This document shows, piece after piece, positions 1 to 64,000 of a DNA stretch of 64,000 nt. The position numbers and the translations under genes are program-made. The stretch is taken from the sequence record PV764602.1, one strand, 5' to 3'. Under the pieces are notes generated by a model, which was not told where the DNA came from, made no database searches, and saw nothing but the letters and a program-made list of their open reading frames with translations. How positions within the stretch are numbered: the first letter of the stretch is position 1; every line of letters begins with the position of its first letter.

Positions 1-264
1 TGGTTGGCTGGCGGTAATGCAAGTGATTTTGACGTAGAAGGATTTAATCAGCAGATCGCAGGTAACGGTCAAACCTCGGGCACGATGAATCGTCAGAATT
101 TGGGTGGTTCTCCCCGATGGTCATGTTCCGCTGCAACCCGATTTGGTTTTGTTGATTCTTCCATGTCATTTGGCTGCCGAATCTACCAAGCGGGTACTGG
201 TAACGTTATCGCTACAGCGAATTTCAGTATTTATGCCGCCGCCTCAGATGGTAGCATCGGATAG
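1..264 (+). CDS. 5'-truncated ORF, likely C-terminus of a tail/virion protein
   Basis: Frame is open from base 1 (WLAGGNAS...) to TAG at 262-264; Gly/Ser/Thr-rich beta-type composition; lies upstream of baseplate genes. Confidence 0.55.
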   Translation, partial: WLAGGNASDFDVEGFNQQIAGNGQTSGTMNRQNLGGSPRWSCSAATRFGFVDSSMSFGCRIYQAGTGNVIATANFSIYAAASDGSIG

Positions 265-319
265 CAACTCCATCTTCTAGTAACAACCAAAACGTTTGAC
301 ACAACAAGGGAGAAGAAAC

Positions 320-997
320 ATGTTCCAAGAAAGGGACCAAACTACAGCCAAATGGAATCCCCTCTGCCACGAACAGGTCAACTTGATTAACTCTTCGCTG
401 ATCGCGCGCCTCAAGGCGAAGGCAGATGAGTATCCGGTTAACCCTTACGGTTGTGGGTGGGATAACGGCGTTCCACTGGACCTTACTGCACCAACGGCCA
501 GTGACGCGTCGCCAGAAGCTGCGTTGATTCACGACACCCGAACACTCATCGCAGAATGCGTCCACCGCCTAGCAGGCTTCTATCCATTCGATTTGTATTT
601 CAAGGATGCGGCCTTTGTTGTTCCTGCCCCACAACCTTCTTCGGTACGCTTAGTGCGACTCGCTATGGGTGCGAAGCTTAATCCGCCCCACGCTGGTACG
701 GCGGTTGCTCCCGGCGCCACGAATCGCATTGATCTGAATACGCATAGTCAGGCTCATCAGAAGATTCATATGATGATCCCGCTCTCTGCTTACGAAGGTA
801 ACGACGTGTTCTTCCCCTTCTTCGATCCGAACTTGCAGGAATGGAAAGACGTGTCGCCCACCATCACTAACGCACGGGCTGACTGGACAGGCATCACGTT
901 GTCATGGCCTGCGTGGCGGTTGTGTAGGTTCAGTCCCGTCGAGGACGGCGAAGCCTACCTCCTGCTAGTCACGTTGTACGGACCTCGCTTCCAGTAA
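320..997 (+). CDS. hypothetical protein (virion region)
   Basis: ORF track 296..997; ATG at 320 follows AAGGGAG RBS. Confidence 0.75.
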   Translation: MFQERDQTTAKWNPLCHEQVNLINSSLIARLKAKADEYPVNPYGCGWDNGVPLDLTAPTASDASPEAALIHDTRTLIAECVHRLAGFYPFDLYFKDAAFVVPAPQPSSVRLVRLAMGAKLNPPHAGTAVAPGATNRIDLNTHSQAHQKIHMMIPLSAYEGNDVFFPFFDPNLQEWKDVSPTITNARADWTGITLSWPAWRLCRFSPVEDGEAYLLLVTLYGPRFQ

Positions 998-1023
998 GTG
1001 CCCACATCTAATTCGGAACCAAC

Positions 1024-1428
1024 ATGGCAACCACCAACAACATCCTGTTTAGTGACTTCAACACGCTAGTCGGGTTGAATAACAAGCAAGCCATCGTCAT
1101 CAATGATGATGCAGTTGCCAATGTGGTGCTCAACATTGTTCTGATCCAGAAGCGCAGCCGTAAGTTTCGGATTGGGTATGGAGCATCAAGTCACTTCTTC
1201 CTGCAAAAGCAGGTGACTGCTGAGAACGCGGAGAAGTACAGGATGACCCTCTACCAAGACCTGACCAAATGGGCCGGGTCTGTAGCCAAGTTTGATATGG
1301 CGGGCATCCAAGTGAAGCCTCTCCAGAATTACGACGGTTACGGAGTGGTCATCCTGTACAAGTCCAACCTTTCGGGTTACTACAATCAGGTTTCAGTCCA
1401 GCTGCCGTCCACCTCGGTGGCACGCTAA
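1024..1428 (+). CDS. baseplate wedge subunit, gp25-like
   Basis: 134 aa; pattern DDAVANVVLNIVLIQKRSRKFRIGYGAS resembles the gp25/GPW family; directly precedes the gp6/J-like gene. Confidence 0.65.
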   Translation: MATTNNILFSDFNTLVGLNNKQAIVINDDAVANVVLNIVLIQKRSRKFRIGYGASSHFFLQKQVTAENAEKYRMTLYQDLTKWAGSVAKFDMAGIQVKPLQNYDGYGVVILYKSNLSGYYNQVSVQLPSTSVAR

Positions 1429-1503
1429 TACCGAAAATAGGGCCAAAATAGGCCCACAGCACCCTCTACCCACAGGGCGCCAAATTTAGAGGCTCCAGCT
1501 TCC

Positions 1504-1551
1504 ATCTACGACCCCAATCCTTGCGTCAAAACGCATAGTTGGGGCGTAGAT
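1504..1551 (+). other. long imperfect stem-loop in 5' leader of baseplate gene
   Basis: ATCTACG/CGTAGAT, CCCCAA/TTGGGG and TGCGT/ACGCA nested arms with a CAAA loop. Confidence 0.6.
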
Positions 1552-1613
1552 TTTGGCTACATTTTCCACTCCCCAACCCTCATTTTCCTATGGCCACTGA
1601 CCGGAATTCAACC

Positions 1614-3371
1614 ATGACAACTGTAACCGCGTTGTCCAATATCCGCCCTGACTTCGATGACATTGCAGCACAGCTGGGATCGAGTCTGACGCGCAAGGCG
1701 AACTGGGCTCCGCTGCTTCCTACTCAGACTGCAAGCCTCTTGATTGAAGGCGTGGCCGCCGCCACTGCGTTCCTGCAAACCGGTGTGCAGAACAGCTTTG
1801 AAGAAACGTTCCCTCAGACCGCCCGTATGCCTTCGAGCCTGCGGGCGTCTGCGCGTCGGCTCGGTGTCCGTCTGACGCGCAAGTCCCCTGCACAGACTCG
1901 GGTACGGCTCACGCGAGCCACCGCAGCCACGTCCGTCCTGATCCCTGAGTTCTCGGCCTTCCAAGCGCCGGGTGTGTCTCTGTTCAACCGCTCTGCCATA
2001 CTGTTCCCCGTCGGTACCCTCTCCGCTGAATTCGACTTGTACGAAGGCTTTATCACTCAGGTTTCGTACACGGGTCAAGGTGCTGACAGTCAGATGATCG
2101 TTGTATCTGTCCCCGGCTTCACCATCAGCAACATGGACGTGCGGGTCACTGTCAGTGGCCGTCCGCTGCAAGTGGTGACTGATGGCATCTGGCACTACCC
2201 CATCACGAACAGTGGCGATCCTAACTACGTGGTATCGGACAACACGCTGCCTACGGGCGAGCTTCTGCTTGAGTTCGGTAACACTCAGTTCGGCATGATC
2301 CCTCAGCGTGGTGCGCAGATTCTTGTGTCCTATGCTGTGACCAATGGTACCTCCGGCAACAACGTACAGTTTGAGAATCAGCGCATCACGTACTCGGCCA
2401 ACGGTGTTGAGTTCACTGGCAGCGCGCTTACTCCACTCACCGGAGGTACTGACGAACTTGACGCAGAGCAGTACCGCGATAGTCCGTTGATCTACGCGTC
2501 CTACGAGCGCGCGGTTGCTATTCCAGACATGCCTGCTATTGCTACGAAGTATCCCGGCGTTGTCGATGCCATCTTCCTTGGTCAGAAGGACATTGCTCCG
2601 AATCTCAAGGAATTCATGAACGTTGTCTACACCTACGTTCTGATGGATACGGGTTCTCAGATTTCTGCTACGCAGTACACGGACTTCCTCAAGTGGTGGC
2701 AGCCTCGCTCGATGCCCCTTGAGTACGTCCGCCAAACCGCCAAGCAAATTGCAGTAGACGTTGCAGGCACCATCTACATCACGGGTCAGGGCGATCCGGA
2801 TTCCATCTTGGCCAAGGCGCGCGCAGCAGTTGCCAAACTGTTCACTGCACGCCAAGGTTACTTGGGTCGCGATCTGTACGTGGACGACCTTATTGACTCC
2901 ATCCGTACTTCGGACCCTTACGTTGACCACGTTACCCTGACTTCACCCACCGCTGACGTTATCTGTAAGATCAACGCACCGCAGGCCCCTACTGTTACTC
3001 CGGCTACTGGCGGTACGCTCCCCAACGGTACGTACATCTATTCGGTGTCTGCTGTCTCCAATCTCAGCCCTGTGCAAGAAACGTTCGCTTCGGTGAATGG
3101 TGCGGTGACGCTGACGGGAACGAACAACGCCGCACGTATCAAGTGGAATGCAGTGGCAGGTGCTGTGCAATACAAGGTGTACGGGCGCACTGCTTCCCAA
3201 GAAATGTTCCTGCTTGCCACGGTCAGCGCATCTTCTGCGCTTGAATTCTTGGACACGGGTTCTGTTACTACTGGCGCTGCTGTCAACAAGATCAACACTG
3301 CGGGTATCTCTTACGTTACCCTCAACAATACGAACTTGCAGGTGGCGTTCACTGATCGAGTAGGTGTCTGA
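1614..3371 (+). CDS. baseplate wedge protein (T4 gp6 / P2 gpJ-like) with C-terminal FN3-like domain
   Basis: TARMPSSLRASARRLG, GGTDELDAEQYR and RAVAIPD motifs typical of gp6/J; APTVTPATGGTLPNGTYIYSVSAV...WNAVAGAVQYKVYGR FN3-like insert; ATG 1614 chosen for its GGA RBS. Confidence 0.85.
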   Translation: MTTVTALSNIRPDFDDIAAQLGSSLTRKANWAPLLPTQTASLLIEGVAAATAFLQTGVQNSFEETFPQTARMPSSLRASARRLGVRLTRKSPAQTRVRLTRATAATSVLIPEFSAFQAPGVSLFNRSAILFPVGTLSAEFDLYEGFITQVSYTGQGADSQMIVVSVPGFTISNMDVRVTVSGRPLQVVTDGIWHYPITNSGDPNYVVSDNTLPTGELLLEFGNTQFGMIPQRGAQILVSYAVTNGTSGNNVQFENQRITYSANGVEFTGSALTPLTGGTDELDAEQYRDSPLIYASYERAVAIPDMPAIATKYPGVVDAIFLGQKDIAPNLKEFMNVVYTYVLMDTGSQISATQYTDFLKWWQPRSMPLEYVRQTAKQIAVDVAGTIYITGQGDPDSILAKARAAVAKLFTARQGYLGRDLYVDDLIDSIRTSDPYVDHVTLTSPTADVICKINAPQAPTVTPATGGTLPNGTYIYSVSAVSNLSPVQETFASVNGAVTLTGTNNAARIKWNAVAGAVQYKVYGRTASQEMFLLATVSASSALEFLDTGSVTTGAAVNKINTAGISYVTLNNTNLQVAFTDRVGV

Positions 3372-4987
3372 TGACTATCTATAACGGCGATGATCCGAAT
3401 ACCTTGTTGCCTAATGCTTCATCCATCAACCCACTAATCACCTACGGCTTCCATCAAGTCTATGGCAAGATGGACGGGAATGGCGTTGTTGTGGATACGA
3501 TGGGCATCATGCTGCCAGAAGGTTTCCGTGATCTTGACGTGTGGCGAGACTTCGCTGATAGCGTCGATGAGGTGATGAACAGCGAGATTGCAACGCAGAT
3601 CGAAAGCCTGATGAGCACGAACGACCCGTATGCGTCTTCGGTGAATCCTGCTATTGACCGCCGTACCCTCCTGTACCTCATTGGTGCAATCGGATTCAAG
3701 TACAAGCAAAACGACGTGTTTGACATTGATGATTTGAAGCGGTTCGTTCGGCATACTCCGCAATTTTGGGGTGAGAAGGGCAACCGCTTCTTCATTCAGT
3801 ACATGAGCTATGTCGTTAACGCCCAGCTTCAAATGCAATACCTGTGGACGCAGGACTACAAGGTGTTCGTACCCGAGGGTAGTCCGCTGATTGGTCGCCC
3901 TGTGTGGGAGTCCGCAGTAAATGCCACTGCCAACGTGGTCCCATTCGGTACAGGCGATGGGGCTCAGACTGTGTTTCCCCTGATGGTGATGAACTCCACC
4001 ATCGACAGCGTTTCGGGGACCCCTACGATCTACCGCGTTGACTGGGCAGGACAAACGCGCCTATACAACACACCACGCACCAACCGCATTAGGCGAAGTG
4101 TGGAAATTGGTAGCTCAGCATGGACCAATAGCAGTCCTACCAATCTGATAGTGCAGACCACTTCGGCCTTGGCACCCGACGGTAGCGCGACGGCCTCCGT
4201 GCTCAAGCCCATGACTACGGGAGCCAATGCAGCTTCGCTGCTCGATGGTAGCGCGGTGACGCCCGGTCCTGTGACTTGTAGCGTTTACCAGTCTTCTGAG
4301 GGACTGGCCGCAGGGCAAAAAGTTCGATACGCGCTATGGAGTGTGAATTCCAGCAATGTCACCACTCTAGTTGGTCAGACAGATTTGGAGTGGACGGGCA
4401 CTCAGATGCGCGTGGCGGCGTATAGCGGCGTTGCTTCTAGCGTCCTACAGTCTTTGGGTGACGGCTGGTACCGGATTGAGTATACGGGTACAACTGACGT
4501 TGGTGCACGCCTTTCAATCCAGCCGGGCCTAACCCACACCAATCCTGTTACGGTGTGGGGTGCTCAATTGGAGCAGGGTAGTTCCGCTACTCGCCTCATC
4601 AAGACTTATGGCGTTGAAGTAACCACCACGGATTTCGCCTTCACTAACAGTAATCGGAGTATCACCCTGTCGTCACCTCTACCTGTAGGCGCAAGCCTTA
4701 GCTGGAGCGGAACGTACAATCAGGCAGGCACTTGGTACCCAACAAGTCACGTATACATCGTCTATGACGTTGATAAGTTCCGAGGCTCAGTCTCGAATAA
4801 TTTCAATAGTCAAGACAGCTTGGCTGCATTTTTCTACACCATCGCTCCAATTGAACTGGTGATCCAGTCCTTCGTTCTCAACGTCAACTTTGATCCTACG
4901 ATTCTACAGTTGGCGGGTGACGTGCAGATTAGCGTGTATACGCCGATGGAAGTGGAAGCTATTACTCCGATGAACACTAGGGCTTGA
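3371..4987 (+). CDS. baseplate wedge protein (gp7 / gpI-like) with inserted carbohydrate-binding-like domain
   Basis: WGEKGNRFFIQYMSYV ... WYPTSHV conserved flanks; central TN...APDGSATA...WGAQLEQGSSAT domain; overlaps the gp6-like stop. Confidence 0.7.
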   Translation: MTIYNGDDPNTLLPNASSINPLITYGFHQVYGKMDGNGVVVDTMGIMLPEGFRDLDVWRDFADSVDEVMNSEIATQIESLMSTNDPYASSVNPAIDRRTLLYLIGAIGFKYKQNDVFDIDDLKRFVRHTPQFWGEKGNRFFIQYMSYVVNAQLQMQYLWTQDYKVFVPEGSPLIGRPVWESAVNATANVVPFGTGDGAQTVFPLMVMNSTIDSVSGTPTIYRVDWAGQTRLYNTPRTNRIRRSVEIGSSAWTNSSPTNLIVQTTSALAPDGSATASVLKPMTTGANAASLLDGSAVTPGPVTCSVYQSSEGLAAGQKVRYALWSVNSSNVTTLVGQTDLEWTGTQMRVAAYSGVASSVLQSLGDGWYRIEYTGTTDVGARLSIQPGLTHTNPVTVWGAQLEQGSSATRLIKTYGVEVTTTDFAFTNSNRSITLSSPLPVGASLSWSGTYNQAGTWYPTSHVYIVYDVDKFRGSVSNNFNSQDSLAAFFYTIAPIELVIQSFVLNVNFDPTILQLAGDVQISVYTPMEVEAITPMNTRA

Positions 4988-4989
4988 CC

Positions 4990-6132
4990 ATGACCCAACT
5001 TTACATCACTGAGGCAGGCATTGCCGCTGCCAACTCGTCCAGTCCTAACGGACCGATGATTCAGATCGTGTCGTTCGCTCTAGGCAGCGATTACGGATAC
5101 ACCCCTCCGCCGTCCTCTGTGTATCCGGGCGCTAACAGCGTCGTTACTTCGCAGAGTGCTCTACGGGGTACGGTACGCTATCCAGTAGGCAATCAGCGTG
5201 CTGTGCCCAGTAACTACCACCTTGCTGCTGATGGCATCACAGGCGTGTTCACGCTGGTAGTTGGTCTGGACGTGGGCGACTTCTCGTTTGGTGAAGTCGC
5301 TCTCTACATGCCCGGCAACGTCATGTTCGGTATCGCAGTTCTTCCGCAACTGCAAACCAAACTGACCACTACGCAGAGTCAGACGGGCAACATCATCAAC
5401 ATGACGGTCAGTTTCCAGCTGAACGGCGTCAAGCCCAACATCACTGTGCAAAATGTCACGACCGCACTAGCAGATATTCGCACGGTCGGTACCGTTGACG
5501 TGATGAGCCCTCCGTCGGCCAGCCCTACCAACAATGCCATTTCTTTGCAGGTTGATGAATACAACCGCAGCAATTTGATGACGAAGCGTGACACCGACCT
5601 GTGGCAGTCACAACAGTATGACTGGGTTGTGCATGAAGGTGTTGTGCAGGTATCGGGCGATAAGACTCTGAGTGATGCGACTCTGGCTACGTCGCCTATC
5701 TACGTTGCACCGGGCCGCTACATTCTGCAATTCACCAGTGGTGCGTTGAAGGGTCAGGTTCGCCAAATCACGGCCTTCCCTGTATGGGCTGCGAGTGTAG
5801 TGCGTCGTGTGGGTGACGTTGTTCAGCCGACCAACAATCCCAACGTTCTGCTTAGGTGCACCACCGCTGGTACTTCGGGCACTGCCCAGCCGTCGTGGAA
5901 CACTGGCGCTTCGGGTGCCACCACTACTGATGGCACGGCGGTGTGGACGTATACGCCCAACCGGGACTCCCCGAATACCACGCTTTCGTGGGCAGGCTCT
6001 ACCTCGTCCAATGCGCTGAACGGCGTTACTTACACCGTGTATCGTGCTGCATCCTTCAGTGGCATTCGTCAGTACATCGGCGAATACATGCTGGACGCAA
6101 TGCCCATCAACTATTACAATCAACACCACTGA
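4990..6132 (+). CDS. tail-fibre collar/attachment protein with CBM-like repeat
   Basis: N-terminus LYITEAGIAAA...VGDFSFGEVALY resembles P2 gpH-like fibre N-termini; WAASVVRRVGDVV...RCTTAGTSG...TDGTAVW module. Confidence 0.7.
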   Translation: MTQLYITEAGIAAANSSSPNGPMIQIVSFALGSDYGYTPPPSSVYPGANSVVTSQSALRGTVRYPVGNQRAVPSNYHLAADGITGVFTLVVGLDVGDFSFGEVALYMPGNVMFGIAVLPQLQTKLTTTQSQTGNIINMTVSFQLNGVKPNITVQNVTTALADIRTVGTVDVMSPPSASPTNNAISLQVDEYNRSNLMTKRDTDLWQSQQYDWVVHEGVVQVSGDKTLSDATLATSPIYVAPGRYILQFTSGALKGQVRQITAFPVWAASVVRRVGDVVQPTNNPNVLLRCTTAGTSGTAQPSWNTGASGATTTDGTAVWTYTPNRDSPNTTLSWAGSTSSNALNGVTYTVYRAASFSGIRQYIGEYMLDAMPINYYNQHH

Positions 6133-6144
6133 GGATTTCCCAAC

Positions 6145-6492
6145 ATGGCTTTCACTCCTTCCTCCGGCGTCCTCGGTCAGATCAGGCCCTCGGGCGCAAC
6201 TGAGACTGTTCTCTACACCTGCCCCGCTGATGCACGCGCCTCTGTCAGCATTACCTGCTGCAACACGGATAGCGGCTCTACCACTGTAACGGTCAAGGTG
6301 AGGTCAGGTTCCACGTCCACTGCTCTTGTGAGCGGTGCTCAGTTGGCACCCGCAGGTGAGCAGGGACACTCAATCGACATTCGCGCTCTAATTCTTGGGC
6401 CGGGCCAATCGGTAGCAGTCACTAGCTTCAGCGGTACTGTAGATTTCAGTGCAATCGGGTACACGGCGCCTTCCAACGTCGTTGCGTTCTAA
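6145..6492 (+). CDS. small tail-fibre-associated protein
   Basis: 115 aa; TETVLYTCPA...ITCCNT motif; sits between fibre genes. Confidence 0.65.
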   Translation: MAFTPSSGVLGQIRPSGATETVLYTCPADARASVSITCCNTDSGSTTVTVKVRSGSTSTALVSGAQLAPAGEQGHSIDIRALILGPGQSVAVTSFSGTVDFSAIGYTAPSNVVAF

Positions 6493-6502
6493 GAGGTGAC
6501 CG

Positions 6503-8788
6503 ATGATTACCCATCAGGATACACTGTTCTCCAACATCCTATACGGAAATAATTGGAGTGCAGCTACCTACCAAGCCGCAAATCGGTTCACCATCCAAGG
6601 TGACAAGCGAACTTCGTATGAGGTAGGTACCCAGGTTCAGATTCTCACGTCTGCTGTAGCTACTATGCAGTACAGCTACGTTAGTGCAGTTACGTTCGCC
6701 TCCAACGTTACTACGGTGACGGTGAGCGACGGTCTATTCGCTTCGGGTCAGAAGATCAACGTTCGTGCATCGCCGTTTGGTGCCAACAACATGCCCCTCG
6801 GCCGACGCTTCAAAGAAATCAGCGTGTTCGGTGCGAACGGCCTGACGATCTCGAATGCGAGTCCGAAGTTCACCCTGTTCGTTGAAGGCGTTGGTGCGGG
6901 CAAGGTCAACACGTTCACTTTCCAGCCGGGCTCGGATGGTATCTCGTTCAAGGTTGGCCGTGATGCAATCGGTCTCGATGCCATGCGCATTGACGCCACT
7001 TCGACTGCCATCACCAAGGTGACGTTGTTCTCGCCCCTGACCTTTGGCGCGACGTATACGGGCGCCCTGACTTCGCTGACCGACCTTCTGACGATTGGTC
7101 AATACGCACTGACCTATTCGGCTACGGGTTCTTCGACCGGCAGCAATCGTCTGTATATCTCCGGCCCTAATGGCGGCGAGTTCACCGTTGGTCCTACCAA
7201 CGATGCTCAGGTATTCCGTCGTATTCGACTGCGTGCTACTGACGTTGTGGTCGAGAACAATCCCGGCGGTTCCTCGCAAGCAGGCTCGATCTGGCATAGC
7301 CTCAACTTCGATCCTGACACCCGTGTTACCAAGGGTCAGAATGGTTCTTGGATGGATTCGGCTTACACTGCGATCAACAACCTTAACAACGCTCAGGGGT
7401 ATTTCAACCAGTGGGCATCGGGCGCCGCACAGGCTCCTGTTGCAGGTTCGACGGGTGTTGTGCAAACCATGCACAGTGCGGGTGGCAACAACTTTAACCC
7501 TGTGGCTGGTGCTTCGCTGGTGCAGACGGCTTATGTCACCAATGGCACCGCACCTGCCCTGTATGTGCGACGCAACGTAGGTGCTTCGGGTTGGTCTGCA
7601 TGGACTAAGCTGTATACCCAAGCAGATTTCTCGCTTGGCGATTACGTCAAGATCGCAGGCGGTGATACCATCCAGTCCCCGATCACTGTACGTACTGCCT
7701 TGTCCGTTGGCACGACTGCGGATGCAACGTCCACCCTGAACTTCGGTACCTCGGCCAGTCCCAACGGTCCTGCTGCTACCATTTCTGTTACGGGCGGCGC
7801 AGCGACCACGGGTCGTGGTGCAATGACTATCAACGCGCAGTCCATCGCGCTGCCTGCACTGAACGTCAACGGTACGATGAACGTTTCGGGCGCTGCTTCG
7901 ATGGCGGGCCCACTGACCATCACTACTGGCTCCATACTGCTGGGTAACGGCACGTATGGGGAATCGCGTATTAGCAATACCTTCGACGACTGGTATTTGT
8001 ATTCCAGTCCTACGGGACTTGGCTGGTACAGTATCAGTAAGGGTAGTGCTTTCTCACTGGACAAGAACAGCAAGGCGTTCACGTTCAATGGTGCGGGTAC
8101 CATCAACGGTCAGACTACCATCAATGGTGGTCTGAACGTGGCGAGTGGTAGCGGTATCATCACTTCGGGCAACGTTGTTGGTGCCAACGGCAACTTCTCC
8201 AATGACGTGTTTGCTCCGGGCGCTTTCCGTGGTGCTCGCCTGCACATTTACGCAGGCTGCATTGCCTACGGTCAGGGCTTCCTGCCTAGCTGGAACGACT
8301 ACGGTGATGGCGCAACGGTCCTGACTAACGCACGCGGCGGTGGTACGGGCGGTTTCAAGTTCCGTCAGATGAATAGTGACGGTGGTGGTCAGGTTTTCCT
8401 TGCCTTCATCAACCCGAACGGTACCATCGGTTCGGCGTCGGACGAACGCATGAAGGAATTCGGTAAGGTACTCGACCTGTCTGACGCTCTTCGGTTCATC
8501 CGTGAGCAGCGAGTCAAGCATATCAAGTGGAAGCACACCGGCGAGGAGGATATTGCGTTTGGTGCGCAGAGCATCTTCAAGACCACTAGGTTCCTGGCCC
8601 ACTATGACAAGGGTGCTGACTTCTGGCAGCTGTACTACCCGAAGGTCGCTCTGTATCATCACGAAGCTCTCTTCCATATCCTTGAAGTGCAGAACAATCA
8701 CGAAGCCGACATTCAGATCCTGATTCGCAAGAACGAAAATCTGGAAGAGGAAGTGAAGCAGCTGCGCGAACGGTTGGATTCTCTCTAA
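6503..8788 (+). CDS. tail fibre with C-terminal intramolecular chaperone (peptidase S74)
   Basis: Gly/Thr-rich shaft; SGWSAW repeat; GSASDERMKE autocleavage motif followed by a C-terminal coiled coil. Confidence 0.85.
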   Translation: MITHQDTLFSNILYGNNWSAATYQAANRFTIQGDKRTSYEVGTQVQILTSAVATMQYSYVSAVTFASNVTTVTVSDGLFASGQKINVRASPFGANNMPLGRRFKEISVFGANGLTISNASPKFTLFVEGVGAGKVNTFTFQPGSDGISFKVGRDAIGLDAMRIDATSTAITKVTLFSPLTFGATYTGALTSLTDLLTIGQYALTYSATGSSTGSNRLYISGPNGGEFTVGPTNDAQVFRRIRLRATDVVVENNPGGSSQAGSIWHSLNFDPDTRVTKGQNGSWMDSAYTAINNLNNAQGYFNQWASGAAQAPVAGSTGVVQTMHSAGGNNFNPVAGASLVQTAYVTNGTAPALYVRRNVGASGWSAWTKLYTQADFSLGDYVKIAGGDTIQSPITVRTALSVGTTADATSTLNFGTSASPNGPAATISVTGGAATTGRGAMTINAQSIALPALNVNGTMNVSGAASMAGPLTITTGSILLGNGTYGESRISNTFDDWYLYSSPTGLGWYSISKGSAFSLDKNSKAFTFNGAGTINGQTTINGGLNVASGSGIITSGNVVGANGNFSNDVFAPGAFRGARLHIYAGCIAYGQGFLPSWNDYGDGATVLTNARGGGTGGFKFRQMNSDGGGQVFLAFINPNGTIGSASDERMKEFGKVLDLSDALRFIREQRVKHIKWKHTGEEDIAFGAQSIFKTTRFLAHYDKGADFWQLYYPKVALYHHEALFHILEVQNNHEADIQILIRKNENLEEEVKQLRERLDSL

Positions 8789-8821
8789 GGACATTGGGCA
8801 CAGGGACGTGCTCCCTTTTTA
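8786..8821 (+). promoter_or_regulatory. paired CsrA/RsmA-like sites (TAAGGACA + GCAC-AGGGAC-GTGC hairpin) followed by U-tract
   Basis: ACAGGGACGT matches (A/U)CANGGANG(U/A); the first site overlaps the fibre stop codon. Confidence 0.65.
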
Positions 8822-8831
8822 GGTAGAGGCT

Positions 8832-10223
8832 ATGTGGATCACCCCTCAGAATCAAACTCTTGATGACACGTTCGATCCATACTTTCCGGGTACAACTCGG
8901 TGGTATGGTTACACCGGCATCCTCATCAACAATACGCAAGACACCTACGATCGGTACGCTCCTTTGCAGTATGGCAGGCAAGCTCCATCCACGGCGATCC
9001 TTGCGCAGAATCAGGTAGACCTGAATCAGATTTACGCAGCCCGAGGTACAGCCGGCTACCTGCAAGGTATCTCTATCCCAAATTGCTACGTGGGCTGCTC
9101 TGGCGTTACCATCAACGATCTTCTCGCTGCTCGATGCACCATCATCATCAAGAACGACGGTACGTGGCAGCAGTGGTTCTATTCCACCAACTACAAGACG
9201 GATAGCCCGGGTGCATATGCACCTCCTAATCGTGGCATCCCTCGAACCGAAACCAACTTCAGCAACGGACGCATGAACGCCGCCGGTAACTGGGCACAGA
9301 TTCCGTTCGCTGGTGTGGGTAACAACTACGAGACTTTCTGCCACGCTCCTTGGGCTCCATACGAAAGCAAGAACCCACCTGATCTAGATTGGGGTACTGC
9401 CGATCACTATAATCGGTATGATGCTGCACTCATCAACTATATCTGGCACAACTTTAAGGGCCAAGGACAGTTCGGTAGTGCTAGTGATCCATACGTGGTG
9501 CAGAACACTACACAGAACCCTAATGAAGACATTCCAGATGGTCGGGTATATCGCATCGACCGCGATATTCGGTTCACCCTTGGCTTGACTGCACAGGGAC
9601 GCAACAACGTTCGTTGGAACTACGATGACAACGGTGCTCTGTCATGGTACAACCGAGCCAACTTTTCGGTGTACATTCAGACACCCGGCGGCGGTCAGCG
9701 TGTAGGTGCCACCTGCCTTATGACCAATGAGATTCGTTGGAATGCGTGGAATTGGACGGGTGGTAGTGTCGGCGGCGGTGGTGGCGGTGGTGGCGGTGGT
9801 TGCGTTGCTGCTACCAGCTATGTTGACTTCCAAAAGACCGCAGGCACTGTTGAGGCAGGCGACTACCTCATGGGTATGACGGATGATCTGCAATTTATGG
9901 AGCTACACGTCCTGAGTGTGCGTCGTCAAGTGCAACCGTGTGTCCGACTCTACTCAAAGAGTGGCGTCACCCTTGTGTGCTCAAAGTCCACGCCGCTGAC
10001 CCTACAGAACGGAGATTGCGTGCTGGCAGGCGAAGCACGAGCAGGTATCAAGCTTCCGGTACGATTCTTCGCGGCTGATCCTGAGTGGGAAACCATCGTC
10101 AAGATCGAGGAGGTTGGCAACCGGGAAGTGATGCTCATCAACTGCGGTGGACAGAGCTATGCTGCCGGTGAGTTGCCGGGCCGCTATATCTACACCCACA
10201 ACAACAACCAGCAGAAGATGTGA
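8832..10223 (+). CDS. putative tail-tip adhesin with poly-Gly linker and C-terminal Hint domain
   Basis: Three N-terminal repeats ending DLNQIYAARGTA; G10 at 9771-9800, then CVAATSYV (block A, Cys at 9801) and IYTHN (block G, 10197-10202). Confidence 0.75.
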   Translation: MWITPQNQTLDDTFDPYFPGTTRWYGYTGILINNTQDTYDRYAPLQYGRQAPSTAILAQNQVDLNQIYAARGTAGYLQGISIPNCYVGCSGVTINDLLAARCTIIIKNDGTWQQWFYSTNYKTDSPGAYAPPNRGIPRTETNFSNGRMNAAGNWAQIPFAGVGNNYETFCHAPWAPYESKNPPDLDWGTADHYNRYDAALINYIWHNFKGQGQFGSASDPYVVQNTTQNPNEDIPDGRVYRIDRDIRFTLGLTAQGRNNVRWNYDDNGALSWYNRANFSVYIQTPGGGQRVGATCLMTNEIRWNAWNWTGGSVGGGGGGGGGGCVAATSYVDFQKTAGTVEAGDYLMGMTDDLQFMELHVLSVRRQVQPCVRLYSKSGVTLVCSKSTPLTLQNGDCVLAGEARAGIKLPVRFFAADPEWETIVKIEEVGNREVMLINCGGQSYAAGELPGRYIYTHNNNQQKM

Positions 10224-10642
10224 TGATTGGTTCTGACCAACTCTCAGAAGTAGGTGTACCTGTCGGAGAGCTCTCCATTGGGAGGACTCTCGACGTATAT
10301 GCGGTGGACGATCTACACTCGGTCATCCGCCTGAAAGGAACCGTCTCAAATCGGGTCCTGCGCAGTGCAGAAGTAGTAACCATCACAACTGCCTCCGGCG
10401 CTTCCGTTGTGGTGGCTGCCCAAAGTCGCCTCCCTGTCTATAGCGGACAGACAGCGCTGGCTAAGAATGTTGGTGCCAACATGATTGCTGTGATGGCCCC
10501 TAATGGCGCTTTTCGGTGGGAGCGGGTTGCCACCATCGAGGCTGGTACTGAGGCCGTAGTGGACCTCAAGTGTGAAGGCTACATAGTAGCCGGTAACGAT
10601 CCTAAAACCGGGCTAATCTTGGTGTCTGGATCGCTGCCGTGA
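10220..10642 (+). CDS. stand-alone degenerate Hint-like protein
   Basis: Aligns by eye with the upstream Hint domain (V.ITT.SG..V..S...LP; WE.V..IE.G...V.DL.C.G...AG) but lacks the catalytic Cys and HN. Confidence 0.6.
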   Translation: MMIGSDQLSEVGVPVGELSIGRTLDVYAVDDLHSVIRLKGTVSNRVLRSAEVVTITTASGASVVVAAQSRLPVYSGQTALAKNVGANMIAVMAPNGAFRWERVATIEAGTEAVVDLKCEGYIVAGNDPKTGLILVSGSLP

Positions 10643-10656
10643 CAGTCAATTTTACG

Positions 10657-10685
10657 TAAGGACATAAGGCTACGGATAGCAGCCT
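10657..10685 (+). promoter_or_regulatory. paired CsrA-like sites TAAGGACA and GCT-ACGGAT-AGC hairpin
   Basis: Two ANGGAY cores 14 nt apart in the leader of the 10722 gene. Confidence 0.5.
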
Positions 10686-10721
10686 CACATAAAGACACTT
10701 CCCAACAAATAAGGAACGATC

Positions 10722-11399
10722 ATGCAACTCCAGGTTCTTCTCTCCTCTGTCGAAGCTCTCAAGTACGTTGCCGGCCTGCGGCTGCCTGCTGTCAAGGCGT
10801 TCAAGGTCAGTTCATACCTGCAACGTGCTCAGGTCCATATTGACGCATGGCAGGCAACTGGCCGGACTCTGGCCCAGCGCCACTACGGCGAAGACCAGCA
10901 GCCGCTGTCTCCCGAAGACGCCGTACAGTTCAAGGCAGCCACTGACGAAGTGCTTGCTTCGGACGTCGAAGTCGATACTGTCAAGCTCCTGAGCTACCCG
11001 GCAGACTTCAAGGAGGAAAGTTTCATCCCCCTGAACATGGCCATCCTGTCTGAGCACTTTGTTGACGTTACCAAGCCCGAAGCTACTGGTGTCACTAAGA
11101 TTAGTCGGGGTAAGCTGATTGGTGCCTACATGTCCCTGCAACAGCTGGGTCAGCAGGAACTGCCGAAGGCCGTTGGCGAAAATTTGCTGTTCAACCTGAT
11201 GACGGTCCGAGACCTACTGAATTCGTTCTCGGAACGCGACGGTGAACTGACTAAGCAGGGCGATGCGAAGGCTCTGGAGGAATATCGTTCCGAGGAAGTG
11301 GAGGTCAACTTCTATCCCATCAACATCAATGCGTTTGGTGATGTTGAAGTGGCTCCGGCACTTCTCGTAGATGCCGCGTGGCTCATCACTGAGGAATGA
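10722..11399 (+). CDS. hypothetical protein with two tandem copies of a DUF1617-like domain
   Basis: Halves share L...LP.....L...L.......EVEV pattern; AAGGA RBS. Confidence 0.6.
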   Translation: MQLQVLLSSVEALKYVAGLRLPAVKAFKVSSYLQRAQVHIDAWQATGRTLAQRHYGEDQQPLSPEDAVQFKAATDEVLASDVEVDTVKLLSYPADFKEESFIPLNMAILSEHFVDVTKPEATGVTKISRGKLIGAYMSLQQLGQQELPKAVGENLLFNLMTVRDLLNSFSERDGELTKQGDAKALEEYRSEEVEVNFYPININAFGDVEVAPALLVDAAWLITEE

Positions 11400-11402
11400 T
11401 TC

Positions 11403-11948
11403 ATGGCTGAGTTTGACATTGCCTATAGGCAGCAGAACATCGAGTCGGATTTGATTGATGATCCTACTGACCCTGGGGCTGTGACAAACTATGGTTGGAA
11501 CCTTGGCTCCCTCCGCTTGGTGGGAGTCGAGGCCGACTACGAATTCGTCAAGAGTATGACGGCGGCAACTGCCAAGGAATTGTATCGTCAGTATTTCTGG
11601 CATCCACTTTGGACCGAACTCAAATGTCAGCAGGCGGCAAACAAGCTGTTTACCCTCGCTGTGACAACGTGTGCACCCAACAACTTCAACTTGGCTACTC
11701 GCTGTTTGCAGAGGGCCTTGTGGGCATCGGGCGCTTACGTGCATGAGGATGGAAAGCTTACAGAGGATGTAATAAGCGCGGCTAACGCCGTTGAGTGTTC
11801 GGCCCTAAGCTCTGCCATGCGTAGTGAAATGGCCTCCTACTACAGGACGCTTAACGCGGAGTATGAACTGAGGGTCAAGTACAAGCTGCCCGTGGTAGTC
11901 CCCGTGAATCGTTACATTCGCGTGTGGCTTCACAACTCCTATCGTTGA
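11403..11948 (+). CDS. glycoside hydrolase 108-like lysozyme (divergent)
   Basis: ESDLIDDPTDPGAVTNYG resembles GH108 EGGYxxxPxDPGGETxYG; LQRAL...DG peptidoglycan-binding segment. Confidence 0.75.
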   Translation: MAEFDIAYRQQNIESDLIDDPTDPGAVTNYGWNLGSLRLVGVEADYEFVKSMTAATAKELYRQYFWHPLWTELKCQQAANKLFTLAVTTCAPNNFNLATRCLQRALWASGAYVHEDGKLTEDVISAANAVECSALSSAMRSEMASYYRTLNAEYELRVKYKLPVVVPVNRYIRVWLHNSYR

Positions 11949-11958
11949 AGAGGATGGC

Positions 11959-12684
11959 ATGACCATGAGCACGGAAACCGTTCTGATCGGTCTTGGCTGT
12001 CTACCTGATAACGCTCAAGCCCTTGAGGGGGCGTGCATTCGGTACGGCATCGAGACTACGTGGCACAAGTCCATTTTCATCGGACAGATCGCTGTAGAAA
12101 CAGGTGGCTTCCGTGCCACCCGCGAAAGCATGAATTACAGCGTTGAAGGTCTTATCAATGGTTTTGGCCGTCACCGTATCAGTGTGGCGGACGCTCAGAA
12201 ATACGGGCGTATTGATAAGGTCGTGAACGGCAAGAAAACTGTTATCCGAGCAGCTAACCAAGTAGCCATCGCCAACATCCTGTACGGCGGTGAGTGGGGA
12301 CGCAAGAATTTGGGTAATACCGAGTTGAACGACGGATGGAATTTCAGGGGCGGCGGTGACAAGCAATTGACTGGCCGCGCTAATTGGACCAACTACAGCA
12401 TGGACACCTATGGTGACTTGCGTGTGCTGGAGAATCCTACTCTGATCGAACTCTATCCCGACAAGAGCTACACTGCTGGTTGGTTCTGGCAACGCAACAA
12501 GCTGGGTGACATTGCTTCGCAATATGTGCTCCCTGATGATCCCAAATCTCCGGAGTACGATTCCATCCTGCGTTCTACTGTTACGGTAGTTACCAAGAAG
12601 GTCAACGGCGGTGACAAGGGTTTGGAGGATCGCATCATGTGGACGAAAAAGGCCCTGCAAGGCTTCAATCAACTCGTACTGTGA
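11959..12684 (+). CDS. endolysin, glycoside hydrolase family 19
   Basis: FIGQIAVETGGF, DGWNFRGGGDKQLTGRANW, VTKKVNGG..GLEDR motifs. Confidence 0.9.
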   Translation: MTMSTETVLIGLGCLPDNAQALEGACIRYGIETTWHKSIFIGQIAVETGGFRATRESMNYSVEGLINGFGRHRISVADAQKYGRIDKVVNGKKTVIRAANQVAIANILYGGEWGRKNLGNTELNDGWNFRGGGDKQLTGRANWTNYSMDTYGDLRVLENPTLIELYPDKSYTAGWFWQRNKLGDIASQYVLPDDPKSPEYDSILRSTVTVVTKKVNGGDKGLEDRIMWTKKALQGFNQLVL

Positions 12685-12690
12685 CTAACG

Positions 12691-12720
12691 TGCTGGGAAC
12701 ATTAGTTCCCAGCATTCTTC
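12691..12720 (+). terminator. Rho-independent terminator
   Basis: TGCTGGGAAC-ATTA-GTTCCCAGCA followed by TTCTTC. Confidence 0.7.
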
Positions 12721-12736
12721 GTATAGGCCCCTGACT

Positions 12737-13102
12737 ATGAGAATTTTAGCCAATAGCACCAAGGTACGCGAAGGGGATTTCTCCAAGCTTCGTATCCCAA
12801 AAGCAAAGCAAGTCAAGGTGCACACGCATGACGCATGGCAGGGCCGAAAGAATCATCACCTGTCCTACGATTTTACTGCACCTAGCACTAGCATGCACCA
12901 TCAAGCAGTCGGGAAGGCCATCCATGAGCATCTTGCGTCTCATGGCCTGTCTCCACACAAACGCTCCAGTTCGGGCAACACGGTTACCATTGAGTACAGG
13001 CACCCATCGGGTCACCGCGCCGTTGTCAAGATGAAGCGTACAAAGCTCGCAGGCGATCCCAACCATCACGTGGAATTCGCCGTAGAGAAGACCGGTAACT
13101 AA
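12737..13102 (+). CDS. His-rich basic protein, homologous to modules of the 23416 protein
   Basis: AIHEHLASHGLSPH...EYRHPSGHRAVV resembles HIHTKLHEAGFQPH...YRDASGHEARV. Confidence 0.7.
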   Translation: MRILANSTKVREGDFSKLRIPKAKQVKVHTHDAWQGRKNHHLSYDFTAPSTSMHHQAVGKAIHEHLASHGLSPHKRSSSGNTVTIEYRHPSGHRAVVKMKRTKLAGDPNHHVEFAVEKTGN

Positions 13103-13122
13103 CACTTCAATGAGGTAACGTC

Positions 13123-13464
13123 ATGCCCTTGTGGTTGACTGCATGGTTTGCGAAAATGTGGGCCAAGTGCTCGCAGTATGTCATTGCCGCTGGCTCCATA
13201 TTGGCGGCAATTGCTGGTATCTTCCTGTACGGTCGCTTCAAGGGTAAGTCCGCCGCCGATGCAAAGCATGCGGAGCAGGATGCGAAACGAATTGAGGCTG
13301 AAACCAAGATCGTTGAGAAGATCGACCAAGCTCACGAATCTACCCGTGAGCAGGTCGAGGAAAAAATCGAGAAAATCCCTGCTCCAACTACGGATCCTAA
13401 CGAGACAGTTAGGGTGGGGGATGCACCTAAAGATTCGGCCGCAGGCAAATTGAGGGGCTGGTAA
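13123..13464 (+). CDS. inner-membrane spanin (Rz-like)
   Basis: N-terminal TM (YVIAAGSILAAIAGIFLYG) followed by a coiled coil; coupled to a lipoprotein gene. Confidence 0.8.
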   Translation: MPLWLTAWFAKMWAKCSQYVIAAGSILAAIAGIFLYGRFKGKSAADAKHAEQDAKRIEAETKIVEKIDQAHESTREQVEEKIEKIPAPTTDPNETVRVGDAPKDSAAGKLRGW

Positions 13465-13691
13465 TGAAAACTCTCCTGATTATCGCCATCGCCTTACTTG
13501 CAGGCTGCGCAACTACTCCACAAGTGGTGGCTCAAACCGACATTTGCGCTGGCTGGAAGGCCATCAAGGTCAACGAAAACGACGAATTCACGGATGGAAC
13601 TGCCAAGCAGATTCTAGCGCACAATTGTCAAGGCGCAGCCTTGAAGTGCTGGGCCTATCCGAGGAATGATCCCCAAATTTGTGAACGCTAA
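13464..13691 (+). CDS. outer-membrane spanin lipoprotein (Rz1-like)
   Basis: Lipobox LLAGC; additional Cys residues; TAATG overlap with the i-spanin. Confidence 0.8.
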   Translation: MKTLLIIAIALLAGCATTPQVVAQTDICAGWKAIKVNENDEFTDGTAKQILAHNCQGAALKCWAYPRNDPQICER

Positions 13692-13700
13692 GAGGTAACA

Positions 13701-16085
13701 ATGCCGCTGCCCACTTCCATCCAACCCATCATTGAGAATACTCCGGACATTCTCAAAGCATGTGTTGAAGTCTATCAGTCCATGTCTCTGCTACAGGACC
13801 GGGGCTTCATGTTCTTGAACGAGCAGATTGAATTGCTCACGTCTACGGGTCAGGTGGCACACGTCACCACTGCGTATGGTACTCAGGTTGAGTTGCCCAC
13901 GTATCATACTCTGGCAGCCACCTCGAACGCCTCTACGGAATTGGTGCAGCAGTTTCAGCGCCAAATCTACGACGTGTTCACTAGCAACAACCCGACGGTA
14001 ATCATTAGTGACGGTCTTGGTAACGACACTCAGGTGATCGGCTATCAGACCATGAACGACAAGGTTAACGCTACGTCGGACGTGGCTTCTATCGCCAACA
14101 CCAACGCGCTCAACGCGCTGGGTAAGGCCACCGAAGCGCTGAACCGTGTTACCAACTCCGAGCTCAACGCCAACGTGGCTTTGGCGAACGGCACACCACC
14201 CACCTATCAGACGCGTTCGGTTCTCGATACTGTTACGACGATGCAACGCAATAGTATCGCCTACGTGATCGCTGATCCGGTTCCCACCAACAACACCATC
14301 TACCAGTACAACGGTACTGCATGGACTCCTCAGTATGATCGGCTGCTGACCGCCCTAGGTAGTCCGCGTGGCTATCTGGCCCCACTCACGGGCGCTATCT
14401 ACCGTACCTATCAGAGCAAGCTAGAATCACTGGTTACTCCTGAAGACGTGGGGGCCAAGGGTGACGGCACTACTGATGACGGTCCCGCCTTCATCGCCGC
14501 CGCTGCGAACGGGCGCCTGATTGTGCTGTCCCCCAACAAGACCTACCGTATCACCTCCAACGCCACTGTAGGCAGCATCATGCCTAATGGCTCCAAGATT
14601 TCCATCGGTCCGGGCGCTACCCTGACTTTTGATGGCCTGATCGTGGACGATGCTACGGTTGTGTTTACGGGTGAGGGCAACGCCGTCAGCAGCACTAGCG
14701 TCTACAGCGTTGGCTGGTTCGCAGGTGATAGCTTTAACGCCAAGTGGCTCGCCATGAAGCGTGGTTTCACCCAGCAGGTAGTCAAGTACGTCACGCTGCC
14801 GATGCCGCACCGCACCGATCCTGCGGCAACTACCGCAGCTTCGGACGGTCAGGCACGTTGGAAGCTTACGGACTCTGTGGTCTTCAACAATACGGAATCT
14901 AACCTGATCGTCAATGCGCTGGGCGAATTCCTTGTGGACCAGTCCGCCTCGCTGTCGGCAGGTGCTTTCATCCTTGGCGAGCTGACTGCCCCCTCCAGCA
15001 TCAACTTCCCGAACGGCTTGCGCGTCCTGTGTAACGGTAGTGCAACTTATGGTCTGCGCGTTCGCGGCGGTAGCAGCATCAGTTTTGAAGAACTACTGGT
15101 TCTGGACAGTGCAACCAACTCCGGCATCCTGTGGGACAACTATAACGGCCCGAGTCATCGCATTAGCTTCGACCGCGTGCGTATCGACGGCTTTGGTGTG
15201 GCAGGCGTAACTATCCAGCCGCAGGGTGGCCCGAGCTATCCGAACCAATCGCCTCCGATCACTTCGTGTTCGATCAATTCGCTGCAAACGCGAGGCGGTC
15301 GTAGCGGCTGCACGAACTTCGTCAAGATCGCGGGTAACGTGGATGGCCTGACCATCACCAACGTCCTTGAAGATCGTCCGTCGGGTAGCCTGCTGTTCGA
15401 CTGGAGCGATTCCATGTTCTCGCTGACTAACACTCAGTACGGCACGATTGGTCGCTCCGGTTTGGAGATTGGTCACATTCAGGCGACCAGCACCCAGCTG
15501 CCCATCATCCGTGCGTTCGACAGCACTTCCGCTGCTGACCCTGCGAATGGCAAGATCACGTTCTCGGTAGAGCACATCTATCAGGCGTATCAGCAGAACA
15601 TCGTTCCGGTCATCATGGAATACTCGAAGAACTGCACCATCGGACGTATCAACGCAGGACGCCCCACCTCTAGTCAGGAAGTGCTTGTCCGTATCTTCCG
15701 CGACTGCGAGGGTATTTCTCTGACCGGTACACACTACACCGCTGTTCGTAGTCAGGCCCTGCGTACTCAGTTTGACGGACGCTTCGGCATGGTGGACGTG
15801 GTGCAGCAGAACTCTGCGATCTTCACGGATCTAAACACTGCGGCACTGACGTTCAAGTTTGACCTAATCTGCCTCACCTCCGCGTCTACTTACGCTTCGG
15901 GTTGGGCAGGCGCCAACGCTCTCGATATTCCCACGTCGCTGACCAAGAATATCAACGTTGCCCAGGGTCCGCTGGAAGGAACGACCGGCCCTGAAAGCAC
16001 CCTCAGCATCAGTGCTGCGGAAAACAAGTTCTTTGTGGAAAACCGAACCGGACAGAATCAGCTCGTTGCGGTTCTCATGTCCTAA
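13701..16085 (+). CDS. tailspike / polysaccharide depolymerase (beta-helix)
   Basis: VTPEDVGAKGDGTTDDGPAFIAA pectate-lyase-3-type start, then beta-helix-like repeats. Confidence 0.8.
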   Translation: MPLPTSIQPIIENTPDILKACVEVYQSMSLLQDRGFMFLNEQIELLTSTGQVAHVTTAYGTQVELPTYHTLAATSNASTELVQQFQRQIYDVFTSNNPTVIISDGLGNDTQVIGYQTMNDKVNATSDVASIANTNALNALGKATEALNRVTNSELNANVALANGTPPTYQTRSVLDTVTTMQRNSIAYVIADPVPTNNTIYQYNGTAWTPQYDRLLTALGSPRGYLAPLTGAIYRTYQSKLESLVTPEDVGAKGDGTTDDGPAFIAAAANGRLIVLSPNKTYRITSNATVGSIMPNGSKISIGPGATLTFDGLIVDDATVVFTGEGNAVSSTSVYSVGWFAGDSFNAKWLAMKRGFTQQVVKYVTLPMPHRTDPAATTAASDGQARWKLTDSVVFNNTESNLIVNALGEFLVDQSASLSAGAFILGELTAPSSINFPNGLRVLCNGSATYGLRVRGGSSISFEELLVLDSATNSGILWDNYNGPSHRISFDRVRIDGFGVAGVTIQPQGGPSYPNQSPPITSCSINSLQTRGGRSGCTNFVKIAGNVDGLTITNVLEDRPSGSLLFDWSDSMFSLTNTQYGTIGRSGLEIGHIQATSTQLPIIRAFDSTSAADPANGKITFSVEHIYQAYQQNIVPVIMEYSKNCTIGRINAGRPTSSQEVLVRIFRDCEGISLTGTHYTAVRSQALRTQFDGRFGMVDVVQQNSAIFTDLNTAALTFKFDLICLTSASTYASGWAGANALDIPTSLTKNINVAQGPLEGTTGPESTLSISAAENKFFVENRTGQNQLVAVLMS

Positions 16086-16091
16086 CGTGGT

Positions 16092-16116
16092 GGTCACATG
16101 GACGTGACCCTTTCTT
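16092..16116 (+). promoter_or_regulatory. CsrA/RsmA-like hairpin GGTCAC-ATGGAC-GTGACC
   Basis: ACATGGACGT is a perfect Rsm consensus in a 6-bp stem, just upstream of the lipoprotein RBS. Confidence 0.65.
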
Positions 16117-16126
16117 GAGGTGCACA

Positions 16127-16270
16127 ATGAAGCTATTGGTATTGATCGGAGTGCTAGCTCTGGCAGGCTGCAACTCGATGCCTACGCCGTCCAAGCCGCT
16201 GAACACTGGGGACGAAACGCAACCTCCTCCGGGTTGTGTGGAACTACGTAAGCAAGGAGGCAAGTGCTAA
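16127..16270 (+). CDS. 47-aa lipoprotein (absent from ORF track)
   Basis: Hand translation MKLLVLIGVLALAGCNSMPTPSKPLNTGDETQPPPGCVELRKQGGKC; lipobox LAGC; GAGG RBS. Confidence 0.8.
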   Translation: MKLLVLIGVLALAGCNSMPTPSKPLNTGDETQPPPGCVELRKQGGKC

Positions 16271-16692
16271 TGGCCCTGTCGGTACAAGATTACACGGCAC
16301 TGCGACGCATCCACTCCAAGGCAATGTCTGCCTTCAAGTATGTGTCGGACAAAACCAAATGGGGACTGGTAGAGTATTGGGAACCCGAGGACGTACTGTT
16401 CCCCGTAGGTGCTAGGTTTACGGGAGATTGCGAAGAATTCGCTAGAGTGTGCATGCAGGAAAGCATCAAGGCCGGTTACAAAGCACGGCTCGTTGCATGC
16501 CTTACTGAAGGTGGCGAAGGCCACTGCATCTGTGAGGTGGCGGATGAGGAAGAAACGGGATCGTTCTTCTTAGACAACCGCAAGACCAACATCGTTACCA
16601 AACTGGGATTGACTGGCTACAAGTTCTACAGCGTGTCGCCTTGGAATCCCCAATTTAGCGAGACTCGGCCGTGGAGGCTGGTCAAGGAGTAA
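16270..16692 (+). CDS. bacterial transglutaminase-like cysteine proteinase (BTLCP / LapG-like, peptidase C93)
   Basis: WGLVEYW, GDCEEFA, GEGHC and LDNR give the Cys-His-Asp triad; AAGGAGG RBS before ATG 16270. Confidence 0.85.
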   Translation: MALSVQDYTALRRIHSKAMSAFKYVSDKTKWGLVEYWEPEDVLFPVGARFTGDCEEFARVCMQESIKAGYKARLVACLTEGGEGHCICEVADEEETGSFFLDNRKTNIVTKLGLTGYKFYSVSPWNPQFSETRPWRLVKE

Positions 16693-16695
16693 GGT

Positions 16696-16914
16696 ATGTC
16701 GCTGGTTCCAACCAACACACCACGGCAAAAGATCGCTGCCAAATACAATCCTAGAATCACTAGGATTCGGAAGCAGAAAGCGCAACTGCGCAAGTCCTTG
16801 AAGAACGCCAATACGGCACAGCGCAAGGTCATCGGTAACAAGATTCTGGCCATGAGTAATCAGATCGCTTTGCTTACGGTACAGCGCAACCGCGAGTTGC
16901 AGCGCCTCCGATAA
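16696..16914 (+). CDS. small basic coiled-coil protein
   Basis: 72 aa, K/R-rich; AAGG RBS. Confidence 0.65.
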   Translation: MSLVPTNTPRQKIAAKYNPRITRIRKQKAQLRKSLKNANTAQRKVIGNKILAMSNQIALLTVQRNRELQRLR

Positions 16915-16924
16915 GCCAAAAGAA

Positions 16925-16960
16925 AAGGGCCACCCCTTTCGGAGCGGCCCTTATGTTGTT
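16925..16960 (+). terminator. Rho-independent terminator
   Basis: AAGGGCC...GGCCCTT followed by ATGTTGTT; A-tract upstream suggests it is bidirectional. Confidence 0.65.
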
Positions 16961-17026
16961 GGGTTGGACTGCAAGGATGCTAGTGTCCAGGAGTTAAGGG
17001 GAGCACGATGCTCCCCTTCTTTTTTA
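16951..17026 (+). ncRNA. candidate GGA-rich Csr/Rsm-type small RNA
   Basis: Non-coding gap with four GGA motifs, including GC-AAGGAT-GC, ending in a hairpin plus U-tract. Confidence 0.35.
16996..17025 (+). terminator. Rho-independent terminator (also ends the minus-strand island)
   Basis: AAGGGGAGCA-CGA-TGCTCCCCTT followed by CTTTTTT. Confidence 0.75.
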
Positions 17027-17728
17027 TCAGCCCTCGTACTCGTCAGCGTCAACCGGAGACGACTGCTTACGCAGCATCTGGCGTTCAGCCCAGCGGGCCA
17101 GCTTATCGAAGTTCTTGATCTTGCTGGCTTCCTCGAATACATAACGGTAGTCGGCCGCAGACAGACGTTCATCGCCACAGTTCTTGATGGACGCGTGCAC
17201 TGCATCCATGTTCATATCCTTGGCCTGAACCATGATGTTCAAGATGACCGGATTGATCTGATTGGCGATCACCACGTCGTTCTCTGCATCCGGGTTGCGA
17301 ATCGGCTTGCGGTTGCGATCACCCAGCGCTGCCGGGGTCTTGCCACTGCCACCGTTCTCAATGCCCATCGACGCATTGATGACCTCGTTACGGATGTTCT
17401 GAATACGTGCATGCTCCGCACGTGCATCGCTGCGCTCCATGAACTTGTTGGCCGCTTCCGGGTCGATGATGAGCAGCAGACCGCTGTTGACCGCACGCTT
17501 GAACGGAGCCGAATTGACGATCACGTCACGGTCGCCGATTTCAACAAGGTTCTGAGGAATGAAGGAAGCTTCAATCATCAGTCGGTTGTTGTCGTCGATG
17601 TGCAGGGACACGCGCGAGCTATCCGAGTGTGCATTCACCGCCATGCGGTTTACGTTCAGCACCCACAGTTCGTCGTGCTCCGAACGAATGGCGTCCATGA
17701 TGGTGATGGCGTGGTTTTCAAGACTCAT
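17027..17728 (-). CDS. hypothetical protein
   Basis: 233 aa; 4-nt overlap with the upstream minus-strand gene; ends at a terminator. Confidence 0.75.
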   Translation of the reverse strand: MSLENHAITIMDAIRSEHDELWVLNVNRMAVNAHSDSSRVSLHIDDNNRLMIEASFIPQNLVEIGDRDVIVNSAPFKRAVNSGLLLIIDPEAANKFMERSDARAEHARIQNIRNEVINASMGIENGGSGKTPAALGDRNRKPIRNPDAENDVVIANQINPVILNIMVQAKDMNMDAVHASIKNCGDERLSAADYRYVFEEASKIKNFDKLARWAERQMLRKQSSPVDADEYEG

Positions 17729-18228
17729 GAGAAATCTCCGATGGGTTTAAGGATTTGATACTCCGCCTTTGTCAGGTTCAATACCCTGCGCAGGCGGTGA
17801 TTGTGGGCATTGAGGAAAGCCAAGTCGCCTTCCTCTAACTTTTTGATTCCCGACAGGAATGCCTTCCAGTTCTTTCTAGACAAGGCAGCTATGAACTTGC
17901 TGACGGACCATTTCGATTGGCTAAACCAAGGCGAAGCTAGTTTGTCTCTGCACAGCTGCTCAATGTCATCCGGTAGCACTGTCGTGGCATACGGCACGCG
18001 CTCTAGGAATGTTGCATACTCATCGAGAATCAGGATGCGGGCTATTCTTAACTTACCTCTCTCCCGAGAGGTACGCAGGGCAGCTAACGTGATGCCCTTG
18101 GTGGTTGCAATGAGCTTCGGGGTAGTAACACCTTTGATGCACATTCCCTGAGCCCAATACATGCAGGAGAAGTTCCCACATGATCCTGTATAAGAAGTAC
18201 CGATAAGTGGACAGCGAAGCTTTGTCAC
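17725..18228 (-). CDS. hypothetical protein with N-terminal Cys cluster
   Basis: CP...C...C......C pattern; coupled by 4-nt overlaps on both sides. Confidence 0.7.
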   Translation of the reverse strand: MTKLRCPLIGTSYTGSCGNFSCMYWAQGMCIKGVTTPKLIATTKGITLAALRTSRERGKLRIARILILDEYATFLERVPYATTVLPDDIEQLCRDKLASPWFSQSKWSVSKFIAALSRKNWKAFLSGIKKLEEGDLAFLNAHNHRLRRVLNLTKAEYQILKPIGDFS

Positions 18229-19463
18229 TTTCTCCCTTTCCGACTAATAGCTTTGAGTAGCTTGTTCAAAGTTGCCTTGGTGAATTGGTAGTGGGGCAGG
18301 CTGTAATATAGCTCGGACGCATACACACCAATAAGCATCGCATCAATAACGTGAGGCTCTTGATCCGTTTGCTTGTATACGTCCTCAAGGTTGAACTTGG
18401 CGTTGAATGCGTTTTTCCACTGCGACGCAGGGAATACCACAGTCGGTTCTTTCGTTCGTACCATGAATGCCCCGATCATTGCGTTCACTGCTTCCATCGT
18501 GGTGCCGTTCAAGCCCATGCGATACATGAACCTTTCCGCCGCCCACGCAGAAGCACCGAACTCCTGACCTAGTGACTCAATCTCATTCAAGAAGCTCAAT
18601 ACTTGCATTCGATGTTCGCTTCCGACCATCGACTTAACTGTGCTGTTGATCTTCCCTGATCCACGTACTACTGGAAGTTTTCCATACTCCACGTTGAGGC
18701 ATGCCCATGCACAGTTGGACGTACCTGGGTCGAGACTGAGAATGGTCATCATTGGCCGCTCAACACGGCGAATGATTCCCGCAACCCAATCGAACCCTGA
18801 TCTGAACCACCCTTCGGGAAGCTCATAGGCATTGCGTCCCTTGACCACAAAGACGCGCAGCTTTTTCTTCTTTCCAGCTTTAGCCAAACTGACGAACTTG
18901 TCCCATTCCGAGTACAGCTTGTTTACGCTCACTGCACAGATGGGGGCGCCGTTGGCCATAGCAGACGGAACATAGTGGCGGACGATCTTGTCAGTGGTAA
19001 AGGCGATGGAATCCCCATCCCTAGCCGCCGTGATCTTGCCACGTATACAATTAGTCGGAAGGCGTCCTGAGCGATATTTGGCAGGTGGGGCCTTGCATTT
19101 GGGGCAGCTGTCGAACTTGGTAGCCGCAGCCCAATTATGTGCCGCCACGAACTGCTTGTTGCACACCTTGCACAGGTAACGCCGTCCTTTAGCCTCAATC
19201 CGAATGGGTAGCACACGGTCGAATTTCTTGATGACCCGAGCTATCCATTCGGCTTGCTGCTGGCCTCCTGCATACATGCAAGCCTGACACTTGCCTGCAC
19301 TCGACAACATAACCCGAGGGCTACGATTGAACGTCTTGCCACACCCCACGCACTTGTGGGCTATGGCTATGTCCCTGCCTCGATACTTACCCAGCATCAA
19401 GTTGGAACCAAATCGCTTAGTCAGCGCCGCAGTGTAGGCCGCTGCCTTAGCCCCTTTTGCCAC
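18225..19463 (-). CDS. ruvC: Zn-ribbon repeat protein fused to RuvC-like Holliday junction resolvase
   Basis: CxxC pairs (CVGC/CQAC, CKVC/CPKC); C-terminal ILSLDPG, AAERF, HVIDA acidic triad. Confidence 0.75.
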   Translation of the reverse strand: MAKGAKAAAYTAALTKRFGSNLMLGKYRGRDIAIAHKCVGCGKTFNRSPRVMLSSAGKCQACMYAGGQQQAEWIARVIKKFDRVLPIRIEAKGRRYLCKVCNKQFVAAHNWAAATKFDSCPKCKAPPAKYRSGRLPTNCIRGKITAARDGDSIAFTTDKIVRHYVPSAMANGAPICAVSVNKLYSEWDKFVSLAKAGKKKKLRVFVVKGRNAYELPEGWFRSGFDWVAGIIRRVERPMMTILSLDPGTSNCAWACLNVEYGKLPVVRGSGKINSTVKSMVGSEHRMQVLSFLNEIESLGQEFGASAWAAERFMYRMGLNGTTMEAVNAMIGAFMVRTKEPTVVFPASQWKNAFNAKFNLEDVYKQTDQEPHVIDAMLIGVYASELYYSLPHYQFTKATLNKLLKAISRKGRK

Positions 19464-19629
19464 AAATCCTCCGAAATTGGCGGTTAAACGTGCTATAGCT
19501 GGGATTGTCTAGATAGCCCCAGCAGTTAATTTTAGATGACAGGCAAGCTCCCCTTGAACGTAGCGGGACGCTTCCTACGCCTATTATTTACAGTATTGCC
19601 CTGAACCGATTTCCTCATAAGAGTTGCTC

Positions 19630-20862
19630 ATGGCCACTAGAGTTTCACGGCCGAAAAGGCCATATCTACCTCCCAAGAATAATCGGTTGGTGAGTGTAGG
19701 GCAGCGTAATCTACAAGCCCTGCATCACAACAATCGACAGAACGTAATCAACGCCATCAGCGCTACCGGGTACCCCATCACCCTCTACAACACTCTGAGG
19801 ACGGGCATCAAATGTAGCTGCATGTTCGTACAGCAACCTCCGAACCAACTCCTAGATCAAGAGGGGAAGCTTTCGGAAAGCAATATGAACGCGCTTCTTG
19901 AGCCTAGCTCTGGCCTACTTGATTACGGACAAGACACGCTACCCTCTGAGAACCTGCAATCGGTTCTTCCGGTGGAGCGAATCGCGCTCAACGATACTTC
20001 GCGTCCGATCCTGAATCCATACGAGCGCGCCGAACGCACTCAATTTGACCACATCGACACATCCACTGCACAGATGGATCGGATGGTGGACGATTGGGAT
20101 ACGCTCGAAATGGATACGGAGTTTGACGCAGTGCTGACCCCTGAACGCTTCATGGCTAATCAGGGACGCGCCTGCGCCGTGTGCTTCGGTACGGGTTACG
20201 TGGGTGGGTACGAACTGCTGCATGGCACTCGACTCATCCTGACGCCTCTGCATCCACATGAGCGCTCGGACACGATTGTACTTGATCGCAACGCCAGTCC
20301 TAACACGTTTGACAGCATGACGGAAGGTTGGGTTCGTTTCCAAGTCACGCTGCCGCGAGGCACTGACTACGCCCTATTCCCCCGACTGTTCAACAACACG
20401 ATCCCCATCCCCTACAAGGAATGGAAGCTGTTGGATAACGAGGGCATTCGGATGGACCCTGCACGTATCAAGGAATTGTGCATTGGTAAACCGATCTTCA
20501 TTGAGGTACACGTAGGTAAGCTAGTGTTCACCCATCTGGAGATTCTTCTCAGCGGTCGGCCTCAGAATCAGCCGCTCAAAGCAGACAGTCCTGAAATCCA
20601 GACGATCACTGACGTGAACCGAATGGACGCCAAGACGCCTGTTACGTGGATTCTCGGTGGCACCTACAATATCTCCAAGCGCGCTGTGGTGATTGACCAC
20701 TTGCCGGGAATGAGTAGGCACTGGCGAGTCAACGACATTCAAGCCCGTCGGGATAACCTCAACTGGATTTACGAAGAGACTCTATCGAGTCGATTGGTTG
20801 ATCTGTACGAAATCACCCAACTCCTACGTCCTGTCCGTTATGAAACGGCCCCACTAGACTAA
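19630..20862 (+). CDS. virion structural protein (neck/head-completion-like) with Zn motif
   Basis: CSC and CAVCFGTGYVGGY motifs seen in large-myovirus virion proteins; first gene after a divergent promoter gap. Confidence 0.55.
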   Translation: MATRVSRPKRPYLPPKNNRLVSVGQRNLQALHHNNRQNVINAISATGYPITLYNTLRTGIKCSCMFVQQPPNQLLDQEGKLSESNMNALLEPSSGLLDYGQDTLPSENLQSVLPVERIALNDTSRPILNPYERAERTQFDHIDTSTAQMDRMVDDWDTLEMDTEFDAVLTPERFMANQGRACAVCFGTGYVGGYELLHGTRLILTPLHPHERSDTIVLDRNASPNTFDSMTEGWVRFQVTLPRGTDYALFPRLFNNTIPIPYKEWKLLDNEGIRMDPARIKELCIGKPIFIEVHVGKLVFTHLEILLSGRPQNQPLKADSPEIQTITDVNRMDAKTPVTWILGGTYNISKRAVVIDHLPGMSRHWRVNDIQARRDNLNWIYEETLSSRLVDLYEITQLLRPVRYETAPLD

Positions 20863-20870
20863 AACAACTT

Positions 20871-22178
20871 ATGAACAAGCTAAAGCGTCTCGGTCAGTCT
20901 ACGGTGACTGCTCTCACTGATTATCAGTTCCGCACTGTGGGTGAAGTGGAAAAGGTTCTGGCAAGCATGCCGCTGCCTACGATGGAAACTGCCACGTCCC
21001 TGCGTCGTCTCCCCATCTCCGACTCGAAGGAAGAAGTCCCCGTTGAGGACAACAAGCCAGAAGGTTGGACGCCGGGCCAGCGCCTGTCCACCAACAAGTT
21101 CAAGCATACTGGTGTTCCGGGTGAGCCGGTCAAGTTCAATCAGCGTGAATCGCGCGAGATTCGGGCCCTGACCAACCTGCACCACGACTTGGCGGATCAG
21201 GGCGAGAAGATCAACTCTCTCAAGGTCAACGCCCTAAATTCGTTCAAGGGTTCCAAGTTTGAATCTCAGATGGAACGCGCTCTTGGCCTGTTCGACAAGC
21301 GCGAGCGCGAACTGCTGGAACACGAACTGGACGCACACGGTCGCCTGCACGAAATCGCAGAGAATGCGATCCCCGAGGACGCCCGTGTCACGTTCAACAA
21401 GACGGTCAACCCCATCGTCAAGAATCTGGCAGGCAAGTACAAGTCGCTGACCCGTCGCTACACCGTGACTCTGCTGCCGTCGGATCAGAATGTGGTGCAG
21501 TTCCAGCTGATCGTCTCGCTGGAGAAGCTCAAGAATGACAAGGGCTTTGTTTACCCGCACTTCTACATGATTGTCACCTGTATCATCGACAATCGGAATC
21601 ATTACCACTACTACGTGGACACTTCGACGGCCAAGCCGGTTCCCAATGTGACTCCTATCGAGCACGAAAGCCGTGGCTTCTCCTTCACCAAGGCTGATGA
21701 CGGTCGCCGCCTGCTGCAATCGCACCTGCTGGTGGACGAAAGCATCGACCTGAGTATCCCGACTGAACTGCCGCGCAGTAAGGAAGAGATTGAGGGCACC
21801 AAATTCCGTAACGACAATATCCGCACGGTCAAGGTCAACGCTGACGATCACACGATCACGTTTACCACGGATAAGGATGTTGGTCCTAAGCTGGTGGACA
21901 AGGTGGTAAAGGACATTCTCGCCGATCTTGCTGGTCTGTTCCTGAGCAAGAACCTGCATGAGAAGATGAAGCACAAGGTAACCAAGCTGAGCACCGGCGG
22001 TTACAAGGTGGTGGTGTGGGTTGGTACTCCGACCGCTCGTATTGGTAAGGAGTATCAGGCAGACAGCCATCGTCTCGACGTGTTGCAGCACGACCTGGGT
22101 CTGGATGAAACTCAGGTCAATCAGATTCGCCGCATGCTGCGTGGCCGCTCGCAGATTCGTATTCCGGATCATGAGTAA
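20871..22178 (+). CDS. hypothetical virion protein
   Basis: 435 aa; strong codon bias; METAT motif near the N-terminus. Confidence 0.75.
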   Translation: MNKLKRLGQSTVTALTDYQFRTVGEVEKVLASMPLPTMETATSLRRLPISDSKEEVPVEDNKPEGWTPGQRLSTNKFKHTGVPGEPVKFNQRESREIRALTNLHHDLADQGEKINSLKVNALNSFKGSKFESQMERALGLFDKRERELLEHELDAHGRLHEIAENAIPEDARVTFNKTVNPIVKNLAGKYKSLTRRYTVTLLPSDQNVVQFQLIVSLEKLKNDKGFVYPHFYMIVTCIIDNRNHYHYYVDTSTAKPVPNVTPIEHESRGFSFTKADDGRRLLQSHLLVDESIDLSIPTELPRSKEEIEGTKFRNDNIRTVKVNADDHTITFTTDKDVGPKLVDKVVKDILADLAGLFLSKNLHEKMKHKVTKLSTGGYKVVVWVGTPTARIGKEYQADSHRLDVLQHDLGLDETQVNQIRRMLRGRSQIRIPDHE

Positions 22179-23409
22179 GCTTCGGCAGGTGCTGGTAGTG
22201 CAGGCGGACAGGGGCAACAATGTAGATGACCCCAACATTACTCAGGACAGCACGGCGCTAGATAATCACGAACTGGCAATCTTCGGATTCGGCAAGAAGG
22301 CAGCGCATGAACGCAAGCGCACTGCTTTCTACAAGCACCAAGACTCCGAAGTCGAGCACCTGAAAAATCACGCACGCTCTACCGGCTTCAACGGACACAT
22401 CATGCGCGGTGGCAAGTTCACCAAACGATACATCGCGCACATCAAGAAAGTGAATGACCCTGCCATCGCCCACCGGGTCATTCAATTCCATCACAAGAAC
22501 CAGCTTGGTGTGAAGCATCGCCTTGGCTATCATCATGGCTTTACTACCGCAGTAGTAGACGCCGGACCTGATCCGCACACGGATGACTTCCACGATCTAA
22601 ACGCGGAGCATTCCATGACTGAGAAGACTGAAAACGCTGCACTGTGGAACGGTGAAGCAACGCACACGATGGGCGACAATCTTGGCGAGATTATGGATGG
22701 TCGCCAGTTTGTCGGTACCCTGCTCGACTACGAGTTCAATGAAGTGCCGGTGTGGTATCAGCCGCGCAACAACACGCACTTCCGAGGTTCCTCCACGCTG
22801 GTGATCCCTGATCGCACAGTGGCCTACGGTAACTGGAAGGTGCTGTCTACCAACGGCAAATTCCACGTGCGCAAGCTGCGTGCTTTCCTCGACAAGCAGC
22901 TGCCGCCCGACCGCCGTACCCCTGACTACAAGGCGCTCAAGATCGAAATCAATCCGTCGGAGCTGGTCAAGTCTGTGGATACCACGATCCAGCCCAAGAC
23001 TCAGGTAGACTTGACGGGCGGCACGATGAAGGTCACACAGGATCGCCGCCTGTGGGATGATGAAACTTCGGTACTGGCGAACGAACAGATCGACATGCTG
23101 CTCACTCAGATGCACGCTGCTGGCTTCAGTTTCGTTCGGAGCTACTACAGCGTGCATTACGCGTTCTACGATGCCAAGCTGGACTCGCACGTGCTGTTCA
23201 ACCTCAGCACTTCGCGCACCAAGAGCATCGCAGAAATCGAGAATGCCCTTGCTGCGATCAGCTGGAACTTCCAGCCGCTCGAATACCAGTGGCCTTCCTA
23301 CAATGGTGTGGCTCCGACGTGGCGTGGACACACGCAGCTTGCGAATGGTAAGCGTCTTGTGATGGCCCTTGATTACGCCAAGAGCACGCTCACTTTCGAT
23401 CTTCGGTAA
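22171..23409 (+). CDS. modular putative internal head protein
   Basis: ATG at 22171 overlaps the upstream stop; His-rich module shared with the 23416 protein. Confidence 0.7.
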   Translation: MSKLRQVLVVQADRGNNVDDPNITQDSTALDNHELAIFGFGKKAAHERKRTAFYKHQDSEVEHLKNHARSTGFNGHIMRGGKFTKRYIAHIKKVNDPAIAHRVIQFHHKNQLGVKHRLGYHHGFTTAVVDAGPDPHTDDFHDLNAEHSMTEKTENAALWNGEATHTMGDNLGEIMDGRQFVGTLLDYEFNEVPVWYQPRNNTHFRGSSTLVIPDRTVAYGNWKVLSTNGKFHVRKLRAFLDKQLPPDRRTPDYKALKIEINPSELVKSVDTTIQPKTQVDLTGGTMKVTQDRRLWDDETSVLANEQIDMLLTQMHAAGFSFVRSYYSVHYAFYDAKLDSHVLFNLSTSRTKSIAEIENALAAISWNFQPLEYQWPSYNGVAPTWRGHTQLANGKRLVMALDYAKSTLTFDLR

Positions 23410-23415
23410 TGTGCC

Positions 23416-25608
23416 ATGGACCAGCAGGAAGGTGAACACCCCTTCGACTATCATCTTCGGATGATAGTTCACGCTGCCAAGGAGGCTAGGGATGCACACG
23501 AACGCGGAGATCACGTTCGTGCACGTCAATGCCACCAGCAGGTCATGCACCATATCCAAGAATCGAAGAAGCACAAGCCGCCACTGCCTCCACCGTCGCT
23601 CTCTTCTGCGAGTACAGCCATGCCCACTTCTCTACGGGTGCACGCCACAACGCTTCAAGATGCGCACCGCATCGTCAACGATCATGCTTCGGACATCCAT
23701 GGCGGTGACGATCATGCAGACGTGTCAAAGCGTCGATTCACTAAGTACCAAGTAAATGGCGGTGACGCCGAACGCGCCTTGCATGAATTGAAGGCAGCCG
23801 GTTTCAAGCCTGCCAAGAACCATGCACCTCGGGCTCAGCATCATCTGACCAACGGACGCACTCACGTGATGTTCCGTCATCCTGAGGGACGCAACGAAAT
23901 GCACGTAGTACACGTTCAACACGCCACCATCAACACTTCTGAGACCGACAACATGTCCCTTTCCGCACGCGCGCAGGCCAACCTCGCTTCCATTGAAACC
24001 GCTGCAAAGATGACCGAAGAACAGAAGCAGCACTCTGCTTTCAAGCGCGGCTTCAAGGAAGGACACAGTGGCAAGCATGATAGCCGTTCGGGTATCAGTA
24101 ACGCCCACGCCGACCACTTTGAGCAGGGCCGCAATGCTGGTACGCATGCACGTGCTGCGGGTGCATCGTTTGATGCCTCCCATGCCAAGGCCCATCATGA
24201 CTACTTCAACAAGGGCAAGAAAGTTGACCGTCATGTTTCTCCCGAACAGAAGAATCGTATTGACCTTGAGAAGAAGGCTTCTCACTACTCCGACAAAGTA
24301 GCCAAGCACGCCCAGAACACTGGCTACACCGGCAAGACTCACGATTGGGATGGTTGGGTTCACGACGACGCTGTGAAGCACGTCAAGAAGCTTCCTAAGG
24401 ATCATCCGGCTCACAAGGATTTGGAGAAGTTCCATCACTACGATAAGCTGAATCAAGCTGAGGCATCTGTAGCCGAAGAGGCTGCCTATGGTGACTACAA
24501 GGGTTATCATCCGCACCGCGCCCTTCATGACGAAGCTCGCCATATGCTGGAATCGCGTGGTCACAAGACCGGCCGCAGTTCGGAACGTATGAGCGCTCCT
24601 GCCGGTGGTAAGGGTATGCGCATCGATCATCAGGTAGGTAGCAACGCCCACAACCTGCCTCGCCATGAGCAGCACGCCGAACATATGGCTGCCACGCAGG
24701 AACTCCATAAGCTGGTTCAGAAGCATGGCTTCCAGCATACGGAAGGTGGTACGTACCACCACCCTGAAACGGGCGCAAAGGTTCACATCCATACTCCGCG
24801 CGTAGGCAAGTCGGGGGATGGTTATCAGGATCACCACGATAACCATACCAACATGAGCATCACCCACAGTCTCAGCAAGCCGAAGCACACCGCAGGAATG
24901 GAAGAAGAAACTGCTCTGTTCAACAAGGGTCCGAAGTTCGGCAAGAACTGGAAGGATCATGAGAAGATTGACGACCACAAGCATCACATGAAGCATGCTG
25001 GCAAGCATCTTGCTGAGTACAACCGTGCTACGCAGAAGTGCAACGATGCTCGGGATGCTGGCCGCAGCGAAGAAGCCAACAAGTTCGCCGATCTGGCAGA
25101 ACGCCACCTTGGTTGGAACCGGCAGCACCTTTCCAGTGCTCGCCGCATCTACCACAAGTCGATGGCCTCTTTCGACGCGGAAGTCGCCTCTCTGACGATT
25201 GAGGAAGCGGCGGCTGCACCGAAGACTGTGCGTGGTGAACCCAAGCACATCAGTCCGTGGGACAACCGCCATCTGCACGCAGCACCGGGTGCAAACAATT
25301 CGTCGTCTGCTATCGCCAAGAAGGTGCTGCCGAAGACGGGTACTCACACCAGCAACGGTGAAATCAACACCCATCACGTGAGCACCCCTTCCTCTGCGGA
25401 AGATGCGGTTCACATCCATACGAAGCTCCATGAGGCTGGCTTCCAGCCGCACGGTTCGGTTCACAAGTGGAAGTCCGCTGGCGTCACCCACATGCACCAC
25501 ACCTACCGCGATGCATCGGGTCATGAAGCTCGCGTGCACCATTCCGTTAGCCCGTCGCCCAAGGGTGATCGTCACAACGTAAGCGTGCACATCTTGAAGC
25601 ACAGCTAA
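23416..25608 (+). CDS. His-rich multi-module putative internal head protein
   Basis: 730 aa; repeated H..L...GF...Y.HP.G modules separated by ETAA/EEAA/ETAL/EVAS. Confidence 0.75.
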   Translation: MDQQEGEHPFDYHLRMIVHAAKEARDAHERGDHVRARQCHQQVMHHIQESKKHKPPLPPPSLSSASTAMPTSLRVHATTLQDAHRIVNDHASDIHGGDDHADVSKRRFTKYQVNGGDAERALHELKAAGFKPAKNHAPRAQHHLTNGRTHVMFRHPEGRNEMHVVHVQHATINTSETDNMSLSARAQANLASIETAAKMTEEQKQHSAFKRGFKEGHSGKHDSRSGISNAHADHFEQGRNAGTHARAAGASFDASHAKAHHDYFNKGKKVDRHVSPEQKNRIDLEKKASHYSDKVAKHAQNTGYTGKTHDWDGWVHDDAVKHVKKLPKDHPAHKDLEKFHHYDKLNQAEASVAEEAAYGDYKGYHPHRALHDEARHMLESRGHKTGRSSERMSAPAGGKGMRIDHQVGSNAHNLPRHEQHAEHMAATQELHKLVQKHGFQHTEGGTYHHPETGAKVHIHTPRVGKSGDGYQDHHDNHTNMSITHSLSKPKHTAGMEEETALFNKGPKFGKNWKDHEKIDDHKHHMKHAGKHLAEYNRATQKCNDARDAGRSEEANKFADLAERHLGWNRQHLSSARRIYHKSMASFDAEVASLTIEEAAAAPKTVRGEPKHISPWDNRHLHAAPGANNSSSAIAKKVLPKTGTHTSNGEINTHHVSTPSSAEDAVHIHTKLHEAGFQPHGSVHKWKSAGVTHMHHTYRDASGHEARVHHSVSPSPKGDRHNVSVHILKHS

Positions 25609-25611
25609 TCC

Positions 25612-26451
25612 ATGATCGGTGAACGTCTCGCGTACCCAACTGGATATGGCTTCCAGTTGGGTATTCGCACAAGTGAACGTACCATGTGGTCAGATGACGG
25701 GCGCACTGTTCCTCTGGATCATAAGCCGCAGGTAGTTGCCAATCCTATCAACTGCCCGCATCCAATCCCCGAGGATCAATTGATCCCTGCTGATTGGCGC
25801 AATCTGCTCACGGCCAAGCTTCGGTGTCCTGCTTTTGGTACGCAACTTCTGTACGGCATGTGGGCGACCATCGCTCACCTGAGCAACTTCAAAGCTGCAC
25901 AGACGCCGTTGATCGAAATCACGGATGATCTACCTGCGCATAACCTTGGCAACTTCAACATTGTCCACGGTCGGCCTCGCATACAGGTAGCCAAGTCGCG
26001 CATCTACACTTACGCGGCGCTGGCGTCGATTATCGCCCACGAAACTGCGCACCAAATTCAACGCACCGTGTTCAACTCTTCGGAAGAGTCCCACGGCGAA
26101 CTGTTCGACAAGATTTGTAGGGAGATTACCTCCCGGACTGGCATTGCGATCCATCGTAGTGTCGATTTTGTTGGGGACAGGTCATTCGCTGTTAGCGATC
26201 CCCTGCCTAGCAAGTACCCCATTTACTACATCATCGCTGATGGGCGGGTATCGTACACGGATAGTCATAGTGAAGTGACGGAAATAATCACTGCTCCTGA
26301 CGCTATTGATGCAGACCTCCAAGTCTACAAGAGCCACGACATTAGCTTGATTGACTGGCTCCGTCCTGAAACTGACCTGAAACGATTTACCCGAGTTCGC
26401 CCGGACGTGCTAAAGGTCATCGCACACAGAGGCACACGCATTTACCCATGA
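25612..26451 (+). CDS. SprT-like zinc metalloprotease
   Basis: AHETAHQ (HExxH) followed by HGELF. Confidence 0.8.
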   Translation: MIGERLAYPTGYGFQLGIRTSERTMWSDDGRTVPLDHKPQVVANPINCPHPIPEDQLIPADWRNLLTAKLRCPAFGTQLLYGMWATIAHLSNFKAAQTPLIEITDDLPAHNLGNFNIVHGRPRIQVAKSRIYTYAALASIIAHETAHQIQRTVFNSSEESHGELFDKICREITSRTGIAIHRSVDFVGDRSFAVSDPLPSKYPIYYIIADGRVSYTDSHSEVTEIITAPDAIDADLQVYKSHDISLIDWLRPETDLKRFTRVRPDVLKVIAHRGTRIYP

Positions 26452-28454
26452 GCAACATTCACGATTTCATCAAGACCCAGCTGCTGGCTGCTGCCCATTT
26501 CCAAGAAACGCTGGATGCGGGTGGCAAGAAGTGGCTCAAGAGTGGTGGTATCGCCGACGGTCGGAAGTTCCTAGAGGAACGCAAGTTCCCTAAATCGGTC
26601 ATCAAGGCATACGATACTGCCATGAAGAACGTCCTTGCAGGTAAGGACTTTGAGGAAGACGTTGATCCGCATTTGCAGGAAGTACAGAATGCAGTGAAGG
26701 AGCGTCTGCCCAAGCTGACCAAGGACACTTCTATTCCGATCGCAGACATCAAGACTCTGAAAGACGTGAGTCTGATCCTGCGCACTGAATCGGACTCTGC
26801 ATGGGCACGTGTCGAGAAGGACATTGGCCGACTGCGTGACGAAGACCTCAACCGCATCATCGCTCCTGCTGTGGAATCCTCCAGCAAGTACGTCAAAGAC
26901 CTCAAGGCAGCGTTCAAGAAACTGACGGGCAAAGATGGTACTGACTTCCGTGACCTAGAAGAACTGGCTGATCTTGATACTGATGAGTATCGGGAAGCAG
27001 TCAAGAAGATCATGGGCAAGAAGCCGGCTGCTGCTAAGGAATTCACCAAGGCACGGAGCGAGTACACCAAGGCCAGCAAGAAGGCCCACATGGCTCATGT
27101 GCGTGCTTCTGGCAGCCACCTGATGGACGTGGAGACGGCCAAGAAACACCTTGAGTCTAAGGGTTTCCGTCATTCCATTCCTGAAGGCTTCAAGGGCAAG
27201 CTTGACGAGAACGGACGTATCCATACTGTGCATGGGGAGCCCATCGCTGGTGGTATCTCTGGCACCGTCAAGATGAATCCGAAGTACGAGAAGGGTTCTA
27301 GCGTCAATGTCCTGACCTACTATCCTCCGGGTGCTAAGACGCCGCAGTACCTGTTCACCGCAGGTGCCAAGGCTAACGCCATCCAGAAGAAGAGTCAGAA
27401 GGTTGACGAACTGTCCGATAAGATTGGTGACCTGCGTAAGAAGTGGGGCGCTGACCTGAACAGTAAGGACCCGAGCACTCGCATCGCTGCTGCCATCCTC
27501 GAAGCCTGCTACCACACGTCTGCACGTATCGGTAACCTGAGCAACAAGAATGACGGCATGACGACTTTGAAGGGCAAGAATGTCAAGGTCAACGGGGATA
27601 CGGTCACCTTCAGCTACACTGGTAAGTCGGATCAGCATCAGAAGCACGTAATGAAGGGTGATGATCCCATTTCCAAGAAGGCTGTGGAAATCATCAAGGC
27701 CCTCAAGGAAAACGCGAAGCCTGACGACCTGCTTTTCCGCAACAAGAATCGCCGCGTCGGTAGCCGTCAGGTCAACGATTACTTCACCTCCCTCGGTTCC
27801 CCCACCACGGTGCACAAGATGCGCCACGTTCGCGGCAACGCGATCATGAAGGAAGAACTGAAGAAGAAGCCGAAGACTGACGACGACAAGAAGATCACGG
27901 CCTTCCTGACTGCGGCTCTGGCCAAGGTTGGTGAGCAGCTGGGTCACTTCAACAAGGGCGAGGTCACCTTCGCCACTGCCCTGCAATCCTACGTCTCTCC
28001 GTCAATCGTTGAGAAGTATTATGACAGCTACAACATTCGTCCGCCCGCACGCATTCAGAAGGTTATTGACCAAGCCAAGAAGGACAATGGTGAACCGACT
28101 ACTAAGTTGCAGGACTTGCCGCATCACGGCGACGTGGCGGAAAAGCCTAAGGTACCTCGGGCGGTTAAGCGTGTAGCAAAGGAAGAAAAGGAAGCACCGA
28201 AGCCGCGTGTAGTGAAAAAGGTGGAGAAGCCTGCACCGAAGCCGCTGCGTCAAGTCAAGAAGGTGGAGAAGCCTGAACCCAAGGAACGCAAGCCCACACG
28301 CACGGTCAAGCACATTGAGCTGGGTCCCCTGTCTGCACAGCCTGTGAAGACGCCAGCTTGGTTCCAGAAGTTGAGCGGTAACGCACAGCGGACTTACATC
28401 AAGGAAAATCCGCACACCAAGTTGAAGCCCACCAAGCTGCCGGGCTCGAAGTAA
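26448..28454 (+). CDS. DNA topoisomerase IB with long N-terminal extension and Lys/Pro-rich tail
   Basis: Catalytic pentad by hand count: R360 (ARIG), K393 (YTGK), R459 (KMRH), H500 (LGH), Y515 (SYV). Confidence 0.85.
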   Translation: MSNIHDFIKTQLLAAAHFQETLDAGGKKWLKSGGIADGRKFLEERKFPKSVIKAYDTAMKNVLAGKDFEEDVDPHLQEVQNAVKERLPKLTKDTSIPIADIKTLKDVSLILRTESDSAWARVEKDIGRLRDEDLNRIIAPAVESSSKYVKDLKAAFKKLTGKDGTDFRDLEELADLDTDEYREAVKKIMGKKPAAAKEFTKARSEYTKASKKAHMAHVRASGSHLMDVETAKKHLESKGFRHSIPEGFKGKLDENGRIHTVHGEPIAGGISGTVKMNPKYEKGSSVNVLTYYPPGAKTPQYLFTAGAKANAIQKKSQKVDELSDKIGDLRKKWGADLNSKDPSTRIAAAILEACYHTSARIGNLSNKNDGMTTLKGKNVKVNGDTVTFSYTGKSDQHQKHVMKGDDPISKKAVEIIKALKENAKPDDLLFRNKNRRVGSRQVNDYFTSLGSPTTVHKMRHVRGNAIMKEELKKKPKTDDDKKITAFLTAALAKVGEQLGHFNKGEVTFATALQSYVSPSIVEKYYDSYNIRPPARIQKVIDQAKKDNGEPTTKLQDLPHHGDVAEKPKVPRAVKRVAKEEKEAPKPRVVKKVEKPAPKPLRQVKKVEKPEPKERKPTRTVKHIELGPLSAQPVKTPAWFQKLSGNAQRTYIKENPHTKLKPTKLPGSK

Positions 28455-28461
28455 GTAATAC

Positions 28462-28495
28462 CCCACCGACTAACCCTCGGTGGGTTCTGTCTTTG
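28462..28495 (+). terminator. probable terminator
   Basis: CCCACCGA/TCGGTGGG stem followed by TTCTGTCTTT. Confidence 0.55.
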
Positions 28496-28514
28496 CTTTG
28501 TAGGAGAATCAACA

Positions 28515-29474
28515 ATGCCTGTTCGTATGCTGCAAGGTATCGCCAAGAAAGCGGGTACCACGCACGACCACGCAGAGAAGATTTGGGACGATAGCAAGAA
28601 AATCGTTGATAAGAAGTTCTCGGAAGATGACCCGAGCTACTACCCATACCTGACAGGGATCGTCAAACGTCGCCTAGGCTTGTCGAAAGGTGAGAAGGCG
28701 ATGTTCGACTCCCAAGACTCTACTAACGAGGAAGCTGACGTGGAAGAAACCGCAAAGAAGAATTGGAGTCAGGAAGTAACGGACAACGAAAAGTTCCATC
28801 CAAAGGAAGGTATCTTCAAGCAGAGCTCGGAGAAGATCGCCAAGTATCTGCTTAGTAAGGGTAAAGGAAAGGCCATGAGCCGCCTCACCTTCTACATCAA
28901 CCGGGCTGGCAAGTCGCTGAGTCCCGAAGATCGTAATCGTCTTGAGCGTGCCAAGAAGATTATCTCCAATGCTACTGGCAAGGAAACGGCCAAGGCGCAC
29001 GACTATACCCCGCAGTACAAGACGCCTGAACAAATCGACAAGGGCCTGCGTATTACGGACAAGTTCTTCCGCACCATCTACTTCCCCAAGCTGGATAGCG
29101 ACGGCAAGATCGTTGGCTACGATGAAGAACAAGTCAGTTCGGTGGACTTCGTGTTCCTGCAATCTGATCCCGACACTGATCCTGTGTGGACTGATCCCCA
29201 CACCAGTGCGGTTGTCAAGGCGAGCACCCTGCATCACTACATGGTTCACCACGCAACCCCTAACGCACAGCGCCGTCGTCGGAACCTGCTGCAAGCTTAC
29301 GCATCGGCAACCAACTTCAATGGCCCGATCATGAGCAACGGTTCTGTCACCGCTGAGTTCATGTGTCACATGCACGGCCATAGCAGCATTGCTATGGCCG
29401 AAGTAAGCCGCTCCTTTGAGTACCACAACCGAGTTCATGCTGGCGTGGATGACGATCTGATTGCCTCCAGCTGA
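28515..29474 (+). CDS. modular protein containing a DUF3175-like domain
   Basis: KKNWS...AMSRLTFYINRAGKSL...RLERAK matches my recollection of DUF3175; flanked by ETAK motifs. Confidence 0.7.
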   Translation: MPVRMLQGIAKKAGTTHDHAEKIWDDSKKIVDKKFSEDDPSYYPYLTGIVKRRLGLSKGEKAMFDSQDSTNEEADVEETAKKNWSQEVTDNEKFHPKEGIFKQSSEKIAKYLLSKGKGKAMSRLTFYINRAGKSLSPEDRNRLERAKKIISNATGKETAKAHDYTPQYKTPEQIDKGLRITDKFFRTIYFPKLDSDGKIVGYDEEQVSSVDFVFLQSDPDTDPVWTDPHTSAVVKASTLHHYMVHHATPNAQRRRRNLLQAYASATNFNGPIMSNGSVTAEFMCHMHGHSSIAMAEVSRSFEYHNRVHAGVDDDLIASS

Positions 29475-29519
29475 TACGGATGAATCCTCATAGTAGGGAG
29501 TGGCCAACCTAACTTTTTA

Positions 29520-29906
29520 ATGAGGAGACCGATGTTCGACCTGTCCATGATCGAAACGCTGAACAACTTCCTTGAGACGCCGACCGCTGCGCGCGCAATC
29601 GCCTTCGGTATGCTTATCTCTTGGGGTGGTACGCAACTCGTCAAGTTCAATCCGCTGGTTCGGAAGCTGCTGAATCATCTGCCGCCCGAAATGGGCCGGA
29701 CGGTTGTGCAAGCAATCGCTTTCCTGCTGGCATTCATTCCTACGTTCCTGCTGTGGCCGGGTATGGGTACGGTCAAGGTACTGGGTAGCATTGTTGTAGG
29801 CACGTGGTCCCCCAAGGCGTATCAAAAGGCGACGGTGGTTCTCTACCACTTCTTCCCTTACCTTGAGCCCAAGCTGAGTGCCACCCCTGTTCCGAAGGAG
29901 AAGTAA
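29520..29906 (+). CDS. membrane protein, holin candidate
   Basis: 128 aa with 2-3 hydrophobic segments and a basic C-terminus; GAGGAG RBS. Confidence 0.55.
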   Translation: MRRPMFDLSMIETLNNFLETPTAARAIAFGMLISWGGTQLVKFNPLVRKLLNHLPPEMGRTVVQAIAFLLAFIPTFLLWPGMGTVKVLGSIVVGTWSPKAYQKATVVLYHFFPYLEPKLSATPVPKEK

Positions 29907-29965
29907 TCCTACTTGGAAGGTAGGAGTAGCAACAACATGGATGTTCCACCTACTACTAATGGAGA
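29907..29965 (+). promoter_or_regulatory. GGA-rich structured leader with CsrA-like hairpins
   Basis: TCCTAC-TTGGAAG-GTAGGA, AAC-ATGGAT-GTT and a GGAG RBS. Confidence 0.55.
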
Positions 29966-29971
29966 TTCGCC

Positions 29972-30226
29972 ATGTATAGCATCACCAATCTCGGCTTTGA
30001 ACGTCTCGTTGTTGGCAGCCTGGGTTTCGAGCCGCAGGTTGCCCACCCGATCAGTGATCTGGACTTCGCCCGCCTGTCGGTAGAGGAAAAGTCCCTGATT
30101 AACGCCAAGGTTGCCGAGGGCACCTTCTCCGTGGTGCACACCGCTGAAAAGCAGCTGGTCTTCTCTCCGGCTCCCCTCTCGGCTGGCCTCGGTCCCATCG
30201 TTGCTGCGGAAAATCCGCAGGGCTGA
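29972..30226 (+). CDS. small virion protein, paralogous to N-terminus of next gene
   Basis: MYSITNLG..LVVGSLGFEP versus MYVFTNTS..MTFGDLTLAP. Confidence 0.65.
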   Translation: MYSITNLGFERLVVGSLGFEPQVAHPISDLDFARLSVEEKSLINAKVAEGTFSVVHTAEKQLVFSPAPLSAGLGPIVAAENPQG

Positions 30227-30249
30227 TCCACACTTAGAGGTTCTCCAGT

Positions 30250-31047
30250 ATGTATGTGTTTACCAACACCTCAGCTAATCAGATGACGTTCGGCGACCTG
30301 ACGCTGGCCCCGAACGCCACCACTGAATTCCCTGACGATCGGGTGGCTGCTCTGAGCACCCACAACCTGAAAGCGCTCAACGATTTTGCCAACGGCAATC
30401 CGCTGATCCTGAAGGTCGAGTATCAGGCTTCGGTTCCGCCGGTCACCATCGGTCCTGTATCCGCCGCTCCTGCCATTTCTACTCCGTTCGGTAACAAACT
30501 GATGCAGGCTGCTGATGCAGATGCTGCTAAGGAACTGCTCGGGGAAGGTCAAGGTAGTGGCTATACGTTGCCTGTCGCTACGGGCTCGGTCCTTGGTGGC
30601 GTCAAGATCGGTGCGGGCCTTAGTGCTACCGCCGATGGCACCCTGAGTCGCAGCGCCCTTGTTGCCGGAGACATTCCAGATTTGGACGCCGCCAAGATCG
30701 CCTCCGGCACTCTGGCGGTTGCGCGTTTGGGTACTGGCACTCCAAGTGCTGCTAACGTGCTTTTGGGTTCGGGCGCTTTTGGCGTACCTCCGACTGCTAC
30801 TAAGGCAACCGCTCTGGCTACGGGCCGTACCTTCACTCTGAGTGGCGGGGCTTCCGGTACCACCGCCTCTCCGTTCGATGGCTCTGCTAACGCCACCCTC
30901 AACGTTACGCTGGCTACTCCGACAAGTGCTCTCCGTGGCGGTGTCCTCCAGCAGGCCGCCATTGCTGACTTGACCGCCGCTCCTACCCAGCAGGATTTCA
31001 ACGCCCTGCTGGCAGCCCTGCGTGCAGCCTCGGTAATCGCTTCCTGA
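30250..31047 (+). CDS. head fibre / decoration protein
   Basis: YTLPVATGSVLGGVKIG repeat; C-terminal QAAIADL...DFNALLAALRAA head-fibre motif. Confidence 0.7.
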   Translation: MYVFTNTSANQMTFGDLTLAPNATTEFPDDRVAALSTHNLKALNDFANGNPLILKVEYQASVPPVTIGPVSAAPAISTPFGNKLMQAADADAAKELLGEGQGSGYTLPVATGSVLGGVKIGAGLSATADGTLSRSALVAGDIPDLDAAKIASGTLAVARLGTGTPSAANVLLGSGAFGVPPTATKATALATGRTFTLSGGASGTTASPFDGSANATLNVTLATPTSALRGGVLQQAAIADLTAAPTQQDFNALLAALRAASVIAS

Positions 31048-31055
31048 CAACAACC

Positions 31056-31071
31056 GGGCCAAGGACGGCCC
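31056..31071 (+). promoter_or_regulatory. CsrA-like hairpin GGGCC-AAGGAC-GGCCC
   Basis: Its 14-nt core GGCCAAGGACGGCC is identical to the one at 41943. Confidence 0.6.
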
Positions 31072-31178
31072 ACTAGTCGGGTAAACCTTTCAAATTAGCC
31101 GGGTAAGGGTGCCTCAAATACGGTACTTGGCAGCTAATTTTACTGTGAAGGCGAGGGCTATTCCTCCGTGCTTTTCAG

Positions 31179-32525
31179 GTGCAGGGATTCACCACTTCCT
31201 ATGGCCTCAACTCAATGTCAGCCTTTCCTAATGTAATCAATGACGCTGTTGTCGGACAACAAGTCGTAGCCAACGCGAGCTTCTTCATTGCTCCTAACAC
31301 GGATACGACCGGATTGATTGCCCGGTACAGTATCGTAGACGCAGACGATGCGGAGTGGACTTCCGGCATCGCCACAAACATTGTGGTGTCGCCTCTAGGT
31401 TCGCGCTCCAAGGTGAATGCCTCGGCTTCGGTCGATATTCCCTACACGCTACCTGTCGAGTTCTACGGTACCAAGTATCAACTGGCGTGGACCCTTGAAA
31501 CTCAAGATGGTACATTCGTTTCCAGTTATATCGAGTCGTTCAACGTCAAGCCTGTCATGCAGGGTGGCGTGTTCGGCGTACCGGACATCGTAGAAGCAGC
31601 AACAGACAAAACGATTCTCAAAGCGGTACTGCCTTCCAACGATCAAGTGGAAGTGCTGGTGTTCAAGGGCAACGCCTGCCTTAACAACGGCAGCCCTGTC
31701 ATCCTGCAACCGGGTGACAAGGTATTCAACGGTACGCAGTATCTGGGTAGTTTCAACCATGCTACCCTGCGTAACCCCGGAGCGTCCCCTCCCCCGAATT
31801 CTGCGTTGGGGATCAACCAGCCGTCCCCTGCTCTCATACAAGCGATGGCAGCAGCGCGCGGCTTGAACCCCGCCGACATTACAGCCAGCAATGAATCGCT
31901 GACTCCTTCACTTGAGCCCTATAACTTGTGGTGGCAATACAAGGATGAGGATTCGGGTGAGGTAGTTGTCGAGGATAGCTATCTGTATCATGTGACTCCA
32001 ATGATCCTACAGGCAGGACGGGAGCTACAACAGTTTGTGAACCGCGCTAACAACGAAGGCCGGTTGCAGGAACTGACCATCGACCTGAACGTAATCATTC
32101 ACTTCCTGAAGCAAGGCGGCGACTACTTCAACAGTGTCGGTATGCCAACCTTCTTTGACTTCACCTGTGCTAATGGACCCTTCCGTCAATTCTGGGTCAT
32201 GTGCAGTGCAGTGCGTCTCCTCCGTAGTCAGTACCTTCTGGAGGCCGAACGTAGTATGGTGATGCAGGGCCAGAGCGTTACACTGGACATTGACATTACT
32301 GCGTACTACGAAACTGCGGCATCGGATGCCCAAGCATTCGTTGACCAATACTTGCCGGAGTTCAAGCAGAATATCACACGCAAGGGTCTGCTGACCGGCG
32401 ACGGTGACTACGGCAACGGCGGCATCATTTCGAGGAACGTGGGTGCTATGGGCATTCAGTTGTCCGCGACCACCAACCTGTTCTTCGGTTGGCGTAATCA
32501 GTACGCACGCCGTGGCCTGTTCTAA
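31179..32525 (+). CDS. virion structural protein (neck / head-tail-like)
   Basis: 448 aa; start uncertain (GTG 31179 or ATG 31215); genomic context only. Confidence 0.6.
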   Translation: MQGFTTSYGLNSMSAFPNVINDAVVGQQVVANASFFIAPNTDTTGLIARYSIVDADDAEWTSGIATNIVVSPLGSRSKVNASASVDIPYTLPVEFYGTKYQLAWTLETQDGTFVSSYIESFNVKPVMQGGVFGVPDIVEAATDKTILKAVLPSNDQVEVLVFKGNACLNNGSPVILQPGDKVFNGTQYLGSFNHATLRNPGASPPPNSALGINQPSPALIQAMAAARGLNPADITASNESLTPSLEPYNLWWQYKDEDSGEVVVEDSYLYHVTPMILQAGRELQQFVNRANNEGRLQELTIDLNVIIHFLKQGGDYFNSVGMPTFFDFTCANGPFRQFWVMCSAVRLLRSQYLLEAERSMVMQGQSVTLDIDITAYYETAASDAQAFVDQYLPEFKQNITRKGLLTGDGDYGNGGIISRNVGAMGIQLSATTNLFFGWRNQYARRGLF

Positions 32526-32539
32526 GGGAAGGGACGATA

Positions 32540-33037
32540 ATGGATAACACAACGGCCGACTACGCGCGCGCTGTGTTTGAGTACCTCATCCAGCGGTTTC
32601 CGAAGGTGTGGGGTAAATGCAAGTACAGCACGAACTTCCTTGGTGGAGGGGCCACTAGATACAGATTGTTTTCCTCTACTCCCGACACCTGCGTGACCTA
32701 TGGCAGCAGTTACTTCCAAGGTTATGCCTACCATGAAGTCATCCTCGACCACACGGTAAAGGGTGATTGCGAATGCCTGCTTTACACAGCACGGTCTATT
32801 TACGAAGACACAGGAAATAACAGCAGCACCACCTATCCGGTAGACATCGCTGCTGTCAAGGTTGACATGAGCAAACCCAGTTCGGAAACGGCACAACAGA
32901 TCGCTACCGAAATCTTGGAGTCTTTGCATGCCAATGCCGCACAGATTGAGGACGTGCCCAATGAAAGCTTTGTTCACGCCTGCGATTGGCACGCAAAGCA
33001 GTTGTATAGCGTGTCACCGGAGCAGACTGGTGGCTAA
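32540..33037 (+). CDS. hypothetical protein
   Basis: 165 aa; GGGA RBS. Confidence 0.7.
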   Translation: MDNTTADYARAVFEYLIQRFPKVWGKCKYSTNFLGGGATRYRLFSSTPDTCVTYGSSYFQGYAYHEVILDHTVKGDCECLLYTARSIYEDTGNNSSTTYPVDIAAVKVDMSKPSSETAQQIATEILESLHANAAQIEDVPNESFVHACDWHAKQLYSVSPEQTGG

Positions 33038-33045
33038 TTTCAAAC

Positions 33046-33519
33046 ATGCCAAGACTTCAACTAATGTCCGAAGATGCTAACACTCGGACTGCTGTCGAGT
33101 TGGCGCAGGTACGCCGCGACCTTGATACCCTTCTCAAGATCGTTCGGGATGGCAACGGTACGGCGGCCCTCATCAACCGAATGCAGTCTGTAGAAAAAGA
33201 CCTTACTCACCTTGTAGCCCGTGACAAGGAAGCAAAAGAAGAGCTTGAAAAGCTCAAGGTGCAGTACGCGGAGTTGTCAAAGACTCTAATTGACGTAAAC
33301 CATTCTGTCGGCACCATCAGCGCAGATTTTGCTCGCTTTGTTCAGGAGTTCAAGATCAGCGAGGATGCACGCGACAAGGCGCGCATCAAGAAGACCGATC
33401 TGCTGTGGGGCATGATTACCACGGTTGTCGTTTCCCTCGTTGTTAACTACGTGCTCAACCACAAGGTTGTTCCTTCCCAGCCCTCTGTTCCCACCACCGC
33501 TGAATCGCGGTCCAAGTAA
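33046..33519 (+). CDS. coiled-coil protein with C-terminal transmembrane helix
   Basis: Heptad-rich body; LLWGMITTVVVSLVVNYVL. Confidence 0.7.
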   Translation: MPRLQLMSEDANTRTAVELAQVRRDLDTLLKIVRDGNGTAALINRMQSVEKDLTHLVARDKEAKEELEKLKVQYAELSKTLIDVNHSVGTISADFARFVQEFKISEDARDKARIKKTDLLWGMITTVVVSLVVNYVLNHKVVPSQPSVPTTAESRSK

Positions 33520-33535
33520 TTCACTGGAGATAAAC

Positions 33536-34396
33536 ATGAACGCAAGCTTCAATGACCGCATCGGTGCTCGTCTGGCCCAGCGCACTAACGGCATCAAGCC
33601 GCACGCTGACATTCTGAGCTACGAACTGGTTAGCCCGACCGTGGCTAAGGTTGTCGTCGCCCACTCTCACCGTGGCACCACTGCTGAGAATCGCGCCGCT
33701 CTGGCTTCGCTGCTGGAAGGCCGTGGCAACGTCATACCGCACAGCTTCCGCGAAATCGAAACGGACAACGCCCACCAGCGCCGTATGCTGTCGGTCGGTT
33801 TCGTTGGCGCCAACGTCCTGTCTGAGGAACTGAGCGAAGAACGCGCCAGTCAGCTGAAGGAGATTGCCAAGAACGTGCTGATGGACGACACCGACAACAG
33901 CATGTGGCAGGTTACGCAGGCTTCGGACGGCCGCAAGTTCATCCGCCGTCAGCACAACGAAGACCTTGCGGAGCTGATGACCGCTACCGCTTCGGTGAAC
34001 CCGGCCGCCATCGTGCCGAAGCACTTCACCGAAATCGCTGGCACCACCGTCGATACCTCGGGCCCGTTCACCTATGCTGCTTACGTGGACGCTGACACCC
34101 ATCAGGTGCGTTTCGGTTACGTGGTGGAACACGCTACCGTCTACAACGGCTACAAGCACACCATTCTGCCGCGTGACGCTTCGGAAGTCGAGTACGTGTC
34201 TGCCTCCCTGATCGTGGAAGCCGCCTACAACGTCGATCCGAACAACCGTCTGACCACCGCTCGCAACCGCTTGATGGAAACCGCCGGTATTCCGGACATT
34301 GATGCGGTCAAGAGCTACTTCCGTAAGGAATTCGGCTACGGCCCTGAGTTCCTGCGCGAACTGGAAGCCGAGATTGACGAGCACGCTGTCGCCTAA
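33536..34396 (+). CDS. virion/head protein
   Basis: ATG 33536 after GGAG; very strong codon bias suggests high expression; METAG near the C-terminus. Confidence 0.7.
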   Translation: MNASFNDRIGARLAQRTNGIKPHADILSYELVSPTVAKVVVAHSHRGTTAENRAALASLLEGRGNVIPHSFREIETDNAHQRRMLSVGFVGANVLSEELSEERASQLKEIAKNVLMDDTDNSMWQVTQASDGRKFIRRQHNEDLAELMTATASVNPAAIVPKHFTEIAGTTVDTSGPFTYAAYVDADTHQVRFGYVVEHATVYNGYKHTILPRDASEVEYVSASLIVEAAYNVDPNNRLTTARNRLMETAGIPDIDAVKSYFRKEFGYGPEFLRELEAEIDEHAVA

Positions 34397-34403
34397 CGAG
34401 CCT

Positions 34404-34433
34404 AGCCGCCCCTGAAAGATGGGGCGGCTTTGT
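34404..34433 (+). terminator. Rho-independent terminator
   Basis: AGCCGCCCC-TGAAAGAT-GGGGCGGCT followed by TTG. Confidence 0.65.
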
Positions 34434-34475
34434 GCCATCCACAACATTGATCCCAAGAAACACTGAGGACTGCAC

Positions 34476-34964
34476 ATGCCTTCCATTACCACCAACCGTT
34501 CCAAGGCAACCCTGCTCGGTACCTACTTCCGCAAGGAAACGGTCATGGAGCCGAACGGTTTTTCGATTGCCCTCATCACTTCGGCTGGTGTCAGCACCAA
34601 CCCGGGTGAGCAGGTTGCCCCCACTCCGTCGAACTGCCTGACTTGGTCCGACTGCTCGCAGAACGAAATCCCGGCCGGTAACGGCTACGTGGCAGGCGGC
34701 ATCGCCATTCAGCGTGGCACCGCCGACTGGACCTCGCTGACTGAGGACCCGACCAACAACCGTGCGTTCGTTACCCTCAAGAACGTTTCGTGGACTGCTA
34801 CCGGCGGTAACCTGCCCGCCAGCGGCCCGGGTGCAGCCTATGCCGTGCTGATGGACGACACTGCGAATCGCAACGTGCTGATCGTGCTGGACCTCGGCGG
34901 TGCACGTACTGTTTCGGACACCCAGCAGCTGATCCTCCAGAACGTCCAGTACATCGCAACCTAA
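34476..34964 (+). CDS. conserved phage structural protein
   Basis: NE...GNGYVAGG ... VSWTATGG..PA..AVL motif common in virion proteins upstream of fibres. Confidence 0.7.
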   Translation: MPSITTNRSKATLLGTYFRKETVMEPNGFSIALITSAGVSTNPGEQVAPTPSNCLTWSDCSQNEIPAGNGYVAGGIAIQRGTADWTSLTEDPTNNRAFVTLKNVSWTATGGNLPASGPGAAYAVLMDDTANRNVLIVLDLGGARTVSDTQQLILQNVQYIAT

Positions 34965-34976
34965 TAGGAGTAACGC

Positions 34977-35330
34977 ATGACCGAGATTACGACTACGTTT
35001 GATGCTGACGCCGAACTTCCGGTGTGGGCATCCATCGTGAACGACTCCGACGGTCTTACCAAGGTTCGTGTGGATAGCGAGAAGGCATTCCCTGCTACTC
35101 TCCGCGAGCTTGACGGTGCAGTGCGTGACCAGTATTGGGTTGCCATCGCTCGGTACGTTATCGGGGAAGACCTCCGTCACCTCCTTGGTCCGGGTCTGAA
35201 CATCGTCTTCTCTGCCGCGCCCCAGTATGCCAATGCGGCAATGCCGCGTGGTAAGGGTGAGGAACAAGGCCAGCAGGACGCCCCGTTCGCTTACATCCGC
35301 CTTCAGCAGAAGCGTGAAGGAACCAACTAA
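34977..35330 (+). CDS. hypothetical protein
   Basis: 117 aa; AGGAG RBS. Confidence 0.7.
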   Translation: MTEITTTFDADAELPVWASIVNDSDGLTKVRVDSEKAFPATLRELDGAVRDQYWVAIARYVIGEDLRHLLGPGLNIVFSAAPQYANAAMPRGKGEEQGQQDAPFAYIRLQQKREGTN

Positions 35331-35342
35331 GAGTACCCCATA

Positions 35343-37820
35343 ATGAGCGTCCTGTTTTCTAACAACGCATTGACGGTGTTGGCAGCAGCGGTCGGTCAGA
35401 ACGAGGTTACCTCGACTATCACTGTAGCAACTGGTGCGGGGCAGCGTTTCGCTGCCCCCACCAACGGTGACTATCAGGTCATTACGCTCTCCGATCCCCT
35501 GTATACCCGATTTGAAATCTGCCATCTAACTGCGCGCACGGGCGATACCCTCACTGTGTTGCGAGGGCAGGAAGGTACTACCAAGCAAGCGTGGGACGTT
35601 GGCGACCGCATTTATGCGTCCTTCACTGCTTCCACGGTCGGTCTCTTCCTGCGCGCTGACACTCCTGCGTCAATTAGCGGGCTGTGGGACTTCAGTACGC
35701 CGCCGCTAATCAATGGTAACAACATTTGGCATTCCGGCAACGTCACGCCTGCTGATCGTACCAAGGCGCAGACTATCTCCGGGCTCTGGACGTTCACGAC
35801 GCTGCCCAAGTTCAACGCATTTAATTTCGTGACGACTCAGGGCGCAACTATGGTTGGGCCCTTTTTGCTTTATGGGTCCCCGACTCAGGACAATGAGGCT
35901 GCCACCAAGCTGTATGTGGACAACCTCGCCGCCGGTCTGCACGATAAGGAAGCAGTGGTCGCAGCCAGTACCGATGCCGGTGGTAATGTCAATATCACCA
36001 GCGCCCCGAGTACGCTGGACGGTGTGACTCTTGTGGCAGGAAATCGCATTCTGCTCAAGAATCAGACGAACAAGACCCAGAATTTGATCTACGTGTTCAA
36101 CGCAGTTGGCCAGCCCCTTACCGCTGCTTCGGACAGTGATGAGACGGGTGATCTAAAGGCAGGTAGTACCGTATTCGTCACAGGCGGTACCGTCAACAAG
36201 AACTCACGTTGGACCGTCATCACCACTGACCCGATCACCATTGGCACCACTCCCATCGAGTGGACTCAGACGTCGGGTGCTGGTCAGATTCGTTCTGGCC
36301 CCGGCATCAAGATCATTGGTGACCAAATCAGCGCAGACGTTCCCGCTGCTGGCGGCCTGACGGTATCAGTTGCAGATGGCATTGGCTTGTCTGTGATGCA
36401 AGACCTAGTGGTCAACACCGGAGCTGCTGCCGCTGGAACCACGGGTGCCTCCTTGCGCTACAACAGCATCACGGTGGACAAGTTTGGTCGGGTAGTTAAC
36501 GCTACCAACCTACCTTATGCTCTGACCACTGGCGCAGTGTTTACGGGAGCCCTCACTCGCACTTCGACTCCTTCTTCCGGCAACGACATTACCACCGTAG
36601 ACTTTGTGCAGAATGCCATTGTCTCTATCAGCACCATGCGTCAGCCGGTTGCTGCGGTGGCTACGTCCAACGTTTCCCTAAGTGGCCTAGGCTTTATTGA
36701 CGGGTATCAGGTCAAACTCGGCGAGCGTGTTCTCGTTGCAGGACAGACTACGCAGACTGCCAACGGTGTTTATGTCACCACGGCTAACGCGTGGGTGCGT
36801 GCTTCGGACTTTAACAGCACTTCGTCCCTCGCCGCTGGCGTCATGTTCCCGGTTCAGAACGGTACCACGTTCAAGAATCAGATATTCATGCTGTCCACTC
36901 AGGGCACCATCAGTATCGGTACTACCCCTATCACCTTCCAGCGTGTGACGGGTACGGGGCTGATTAACAAGGCGTCAGGTGGCGGCATTGATATTGTCAA
37001 TGACTCCATCGGTCTCGAAACGCAATCGGGACTGACCGCAGGCACCTACAACACTGCTCGCGTCACTGTGAACAGTAAGGGCATTATCACTGGCATCGAG
37101 GCAGGCTCCTCGGGCGTGACCTCGTTTAATGGCCGTAGTGGCGTTGTGATGCCCGCTACGAACGATTACACCTTCGCTATGTTGGGTGGCAAGCCCACCA
37201 CCCTCGCAGGCTACGGCATTACCGACCCGGTCATGCTCCGCACTGGCGGCACGATCACTGGTGTTGTGTCCATTGACTACGGCAATCCAGCTGCAACGGA
37301 CGGTCCGTACCCACTGCTGTTCATGCGTCTTACCGAAGGTGAGCGCAATACCAACAAGGTTGGTATGAACATCATCAAGGAGGATCGCAATTCTTGGGCC
37401 ATCGCTGCTGTAGCTGGTTCGGATGTAGTCAACATCACTAACGGCAGCAAGTTGAATCTGCGGTTCCAAACCGCAATGGTTAACGACGCTGAGATTCTCA
37501 CTGACGCCAACTTTGATGCGTGGACTGCCGTTGCGTTCTCTACGGGTAACACCACTCGTAACGCGGTCGCGCGTGGGTGCTACATGGTAGACACTACCTC
37601 CCTTGCTGGTACGCTGGTACTGCCCTCCAATCCTGCTCCGGGCACAGCTGTTCGTGTTCTCGATGCTGGTGGTACGTTCGGTACCAAGAACCTGACTATC
37701 TCGCGCAACAACGCTAGGATCGTAGGCGCGCTGGAAGACTTGGTTTTGGACAAGAATAACGGTGGCGTCACGCTGGTTTACTACAACGCTGCACGTGGTT
37801 GGGTCCCGTTCTTTAGTTGA
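35343..37820 (+). CDS. proximal long tail fibre
   Basis: FSNNALTVL...GTT..AW N-terminus; two ATKLYVD / V..G.RILLKNQT....N..Y repeats; gp34-like C-terminal DTT...LP..P..G..V...D..G.F module. Confidence 0.85.
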   Translation: MSVLFSNNALTVLAAAVGQNEVTSTITVATGAGQRFAAPTNGDYQVITLSDPLYTRFEICHLTARTGDTLTVLRGQEGTTKQAWDVGDRIYASFTASTVGLFLRADTPASISGLWDFSTPPLINGNNIWHSGNVTPADRTKAQTISGLWTFTTLPKFNAFNFVTTQGATMVGPFLLYGSPTQDNEAATKLYVDNLAAGLHDKEAVVAASTDAGGNVNITSAPSTLDGVTLVAGNRILLKNQTNKTQNLIYVFNAVGQPLTAASDSDETGDLKAGSTVFVTGGTVNKNSRWTVITTDPITIGTTPIEWTQTSGAGQIRSGPGIKIIGDQISADVPAAGGLTVSVADGIGLSVMQDLVVNTGAAAAGTTGASLRYNSITVDKFGRVVNATNLPYALTTGAVFTGALTRTSTPSSGNDITTVDFVQNAIVSISTMRQPVAAVATSNVSLSGLGFIDGYQVKLGERVLVAGQTTQTANGVYVTTANAWVRASDFNSTSSLAAGVMFPVQNGTTFKNQIFMLSTQGTISIGTTPITFQRVTGTGLINKASGGGIDIVNDSIGLETQSGLTAGTYNTARVTVNSKGIITGIEAGSSGVTSFNGRSGVVMPATNDYTFAMLGGKPTTLAGYGITDPVMLRTGGTITGVVSIDYGNPAATDGPYPLLFMRLTEGERNTNKVGMNIIKEDRNSWAIAAVAGSDVVNITNGSKLNLRFQTAMVNDAEILTDANFDAWTAVAFSTGNTTRNAVARGCYMVDTTSLAGTLVLPSNPAPGTAVRVLDAGGTFGTKNLTISRNNARIVGALEDLVLDKNNGGVTLVYYNAARGWVPFFS

Positions 37821-37825
37821 TTCAC

Positions 37826-37857
37826 AGGCAGGTCCACCACGGGCCTGCCTTTCCTTT
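37826..37857 (+). terminator. terminator-like hairpin
   Basis: AGGCAGGTCC-ACCAC-GGGCCTGCCT followed by TTCCTTT. Confidence 0.55.
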
Positions 37858-37870
37858 GGTGGACTATCCA

Positions 37871-39808
37871 ATGACGATTCTTCAAACGCTGTACCCAATC
37901 CCGGATAACGTCCCACGAACTGATGCTTCGTTCAACACCTTCACTGGGGTCAACCGATTCACTAGGGTGGTGGCAGGTAATTCAACCCCGAACGAAGCAT
38001 ACGATCTATGTGCTGGGACTACAAAGATCGGAAGCACCCTAACCGTTATTGGCGATACTACGCTCAACATTGCCAAAGCTGCGTTACTGACAATTACGGG
38101 TAGTAACGCCATGATCTTCCAAGGCTTTGGAAGCTCTCAGGGCCGTATCACCCTGTTCGGTTGGCTAGGTGTCGATTCCGGCGATACTCTGGCCATCATC
38201 GACCGCGTAGGTATGTCCAACTATCGCTGGGCGCTCAGTGCAAGTCAGATGACGCTCAACGATAATGCTGTGTGGCATGCAGGCAACTTCAATCCCGATC
38301 TGTACCTCAAGGTCGCTGACGCGTCTTCTACTTACGTCAAGCTTGCCAACAGTAACAACAACATCACGGGCACGGTGTGGGGACTTCGCTCGGTCACTGC
38401 ATCGGGCTCCGACACCTTGTCCATACAGATTCAGTCGGGCGGTGCCTATCAGTACGGACGTGGCGCTGTATTGGAATTGAATGGCAAGAACGCAACTGGC
38501 AGCAACGCTGGCGGCTTCCGTCTGCTCAGTGACGGTCCCTCGGCGATCAATTCGTACTCCGGCACTCTATCCCTAGCTGCCTCGGGCGGTGGTCAGATTA
38601 CGTTCAACAGCTCCGGCCTGTCTCTGCAAGGGGCCACGAGTGTTGCAGGTGCAACCACATTTGCCTCTACGGTAGCAGTTACTGGCCTCATCACTGCCAC
38701 TGGCCAACTAAAGGTTGGGCCTGCTTCCGGCGAAGCGCGTATCAACTTTGGTCTGGACACGGGCTACATCTACAGTAGTGCCACCTCAATTGGCTACTAT
38801 TGGCCCGGTAGTAGCGCTGTCAACTTGTGGCGTCTTATTAAACCGGGCCAAAGCGAAGGTGTTTACCCTGCCTTGTCTATGATCGTGTCGGGAGGGGGTT
38901 ATTTCGACGGTATTGTTCGGGCTACCTCTAGTCTCATCAGCATCCACCCGGACGCCCTGCGTATGCGGCAATCCGCCCGCACCGTTATTCACCGCTTTGA
39001 CGGCAACGCTTATTACTGGCTTCGTACTGCGGCTGACGACCCCGATGGTGTCTGGGATTCCGCACGTCCTATGACCTATAATGTTGGTGGGGACCAGTTG
39101 ACGTTCAACCCTGCTGGTGGCGTAACCATGCAGACCCAGCTGACACTTTCCTTTAATGCGCCATTCCGACTCACGGGCTTTGGTGCAGCAGGCGCTATAT
39201 ACATTCACGGTACCAATGGTGCAGGCGATGACGTTTGCAGCATCTTACGCAACAATGCCAACTCTAACTACACGCTGACGTGGAACGGTGGTGTCACGAT
39301 CACTGGTGCTCAGACAGTAGCAGGCGAAGCTTACTGCAACAATTGGTTCCGCAGCAATAGCTCCGGCACTGGCTGGTATCATCAGGTACATGGCGGTGGT
39401 TGGTACATGTCGGATAACGATTACGTGCGTTCGTACAATCAGAAGGCAGTGGCTGGCTCTGATTTCGTGATTTGGTCTGATCGCCGTTCCAAGACCGAAG
39501 ACCGTGACTTGAACATTACTGACGTTCTTCCCAAATTCATGGGACTTGCCCCAAAGTGGTATGTCAAGAATGGCACGAAGGCCGAGTACGGCATGTTCGC
39601 ACAGGACGTGCGCGCACTGTTCCCCGATATGGTCAGCCTGACCAACAACGAAGGATATGACGATTACCACTTCCTCTGGATTAACATGCTTCATGCTCCC
39701 CACATTCTTGTGACCCAGGATAACGTGCGCCGCATCGAAGAACTGGAGGGTATCGTGGCCTCGCAGCAGCATCAGATCGCGCAGCTGCAATCTAGGCTTG
39801 AGGTGTAA
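37871..39808 (+). CDS. distal tail fibre A with S74 chaperone
   Basis: Starts MTILQTLYPIPDNVPR; NNWFRS...GWY...GGGWYM.D repeat; WSDRRSK motif followed by a coiled coil. Confidence 0.85.
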   Translation: MTILQTLYPIPDNVPRTDASFNTFTGVNRFTRVVAGNSTPNEAYDLCAGTTKIGSTLTVIGDTTLNIAKAALLTITGSNAMIFQGFGSSQGRITLFGWLGVDSGDTLAIIDRVGMSNYRWALSASQMTLNDNAVWHAGNFNPDLYLKVADASSTYVKLANSNNNITGTVWGLRSVTASGSDTLSIQIQSGGAYQYGRGAVLELNGKNATGSNAGGFRLLSDGPSAINSYSGTLSLAASGGGQITFNSSGLSLQGATSVAGATTFASTVAVTGLITATGQLKVGPASGEARINFGLDTGYIYSSATSIGYYWPGSSAVNLWRLIKPGQSEGVYPALSMIVSGGGYFDGIVRATSSLISIHPDALRMRQSARTVIHRFDGNAYYWLRTAADDPDGVWDSARPMTYNVGGDQLTFNPAGGVTMQTQLTLSFNAPFRLTGFGAAGAIYIHGTNGAGDDVCSILRNNANSNYTLTWNGGVTITGAQTVAGEAYCNNWFRSNSSGTGWYHQVHGGGWYMSDNDYVRSYNQKAVAGSDFVIWSDRRSKTEDRDLNITDVLPKFMGLAPKWYVKNGTKAEYGMFAQDVRALFPDMVSLTNNEGYDDYHFLWINMLHAPHILVTQDNVRRIEELEGIVASQQHQIAQLQSRLEV

Positions 39809-39809
39809 C

Positions 39810-41936
39810 ATGACGATTCTCCAGACTCTGTATCCCATCCCCGATAATGTTCCACGTCTGGACGCAACTGGCGTGCAGACTTTTGCCAACACGGTTCGTT
39901 TCGGTCGAGTGCTAGCAGGAACTAGCGTGGCGGAAGAATCGGGCTTCGGCCTAATCACCACCAACGCCAAGGTCACAGGCTATCTTAACGTAGCCTTAGC
40001 CGCCACACTGACCAGCACGTCTAACGTGTTCGGTGGCTTCTCGGTCGCAGGTAACGCAATCTTTGGTGGCAGCAGCTTGCAGATCGTTGGTGATGGCAAC
40101 ATTTATCTGACCTTCCGCACTACCTCGAACCAAACGGACACTCAGTTAATTACGGACCGGGGTGCTAAGGGTTTCATCATCCGTAATTGGGTGACTCTTG
40201 GTACTGGTTCGTACACCGACTTCTCATTGAATGCGGCAACGGGTGCTCTCAAGTGGGGCGCGCAGGATATTTACCACTCGGGTACCTTTAACTGGAAAAC
40301 CTTCGCGGTCAAAGATGATCGAAACCGCTTCTCCATTCTAGACCTAGCCTCTTACGTTAGTTGGGGTACTCTCCGATTCCTTGACCCTGCTGACCTGTCA
40401 GCCACTGGCCTTCGCTATTACGTAACTACCGATACTACCTCGTGGGCTTTGAACACTGCGAATGATGATGGGAACTGGCGACGCACTCGTTTTCGCGTTC
40501 CCCGAGATAGTGCCTCACCTGTGCAAATCGACGGCGGAGCTGCTTGGTTCGTTGGAAATCTTCCGTCCCCTGCTGATACGACCAAGGCTGCCATCATTGA
40601 AAGCAGCAGCTTCGCTTGGGAATTCCGCGCTGCTCCTGTACCCCAGGAAGTTAACAGTTGGCAGTGGGGCCCCTTCGTACTGCGAGGTTATGACTCCGCG
40701 GGCAATAACGTGCGTTCGTTTGCACGACGGGCGGAGGCGGGTACGGATGCGTCTTCCATCGCTACGGGTCTTCGGAGTCAGCTAGGTGGTGTCAATCGTG
40801 CATGGATTGAGTGGTATCTCAATTCCTTCCGTATCTGTGGTGCTGATGGTACGATTTCGGCTTCTTTTAGCGACTCTGCCATCTGGCTACAGAAGCCGCT
40901 TACTTTCAGTTCTACTGCGCTGTTCAACGGCGTGGCCACCTTCTCCTCCGTCATAAGTTCACGCACCGGCACTCCTAATACTCAAATGATTTTCCACTCG
41001 ATCGGGTGGAATAATGGTGTGCAGCGTTGGGCGCAGGTGATGGAAGCGACGGGTGCTTATGTGTGGTACTGCTACAATGCCACTGGCGGTAATCCTACTT
41101 CTGTGTTGTCGATGACTAACCCCGCCAACGGGCTCGGGGGCAATAACCCCGGCATCGGCGTGGCAGGTTCGATCTATGTAACCCAAGGCATCATTGCGCC
41201 TAACTGGGGCTTCACTACCAACGATGCCAACAAGGCGTCGTTCATCGCTACCGGTAGTTACGGTGGTGGTTTCATGTGTCAAGATAACGCAGGTGCTGGT
41301 ATCTACTACGGAGGTATGTATGCTGCAAGCGGCTGGGTCGGTATTGGCCTAACCGCTGCCAACTCGGTTGGCCTTAACAAGATTCTACGACTTACGCAAG
41401 AACAGTACATGACGGTACAGACTGAAGGTGGCTTCGCCGCCCGAGGTGGCTCCGCTGTCATGGTTGTAGAGGAGCGCAGTAGCACCAACGTGCAGTTCCA
41501 TATGTACGCTACAGGTGGTGCGTGGCGTGTTTGGGATAACGTTACCGGTGCCGACAACCTCACTTGTTATCGGACTACCGGTGACTTGTATATTCGTAGT
41601 TGGGGTTACGCGGCCAACTTTGCTATCAACTCGGATCGTCGAATCAAGACGTGGATTTCTGATTTGGACCCCGAGGAAGAACTGGACAAGGTGGTGACGC
41701 TGGTTCCACGCCTGTACCTCAAGGACAACAAGCTGGAATCTGGCGTGTACGCGCAGGACGTGCAGGAACGGTGGGCCCACATGGTTACCGTGAGCGAGTC
41801 AAATCCCTATGGCATTGACGGACTCCTGACTGTGGCCCACACCATGCTACACGCTCCACTGGTTGCGTCCATCCAAGCCTTGCACGCTCGCATCGAAAAG
41901 CTGCAAGCCCGACTGCAAGAGCTTGAACCCCGATAA
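39810..41936 (+). CDS. distal tail fibre B with S74 chaperone
   Basis: Same N-terminal 16 aa as fibre A; NSDRRIK motif followed by a coiled coil. Confidence 0.85.
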   Translation: MTILQTLYPIPDNVPRLDATGVQTFANTVRFGRVLAGTSVAEESGFGLITTNAKVTGYLNVALAATLTSTSNVFGGFSVAGNAIFGGSSLQIVGDGNIYLTFRTTSNQTDTQLITDRGAKGFIIRNWVTLGTGSYTDFSLNAATGALKWGAQDIYHSGTFNWKTFAVKDDRNRFSILDLASYVSWGTLRFLDPADLSATGLRYYVTTDTTSWALNTANDDGNWRRTRFRVPRDSASPVQIDGGAAWFVGNLPSPADTTKAAIIESSSFAWEFRAAPVPQEVNSWQWGPFVLRGYDSAGNNVRSFARRAEAGTDASSIATGLRSQLGGVNRAWIEWYLNSFRICGADGTISASFSDSAIWLQKPLTFSSTALFNGVATFSSVISSRTGTPNTQMIFHSIGWNNGVQRWAQVMEATGAYVWYCYNATGGNPTSVLSMTNPANGLGGNNPGIGVAGSIYVTQGIIAPNWGFTTNDANKASFIATGSYGGGFMCQDNAGAGIYYGGMYAASGWVGIGLTAANSVGLNKILRLTQEQYMTVQTEGGFAARGGSAVMVVEERSSTNVQFHMYATGGAWRVWDNVTGADNLTCYRTTGDLYIRSWGYAANFAINSDRRIKTWISDLDPEEELDKVVTLVPRLYLKDNKLESGVYAQDVQERWAHMVTVSESNPYGIDGLLTVAHTMLHAPLVASIQALHARIEKLQARLQELEPR

Positions 41937-41956
41937 GGATACGGCCAAGGACGGCC
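41934..41956 (+). promoter_or_regulatory. paired CsrA-like sites TAAGGATA + GGCC-AAGGAC-GGCC
   Basis: The first site overlaps the fibre B stop; the second lies 12 nt downstream in a hairpin. Confidence 0.65.
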
Positions 41957-41989
41957 TCAATTTTAGGGTAGCCCTATAGAGAGTATGAC

Positions 41990-43675
41990 ATGCTACTCAA
42001 CGGTACTCCGTTTAACTTTGTTCCATTCAACCAGCCCGAGTTGGCGCCGTTGGGAGTTTTCATCAACGATACCCAGCCGGTGCAAATGTCGGTGTCAGGC
42101 ATTGGCTACCTGACAACCGCTATTATCCCGATTCAGGATAATCAGGCCATCCGCACCTCGACCACGTTCAAGCTGGTCATCCCGTATCACTTCACCACTG
42201 AATCTCCTGTTGTTGGTATCGGTCTGCTGCAAGGCACTACCATCAACTACGGCTGGAAGATGCCCACTGCTGATCCGGTCCTTGGCGTCGGCCTGTTGCA
42301 GTACCCCAGCAACATCATCGGTCAGCACTTCGAGAGCCAAGGCGAAACGGGCATAGGCATCACGCAAGAAGCGACTGTTCGCATCAACTTCCACGAGGAA
42401 GCTGGATTCAGCGATTACGCCGTTGGTAAGCTGCAAATCTCTACAGTCAAGCTCGGCTACCGTGGCGAGTCTGACTACATGCAGGGCTATGGTATCACGC
42501 AGACTACATACACCTCTGTTGGTACGAACATTATCTCGTTTACGGGTGCTGGTCGCATCGTCACCAGTATCGGGCCTGTGTTCGCCGTGTTCTATAGCGG
42601 TATCCGAATCTCTCCTGATCCAGCATTCGTTAAGCTGACCACTATCGAGGACCAACCCCGTGTTATCCTTGGTACGGTCACGCCGCGTAACCTTACTCCA
42701 CGCATCCACACGTCCACCTCGTTCAGTGCGAGTCCGGTACTGTCTACGGTGCGGCCGCGCCTCAAGCCTTCGCATATCATCACGAAGGCCGAGGCCTCCG
42801 TCAAAATCTACAAGCGCCCTGAGCCTCTAATCATCGCTGCTTCCGCTGGTCAGCATAGCGTGATTACGAAGGCGGGTAATGTGGTGGTGCATCAGGCTAC
42901 GCTCAAGCTTTCTCCCCAGCAAGCCCCTGCCATCGCCACTGCCCCCTCGGGCGGTACGTTCTTCACTACAGCTATCGTCGAGCCTGCACCTGCAACGATG
43001 CACCTCAAGGCCCTGCGTGGTACGGAGTTCCAAGAAGTGGTTGTCGAAGGCGCTGCCTCCATGCAGACCTCGGCTTCCGCTGAAATCAAGTGGGCTCCTT
43101 ACATTGTAGACCAGCAAGTCACCGTCCAGACTAACGCAAACTTCGGTCTGTACGTTGGCTCCATCGTGGTTGATGTAGGTGTGATCCCCCCTGTCTCTAT
43201 GAAGGTTGGGTTGGAAAAGGTGGTGCAGACCACGCTGACTATCGAAGACCACGTAACGTCCGCTACGTCGGCGTCGGGCGATGGCTTGATGGGAAGCATG
43301 GCGTTCTCTTACGAAGCGTCTGCGCAGGTATCGGTTGCTAACGATCCTGTGTTCCTGACTACGGCAGTTCTTAAGCCGGAGCCTGCTTCGATTACTACCA
43401 GTGCAGGTGGCCCCAAGATTCAGATGCCGCCCTTGGTTCTCGACAATGAGTTCCAAGGAAGCGTTCAAACTGACTCCGAAGGCGATGTACTGCTCGGTAC
43501 AATCAATGCAAGTTTCGTCTCTGCCAAGATCAAGACGACGGCCGAAGGTCAATTTAAGAGAGGAACGGCAAGCCCCTATAAGGGCGGTCCTGTTGTAGAT
43601 ACGGATGATCGACACATACTCAACGTTGAACCATTGAACAAACCCGGATTGAGAAGTATTAACATCCAGAACTAG
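41990..43675 (+). CDS. virion structural protein (beta-rich)
   Basis: 561 aa; LLNGTPFNFVPFN N-terminus typical of tail-associated proteins. Confidence 0.6.
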   Translation: MLLNGTPFNFVPFNQPELAPLGVFINDTQPVQMSVSGIGYLTTAIIPIQDNQAIRTSTTFKLVIPYHFTTESPVVGIGLLQGTTINYGWKMPTADPVLGVGLLQYPSNIIGQHFESQGETGIGITQEATVRINFHEEAGFSDYAVGKLQISTVKLGYRGESDYMQGYGITQTTYTSVGTNIISFTGAGRIVTSIGPVFAVFYSGIRISPDPAFVKLTTIEDQPRVILGTVTPRNLTPRIHTSTSFSASPVLSTVRPRLKPSHIITKAEASVKIYKRPEPLIIAASAGQHSVITKAGNVVVHQATLKLSPQQAPAIATAPSGGTFFTTAIVEPAPATMHLKALRGTEFQEVVVEGAASMQTSASAEIKWAPYIVDQQVTVQTNANFGLYVGSIVVDVGVIPPVSMKVGLEKVVQTTLTIEDHVTSATSASGDGLMGSMAFSYEASAQVSVANDPVFLTTAVLKPEPASITTSAGGPKIQMPPLVLDNEFQGSVQTDSEGDVLLGTINASFVSAKIKTTAEGQFKRGTASPYKGGPVVDTDDRHILNVEPLNKPGLRSINIQN

Positions 43676-43687
43676 GACCATTGACTC

Positions 43688-44416
43688 ATGCGCGGCATCT
43701 ACATTTCGACCTTCGCTACACAGAAGACGCAGGACCGTCTTTCCTATCTTCTCGCGCAGGCAGCCTCCGCTGGCATTCCCGCCCTGCTTCCGAACGATAT
43801 TCACGTCACCCTAGCGCACGATAGGGATACCTTGCACACGCCGCCGGAGTTGTCCGCAGAGTCCGATCCTCTGCGCATCTACACTGCACGTGTGTTGATG
43901 GTGGAGCAATGGGAAACCGGAAACGGCAATCCCATTCTCGTCGCTTCACTGTTCTGCCCTGAACTGCACGAACGTTGGGAATACTGGCGATCCCTCGGGT
44001 TGGAGTGGGACTTCCCCACCTTCCGTCCACACTTCAGTCTCACCGACGGAATCAAGGGTATTCCGCGAAAGGATGTTGCCAAATGGTGCCGCATCTTCAA
44101 CGAAGCCCTGCAAGATTTTGAGTTTGAATTCACCCACGAATACGTGCAATACATTCGTGCTGACGCCTTCAAGGACCCGACCGATGACGACGAGGAAGAC
44201 CTTGACGGCGATGAGCATCCTGTAGAGTCGAGCACTTCGCACAAGACGAAAGGCGGTAAGAAGAGCACCATCCCGCTTGAGGGAGTGCCTGTTCACCGGC
44301 CCAAGTTGAGTGACCATGAAGCTCGCAGCATGAAGAAGTTTGGCTTCAACGCACACGGTATCATGGATCGTGTCCATGACCTAAGGAACGATGATGACGA
44401 AACCGAAGAAGAGTAA
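43688..44416 (+). CDS. acb1: 2H phosphoesterase, anti-CBASS Acb1 / T4 gp57B-like
   Basis: GIYI, IHVTL and LG...DF..F.PHFSL motifs align with T4 57B (HST / PHIT). Confidence 0.8.
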   Translation: MRGIYISTFATQKTQDRLSYLLAQAASAGIPALLPNDIHVTLAHDRDTLHTPPELSAESDPLRIYTARVLMVEQWETGNGNPILVASLFCPELHERWEYWRSLGLEWDFPTFRPHFSLTDGIKGIPRKDVAKWCRIFNEALQDFEFEFTHEYVQYIRADAFKDPTDDDEEDLDGDEHPVESSTSHKTKGGKKSTIPLEGVPVHRPKLSDHEARSMKKFGFNAHGIMDRVHDLRNDDDETEEE

Positions 44417-45191
44417 GCTCAAGAAAATTCCTCTTCTGCTGGGAACCGGAGAAGCACAGGTGAGTGCTTCTGCCTTCGACCTCGGGGCGCTTAAGCGCCC
44501 CGAGGTGGTAAAGAAGAAAAAGAAAAAGGAGGTTGCCGAGGAAGAGCCTGTCAAGAAGAAGCGGAAGAAGAAATCGCAGGCCAATTTTGCTCCCGAAGAG
44601 AGTGCGATGGCTGAGGTGCGTGAACGCGCCGAGCAGCTGCCTGCCTTGAAGCACCACGAACCCAACGATCTTGAACTGCAAAAGCTGCGCGATGCTAAAC
44701 GGTCTATGCGCAACCTTGAAGGCACGTTCAAGAAGTATTCACCCGAAGCTGCCATGCTCATTGAACGTGAGCAGATCGGTAGTAGCGCACAGCTGATTCA
44801 GCGAGGCATGCTGATGATGCTGCTAGACAGTATCCCGATTGCAGAAGACGCGTACCACTCGCGGCCTAGCCAGAGTAACGCCATTGCCTTGCAGGCCCTA
44901 ATCAATACGGGTCGAGACGTGCTGGCTGAAATCGAGCAAACCAACGACGGTACGGAACTCCTGTCTGCTCTCATGAACGAAGTGATGCTCCCCAACTTCC
45001 ATGAGATTGCACACCACCTTGTTATGGCCCTGTTCCACCTACGTGAGCAGGTGCAGAACGTAGTGCCGGACAACATGCGGCGCGTGGTTGACGGAAAGTT
45101 CAACGACATTGCACAAGAGATCCGAGTCTACCTCAGTGAGAAATTCGTTGACCTGCGCGAGCGTACTATGGAACGCTTGAAGGAAGGTTAA
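44391..45191 (+). CDS. helical protein, possible terminase small subunit
   Basis: Lys-rich N-terminus and helical/coiled-coil body; sits next to an HNH gene; function is a guess. Confidence 0.4.
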   Translation: MMTKPKKSKLKKIPLLLGTGEAQVSASAFDLGALKRPEVVKKKKKKEVAEEEPVKKKRKKKSQANFAPEESAMAEVRERAEQLPALKHHEPNDLELQKLRDAKRSMRNLEGTFKKYSPEAAMLIEREQIGSSAQLIQRGMLMMLLDSIPIAEDAYHSRPSQSNAIALQALINTGRDVLAEIEQTNDGTELLSALMNEVMLPNFHEIAHHLVMALFHLREQVQNVVPDNMRRVVDGKFNDIAQEIRVYLSEKFVDLRERTMERLKEG

Positions 45192-45193
45192 GC

Positions 45194-45568
45194 ATGCCCA
45201 TACGGAAAACGGGAACGGTCAAGGTCAACCGCCGCTCTGGAGGAACCCACCGAATCGTTCGGGGCAAGTACACGGGCACTAAGGAAGGGTGGCGCTCCCT
45301 GTCGGACAAGATCAAGAAAAGAGACGGCTGGTGCTGCCGCAAATGTGGCAGGAACAAACTGGCTGTGCGCGCCCGAGGTGACTTCCTAGAGGTTGACCAC
45401 ATCATCCCGATTTCCAAGGGCGGCACTGATTCTCCCAGCAATCTATGGACGCTTTGTAGCACCTGCCACGGAAAGCGTCCCGGCCATAAACACCTGCAAA
45501 AACGTAGGCAACCAAATGCGAATTCTCCAAAACCTGCGCCATACCGGATCGGCTCCTACTCAGGATAG
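45194..45568 (+). CDS. HNH endonuclease
   Basis: CRKC...EVDHIIPISKGG....NL..LC..CH. Confidence 0.9.
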   Translation: MPIRKTGTVKVNRRSGGTHRIVRGKYTGTKEGWRSLSDKIKKRDGWCCRKCGRNKLAVRARGDFLEVDHIIPISKGGTDSPSNLWTLCSTCHGKRPGHKHLQKRRQPNANSPKPAPYRIGSYSG

Positions 45569-46082
45569 CCCCGAAACCGCCTCCTTGCGCCGTCTCACCA
45601 ATACTGTAAAGAAAGGGGAAGTGCAGAAAAACCCAATTTCGCCCAAGCAGCTAGAGGTTCTCTCCGTAGAGGCTCCAGTTGCTTTCGACGTTATCGAGCC
45701 TCCGGCATCTGACCTTACCCCGCTGCCTACTGTATATGGGCCGCCGGTCATCCCGGAAGGTGACGTGGTTCCTGTCTTCAAGAAGCGCAATCTTGCGAAC
45801 GAGAATCGGAGAGAGATACGCCTGCTGAAAGAGCAGCTGCGTGACCTGTCTGAACCCTCCGAGGACGAACAGCTTGATCGTATCCTCGACTGGCTCAGTT
45901 CCAAGAATCTGGATGACGGATTCAACTACGCGCAGACGTTCTACAACACCACGTTCCTTGAGAGTCTGGACAAGAGCTTCGCCATCCGACTCGCTCAGAA
46001 CCTATACGCCATGTTCGCCAGTCAGGGGCGCGTTTACGCTCCGTGGGCGGACTTCGTTTCACATACTCCGGTGCTGGCATGA
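45516..46082 (+). CDS. hypothetical protein
   Basis: ATG 45516 in frame with track ORF 45393..46082; PETAS motif. Confidence 0.6.
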   Translation: MRILQNLRHTGSAPTQDSPETASLRRLTNTVKKGEVQKNPISPKQLEVLSVEAPVAFDVIEPPASDLTPLPTVYGPPVIPEGDVVPVFKKRNLANENRREIRLLKEQLRDLSEPSEDEQLDRILDWLSSKNLDDGFNYAQTFYNTTFLESLDKSFAIRLAQNLYAMFASQGRVYAPWADFVSHTPVLA

Positions 46083-49000
46083 AAGAGATAGCGGCAACGC
46101 TGACTAACAACCCCATTGAACGTCCGGAAGGCATTGACGAAACTTACCTGTATCCGCTGCTGCATGATGGCGAGGCGGTGCAGTCGGTCCTTGGCCTGCT
46201 GGTCGCCGGTTGGAAGGGCTACTTGGCGGAAAGCGCCAAGAAGACGGGTAAGTATGCAGTCAACCTTCTAGATCGTAAGGACCCCGATCGCAGCCTGTTC
46301 ATGCCTGATGAAGACTATCTGGCAGACTTGGGCGAGAACATCGGTAGCATCGAAAACTCTGCGCGCGTGCAGGTGCGTCGTGAGGGTAAGGGCTTCACGC
46401 TTTCCTTCCCGATCCTTGCTATGCACAAGGAAGACTACAAGAACAACACGCTCTCCCCGACCTCCCTGAGCAACCTTGCCAAGACCTTTCCCGCTACGGG
46501 AGACACGGGTTCCGCGATGGTGTCTCATAGCTCGCCGGAGAGCTATCAGCATTTCTACGAACTGCTGACCAAGGTGATCCCGAAGGCTTCGCAGGCTCAG
46601 TTCTTCAACCCTGCTGAACCCATCGACATTTTCATCCCGGTTGACGTGACCAAGGAACACATTGGTTACACCCCGAAGCTGGAGGCGCAGTTCGTTAGCG
46701 CTGAAACTCTACGGGCTGCTGAGAAGTACATCAAGGGCTATCGTCTGATCGGTCCACCGATTCCTTCCCGTCATCAGTACCTTGGCGAACTGTCGGTTAC
46801 GCACGACGACGAAGAGACTCGCTACACCCCGACGTCCATCAAGGACGTGGTTAACAAGGGTGACTACGCAACTTGGGTTGCGATGAATCGTGAAGTCTTT
46901 GTCTACGCCGATCTGCACCTGCCGGAAGACTTCGCCAAGTTTGTTGGCCAGAGCCACAACCCGTCGCCGTCCATGATCTTTGTGTGGTTCATGGCGTGGA
47001 TGCGTTATTGGGTTGGCGACAGCGCGAATGCTCACGTTGAGGCCGTCCGGCCCATGTCGTCCATTCGTGATGAGAACCTGCATCGTCCGAACAAGCCCAA
47101 AGTCAACAAAGACGGCTTGATGATTTCTCCGGATGGGTACATCTACTACATCCCGACCGTGGATAACGTAGACCTATACGAGCAGGCATTCCACGAATTT
47201 GTGGAACGCGACGGTGGCGTGTTCACTCTTGCGGACATGCGTAGCACGGTCAAGCCGACCAAGAAGCTGCCTGCCAACAAGCTGATCTACACCGATTGGG
47301 AGAACAACAAGATCGCCTACTCCAACTCGGATGGTTTGGTCAACATCCTGAATCTGGACGGCTATCAGCCTGTGACTTCTACGCAGGCCCGCAACTTCCT
47401 CGACCTGCCGATCATGAAGGTGCAGCAGCGCACTCGCGTCAAGCATCTGGCTTCGGTACTTACCTACACCCTGCGCAACCGTGTGCCTGAGCGTCAGATC
47501 ACGGATATGTCGGAGGAGACTCGCCGTGGGTTGGTCGCCCTGAACGTTAGCTCCCACCAAGTCGGTGGTGCCTACGTGAATGGCGAAGTCGGTCCGTTCA
47601 TGGCCACCTTGGACAAGTCGGTCAAGGTGCTTGGCGAAATGTATGCACAGGCACCTAACAGCGTTCCTGCTTTGTTCCGTGACTACGCTGACACCTACGG
47701 TCACGAACTACAGGACGTGAAGTTCCACAACCTGTTCGACTTTGCGCCTATCAAGTGGATCGGTAACGCTCTGCAAGGTGCCTTCCAAGCAGTTTCTCCG
47801 TCGCTTGTTCTGGCCGAACACGCCAGCGAGCACGATCAGGAAGCCATCGTCAACTTTATCGAGTCGCGCTACCCGCTGTCGGGCATGGAAGAACTAGGCA
47901 CCCTCATCGCCCTAGTCAAGTACGGCACGAACTACCCGAAGATCGTTTCCTACGATCTGGCACGTCGCCGCCAGTACCTTGAGCCTGTGATTCCGGGCTA
48001 TGACTGGCAGCCCAAGCCGCTTCCCTACGTCGCTGAGAACCGAGCCTTGATGCCGCATCAGGCACGCATCGACGGCATCCTGACGCTGAACAAGCCGGAC
48101 TGGACGATCCTTGACGTTGACGCTGGTGGTGGTAAGACGGGCATTGGCCTGCGTTACATCATCACCCTGCTGGAAGGTAAGGACGTGAAGCGGGCGTGTA
48201 TCACTTGCCCCAGCTTCTTGGTGAAGAACTACATCGAAGAGAACGTGTACTTCTACGATGGCCGGATCAACATGATCGTCATTAGCACGGACACCCTCAA
48301 CACCTACGGTGAGGATGGCCTGCGCACGATGATTGAGAACTCGCCTCCGAACACCATCCTGCTGACTGACTTTGGGTTCCTGTCCAACCATCACCGCAAC
48401 CGCGTCGTGTTCTACGGCAGCGGCGAAGTGACCATCAACCTCAATGCGGAATTCCTGACCACGCTGGGCATCGACTACATGATCGTAGACGAATCGCACG
48501 GCCTGCGCAACGAGGAAAGCAACAAGAGTCAAGCAGCCCGTAAGCTCGCCCTGACGATGGACAAGAAGGCCATCGCTACGGGTACGTTCATCAACAACCA
48601 AATCAGCGACACCGCTGGCCAGTTCGCCCTGTTTGATCCCTCGGTCTTCGGCAACAAGCAGGACTTCATTGACGAATTCGCAGAAGTGATCGTCGGTGGC
48701 AAGGTGGTCAAGTGGAAGGACAATGCTGAGGCCGAGATTCGTAAGCGCATTGGTGCACAGTCGTGTCTCATCAGCGCACGTCGTAAGGAATGGGGCGCAA
48801 TGCTTCCGCATCTACGCGAGAGCATCATCCCTATCTATCAGGACGAACTGAACCCCGATTGGGTCGCTGCGTATCAAGCCATTCTGGAAGAAACGATTGA
48901 GGCCATCAAGGCCAACAAGTCGTTGGTAAAGCAGCTGCAAGATGACAACGTAGACGAATTGGACTTGGCAGGTGCGCTGAATCCATACCTCGCACGCCTC

Positions 49001-50950
49001 GAAATGTTCATGACCGCTCCCGGGTCTGACCCGCTGGGCGCGAAGGTGCTAAAGGGTGACGCTGCTATCGGTCCCAAGGTCAAGGTGGTGGCTCAGATTG
49101 TTGATGAGCACGTGACTGATCCGGAGGCTAAGGACGGCAAAATCCTCATCATCACGAACTACCATGCGTCCGCAGATGCGCTCTACAACAACCTGCCTGC
49201 ACACCTCAAGTCCAAGTTTATCCGCTACCACGCGGAGAACAAGGATCGGGATATCAGCAAGTTCAAGCGTGACCCAGACATCATCGGCATGATCGGTGTG
49301 GAAGACAGCCTCGGTACGGGCCACAACTTCCAGTTCTGCTCGCGCATCGTGCGTATCGAAACCAAGTGGAACCCCGGTGATTTGGAGCAGGCCAACGCGC
49401 GTATCTGGCGTCCTGATCCGAAGAACATCGGCAGTGAAGCACGTACTGTGTTCATTGATTGGGTGGTGGTTGATCGCACCATCGACGTGTGCAAGTTTGC
49501 TCGTCTGATTTCCAAGGTCATTTCCAAGGTCAAGTTTGACGAAGCAGACAATCCGAAGTACGACGATCTGGAAGCGCTCCCGATCATCAAGATGAACCTT
49601 GACACGATCCGGTCGCTCAACTCGATCACGAAGCATCTGGCCGCGTATCACCAAGAATACACGACGTACAAGAACATCTACAACAAGGAAATGAAGGAGT
49701 TCCGCGAGAAGCACAAGGATACCTTCAAGTTCAAGCCCATTGAGAACAGCGGTGAACCGCTGCCGGGCGGCGCAATGATGCGTCACGTTACCTATGTCCC
49801 TGAAATGCACCTGCCGGATACCAAGCAACTTGGCATCGTGCGCTACTCCGACTATGTGGATTCCCACGCAGGCGAGAATCAGGGCATCGTTGACTTTGAC
49901 ACCGTAGGCAAGTACGTCCATACGGAATTCGGCGACGGCAAGATCATCGGCATGAGCGGCTCGACCTTAAAGGTCAAGCTGAAAGATGGAACTCTCATCA
50001 AGAGCATCAACAAGCTCAAGACGTTCATCATCCCCGACAAGAAGACCTATGACGCCGACGGAGACACCATCCGGGATCGCATGGCTCACTTGATCGGTGT
50101 GCCCATGAAGAAGGCGAAGAAGAAAAAGGAAGTGCCTGTCGAGGAAGCTCCGAAGCCTGTGCAGAAGGTCAAGCGACTCAAGACGGTTGAAGAACCTGTC
50201 GAAGAGAAGCCCAAGAAGGCCAAGAAGCAGGAAGAGGAAGCTCCTAAGCTGCGCACGCTCAAGCCTAAGAAGGCGCCGCCTGCCCCTAAGGTCAAGAAGA
50301 AGCCAGAGGTCGATGCTGAACTGGAGTTCTTTGTTGAGGTGGCCTACGATCAAGTCACCCTCGGTACGTACAAGGATGAAGCGGACGAGGATGAAGCCGC
50401 AGTTGGCGTGCTGGAGTCGCTTGGTTTCAAGGATACGGGTGCGTACTCCTTCGCTATCATCAAGACTCGGAAGCACTTGGTTAACTTCCTCGAAGTGCTG
50501 CAAAGTAAGTTCGTGGTGAAGCCGGACTTCCTTGAACGACTGGAAGACCTGCAAGCCTTCTTCAACAAGGGACCGAAGAACGCATTCAACGCTCGCAGTG
50601 CGCTCAAGGCAATGGACGTGCGTAACTTCTGGCGCATGAAGCGCAACAAGGCGGGTGCCAACGAAGTCAGGCCGTATGCTGTCGTGCTCAACCACGAACT
50701 GCACATTGCCTTCGCGTTGTCTTCCAACCAGCCCGCAAATCGCAAGGTGGCACGTCAAGTGCGTGTGCCGGGCGTCAAGTGGGATTCCTCGGATGGCGAT
50801 TACATCAAATTCCTGCCCAACAAGGGCGCTGTAACTTCCACCCTTTCTGAACTGTCCAAGGCAGGCATCACCGTTGCCAACCTCAAGGACGTGAAGAAGG
50901 TACTCTCGGAGCTCAAGCTCCACACCCCAGCCAAGAAAGAAGAGGAGTAA
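46079..50950 (+). CDS. giant SNF2-family helicase/ATPase
   Basis: LMPHQ (Q motif), DAGGGKT, IVDESH, ATGTFINN, WNPG..EQA..RIWR; SH3/Tudor-like HTEFGDG segment. Confidence 0.9.
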   Translation: MKEIAATLTNNPIERPEGIDETYLYPLLHDGEAVQSVLGLLVAGWKGYLAESAKKTGKYAVNLLDRKDPDRSLFMPDEDYLADLGENIGSIENSARVQVRREGKGFTLSFPILAMHKEDYKNNTLSPTSLSNLAKTFPATGDTGSAMVSHSSPESYQHFYELLTKVIPKASQAQFFNPAEPIDIFIPVDVTKEHIGYTPKLEAQFVSAETLRAAEKYIKGYRLIGPPIPSRHQYLGELSVTHDDEETRYTPTSIKDVVNKGDYATWVAMNREVFVYADLHLPEDFAKFVGQSHNPSPSMIFVWFMAWMRYWVGDSANAHVEAVRPMSSIRDENLHRPNKPKVNKDGLMISPDGYIYYIPTVDNVDLYEQAFHEFVERDGGVFTLADMRSTVKPTKKLPANKLIYTDWENNKIAYSNSDGLVNILNLDGYQPVTSTQARNFLDLPIMKVQQRTRVKHLASVLTYTLRNRVPERQITDMSEETRRGLVALNVSSHQVGGAYVNGEVGPFMATLDKSVKVLGEMYAQAPNSVPALFRDYADTYGHELQDVKFHNLFDFAPIKWIGNALQGAFQAVSPSLVLAEHASEHDQEAIVNFIESRYPLSGMEELGTLIALVKYGTNYPKIVSYDLARRRQYLEPVIPGYDWQPKPLPYVAENRALMPHQARIDGILTLNKPDWTILDVDAGGGKTGIGLRYIITLLEGKDVKRACITCPSFLVKNYIEENVYFYDGRINMIVISTDTLNTYGEDGLRTMIENSPPNTILLTDFGFLSNHHRNRVVFYGSGEVTINLNAEFLTTLGIDYMIVDESHGLRNEESNKSQAARKLALTMDKKAIATGTFINNQISDTAGQFALFDPSVFGNKQDFIDEFAEVIVGGKVVKWKDNAEAEIRKRIGAQSCLISARRKEWGAMLPHLRESIIPIYQDELNPDWVAAYQAILEETIEAIKANKSLVKQLQDDNVDELDLAGALNPYLARLEMFMTAPGSDPLGAKVLKGDAAIGPKVKVVAQIVDEHVTDPEAKDGKILIITNYHASADALYNNLPAHLKSKFIRYHAENKDRDISKFKRDPDIIGMIGVEDSLGTGHNFQFCSRIVRIETKWNPGDLEQANARIWRPDPKNIGSEARTVFIDWVVVDRTIDVCKFARLISKVISKVKFDEADNPKYDDLEALPIIKMNLDTIRSLNSITKHLAAYHQEYTTYKNIYNKEMKEFREKHKDTFKFKPIENSGEPLPGGAMMRHVTYVPEMHLPDTKQLGIVRYSDYVDSHAGENQGIVDFDTVGKYVHTEFGDGKIIGMSGSTLKVKLKDGTLIKSINKLKTFIIPDKKTYDADGDTIRDRMAHLIGVPMKKAKKKKEVPVEEAPKPVQKVKRLKTVEEPVEEKPKKAKKQEEEAPKLRTLKPKKAPPAPKVKKKPEVDAELEFFVEVAYDQVTLGTYKDEADEDEAAVGVLESLGFKDTGAYSFAIIKTRKHLVNFLEVLQSKFVVKPDFLERLEDLQAFFNKGPKNAFNARSALKAMDVRNFWRMKRNKAGANEVRPYAVVLNHELHIAFALSSNQPANRKVARQVRVPGVKWDSSDGDYIKFLPNKGAVTSTLSELSKAGITVANLKDVKKVLSELKLHTPAKKEEE

Positions 50951-50955
50951 TACCA

Positions 50956-51576
50956 ATGCTGTCCAAATTCCAAGTTACCAAGGTGCAGCAGGCGCTGGTC
51001 AACCTCGGCCTTGTGGTTGAAGGTTACCTGCCGGAGGGTGAGTGGGACGCCATGACCAACACTCTGTACTGGCGTTACGCCACCAACACCCCACCTTTCG
51101 TGGCAGCCAACGCTATCGGCTTTGTGCCGGGTGACGTGTATCTGCTGCATCCGGGTGTCGTGGAAGCGGTAGGCGGTGCTGAGGCGTTCTACGATGAGAA
51201 TTTCGTCGCTCCCGTCTCGGATGAGGAACTGGATGACACCCCAGCTCTCGATCCTGCCGTCTTCGCAGCCCTGAACGCCGCTGTGCCGGAAGCCACTGAC
51301 CTGCCTCCGGCTGACGATCAGCTGACCGCATCACAGACCGACCTCAGCAACGAAGCCACGTCGAGCGCGGAACCGGATGCTGCCCCGCCGCCGGTGAACG
51401 CTGATGCACAGGACGCTGGCACCCAGCAGGAAGAGGCAGAGGAAGAAGAGTACGACGATGAATCGGATGATGAAGAGGAAGAGGACGAGTCGGAAGATGA
51501 AGGCAGCACCAAGGATGAGGTGACCGAGCCGGTTGCTCCGCCGACTGGTGCTAAGAAGAAAAAGAAGAAGCGCTAA
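50956..51576 (+). CDS. acidic low-complexity protein with PG-binding-like N-terminus
   Basis: VQQALVNLG...EGEWDAMT; D/E tract; C-terminal KKKKKKR. Confidence 0.65.
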   Translation: MLSKFQVTKVQQALVNLGLVVEGYLPEGEWDAMTNTLYWRYATNTPPFVAANAIGFVPGDVYLLHPGVVEAVGGAEAFYDENFVAPVSDEELDDTPALDPAVFAALNAAVPEATDLPPADDQLTASQTDLSNEATSSAEPDAAPPPVNADAQDAGTQQEEAEEEEYDDESDDEEEEDESEDEGSTKDEVTEPVAPPTGAKKKKKKR

Positions 51577-51594
51577 CCCTTCGGGTTAAGCATT

Positions 51595-51622
51595 GAAAGG
51601 GGCGTCTTAGGGCGCCCCTTTC
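51595..51622 (+). terminator. Rho-independent terminator
   Basis: GAAAGGGGCGTC-TTAG-GGCGCCCCTTTC. Confidence 0.7.
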
Positions 51623-51692
51623 TCGTTGCTGGAATCCTGTAAACGATAACTGTAGTGTGTATGCAAGCGTACCATCCTAACAGGAGTTTTGA

Positions 51693-54600
51693 ATGCCCTT
51701 TCAACGGGTGAAAACCACCAAGTTCAAGAACAAGGTTCCTGCGCATTTGCGGGAACTGCATTGTTCACCGTTTGACCTGAGTGTTCCGTATGAGCCCTCG
51801 ACCAAAGGCAAGCGGTGTCTGATTGTAACGGGTCACGTTTCAAGGCACGACCTTGAAGCGAATCGCTTGCTTTCCAGCGCTGAGGACAAGCACGCGCTGT
51901 CGGTAACTCTCGAAATGGCCCGCAAGTGGGCCAAGCACTTTGCCAAGGATGGGCAGTCGGTAGAGAACTACTCGTTCTCCACTATCAACTTCAACTACCA
52001 CAAGAACTATCACCTGTCCTCCGAGCACCACGCTGAGTCTGTCCGCCTGTCGGTCAAGCGTGTGAAGGAGTACATCGAAGAGGTGAAGCCGGACATCATC
52101 TTGGTAATGGGCGACTCTGCATCGCGTCATCTGCTCAAGACGAAGACCGGTCACATCAACCACGGCCTTGTCCACAAAATCTCTGTCGGGGATACTGACT
52201 ACAAGGCAATCCCTACGATTGAACTGTCTACGCTCACTATGGATCCGTATATGGAGAATGGTGAGAAGTACGAGATTGCCAAAACCAATCTCTTCATGTA
52301 CGCGGTTCGGACGATCTCCAGCATCTACCTCGGCAAGCCGTGCGTAAGCTTGAAGGGCGTGAAGCCCAACGCGGTATTCGTCAATACGATGAAGCGCTTC
52401 AAGAAGATGATGACCGAGGTGTACGCAGCCTCTGCCGTCTCTGTCGATACTGAAACCATCGGCTTGAAGGTGCTGGACAACGACATTCTGACCATTCAGT
52501 TTGCCACTAGCTCCGAGAAGGGTTACGTCCTCGCGCTCAAGCACAAGGACTGTCCGTTCAACGCCAAGGAACTGAAATACATCTACGCGGAGCTGCGCAA
52601 GTTCTTCTCGCAGAAGCGACTGCCGCATAAGAAGTGGAAGAAGCAGCCGTATCTCATCATGCAGAACGGCAAGTTTGACTTGCGCGTGCTCCGAGAAGAC
52701 CTCAAGGTTCCCTGCATCCAGATGCCGGTATGGGACGTGCTCGCTGGCGAGTTCGTGCTGGATGAGAACCTCATCGACCTCCGAATCCACACTGACCTCA
52801 AGGGTGCGTGGGGCTTGGAAGTTATGTCGGCCCGATACAACAACACGTGGTATCAGACCGCTGAATTCGGTAAGGCAGATCGCGTCACCATCAAGGAAGT
52901 GTCGCTGAACCAAGCGGAACTTGACTACTGCGCAATGGACGTGCAGATGCCGTTCGCTATCCATCTGGCCCAGCAGAAGATCGCACAGGCAATGGAACAC
53001 GAAGGCGGAAACTATCTGGCGGACTACCGCCGCATGATGCTTGTCCAGATGAGCAACATGGTGCACCAGCTTTCATCCATGAAGCAGCGTGGTATGCCGC
53101 TGGATATGAACTACCTCATGCTGCTGCGTAGCAAGGCCAGTCCGCTCCGCAAGATGATTGTTGAGGTGGAGAAGAAGCTCAAGGAAATGCCGAACGTAAA
53201 GAAGGCCAACTCCATGTTGCTTTCGGAACGGGGCGCACCCTCCAAGGGCCTGTTTGGTGCAGTCACTAGCTGGATGTTCGACCTCGGCAAGTCTGCTCAC
53301 AAGATTCTTCTCTTCATCGACTTGCTCAAGCTCAAGCCCGTCAACTATGGCAAGGATGGCACGACGCCTGCGATTGACAAGGTGTTCCAAGGTGTCTACG
53401 CCGACGTGCCGGAAGTCGCAGTGCTGACTGAACGCTCGAAGATCAAGAAGCTGGATGACAGCTACGGTAAGGGCATCTGGAATCAGGTCAAGGCAGACCC
53501 TGACGTGAAGAAGGACGGACGTATTCGACCCGAGTACGGCTTCCTGCTGGTGACTGGCCGTACTAATTGTACCGGTCCTAACCTACAGCAGATTCCGGAG
53601 CACGGTAAGCTGGCGCCAATCATCAAGCGCCTGTTCTACGCACCCGAGGGCACGCTGCGCATCAAGTTCGACTTCTCGGTGCACGAAGTTCGCGGCTGGG
53701 GTATCGTGGCTAACGATAACGTCCTCCTGAGCACCTTCAACAACATCAACGATCTTGTGCTGCGCTTCCGTAAAAAGAAGAATCCCACTGAGGCAGACAA
53801 GACCGAGGTGGAAGTCAAGGGCGACATGCACAAGCTGAACTACTCGGCGTTTACTGGCGTGCCGGTGGAGAAGGTAACGAAGGAAGAACGTCAGGGCGCG
53901 AAGGGTATTACCTTCGGTTCGATTTACGGCCAGTCGGTGAAGGCTCTTGCCGAGACGTTGAAGAAGACTGTCAAGGAAGCGCAGGAACTGACTGATCGGT
54001 TCTTCAAGAAGTTCAGCATGGCGAAGAAGTGGCTGGATCGAGTCGGTGAACAGGCGGTCAAGCGTGGTTACGTTACGAGTCCGCTGGGCCGTCGCCGTAA
54101 CATGTGGGCAGGCATCCTCGGCTACGAGCGTCTGCACAATGCGTTGAAGCGTCGTGGTCAGAACAGCCCGATTCAGGGTATGTCGTCTGACATTGCAATT
54201 GACGCAGCCCGATTGATGGAAGAAGCGATCTACGATTTCCTGCTTGATATGGATGAACTGCCGGAAGAGTGCAGCCGTCCGCCGATGGGTGTGTGCGCAA
54301 TGGTGCATGACGCCACGGAAGCCGAAGCCCAGTATCGTCACGTGATGGCGCTGATTTGGATGATGGAATACTTCGCCATCCACGGTGTCCGCAAGTTCCT
54401 CAAGGACGTGTTCGACCTTGAAACGCATGTGGACTTCGCAATCGAATTCGCCGTTGGCGCACTCGGTAGCGAAATGCGCAAGTGGGACTGGACCCAGGAG
54501 TGTCTATACGACATTATCTATAAGGCATTGCAGGATCAGAAAAACGAACTCAAGTTCAAGGTCGATCCTGACACCGAGATTCTCAACATCTACAAGTGGG

Positions 54601-54761
54601 GTGCCAAGTATGCGCCGGAACTGCGCAAGCGCTTCCCACTGCCTGTAGAACCGGACTTCGATTATCCTACCAAGCGTAAGGAAGCCAAGAAGGCTACCGA
54701 CAAGCTGCTGGACAAGGTAAAGAAGGGCAAGAAGGACAAAAAGAAGAAGGAGAAAGCATGA
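51693..54761 (+). CDS. polA: family A DNA polymerase with N-terminal UDG-like domain and 3'-5' exonuclease
   Basis: Exo motifs VDTET, NGKFD, YCAMD; polymerase motifs DFSVHEVR, RQGAKGITFGSIYG, VHDA; KPDIILVMG UDG-like region. Confidence 0.92.
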   Translation: MPFQRVKTTKFKNKVPAHLRELHCSPFDLSVPYEPSTKGKRCLIVTGHVSRHDLEANRLLSSAEDKHALSVTLEMARKWAKHFAKDGQSVENYSFSTINFNYHKNYHLSSEHHAESVRLSVKRVKEYIEEVKPDIILVMGDSASRHLLKTKTGHINHGLVHKISVGDTDYKAIPTIELSTLTMDPYMENGEKYEIAKTNLFMYAVRTISSIYLGKPCVSLKGVKPNAVFVNTMKRFKKMMTEVYAASAVSVDTETIGLKVLDNDILTIQFATSSEKGYVLALKHKDCPFNAKELKYIYAELRKFFSQKRLPHKKWKKQPYLIMQNGKFDLRVLREDLKVPCIQMPVWDVLAGEFVLDENLIDLRIHTDLKGAWGLEVMSARYNNTWYQTAEFGKADRVTIKEVSLNQAELDYCAMDVQMPFAIHLAQQKIAQAMEHEGGNYLADYRRMMLVQMSNMVHQLSSMKQRGMPLDMNYLMLLRSKASPLRKMIVEVEKKLKEMPNVKKANSMLLSERGAPSKGLFGAVTSWMFDLGKSAHKILLFIDLLKLKPVNYGKDGTTPAIDKVFQGVYADVPEVAVLTERSKIKKLDDSYGKGIWNQVKADPDVKKDGRIRPEYGFLLVTGRTNCTGPNLQQIPEHGKLAPIIKRLFYAPEGTLRIKFDFSVHEVRGWGIVANDNVLLSTFNNINDLVLRFRKKKNPTEADKTEVEVKGDMHKLNYSAFTGVPVEKVTKEERQGAKGITFGSIYGQSVKALAETLKKTVKEAQELTDRFFKKFSMAKKWLDRVGEQAVKRGYVTSPLGRRRNMWAGILGYERLHNALKRRGQNSPIQGMSSDIAIDAARLMEEAIYDFLLDMDELPEECSRPPMGVCAMVHDATEAEAQYRHVMALIWMMEYFAIHGVRKFLKDVFDLETHVDFAIEFAVGALGSEMRKWDWTQECLYDIIYKALQDQKNELKFKVDPDTEILNIYKWGAKYAPELRKRFPLPVEPDFDYPTKRKEAKKATDKLLDKVKKGKKDKKKKEKA

Positions 54762-55312
54762 TTGCTCCAATGACTGTGCGCGTAGGGGATGAGGAATTCC
54801 CGATGCGCGACCTGTTTGCCAGTGAACAGTCGGTGTTTCAGCAGCAGATTGATGCAGTTACCTCAGCGTTGCAGGTCACGGAATTCGACCTGCTGCGTCG
54901 AGCAGAGACTCTGTTCAATCAACGCTTGCAGCACCGATTCTCCAAATCGCAGAACCTCAGCTACGAAAAGCGAGTGTACCCTGCTTTCGGTCCAGAAGAA
55001 TTCATGAAAGTGGCTGCTACTGGCTGGGCTGACGCGGACAAATCCCTGTGGATGGAAGCCGCCCGGAGGGCTTACCTAAACGATGCCATCAATGCGCTCG
55101 GTGGGGTGAACTACTCCAACGTTCCGTGCCCGCACCCTGATCCATTCGTCACCTACACGCACGGCGCGAATACGGGCGGATGGTCTACCAACGGTGACCG
55201 GTACTGGACAGACTTCCATTGCCATGCGTGCCTCAAGAGTTGGCGCATGGAGGAAACCTACAATCCGAATCGCCATTCGAGGTACGGCCTAGATGAAAGC
55301 ACAGCTGTCTGA
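54758..55312 (+). CDS. hypothetical protein
   Basis: 184 aa; AAGGAG RBS; C-terminal CP...CHAC. Confidence 0.7.
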   Translation: MIAPMTVRVGDEEFPMRDLFASEQSVFQQQIDAVTSALQVTEFDLLRRAETLFNQRLQHRFSKSQNLSYEKRVYPAFGPEEFMKVAATGWADADKSLWMEAARRAYLNDAINALGGVNYSNVPCPHPDPFVTYTHGANTGGWSTNGDRYWTDFHCHACLKSWRMEETYNPNRHSRYGLDESTAV

Positions 55313-56192
55313 AATCTTCCTGAGTGTTGAGGGTGAAGGCCCTTTGCTTGGATGCCCCATGTTGTTCATCCGAACTTGGAGTTGTAATCTGACGTGTCCG
55401 GGATTCGGTGGACATACAGGTAAGCAGCAGTATGAAAGCGTTGCTTCACTGAATGACGTGGTGCCTGCCGCTACCGGGTGTGATAGTGCGTATGCATGGC
55501 ATCCTTCCTTCAAGAATCTTCGGCAGCCCATCACTGTCGAGGACATGGTGCAGCAGATCATCGCTGCACTGCCGGGAGGCAAGTTCTTCTACCCAAGTGG
55601 CACTCCGATCGTTCTGTGCTGGACTGGTGGCGAGCCCCTCATGTGGCAGCCCTTCATTCAAGCAGTGATGACGCATCCAGATATGCCGCCTGTGGATAGG
55701 GTGCTGTTTGAAACCAACGGTACACTGCTGTGGTCGATGGATCACAACAACTGGTCGGGCTATCCCACTGTCCAACTCAGCATCAGCCCCAAGTTGACCA
55801 ATAGCGGAGAGACGTGGGAACGTCGGTACAAGTACAAGGCGTTGATGAGTTACGTTGAGCACATTCCGCCTAACGATATTTACCTCAAGTTCGTCAGCAA
55901 TGGCAGCGAGGAATCCTTCGAGGAAATCAATCGTTGGCTGGATCAGGTCAAGACTGACGTGCATGCGCAGATGGACATTGCGGGCATTGGCGAAGAACAC
56001 GAAATGTATGATGACTTCCACACGCACATGCACGACCGCAGGATACTGCCCGTGTACGTGATGCCGGAAGGGGTCTACAAGGAACAATGCAGGGAGGTGC
56101 AAGGCAAGGTTGTGCAAATGTGCATGCAGCACGGGTACAACTTCACCCCACGCGCTCATCTTGAACTATTTTCAGAGCTAATTGGGACTTAG
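55293..56192 (+). CDS. queE: 7-carboxy-7-deazaguanine synthase (radical SAM)
   Basis: EIFLSVEGEG, FIRTWSCNLTC...GCDS, TGGEP, FETNGT, ISPKL, PRAH. Confidence 0.85.
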   Translation: MKAQLSEIFLSVEGEGPLLGCPMLFIRTWSCNLTCPGFGGHTGKQQYESVASLNDVVPAATGCDSAYAWHPSFKNLRQPITVEDMVQQIIAALPGGKFFYPSGTPIVLCWTGGEPLMWQPFIQAVMTHPDMPPVDRVLFETNGTLLWSMDHNNWSGYPTVQLSISPKLTNSGETWERRYKYKALMSYVEHIPPNDIYLKFVSNGSEESFEEINRWLDQVKTDVHAQMDIAGIGEEHEMYDDFHTHMHDRRILPVYVMPEGVYKEQCREVQGKVVQMCMQHGYNFTPRAHLELFSELIGT

Positions 56193-56193
56193 T

Positions 56194-56682
56194 ATGAAGC
56201 TGTCAATGATCGCCGCCGTGTCAAAGAACGATTGGGTTATCGGGCAGGATGGTCAGTTACCTTGGCACATCCCCTCGGACCTTGAGTTCTTCAAGGAGTA
56301 CACGCAAGGTAAGGCCGTAATCATGGGTAGGCGCACGGCTCAAAGCCTGCGCCGTGCATTGCCCAAGCGAACCAACGTCGTTATCTCTTCGGGATACGAA
56401 CGCGAAGGATTCACTACGGTCCGTAATTTCCTTGCAGCCTTAGATGCCGTCCCTGCTGGTCAAGACGCAGTGATTATCGGTGGCCATCACGTATACGCCA
56501 CCGCGATGCCTGTAGTGTCAGAAGTGTGCATCAGTTGGGTCCACCACGTTCGTCCGTCCGCACCGGATGCTTTCTTCCCTGACACCTTCCGTGATTTCAA
56601 GTGGAAGGCTATCTCTGAGGAACTCGTCCGAGACACGCGTGACGAATTCCCATATACTCGGACGATCTACCGCAAGGTGTGA
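56194..56682 (+). CDS. folA: dihydrofolate reductase
   Basis: IAAVSKN.VIG..G.LPWHIPSDL.FFK, IMGRRT, LPKRTNVV, IGG, DAFFP. Confidence 0.95.
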   Translation: MKLSMIAAVSKNDWVIGQDGQLPWHIPSDLEFFKEYTQGKAVIMGRRTAQSLRRALPKRTNVVISSGYEREGFTTVRNFLAALDAVPAGQDAVIIGGHHVYATAMPVVSEVCISWVHHVRPSAPDAFFPDTFRDFKWKAISEELVRDTRDEFPYTRTIYRKV

Positions 56683-56729
56683 CGTTCCCTGTCCTGTAAA
56701 TATAGATACATGCAACAACTGGAGAAGTC

Positions 56730-57797
56730 ATGCAGGCTACCGTCGGTGTAAAAGAACTCACCAAAGCAATCTCGCAAGTAAAGAACCTGACTGGCGCGGA
56801 ACACATCAGCATGATCGCGGACCCCGCTGGTCTGCATGTGTGCGCGGCTGGTAATGGTGTCAACGTGTCACTGACGCTTGAAGCCGAAGTGCGTAACAAT
56901 GGCAAGGTCACTCTGGATCACCTGCTGCTGTCGGGTGTCATCAAGGGACGCAAGAAGGTCGAAATGACCTTGAAGTCCAGCGACCTGAGCTTCAAGGAAG
57001 TGGATGGTCGGAAGTACAGCGGCAACATCGTTGTGCTGCCGTTTGAAGACGTGATGGTCAACGACGCGTCGAGCAAGCCGATCAAGATCAGTTCGGACGC
57101 ACAGGCTACCCTGAATCAGGCGGTGGAACTGGTCGGCCTGACCAACATCTACACTGATGATCCGATGTATGTGTGGGTCATCAGCACGAAGAAGGCGACT
57201 ACGGTTACTTGCTTCGATGACTTCCACATGGCGCACTACCACAACCCGAGTATGTCGCTGGGTCAAGTGGAGTTCCAGCTGTCTCTCGCCACGTTCAAGA
57301 CGCTCAACACCCTGAGCAACGGCAAGAGCTACAAGCTGGAATTGAACGATGGTACGCTGACGGCATACAACGATGCGTTCAAGGCCAACATGCCGCTGAC
57401 GCAGAGTGAATCGTCGCTGACCCCGGATCAGGTGAAGCAGCTGCTGTCGAATCTCAAGACCGATGGTTACTTCGAGGTTGAGCGCGATACCTTCCAGACC
57501 ATTCTGGAGAACGCCGCTAGTGCGTATGAAGGCAACAATACCCCGCTGACCATTTCGTCCAACGCCAAGAAGAAGCTGGAACTGGCGATCAAGGGCAACT
57601 ACGTCAACATGCGGGAAGTGCTGCCGAACAAGCACAAGATCAAGAAGCCGCTACAGCTGGACCCGTCCCTGATGCTGGACATTATGGAGCATGTGGAAGC
57701 CAAGGAAGTGAAGGTGGAAATCGTCACCGACAAGTCGCTGTTCATTCGTCAAGAGCTTGGTGCTGCTACCGTCGTGTACGCGGGCTCCCTTATCTAA
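56730..57797 (+). CDS. DNA polymerase sliding clamp (beta-like)
   Basis: 355 aa, close to beta-clamp length; three-domain alternating pattern; located in the replication cluster. Confidence 0.6.
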   Translation: MQATVGVKELTKAISQVKNLTGAEHISMIADPAGLHVCAAGNGVNVSLTLEAEVRNNGKVTLDHLLLSGVIKGRKKVEMTLKSSDLSFKEVDGRKYSGNIVVLPFEDVMVNDASSKPIKISSDAQATLNQAVELVGLTNIYTDDPMYVWVISTKKATTVTCFDDFHMAHYHNPSMSLGQVEFQLSLATFKTLNTLSNGKSYKLELNDGTLTAYNDAFKANMPLTQSESSLTPDQVKQLLSNLKTDGYFEVERDTFQTILENAASAYEGNNTPLTISSNAKKKLELAIKGNYVNMREVLPNKHKIKKPLQLDPSLMLDIMEHVEAKEVKVEIVTDKSLFIRQELGAATVVYAGSLI

Positions 57798-57798
57798 G

Positions 57799-58200
57799 AT
57801 GATAGACCTGTCAGTTGCTACATTCCAAACTGACTGCTTCTATAGGATCGGTGCTTACTACGTCCTCCTTAACGTACCCTGCGCGCTACCTGTCCACGTC
57901 CAACCCAGCCCGCATTTGCAGCTGGGTTGGGTTCGTGTGAATACGCTGCACCTCGGTGAAGGCGGGATGCAGGTAGGGTATGCCATCGAGGCTACGGGTA
58001 AGGTAAAGCGAGACACCTATTTCCTTTTGGCGGCTAGAAAGTCAGTAGCTAAGGTTCCGATCAAGGAACTAGAGAAGCAGAAAGGATACCCGGAGCTACG
58101 TTACAAGCTACCCGGCATCAAGATTCTGACCACACCCCATACAGTGCTTTTCCTGAGCACAAAACCTTTAGACATTACGGAACATTTGGACAACCCATGA
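57799..58200 (+). CDS. hypothetical protein
   Basis: ATG at 57799; overlaps the folE start. Confidence 0.6.
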   Translation: MIDLSVATFQTDCFYRIGAYYVLLNVPCALPVHVQPSPHLQLGWVRVNTLHLGEGGMQVGYAIEATGKVKRDTYFLLAARKSVAKVPIKELEKQKGYPELRYKLPGIKILTTPHTVLFLSTKPLDITEHLDNP

Positions 58201-58877
58201 GCAAGACTCTTGCTGGAATTCCAGCTACGAAGGAACAGTTGAAGGATGCGTACACGGTGATCGTCAATCACCTGCGCAGTAACACCAAGAATCCGGAACT
58301 GCTGGCGAATTTTGTTGGCACCGAAGATCGCGCTGTACGCGCTCTGATTGAAACCTGTCTGAGCGATGATGAAATCTCCAAGCTGCTCGCTCCGATCGTG
58401 GCTGTGGAATTCCCGGTCAGCCGTCATAAGCCCAAGGCACGTGGTCAGCGTGTCCCCGCCGGTTCCGTTACTCAGGGCCCGATCACTGTCAACTCCTGCT
58501 GCCCGCACCACCTGATGCCGGTTCGATACCATGCACACGTGGCGTACATTCCGGGTGACAATGGCGGCGTGCTTGGGCTGTCCAAGCTTGCTCGCATCTG
58601 CAAGCTGCTGGGTCGCCGCCCCGTCCTGCAAGAACAGCTTGCCGAAGACATTGCGGATGTGCTGTATCTGACTAACGGCGAAGGCGCATTCCCCTCCCTC
58701 GCAAGTGCTGGCGCGGCTGTGTCACTGGTCGGTATGCACACCTGCATGGCCTGCCGTGGCGTTGAAGAGAACGCGCTCACCTCGGTCACTGCTCTGCGCG
58801 GCGACTATTGGGAGCCTGAAATGGAACAGAAGTTCCAGAACTCGGTGCAAGGTATCAAGACCACCAATCTGCGGTGA
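58197..58877 (+). CDS. folE: GTP cyclohydrolase I
   Basis: CPHHL, GLSKLAR, LQEQL, HTCMACRGV. Confidence 0.92.
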   Translation: MSKTLAGIPATKEQLKDAYTVIVNHLRSNTKNPELLANFVGTEDRAVRALIETCLSDDEISKLLAPIVAVEFPVSRHKPKARGQRVPAGSVTQGPITVNSCCPHHLMPVRYHAHVAYIPGDNGGVLGLSKLARICKLLGRRPVLQEQLAEDIADVLYLTNGEGAFPSLASAGAAVSLVGMHTCMACRGVEENALTSVTALRGDYWEPEMEQKFQNSVQGIKTTNLR

Positions 58878-58882
58878 CCAAC

Positions 58883-59431
58883 ATGGCCGGTAAGCGCAAG
58901 AGCACGAAAGGCATCAAGTTCAAGCCGCAGCCCGTGGCGAAAGCCCCTGCTGGGTTGGAGGACGATGCAACGTATCAGAAGTACACCCGAGTCGTTAAGA
59001 ATTGCACCCTTGACATTCCGGCCCTGTACGCCGAGTTGACCACCATCCACTCCTCGCGTCCCATGCGTACTGCTACTACGCCGGGACCGAAGAAGGCTGC
59101 CAAGTTCTCCATGCAAGAGACGGCCCATCGTAGCCGTCTCGTTGAAATGCGTCAGCTGGCTGCATACGAATTCGCGGTCCTTGATATGGGCCACGGTGCG
59201 ATTCAGGATCACATTACCCACAAGCACCCCGACCTGATCGGCGGTCGTACCGTGGATGATCGGAATCGAGCTATGCGCCGTCTGCTACATAAGGGCGAGC
59301 GCAGGTTGAAGGAATTGGAAGCAGTCATCGAAGCTATTGATTTTGTGATCGAAGACATTGATAAGGCCGGCTTCTCCCTGCATCGGACCATCGAGGCTTT
59401 GGCCATCACGAATCGAGGAGAGTACACCTAA
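58883..59431 (+). CDS. hypothetical helical protein (possibly UvsY-like)
   Basis: Coiled-coil C-terminus; lies upstream of the UvsW-like helicase. Confidence 0.55.
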   Translation: MAGKRKSTKGIKFKPQPVAKAPAGLEDDATYQKYTRVVKNCTLDIPALYAELTTIHSSRPMRTATTPGPKKAAKFSMQETAHRSRLVEMRQLAAYEFAVLDMGHGAIQDHITHKHPDLIGGRTVDDRNRAMRRLLHKGERRLKELEAVIEAIDFVIEDIDKAGFSLHRTIEALAITNRGEYT

Positions 59432-61044
59432 TGGGTAAGAAGATTCCCTCGGTAACCGTAGTGGCGCTCGACCGCTTCTATGTGCCGGAGAATCGGGTTG
59501 ATCCTGAGAAGCTAGAGAGGCTGTACCACAAGACGGTGTTCAATGACAACGGGTGTCGCAAGTGTGAGTTCCGGGAGGAACGCCTCACTGACGAATGCCT
59601 TGATTGTGAGAACCTCGTTGGCGACTTCACTTTCTGGAATACCAAAGAAATTGATGGGAAGCCGCACATCGGACTTCCTGTTGGGCACCACAAGGCCCTT
59701 AGTGAGTTGATGGATGGGTACCGTCTCATCCTAGACGAACGACGTGCCAAGGGGCGCAAGCTACATCCCGATCTTAGCTTCGACTACAAGCTGCTGCACA
59801 AGTTCCAGAAGGGTGCTATCAAAGACCTGAAAAGCACAGGGCACGGTCAGCTGGAGAGTCCGCCGCGTTCGGGCAAGACGGTCATGGGCACTGCGCTGAT
59901 TTTCAAGAAGGGCCGAAAGGCCCTAATCCTCGTTCACCAAGAGGATTTGGCCGAGCAGTTCATTGAAACGTTCCGCAGCAAGAAGCCGAAGTTCACCAAC
60001 ATCGCTGACATTGAGAAGATGGAGAAGCGGGAACTGGTGGGCATCGCACGCAAGTACGAGCAGTTCAAAAAGTATGACATTGCGGTAGCTACCTATCAGA
60101 CGTTCCTGTCGCCGGGTGGTCGCAAGTTGCTGCGCAAGATTCGCCGCCTGTTTGGCATTGTCATGGTGGATGAGGTGCACCGTGCAGGTGCATCAGGTTA
60201 CGCCAAGGTCATCAACTCGTTTGAGTCTCGCAGCCGCTATGGACTGTCGGGTACGATTGAGCGAAAGGATGGCCGTCACGTGCTGCCTCGTTATATCATC
60301 GGTCCTGTCGCGCACAAGACTGAGGTGGAGACGATGGCACCGAAGATCGACGTGATGGACTCGGGCTTCTCAAGCAACAAGAACTACAATCTCTGGACCT
60401 ACGCCATGAAGGCGTTGGAAAAGGATGCGAAGCGGCAAGCCTTGATTGTGAACGAGGCGATTGCGATGATGAAATCCGATGGTGGGCGTAGCATCCTGAT
60501 CCCGGTCACGTTTGTCAATCAAGCAATCCAGATTCGTGATGCGATCAATCGTAAGATGGGTAAGAAGGTCGCAATCGAATTCACGGGGCGACAGGGCAAG
60601 AAGCAGCGTCGTCAGATCATTCTGGACGCCCGGGAGGGTAAGTACAAGTGCGTCATTGCGATGCGACAGCTGCTTACGGGTGTGAACGTTCCCATCTGGA
60701 GTGGCCTGCTAGAGTGCATGCCTATGAACAATCCTCCGAACTTCGTGCAGGAGTTCAATCGAGTTTGTACGCCGCACCCAAGCAAGCCTGCCCCGGTTGT
60801 CAAATTCCTCATTGACGACTTCTCGCCGTCTCGGAATTGCGTCATCAACATGTTTGACGTTCTTGTAAACTACAGTCAGCAACGGAAGGCTAAGAAACAA
60901 AAGCCGCTTGACTTCACGCCGCAGGGCCTTGACGTGATCGCACGTCATCGGGCACTGAAAGGCAACAGGTATCAAGCCAAGTTGAAGAGAGCGGGTCAGT
61001 GGGATCAGGTAGACAACCCACGCCCGTACCGTACCGATTACTAG
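59431..61044 (+). CDS. SF2 DNA helicase, UvsW-like
   Basis: PPRSGKT, VDEVH, GLSGTIERKDG, GVNVP; N-terminal CxxC pair. Confidence 0.85.
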   Translation: MGKKIPSVTVVALDRFYVPENRVDPEKLERLYHKTVFNDNGCRKCEFREERLTDECLDCENLVGDFTFWNTKEIDGKPHIGLPVGHHKALSELMDGYRLILDERRAKGRKLHPDLSFDYKLLHKFQKGAIKDLKSTGHGQLESPPRSGKTVMGTALIFKKGRKALILVHQEDLAEQFIETFRSKKPKFTNIADIEKMEKRELVGIARKYEQFKKYDIAVATYQTFLSPGGRKLLRKIRRLFGIVMVDEVHRAGASGYAKVINSFESRSRYGLSGTIERKDGRHVLPRYIIGPVAHKTEVETMAPKIDVMDSGFSSNKNYNLWTYAMKALEKDAKRQALIVNEAIAMMKSDGGRSILIPVTFVNQAIQIRDAINRKMGKKVAIEFTGRQGKKQRRQIILDAREGKYKCVIAMRQLLTGVNVPIWSGLLECMPMNNPPNFVQEFNRVCTPHPSKPAPVVKFLIDDFSPSRNCVINMFDVLVNYSQQRKAKKQKPLDFTPQGLDVIARHRALKGNRYQAKLKRAGQWDQVDNPRPYRTDY

Positions 61045-61051
61045 GTGACAA

Positions 61052-61657
61052 GTGAAGCTAACCCTAAAGAAAAGTGAGCTTCGGAATCTGCGGCTGGAGC
61101 GAGTGCCCCTGCCGCAGTTCTCCACCCTCGACGTAGACGCGGAACGCATCGTCTCCAAGTCAGGAAATGGCAAGGTTCGTACCATCAAGCCAAAGGCACA
61201 GTTGGACGCGCTCGCCAAATTCGCTCCGCAACTAATTTCAAACTATACGTTCTGCATCAGCGGCACTGGCACCGACAGCACTGCCAAGTTCGTTGCTGCA
61301 TGGATGTACGCCCAGCTTCTGACCGCCTACAAAGAGCTTGCATCCAAAGAGGCGTTCGCCTTTGGCAAGCCGGTGTGGCACACCCTGACAGGCAGCTTTA
61401 AGGATGAGTACCGTGATGAACGCAGGCATGGCAAATCCAAGCCAAGTGCTTTCATCCTGACCAACGTTCCATCCGATAGTAGCCAGATCAAGATCGAGAA
61501 GCTGCGAGACATTCTGGAACTGTATAACGACGTGCCTCGCATTGTCGTTACAACGGGTATGGACCCCGTTGAATTCTTCACCAACAAATTGCACTTCCCC
61601 TTGAATGGCGGCATCATGGTTGCCAACAAGAGCCGGCGTGTTACTGAGTCCATCTAA
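61052..61657 (+). CDS. degenerate AAA+ helicase-loader-like protein
   Basis: Degenerate Walker A (ISGTGTDSTAK); PRIVVTT; directly upstream of DnaB. Confidence 0.5.
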   Translation: MKLTLKKSELRNLRLERVPLPQFSTLDVDAERIVSKSGNGKVRTIKPKAQLDALAKFAPQLISNYTFCISGTGTDSTAKFVAAWMYAQLLTAYKELASKEAFAFGKPVWHTLTGSFKDEYRDERRHGKSKPSAFILTNVPSDSSQIKIEKLRDILELYNDVPRIVVTTGMDPVEFFTNKLHFPLNGGIMVANKSRRVTESI

Positions 61658-61706
61658 GTAGTAACTACGTCTATGCGCACCAAACGAGGATAAGACAATT
61701 AGACTT

Positions 61707-63083
61707 TTGACGTTGATCGGAGAGAAGCAGGCACTGAAAGGCATCTGCTCGGATAATGAGAAGGTGTCGAGTCAGCTGCTCGGTACACTACGCGAAGAAC
61801 ACTTCCACAGCGGGCCATGTAAGGAAGCGTTTAAGCGAGTGCTGAACGTTGTACGCAAGAAGGGTGAAGTGCCTGAGTTCGGTGAACTGTGCACTGACCC
61901 AGCCCTGTCGGAGAACACACGCAAGATTCTGACGAAGGAACTGAACAACAAGAAGAGCAAGATACCGAAGGACAAAGCTGCTGCACGCAACTTGATCGCT
62001 ACGCTGGATCAGTATCGCAAGATGCGCGGCCTGTACTTCAACGCCAAGGAAGTGCTGGAGAAGCTGGACGGTGACAAGGTTGACATTGACGAAATGATCG
62101 ACTCGTCTGCCGACGTTATCACCGGGCTGCGTAGTAGCGCAGGTGCCACGGCCAAGGTGTATCACCTTGGTGTCGGTAACAACATGGATCGCCTCATCAA
62201 GAACATCCTGTACGGTGAGAAGGCGTCCATCATTCCGACTGGCTACCGTGCATGGGATGACGTAAACGGTGGCATCCTGCGTGGCTCGTTCTTTGTTATG
62301 TCGGCAACTACGGGTGGTGGTAAATCGACCGTAGCCAATCAGACCTTGATGAATATGGCCGAACGCGGTCATCGTGTCTGCCTCGTCGCGCTGGAAATGA
62401 CCAGCGAGCAAACGATGATGCGAACGATTGCGGCAGAGACCGGTATCGAAGTCAACAAGATCGCCCAGCAGAAGCTATCGAAGGGCGAGAAGAAGAAGAT
62501 CGAAAAGGCGTACAAGAAGAAGCGCGGTCACTTCAAGGAAATCAATGCTCGGTACAGTATCTTCTCTCCCGAAGAGGATATGTCACTGGAAGAGATTCTG
62601 TTCACGCTCAAGCCGCACAAGTTCGACGTTATCTGTATCGACTATATCTCCCTGTTGAAGGGCGTGGATGCAGATGAGAACTCGGTCAAGCAGCTGGGTG
62701 CTATCTCGCGTGCGGGCAAGATTTGGGCGAACAACACTGAGACTGTGCTCATCATGCTGGCGCAGCTTTCGGAAGAAGGCAAGATCAAGTACGCACGATC
62801 CATCGCAGAAAACGCTGACGTTGCATGGCTGTGGGTGTACACCGATGAGTCGCGTGAGACAGGCATCATCGACATCCGAACTACCAAATCTCGAAACCTT
62901 ACCCCAATCAACTTCCAGCTGCTCACCGACTACAGCATCATGAAGGTTACAGACCTTGAGGATGCAGATGGTAATCGGGATGAGCGTGCGCCTGAGCCTA
63001 CCAAGAAGGGCGACAAGCGACGTGCAGAACTGGATCGTCTGACGGAAGAGATTAACCTTCCCGACGATGGAGACGACGACTAA
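61707..63083 (+). CDS. dnaB: replicative helicase
   Basis: IPTGY..WD...GG, ATTGGGKS, LEM, IDYI, LAQL, ENAD, KSRN. Confidence 0.9.
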   Translation: MTLIGEKQALKGICSDNEKVSSQLLGTLREEHFHSGPCKEAFKRVLNVVRKKGEVPEFGELCTDPALSENTRKILTKELNNKKSKIPKDKAAARNLIATLDQYRKMRGLYFNAKEVLEKLDGDKVDIDEMIDSSADVITGLRSSAGATAKVYHLGVGNNMDRLIKNILYGEKASIIPTGYRAWDDVNGGILRGSFFVMSATTGGGKSTVANQTLMNMAERGHRVCLVALEMTSEQTMMRTIAAETGIEVNKIAQQKLSKGEKKKIEKAYKKKRGHFKEINARYSIFSPEEDMSLEEILFTLKPHKFDVICIDYISLLKGVDADENSVKQLGAISRAGKIWANNTETVLIMLAQLSEEGKIKYARSIAENADVAWLWVYTDESRETGIIDIRTTKSRNLTPINFQLLTDYSIMKVTDLEDADGNRDERAPEPTKKGDKRRAELDRLTEEINLPDDGDDD

Positions 63084-63094
63084 CCGGAGCCAAC

Positions 63095-63361
63095 ATGAAA
63101 GTACGAGCCGAAGTAATTACCCGTGAGAACGTTGATGTTGAAATCAACGTCAACGACGTGTTCACCAACATCCTGTCCAAGCTGCGTACCGAGAGTAACG
63201 TTCCCTCTGACGCCTATATCAACAACAATGGGGAGTGGGAATCTTGGGATGACCTTGGGGGCCGTGGCAGTGGTCTTACCACCGTACACCGTCCGGCGAC
63301 CGCTACTGAGCGCTCCCTGTACGAATCCATTGCACAGGTTCGGTCCTACACTAACGCATGA
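63095..63361 (+). CDS. hypothetical protein
   Basis: 88 aa; GGAG RBS. Confidence 0.7.
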   Translation: MKVRAEVITRENVDVEINVNDVFTNILSKLRTESNVPSDAYINNNGEWESWDDLGGRGSGLTTVHRPATATERSLYESIAQVRSYTNA

Positions 63362-64000
63362 GTACCGAAGCGGGCGGCGAGGTTACACCGTTTCAGCCTC
63401 GTGACCATTCGCCCCTCCTAGCGGAACTAGGAAGTCTGGACGCAGCCGCTCTCATGGAGCGGTTGGGTTCGGGAAGCATGGTGCGGGCAGATGAGGATGA
63501 ATACAAGACGCAGAGCAAGCCAGTTCGGTCTCCCAACGTCTACTGGCAGGCTCCAACCGATTGTTGGATTTTCCTTTCCGGAAAAGCCGCCGATCAATTT
63601 GATGTAACAGGGCAGCGCGTCTGGAAGACTGAGGAAGAACGCCAGCAGGCCCTCATGCGCGAGCTAGTCATTGACGAACTGGATGTCTCTGACGAAGACA
63701 AGGAATCATTTACCAAGACGTTGGAGCAAAGCTCCAACGCGTTCTACAGGGAGCTACTGCGACTGTGTGCGGTCCAACTCGGATACAACTCCGCGACGGA
63801 CAAGATCATGCAGACGATGCAACTGCTCCTTGACGATCCGCATTTCACATTGAAGGACGTACAGATCAAGTCTACCCTACGCGACCTCGTAGACCTCAAG
63901 TTCACGGAAGCTATAGCCAAGCAGCTTAGGCTAGGCGACGTTAACGGGGTTTTGAACGCACGCATGGCAGCCTTGGCTCAATTCATTCCAAGAAATCCTG
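63358..64000 (+). CDS. 3'-truncated hypothetical protein (absent from ORF track)
   Basis: ATGA overlap with the previous stop; MSTEAGGEVTPF... stays open to the window end. Confidence 0.75.
   Translation, partial: MSTEAGGEVTPFQPRDHSPLLAELGSLDAAALMERLGSGSMVRADEDEYKTQSKPVRSPNVYWQAPTDCWIFLSGKAADQFDVTGQRVWKTEEERQQALMRELVIDELDVSDEDKESFTKTLEQSSNAFYRELLRLCAVQLGYNSATDKIMQTMQLLLDDPHFTLKDVQIKSTLRDLVDLKFTEAIAKQLRLGDVNGVLNARMAALAQFIPRNP

Follow-up and report, generated by a model that had tools for sequence, protein, structure and literature searches.

A BTLCP-type peptidase encoded as a lipoprotein and a separate signal-less catalytic core in a Xanthomonas jumbo phage and its relatives

BTLCPs such as LapG and HvyA control adhesins and capsules from the periplasm. 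LapG is a periplasmic enzyme, and LapG-type action consists of adhesin release (PMC3032545, PMC7777525). HvyA of Caulobacter crescentus, also a periplasmic BTLCP, can switch off capsulation and alter phage susceptibility (PMC4241560). The family occurs in viruses as well: in its BTLCP passages, a report on river-water viral genomes gives BTLCP as the most frequent AMG, horizontally exchanged between viral clusters (ISME J 2024, PMC11283719), and these same passages make no mention of signal-less viral copies or of a pairing with a lipoprotein gene. When the literature on BTLCP/Peptidase_C93, on transglutaminase-like proteins of jumbo phages and on the phages analyzed here was searched, no description of a split enzyme was found.

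The DNA analyzed (the window) is a 64,000-nucleotide stretch of sequence record PV764602.1, for which a first-pass annotation, made from the letters alone, had proposed a LapG-like protease divided between two genes. Over positions 13000-17000, the window matches Xanthomonas phage PhiXhv-15 (228.7 kb) at 100% identity, and five deposited phage genomes at 99.6-100%. PhiXhv-15 and its four sibling records are jumbo myoviruses of wastewater origin (bioRxiv 10.1101/2025.08.08.669339). Both ORFs of the cassette (16127-16270 and 16270-16692) are hypothetical proteins in the PhiXhv-15 annotation. The coordinates of the features are collected in Table 1.

Table 1. Features of the split BTLCP locus and of its surroundings (positions refer to the window).
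Feature	Coordinates	Strand	Description and basis
GH108 endolysin	11403-11948	+	Pfam GH108 with PG_binding_3
i-spanin	13123-13464	+	PHROG Rz-like; PhiXhv-15 annotation
o-spanin	13464-13691	+	PHROG Rz-like; PhiXhv-15 annotation
Hairpin	16092-16109	+	6-bp stem with loop AUGGAC, followed by CUUUCUU; in the gap that separates the 794-aa tailspike-like gene from the cassette
Lipoprotein-gene ribosome-binding site GAGG	16117-16120	+	6 nt before ATG 16127; sequence reading
Prolipoprotein gene	16127-16270	+	47 aa; sequence reading; homologues 5′ of every examined catalytic-gene relative
Conserved tail of the mature lipoprotein	16205-16267	+	T-G-D-x-T-x-P-P-x-G-C-x9-C, then stop
Catalytic-gene ribosome-binding site AAGGAGG	16254-16260	+	Inside lipoprotein codons K-Q-G-G; 9 nt before ATG
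TAATG stop/start overlap	16268-16272	+	1 nt; sequence reading
Signal-less BTLCP/Peptidase_C93 catalytic core	16270-16692	+	140 aa; Pfam, invariant triad, AF2/Foldseek
Intrinsic terminator, strong	16996-17018	+	10-bp stem, then T-run

The first gene of the cassette codes for a prolipoprotein with an n-region MK, a hydrophobic core and the lipobox L-A-G-C. Its signal peptide comprises residues 1-14, and the lipid-modified Cys15 (16169-16171) is the first residue of a mature peptide of 33 aa, which consists of a Pro-rich tether and a ~20-residue G-C-x9-C element that ends exactly at the stop codon. The C-terminal sequence preceding the stop codon is PPPGCVELRKQGGKC, with the tail PPPGC-x9-C. In the alignment of mature lipoproteins, positions P10, P20, C23, R27 and C33 are invariant. 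Searched on its own, the 47-aa protein gave no Pfam match at E values up to 1, and a word search returned only the protein itself. Against PHROG, it gave a weak match to Cor (E 0.0075), and a best spanin match (E 4.4e-4) that spans residues 1-35, mainly the signal and the lipobox.

The product of the second gene matched Pfam PF06035 (Peptidase_C93) with 36.5 bits (gathering cut-off 27). The match covers only profile positions 34-144 of 162, so that the first ~33 positions of the profile are missing from the 140-aa protein. The catalytic triad Cys54 (16429-16431), His85 (16522-16524) and Asp102 (16573-16575) follows the transglutaminase order and is invariant among 11 homologues, and the triad motifs G-D-C-E-E-F-A, G-E-G-H and L-D-N-R align with canonical BTLCPs. 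An AF2 model of the core alone had a pLDDT of 84 and a pTM of 0.80. When this model was used in a Foldseek search, the top six matches were LapG chains (E 5e-6 to 2e-4, TM 0.64-0.70), the best being 4u65/4fgq with a TM of 0.69-0.70. The core is thus predicted to adopt a LapG-like fold of the transglutaminase/papain type.

A signal, a Tat motif and an amphipathic or hydrophobic N-terminus were looked for in the 140-aa core, and none was found; the ORF starts at the first core helix. The export signal typical of a BTLCP enzyme sits on the separate upstream lipoprotein gene, not on the core. Similarly, the N-terminal P-x-G...C...C element (profile positions ~3-30) is absent from the core ORF, and a diverged G-C-x9-C is found at the C-terminus of the lipoprotein. 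Sequence reading and the Pfam match agree here with the first-pass annotation, which had described a 47-aa LAGC lipoprotein coupled through TAATG to a catalytic domain with a strong ribosome-binding site of its own and devoid of a signal peptide.

Every close relative that was examined showed this pair of genes in the same arrangement. LucasX and RTH11, two Xanthomonas jumbo phages of ~305-312 kb, have a catalytic domain 45-46% identical to that of the window, preceded by a gene for a 53-54-aa lipoprotein that ends in APPPGCVDLRKRGGAC and overlaps the catalytic ATG by 1 base. The same split pair is carried by metagenomic contigs (L004, L006, L008, L009, L010 and L011-L014) and by a prophage in a Cellvibrionaceae genome (L016), and a more distant clade (L049, L088 and L089) is also split, with cores of 121-138 aa and lipoproteins that have longer loops. 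A profile search of 1.8 billion representative proteins produced 649 matches. Nearly all of the best 150 of these 649 are 120-150 aa long, and since the match begins within their first ~15 residues, they can be regarded as signal-less cores. Homologues of 183-189 aa (P0011, P0013 and P0014) seemed to carry a Tat-like N-terminal extension; this was rejected, for the extension results from a mis-called GTG start that reads across the lipoprotein gene in a different frame.

The IMG/VR collection was scanned with the short-clade profile, which yielded 72 loci, or 62 after removal of redundancy. An upstream lipoprotein ORF, in a different frame and ending at the start of the catalytic gene, is present at 48 of these 62. 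All loci combined gave 57 distinct lipoproteins, with a median mature length of 33 aa. A C-terminal Cys is found in 53 of the 57, exactly three Cys (the lipid Cys plus two others) in 55, and a 9-residue loop between the last two Cys in 41; the +2 residue is Asp in only three of the 57. The pair is kept while the identity of the catalytic domain falls from 62% to ~30%, and the association of lipoprotein and core, as judged from these loci, is far beyond chance.

Two adjacent ORFs might also arise from a sequencing or assembly error, or from decay of a one-piece gene into a pseudogene, and the first-pass annotation had itself raised the possibility of a single continuous ORF. The existence of one-piece relatives, and nothing further, speaks for this. 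Contigs from four independent public runs differ over 15500-17000 by substitutions only, with zero indels, so that the junction is the same in four independent assemblies and in five genome records. In addition, the ORFs are intact, the ribosome-binding site is in place, and the catalytic residues are invariant across dozens of lineages. An artifact or a pseudogene can therefore be dismissed for practical purposes.

At the junction, base 16270 is both the last A of the lipoprotein TAA and the first base of the catalytic ATG. This overlap suggests that translation of the two genes is coupled, and GGAGG or GGNGG is found at the same place in the junctions of relatives. It could be argued that the junction is instead a site of programmed recoding (a -1/+2 frameshift, a hop or readthrough) that generates a fused lipoprotein-BTLCP, because a strong internal Shine-Dalgarno sequence lies just before the stop codon, as at some frameshift sites, and because the one-piece homologues show that a fused product would be functional. 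However, the catalytic frame is closed by TAA 16249-16251, 18 nt upstream of the catalytic ATG, which confines any frameshift to positions 16252-16267 (GCAAGGAGGCAAGTGC). An X-XXY-YYZ slippery heptamer was searched for in these 16 nt and is absent, as had been noted at first reading, and the next cognate Cys codon, further 3′, lies in another frame. Furthermore, the junction is not conserved in its details. The 1-nt overlap occurs in 23 of the 57 split versions, and in the others the spacing ranges from -13 to +29 nt; relative frames +1 and +2 both occur; and the stop codon of the lipoprotein gene is TAA in 23 versions, TGA in 23 and TAG in 11. No one mechanism fits a set in which frame, overlap length and stop codon all vary, and this variation argues for ordinary translational coupling of two proteins. 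We consider recoding highly improbable, and the products of the cassette, read from these junctions, are almost certainly two separate polypeptides and not a frameshift fusion.

To relate the lipoprotein to one-piece enzymes, we used a canonical set of 34 bacterial BTLCPs from genomes, which score 188-237 bits on PF06035 over positions 2-160. The canonical N-terminus has the form P-x-G-x3-F-C-x6-C, preceded by G-x-x-T, and an alignment of 24 canonical proteins shows no variation at P13, G15, C20 and C27; the statement in the first-pass annotation that many BTLCPs begin with a P-x-G...C...C segment was correct. That annotation had also asked for an alignment of the concatenated pair with the family. 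When the concatenated phage pair was aligned with the 34 canonical BTLCPs using hhalign, the alignment passed straight across the junction and the score was 124.3, compared with 117.1 for the core alone. It paired T-G-D-E-T-Q-P-P-P-G with v-G-g-r-T-s-p-P-i-G and matched the last Cys of the one to that of the other, leaving a gap of 9 residues at the point of the split.

The tail profile alone, aligned with the canonical N-termini by hhalign, scored 13.6 (P 0.002); 150 column shuffles of this profile gave a mean of 7.2 (SD 1.65), and 1 of the 150 reached the observed value, so that the result, taken by itself, is modest. An independent hhalign run placed the tail at columns 4-21 of 196. When an HMM of the canonical N-termini was run against the 1330 ORFs of the window, the lipoprotein ORF ranked second with a non-significant 5.8 bits (E 0.8). 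Because this HMM is too weak alone, it is the profile-profile comparison, the one-piece relatives and the intermediates that connect the tail with the canonical motif.

The one-piece relatives supply the decisive evidence at the sequence level. In P0228, P0211, P0219, P0250, P0253, P0247 and L108, lipobox, tether, tail and core are found in one ORF. The lipoprotein HMM matched P0228 (E 4.6e-8), P0211 (E 1.3e-6), P0219 (E 1.7e-5) and P0250 (E 5.5e-4), always immediately N-terminal of the catalytic domain, and decoy ORFs of the window gave E 0.8 or worse. P0228 lies on a phage-like contig and was seen on three contigs, and P0211 adjoins bacterial chemotaxis genes. As to intermediates, at the split loci L151, L152 and L154 the lipoprotein has the canonical H-G-x3-F-C-A-R-N-P-x4-C motif, and these loci bridge the two types of tail motif. 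When a canonical one-piece BTLCP was modelled with AF2, the Cys-loop (residues 11-30) had a pLDDT of 88-92; being ordered in the model, it is likely to belong to the enzyme structure proper instead of forming a flexible linker. These results indicate that: i) the lipoprotein corresponds to the detached N-terminal part of a BTLCP, as initially proposed, with its tail as the equivalent of the N-terminal Cys-loop element of the one-piece enzymes, and ii) the cassette is almost certainly a genuine, conserved two-gene module that arose when a one-piece lipoprotein BTLCP was split within the short linker that follows the second Cys of the Cys-loop.

A maximum-likelihood tree was built from 96 catalytic domains, redundant loci and those without a match to the lipobox rule having been set aside. 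The window core belongs to a 15-member clade in which all members are split (SH-aLRT 99), and groups with neither the LapG-type nor the HvyA-type BTLCPs; the LapG-like bacterial proteins L017-L022 form a separate clade (SH-aLRT 100) that does not include it. Split and one-piece forms are interleaved in the tree. After correction of the label of L016, the best tree has 10 changes, and with the earlier label the well-supported branches force at least two; the canonical-motif split clade (L151, L152 and L154) is apart from the main split clade. Interleaving of the forms and the separate position of this clade indicate that fission or re-fusion took place more than once, and the sequences suggest that it was always within a few residues after the second Cys.

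The split cores also differ from their one-piece relatives in composition. They contain on average 3.4 additional Cys, compared with 0.9 in one-piece exported relatives (Mann-Whitney p 1.6e-11), a contrast that is descriptive, given that the tree offers just 2 well-supported independent contrasts; against the near one-piece relatives, and with the same reading, the values are 3.4 and 1.6 (p 2e-5). The Cys pair of the tail is retained in nearly all versions, which is what one would expect of a periplasmic disulfide. The extra Cys of the core, together with the strictly kept Cys of the tail, hint at adaptation to different compartments.

In the window, the cassette belongs to a rightward + strand unit that also contains the endolysin, the spanins and the 794-aa tailspike-like gene, and is ended by the terminator at 16996-17018. 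It lies directly 3′ of the tailspike gene here, and directly 3′ of a tail-fibre gene in the L016 prophage. The hairpin at 16092-16109, listed as terminator-like, does not have an unusually stable fold (z = -0.27), and resembles either a weak terminator or a GGA loop of the CsrA type. A 72-aa ORF (16696-16914) was considered as a third conserved gene of the cassette and discarded, since it is common only to the closest relative. Upstream of 38 other split loci we found genes for a reverse transcriptase, ribonucleotide reductase, MazG, tail sheath and, once, an endolysin, and neither a conserved neighborhood nor lysis synteny was observed across these 38 loci. With upstream genes this heterogeneous, a dedicated lysis role has no support from synteny, and the module appears to behave like a mobile auxiliary gene. 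The 47-aa lipoprotein does not qualify as an Rz1-like o-spanin, since its partner gene codes for a peptidase and the profile match is mainly to signal and lipobox. A spanin-side function, one of the roles suggested at first reading, is also unlikely for the pair as a whole, because a genuine i-/o-spanin pair is encoded at 13123-13691 of the phage (PHROG Rz-like matches, E 5.7e-10 and 7.6e-14) and no conserved lysis neighborhood is found elsewhere.

The split raises a testable topological puzzle, namely how the two halves meet. Tight coupling and co-inheritance across very deep divergence suggest that the two products act together. We propose, with a probability of roughly 0.45, that the pair forms a holin-gated, two-part, membrane-tethered enzyme, the halves of which meet only once the inner membrane opens. 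Sec would export the lipoprotein, which would then be lipidated and stay on the periplasmic side, with an outer-membrane location suggested by the absence of Asp at position +2, and its two tail Cys would probably be oxidised to a disulfide. The Cys-rich catalytic core would accumulate in the cytoplasm, and the two products would stay on opposite sides of the inner membrane until the holin or lysis opens it. At holin triggering, the core would flood the periplasm and dock on the pre-positioned, lipid-anchored tail, which would contribute the N-terminal element present as an ordered segment in one-piece enzymes. The outcome would be a membrane-tethered protease or transglutaminase that, at or after lysis, acts on a protein of the envelope; a surface adhesin, a receptor or a polysaccharide-export component, for example, could be freed or destroyed.

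Docking of the tail on the core is inferred from homology with the one-piece proteins. Since the core is confidently predicted to fold without the tail, the tail may be unneeded for folding or activity, and the short time available for protease action after holin triggering appears to count against the gated model. As to function, biofilm dispersal and receptor removal are open guesses, and by analogy an HvyA-like effect on capsulation or phage susceptibility is a plausible kind of role for the phage copy. We put forward only tentatively, as a rather doubtful generalization, that a periplasmic lipoprotein protease has repeatedly been divided by phages, one piece being an exported anchor/activation peptide and the other a cytoplasmic core, so that the active enzyme would appear only at membrane breach and the split would act as a topological timer. 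Nothing like a holin-gated split enzyme used as such a timer was found in the literature on BTLCPs and these phages.

It is unlikely, although several observations would fit, that the two products never assemble. The core would then work in the cytoplasm, where it might cleave, deamidate or cross-link a protein of the host or the phage, and the lipoprotein would have kept or gained a separate role in the envelope, such as receptor blocking, superinfection exclusion or titration of the partner of a host BTLCP. Cor and T5 Llp are small phage lipoproteins with functions of their own, and the lipoprotein has its weak PHROG match to Cor (E 0.0075). The core lacks an export signal, it is predicted to fold without the tail, its extra Cys fit a reducing compartment, and the cassette often lies among early or metabolic genes. 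However, the genes are adjacent and coupled in 57 versions, at identities down to ~30% and after at least two fission/fusion events, which is the pattern of a stoichiometric pair. Moreover, what is conserved in the lipoprotein is precisely the segment that, in one-piece enzymes, packs against the core, and all characterised BTLCPs act outside the cytoplasm (PMC4241560, PMC3032545).

Distinctly unlikely is a route, not visible in the sequence, by which the core would reach the periplasm of a living cell. Unknown export, early leakage through a holin or pinholin, and packaging in the virion followed by ejection into the periplasm of the next host are candidates; once there, the core would rely on the tail, or on that made by a resident prophage copy. 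Ejection of many proteins is known from jumbo phages, and the position of the cassette directly after a tailspike or tail-fibre gene, in the phage of the window and in the L016 prophage, would be in keeping with such a route. In addition, one-piece phage relatives would be exported early by their own signals, which argues that the family has an envelope function during infection. However, the core lacks a signal, a Tat motif and an amphipathic N-terminus, and an ejected core would precede the synthesis of the lipoprotein of that infection. A search of the literature on these phages turned up no virion proteome.

Most of the viral BTLCP copies surveyed here are split, with the export/anchor piece apart from a signal-less core, and this happened at least twice. 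If assembly of the holin-gated enzyme that we favor does wait for the holin, the pair would represent a new phage way to time an envelope-directed enzyme, and an addition to the toolkit for lysis and exit. The split pair could also serve as a natural two-part protease switch. For databases, a correction follows: '188-aa' homologues are products of mis-called starts, and the small lipoprotein genes are often uncalled.

Among known systems, LapG (P. fluorescens and L. pneumophila; PDB 4FGO-4FGQ, 4U65) resembles the core in its PF06035 domain and Cys-His-Asp order, and is its best structural match (TM 0.69-0.70). LapG, which cleaves LapA-type adhesins, is a single chain that itself carries a Sec signal and answers to the c-di-GMP receptor LapD, whereas in the phage the signal and the N-terminal element reside on a separate lipoprotein; the sequence identity is 17-19%, and LapG has a clade of its own. 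HvyA and the canonical alphaproteobacterial BTLCPs belong to the same family, and the lipoprotein tail can be aligned with their N-terminal ...T-x-x-P-x-G-x3-F-C-x6-C. Each is a soluble periplasmic protein made in one piece, with C-x6-C after x3-F, while the phage tail has G-C-x9-C, is lipid-anchored and is encoded by a separate gene. The one-piece lipoprotein BTLCPs (P0228, P0211, P0247, P0250, P0253 and L108) have lipobox, tether, P-P-x-G-C...R-G-x-C tail and core in the same order, but in a single ORF, so that the whole enzyme is exported and lipid-anchored, and they have fewer extra Cys than the split cores. The BTLCP of river-water viruses, described as a mobile AMG in the passages concerned (PMC11283719), fits the neighborhood-free phage cassette. 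Rz/Rz1 spanins are like the phage pair in that a small outer-membrane lipoprotein with conserved Cys is encoded by a gene adjoining or overlapping that of its partner; they have no sequence relation to it, and whereas their partner is a coiled-coil protein of the inner membrane, that of the phage lipoprotein is a soluble cysteine peptidase. Finally, the proposed core would behave like the canonical endolysins of lambda-type lysis, signal-less enzymes that are held in the cytoplasm until the holin opens the membrane.

In the window, the 794-aa gene follows the o-spanin gene and precedes the BTLCP cassette (the lipoprotein gene followed by the signal-less catalytic gene); the related locus L004 shows this order too. 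The 794-aa product may be a depolymerase. The hairpin downstream of its gene was scored as terminator-like in a terminator scan of the window, and its stability was not unusual. Further upstream, the 241-aa protein encoded after the endolysin carries a glycoside hydrolase annotation in Xanthomonas phage PhiXhv-15 but had no Pfam match; no holin was identified near this endolysin region. On the other side of the cassette, the basic 72-aa ORF was kept in the nearest relative only (69% identity), and was absent from the other split and one-piece loci compared.

Features flanking the BTLCP cassette
Feature	Coordinates	Strand	Remarks
GH108 + PG_binding_3 endolysin, then a second, 241-aa protein	11403-12684	+	
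794-aa protein	13701-16085	+	weak tail-spike PHROG matches, E 1.6e-11, residues 218-288
Hairpin	16092-16109	+	GGA-containing loop, T-rich tail; between tailspike-like and lipoprotein genes
72-aa ORF	16696-16914	+	very basic; directly 3' of catalytic gene

In the public gene calls for the homologues P0011, P0013 and P0014 (183-189 aa) and the locus L008 (3919-4567), an upstream GTG start lengthens the catalytic ORF, so that it is read through the lipoprotein gene in an incorrect frame, and that small gene itself goes uncalled. The Tat-like N-terminus of the three proteins was therefore rejected as spurious. In another homologue, P0139 (461 aa), the G-D-C-E-E-F-A active-site motif is broken up by an insert of ~325 residues, which begins with Cys and ends with H-N abutting the catalytic Cys; judged by sequence, this is the signature of a putative intein at the active-site nucleophile.

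A split pair was also found on a bacterial chromosome (L016, 1876-2360, Cellvibrionaceae), immediately 3' of a 530-aa Gly/His-rich tail-fibre-like gene, and presumably belongs to a prophage. The viral BTLCP of L053 is without a signal, and no lipoprotein ORF was seen among its upstream ORFs. Other viral BTLCPs, on contigs L052 and L054-L058 (26-34% identical), are one-piece proteins that bear a signal peptide or a lipobox themselves, and in some of them the N-terminal Cys-loop is wholly missing.

Follow-up and report, generated by a model that had tools for sequence, protein, structure and literature searches.

A SprT-like metalloprotease linked to topoisomerase IB in jumbo phages: a possible module for the removal of trapped topoisomerase

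Introduction

Eukaryotes remove trapped topoisomerase I by proteolysis that is guided by ubiquitin, SUMO, and the replisome. The roles of prokaryotic and viral SprT-like proteases are, to our knowledge, largely uncharted. The SprT-family proteases SPRTN and Wss1 degrade Top1 cleavage complexes (e.g., PMC5416836 and PMC10547559). Jumbo phages also encode SprT-like peptidases of phage group 2.2, including proteins of PaBG, Lu11, and Motura, and a phage-specific topoisomerase IB (TopIB) has been listed in Motura, NCTB, phiRSL1, Lu11, and PaBG (Iyer, Anantharaman, Krishnan, Burroughs, and Aravind 2021, PMC7824862). The protease described below belongs to the same superfamily and phage group. That study handles SprT and TopIB separately and proposes host proteins as targets of the peptidase; a linkage of the two genes, their fusion, and the protease subfamily considered here are absent from it and from the other literature that we searched.

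The TopIBs of vaccinia virus, Deinococcus radiodurans (2f4q), and Caldiarchaeum (6z01) share a catalytic core and its pentad with the phage enzymes, except that the D. radiodurans enzyme has Asn at the pentad His position. The phage enzymes differ from the poxvirus and bacterial ones in a conserved additional N-terminal region of ∼300 residues and a dedicated protease gene, and those of the PhiXhv clade also add a tail that is rich in Lys and Pro and closes with a conserved motif. Another mobile-element zincin protease that acts on or near DNA is ArdC of plasmid R388 (PMC7213743), which differs in its N-terminal ssDNA-binding domain, its anti-restriction role, and the lack of a topoisomerase partner.

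Here, we analyze two adjoining genes within a window of 64,000 nucleotides (the whole stretch examined), which is 100% identical to the record of the Xanthomonas jumbo phage PhiXhv-15, PV764602.1. The record labels the first gene (ORF A) "hypothetical protein" and the second (ORF B) "topoisomerase." All coordinates are positions in the window, and all features lie on the plus strand. Like SPRTN and Wss1, ORF A has a zincin core with HExxH and a third His in the SprT position, and its proposed client is a type IB topoisomerase, the classic substrate of these proteases. ORF A lacks the zinc-binding ssDNA subdomain of SPRTN and presumably also SHP, PIP, UBZ, and SIM motifs; in their place, it begins with a Tudor/SH3-like barrel and ends in a domain that resembles no solved structure. 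The system of ORF A also differs from SPRTN and Wss1 in being viral or prokaryotic, and it is known here from genes and models. Its specificity appears to be hard-wired by an operon or fusion with one topoisomerase, and not conferred by ubiquitin, SUMO, or the replisome.

Results

ORF A (25612 to 26451; 279 aa) was identified as a TopIB-associated SprT-like zinc metalloprotease from the reading frame, the Pfam SprT-like family, family alignments, and a structure model. Direct translation places HETAH at aa 143 to 147 (26038 to 26052), with zinc ligands H143 and H147 and catalytic E144. The third zinc ligand, H161 (26092 to 26094), occupies the SprT-type H-G-x-x-F position and is directly followed by G-E-L-F. 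The residues H143, E144, H147, and H161 are invariant across alignments of 12 ORF A family members and 18 phage SprTs, and W84 and P99 are likewise invariant in the ORF A family alignments. Against Pfam SprT-like (PF10263; gathering threshold, 25.6 bits), ORF A scores 25.0 bits with hmmscan and 26.7 bits in a six-frame genome search; orthologues score 28.4 to 42.7 bits, with some others under the cut-off, and PF10263 is listed in the precomputed annotation of a protein identical to ORF A. The families listed by a Pfam scan at an E value of ≤1 were just SprT-like and, weakly, ATLF, with no match to Wss1/WLM, ArdC, or IrrE/ImmA, and PprI/IrrE structures match only at a Foldseek E value of >0.1. 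Sequence searches with ORF A found no match in the PDB at an E value of ≤10 and none in PHROGs, while tblastn against phages recovered only five near-identical genomes.

The AF2 model of ORF A (pLDDT, 72.7) contains a SprT/SPRTN-type metalloprotease core at aa 60 to 190 (25789 to 26181), recognized by both VIA-align and Foldseek. Human SPRTN is the best solved match (6mdw residues 28 to 159; VIA-align Z, 13.9; rmsd, 2.9 Å over 126 residues; Foldseek E, 4e-4, with a probability of 1.00), followed by unrelated zincins at a VIA-align Z of ≤8.6, and many viral SprT-like models in BFVD also match the core. Together with the HETAH and H161 residues, this SPRTN-like modelled core bears out the HExxH SprT-like gene of the preliminary description. 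Residues 1 to 44 (25612 to 25743) form a small beta-barrel of the Tudor/SH3/KOW-like type, which VIA-align matches to the PHF1/PHF19 Tudor, Spt5 KOW, and UvrD C-terminal domains (Z of ∼6; rmsd of 1.3 to 1.8 over 41 to 46 residues); evidence for this assignment is moderate because small barrels of such type are common.

The remaining alpha/beta domain, at aa 193 to 279 (26188 to 26448), is confidently modelled (pLDDT of 87.6 when folded alone), and specific to the family, with no match among solved structures (best Z, 4.6) or viral models (best Foldseek E, 0.08). It contains no Cys cluster, and the 6mdw match of ORF A ends at chain residue 159, ahead of the SPRTN zinc-binding domain (ZBD); the C-terminal domain of ORF A is not that ZBD. 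The accessory zinc element present as the ssDNA-binding ZBD in SPRTN and as the C-terminal zinc ribbon in E. coli SprT is missing from ORF A. Given this, and a C-terminal domain that matches nothing, DNA-dependent activation of ORF A is putative. The same domain is missing in all six frames from a natural SprT-TopIB fusion, and we infer that it serves for docking on TopIB.

ORF B (26448 to 28454; 668 aa) is a phage-type TopIB according to Pfam, PHROG, and PDB comparisons. Pfam Topoisom_I (PF01028) matches aa 307 to 515 with 70.3 bits (cut-off, 23.7), PHROG 23460 matches at 1e-89, and the solved TopIBs 6z01 and 2f4q match in sequence at E values of 4e-7 and 1e-6. The catalytic core (aa 304 to 545; 27357 to 28082) carries R360, K393, R459, H500, and the nucleophile Y515 (codon at 27990 to 27992). 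This pentad aligns with the catalytic positions of 2f4q and is invariant in 18 phage TopIBs, so that the intact R-K-R-H-Y set first reported for this gene is confirmed by both translation and alignment. Judged by its sequence, ORF B is best explained as an active type IB topoisomerase, which would work independently of ATP through a 3′-phosphotyrosyl intermediate. Of 50,697 phage records searched by tblastn, 22 contain a TopIB of the ORF B type, and each of these 22 is at least 192 kb long (jumbo phages); for this family, the earlier remark that TopIB is uncommon in tailed phages holds. With ORF B alone as the query, viral contigs yielded no confirmed relative; the relatives compared here were collected by tblastn, word search, and profile search. 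Alignments further delimit a Lys/Pro/Glu-rich tail at aa 546 to 668 (28083 to 28451), which is found in the PhiXhv clade only and contains the conserved end motif (28353 to 28439), with no second copy of the motif within the window.

The stop of ORF A and the start of ORF B overlap in an ATGA at 26448 to 26451, read directly from the bases as in the preliminary description. In 9 relatives, the two genes either overlap in this way or are at most 16 nt apart, and the arrangement is predicted to couple the translation of the two genes. A consensus scan placed a terminator-like hairpin (8-bp stem with 6 G-C; 28462 to 28484) just 3′ of the TopIB stop, in a region where such sites are no more numerous than in shuffles. 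Downstream, a 319-aa protein with a DUF3175 segment (28515 to 29474; Pfam DUF3175, 43 bits) has homologues near the pair in three other loci: they follow TopIB in L022 and L025, whereas the one in L024 separates SprT from TopIB. Its membership in a module with the pair is unproven. The pair is located among head and connector genes, not replication genes, a setting equally compatible with a function in the virion and one in repair. Public runs with the window sequence consist of metagenome contigs, some from wastewater "metatranscriptomic" libraries, and such contigs are uninformative on level, strand, and timing.

A profile of ORF A orthologues searched against 1.84 billion representative proteins gave 30 hits only. 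In the 13 divergent loci examined that carry an ORF A-family protease (the window, L022, L024, L025, L027/28, L029, L030, L031, L032, L033, L034, L035, and L044), TopIB invariably lies downstream of the protease gene in the same orientation. The two genes are adjacent in 9 loci, separated by 1 to 4 intervening genes in 3, and fused in frame in 1, L030, where a single 830-aa ORF comprises both a SprT part (HEMIH) and a full-length TopIB, pentad included; this fusion is known from one contig of one sample. The gene-neighbourhood survey had been set beforehand as a test of the pairing, and its result is the opposite of the refuting outcome. The 13 loci are spread over at least five different genomic contexts, and the synteny of the PhiXhv lineage is missing from L029, L034, L035, and L044. 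Within that lineage, the genes directly upstream of the pair vary and the SprT-TopIB junction is intact. The pair may therefore be regarded as a candidate mobile unit. Upstream genes are common to 8 of the 13 loci, and inherited synteny could account for much of the linkage. Identity matrices of the protease and TopIB are correlated (Mantel r, 0.70; p, 2e-4), a co-divergence that linkage by itself would also produce.

Four phages have more distant SprT forms at 1 to 2.6 kb from TopIB. In PaBG, Lu11, and HRDY3, the protease gene is upstream of TopIB and beside an MmcB-like nuclease gene; in BCSR5, it lies downstream and is separated from TopIB by the gene of a LEM-3-like GIY-YIG nuclease. The MmcB-like nuclease is rejected as a fixed third partner: it occurs once per genome in five phages, adjoins SprT only in PaBG, Lu11, and HRDY3, and is encoded ∼170 kb from the pair in PhiXhv-15. 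The SprT gene is 11 to 25 kb away from TopIB in Motura and Rhizobium phages, and TopIB occurs without a SprT protease in phiRSL1 and NCTB. The separation in the former phages and the absence from phiRSL1 indicate that the protease is not indispensable. The NCTB gene downstream of TopIB is not a SprT gene; it encodes an HExxH zincin of another kind (weak ATLF match, PHROG 37079) that is unrelated to PaBG gp83, and a non-orthologous replacement of SprT by this zincin is possible. The reverse case, an ORF A-family protease without TopIB, was found at none of the 13 loci.

The pairing has thus been kept across deep divergence, several layouts and contexts, and a fusion, which provides good support for a functional link between the genes. 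As far as gene arrangement can tell, functional coupling of ORF A and ORF B is very likely.

Discussion

The best-supported mechanism for the pair, drawn by analogy with SPRTN and Wss1, is a dedicated module in which the protease would degrade trapped TopIB-DNA complexes; we give this reading a probability of about 0.5. It builds on two proteins of clear identity with intact active sites, encoded by genes whose linkage, the fusion included, is conserved. We infer that ORF A binds ORF B, takes it as a substrate, and depends on DNA for doing so. ORF B would relax the 229-kb phage DNA via a covalent 3′-phosphotyrosyl intermediate at Y515, and ORF A, co-produced through the ATGA coupling, would probably dock on it via its own C-terminal domain. 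The topoisomerase could become trapped on DNA where it meets a nick, an abasic site, a mismatch, or an incoming fork, upon which the tethered protease would cut it down to a small peptide, to be removed by phage or host nucleases (e.g., SbcCD-type, MmcB-like, or GIY-YIG). The phage would need a protease of its own if neither Tdp1 nor the ubiquitin/SUMO-guided SPRTN/Wss1 pathways were available in its host, as we assume for Xanthomonas. A search for PF06087 (Tdp1) in five phages found no match, but control genomes were equally silent, so that this negative carries no weight. Since the protease is beside or fused to TopIB in all relatives examined, the phages probably carry a minimal, ubiquitin-free means of removing trapped topoisomerase.

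The preliminary description had the protease clear either stalled TopIB or host proteins bound covalently to phage DNA. The functional tie between the two genes has stood up, and the asymmetry of the survey, in which the protease always came with TopIB, points to TopIB as the client more than to host proteins. As a counterpoint, SprT-like proteins in general are common in viruses without TopIB (BFVD models; PMC7824862). Removal of trapped TopIB can be extended, more tentatively, to a self-limiting topoisomerase, in which the docked or fused protease would stay inactive until TopIB became stuck and then destroy its partner. Such a pair would be a ubiquitin-independent, single-client crosslink-repair device and may be packaged in the head to act on the incoming or packaged genome.

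Tight linkage, translational coupling, and fusion would be explained equally well by a protease that acts on free, not trapped, TopIB. Such a protease might activate TopIB by cutting back its N-terminal extension or Lys/Pro-rich tail, or it might limit the lifetime of a potentially toxic nicking enzyme that has to be switched off at a set time. The ∼300 additional N-terminal residues and the clade-specific tail could undergo processing, and jumbo-phage virion proteins are often processed by proteolysis (PMC7412058). However, the nearest structural relative of ORF A is a DNA-protein-crosslink protease and not a site-specific maturase, most TopIBs with a protease partner have no tail, and no conserved cleavage site was found, so we regard this role as improbable.

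We hold it to be just as improbable that TopIB, or its DNA binding, brings ORF A to DNA for an attack on other proteins, such as host nucleoid proteins, a host topoisomerase, defence proteins, or any protein crosslinked to phage DNA. Host targets have been proposed for the group 2.2 jumbo-phage SprT-like peptidases (PMC7824862), and SPRTN-type proteases are described as promiscuous when on DNA (PMC7826251). A further partner could be recognized through the N-terminal Tudor/KOW-like barrel, and the gene adjoining TopIB in L022 encodes an ADP-ribosyltransferase, a typical host-modifying enzyme. A host-directed protease, however, would be expected also without TopIB, contrary to the 13 loci of the ORF A family; the fusion binds the protease to TopIB itself, and no result points to a host target.

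TopIB is present in poxvirus virions. The phage pair might similarly be late capsid proteins, with the protease freeing TopIB or other internal proteins from DNA at packaging or ejection, for which we see a rather slim chance. Consistent with this, the PhiXhv-lineage pair sits between conserved genes annotated without function and head fibre/head-tail connector genes. The neighbouring gene in PaBG encodes a virion protein, gp83, and that of the major capsid protein is only three genes off; in phiRSL1, a homologue of the 412-aa protein encoded upstream in the window lies 4 kb from TopIB; and the L022 neighbour of TopIB is an Alt-like ADP-ribosyltransferase. On the other hand, neither TopIB (gp84) nor SprT (gp89) is among the 14 PaBG virion bands, which comprise Coomassie-visible bands only, and the neighbours are non-structural in L029, L034, L035, L044, and phiRSL1. 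This proposal concerns the place of action and is compatible with the removal of trapped TopIB.

A single ancient jumbo-phage lineage that simply handed down its gene order could also have left the two genes as neighbours with no functional link, which we hold to be very improbable: the upstream and downstream synteny of 8 of the 13 loci, the co-divergence predicted by linkage itself, and the genes' separation or loss in Motura, the Rhizobium phages, and phiRSL1 would agree with it, but the in-frame fusion, adjacency in at least four contexts without common synteny, heavy gene turnover immediately upstream of a preserved junction, the renewed proximity in inverted order in BCSR5, and the low chance (p of ∼0.03, a rough estimate) of a single-copy gene falling within 3.5 kb on either side in a 250-kb genome all speak against it.

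A protease family that is always encoded alongside a single TopIB, in one case as a fusion, makes client, protease, and docking directly testable in a two-protein system. The finding suggests that TopIB is a liability that its owner must be able to clear. If the self-limiting arrangement is true, the eukaryotic SPRTN-Top1 relationship has a much older, or convergent, viral counterpart, and the 830-aa fusion would be the first known topoisomerase with its own removal protease. The analysis also proposes a concrete role for a "hypothetical protein" conserved in a jumbo-phage lineage. This lineage includes phages under development for crop biocontrol.

Catalytic sites and domain organization of the two genes

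The jumbo myovirus PhiXhv-15 of Xanthomonas hortorum pv. vitians (PV764602.1; 228,725 bp) matches the stretch 25000-29500 at 100% identity, and four sister genomes match it at ~97-98%. ORF A (25612-26451, plus strand; 279 aa) is annotated in the record as "hypothetical protein" and ORF B (26448-28454, plus strand; 668 aa) as "topoisomerase," and the paper on the PhiXhv phages (PMC13340338) does not mention topoisomerase or SprT. The ATGA shared by the two genes, reported in the preliminary description, was confirmed at 26448-26451 (plus strand).

ORF B was recognized by Pfam Topoisom_I (70 bits) and PHROG 23460 (1e-89), and it also matches two solved TopIBs, 6z01 and 2f4q. Alignments with 2f4q and phage homologues place the catalytic pentad at R360, K393, R459, H500, and Y515; it is intact, as had been described, and invariant in 18/18 phage TopIBs compared. 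Alignment with relatives also revealed a conserved terminal motif (28353-28439, plus strand; P-x-W-F ... Q-R-x-Y-x-K-x-x-P ... K-P-T-K) after a variable Lys/Pro/Glu-rich linker, kept in four relatives (39-49% identity) and without a second occurrence in the window. This motif may be a docking peptide.

ORF A carries the zinc motif HETAH at residues 143-147, with H161 in the SprT-type H-G-x-x-F position. It scores 25.0 and 26.7 bits against Pfam SprT-like (threshold, 25.6), its orthologues score 28-43 bits, and its neighbours in the ESM Atlas are viral SprT-like clusters. The best solved match of the AF2 model (five orthologues; pLDDT 72.7) is human SPRTN (Foldseek probability 1.00), which upholds the original identification of an HExxH SprT-like gene. 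Residues 60-190 of the model superimpose on SPRTN 28-159 (VIA-align Z 13.9, rmsd 2.9 A, 126 residues), while the next-best zincins, selecase and abylysin, reach Z ≤8.6. Residues 1-44 are modelled, with moderate support (Z ~6), as a small barrel of the Tudor/SH3/KOW type. Residues 193-279, modelled alone, give a confident fold (pLDDT 87.6) with no match among solved or viral structures, and they do not correspond to the SPRTN zinc-binding subdomain. These features identify ORF A as a protease of the SprT superfamily that carries accessory domains of its own.

Co-occurrence of the protease and TopIB

A search of 1.84 billion representative proteins with a profile built from five ORF A orthologues (E up to 1e-3) found only 30 matches. 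The contigs of profile matches that were looked up, together with loci reached via TopIB, comprise 13 distinct loci (protease identity, 17-50%), a count that leaves out P0010, P0018, and most weak short matches. TopIB lies downstream on the same strand in 13/13, a strongly positive result for the co-occurrence survey of relatives that was first proposed. The genes are adjacent (overlap or gap ≤16 nt) in nine loci (the window, L022, L025, L027/28, L029, L032, L034, L035, and L044), separated by one (L024), three (L031), or four (L033) genes in another three, and joined into a single 830-aa ORF in L030. The relatives' contigs are short and do not show whether a gene is missing. In L031 (6068-7894), TopIB is divided between two genes, one N-terminal (303 aa) and one catalytic (270 aa), and in L033 (10480-11823) the stop codon of TopIB borders on an IS605 OrfB/TnpB-like gene.

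Starting from TopIB, tblastn against 50,697 phage records found the ORF B family in only 22, every one of them from a jumbo phage; the rarity of TopIB in tailed phages thus holds for this family. When whole records were searched with PF10263 and with the family profile of ORF A, SprT was located immediately upstream of TopIB in the PhiXhv group and 1.6-2.6 kb upstream in PaBG (L002 1975-3321), Lu11 (L003 2904-4232), and HRDY3 (L007 2317-3642). The proteins of these last three (441-448 aa) bear an N-terminal KMPT-N domain (Pfam PF20294, 45-58 bits), and their genes stand beside an MmcB-like nuclease and a dTMP kinase, both before TopIB. BCSR5 encodes a 449-aa SprT 1 kb downstream of TopIB with a LEM-3-like GIY-YIG nuclease between; the distance is 25 kb in Motura and 11-17 kb in Rhizobium RHph_N46. 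The nucleases occur beside the pair in two clades and are not constant partners. The same searches found no clear SprT in phiRSL1 and LR745208 and none in NCTB, where a different HExxH zincin (L006 7671-8525; weak anthrax-lethal-factor-like match, PHROG 37079) directly downstream of TopIB may be an unrelated protease replacing SprT. TopIB without the protease therefore exists, whereas an ORF A-family protease without TopIB was not seen in the 13 loci, an asymmetry that fits the protease as an accessory serving TopIB.

Synteny, co-divergence, and gene fusion

The window's upstream genes (homologues of 412-, 435-, and 434-aa proteins) and downstream connector gene are common to eight loci, which are one old lineage. 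Within it, the interval from the 434-aa homologue to the protease varies in gene content by genome, and the protease-TopIB junction is kept. The PaBG clade and BCSR5 lack synteny with the window, as do L029, L034, L035, and L044; the neighbours in L044 are a gene for tubulin and a giant SNF2-intein gene. Divergence of the protease tracks that of TopIB (Mantel r 0.70, p 2e-4); of the two, the protease evolves more quickly, but its zinc site is always kept.

In the L030 fusion (one contig from one sample), residues 5-239 align with the L027 and L032 proteases and include HEMIH, and residues 267-829, after a linker of ~25 residues, align with the full-length TopIBs of both loci and keep 5/5 catalytic residues. 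A domain profile did not find the free protease's C-terminal domain in any frame of the contig, so the fusion is not a simple frameshift artefact. Because this domain is lost exactly where the protease is covalently tied to TopIB, we infer that it normally docks the protease to TopIB. Collectively, the non-syntenic loci, kept junction, co-divergence, and fusion make a functional link very likely (probability near 0.9).

Possible function of the pair

SPRTN and Wss1 remove Top1 trapped covalently on DNA. By analogy, the best-supported reading, which is the first of the two options originally proposed, is that ORF A would be a dedicated partner protease removing TopIB trapped in this way, with specificity derived from docking or fusion and not from ubiquitin, and with nucleases acting in a later clean-up step. 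The MmcB-like and GIY-YIG genes agree with that last step. Alternatively, ORF A could be a maturation or turnover protease acting on TopIB, or TopIB could guide it against other DNA-bound proteins, the idea of host targets for SprT-like peptidases coming from PMC7824862. A head-packaged module would suit the position of the pair, which has virion, connector, and head fibre genes around it, but finds no support in the limited PaBG proteome.

Iyer et al. 2021 (PMC7824862) list phage TopIB apart from the SprT-like peptidases of group 2.2 jumbo phages, and no paper combining SprT-like with topoisomerase IB was found in the literature searched. New here are an association that holds across the family (13/13), a naturally occurring fusion, the asymmetry between the two genes, and the anatomy of the domains.

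Neighbouring genes and distribution

The start of ORF A lies 3 nt beyond the stop codon of a 730-aa ORF (23416-25608, plus strand; 12.7% histidine) with no match in Pfam or PHROG. Its short segments resemble parts of several different proteins in L024 and L022, as if it were assembled from shuffled modules. A G+C-rich hairpin (28462-28484) lies 3' of the ORF B stop. A DUF3175-containing protein, a possible third component of the module, is encoded downstream of TopIB in the window (28515-29474, plus strand), L022 (11384-12103), and L025 (10916-12124), and its L024 relative (7138-8004) between protease and TopIB. A 265-aa head-fibre-like protein (30250-31047, plus strand; 33.6 bits to Pfam PF11133) is encoded after the TopIB block and before the head-tail connector gene, which places the pair inside a virion-gene region. 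Two genes after TopIB, L022 (TopIB identity, 46%) encodes a protein of 378 aa that contains an ADP-ribosyltransferase exoenzyme domain (10218-11354; Pfam 49 bits), reminiscent of T4 Alt, which is head-packaged. Near-identical DNA of 25612-28454 (75-82% of sampled words) is present in public runs from 10 studies of wastewater, sediment, freshwater, drinking-water, and honey metagenomes, indicating that the phage species is widespread.
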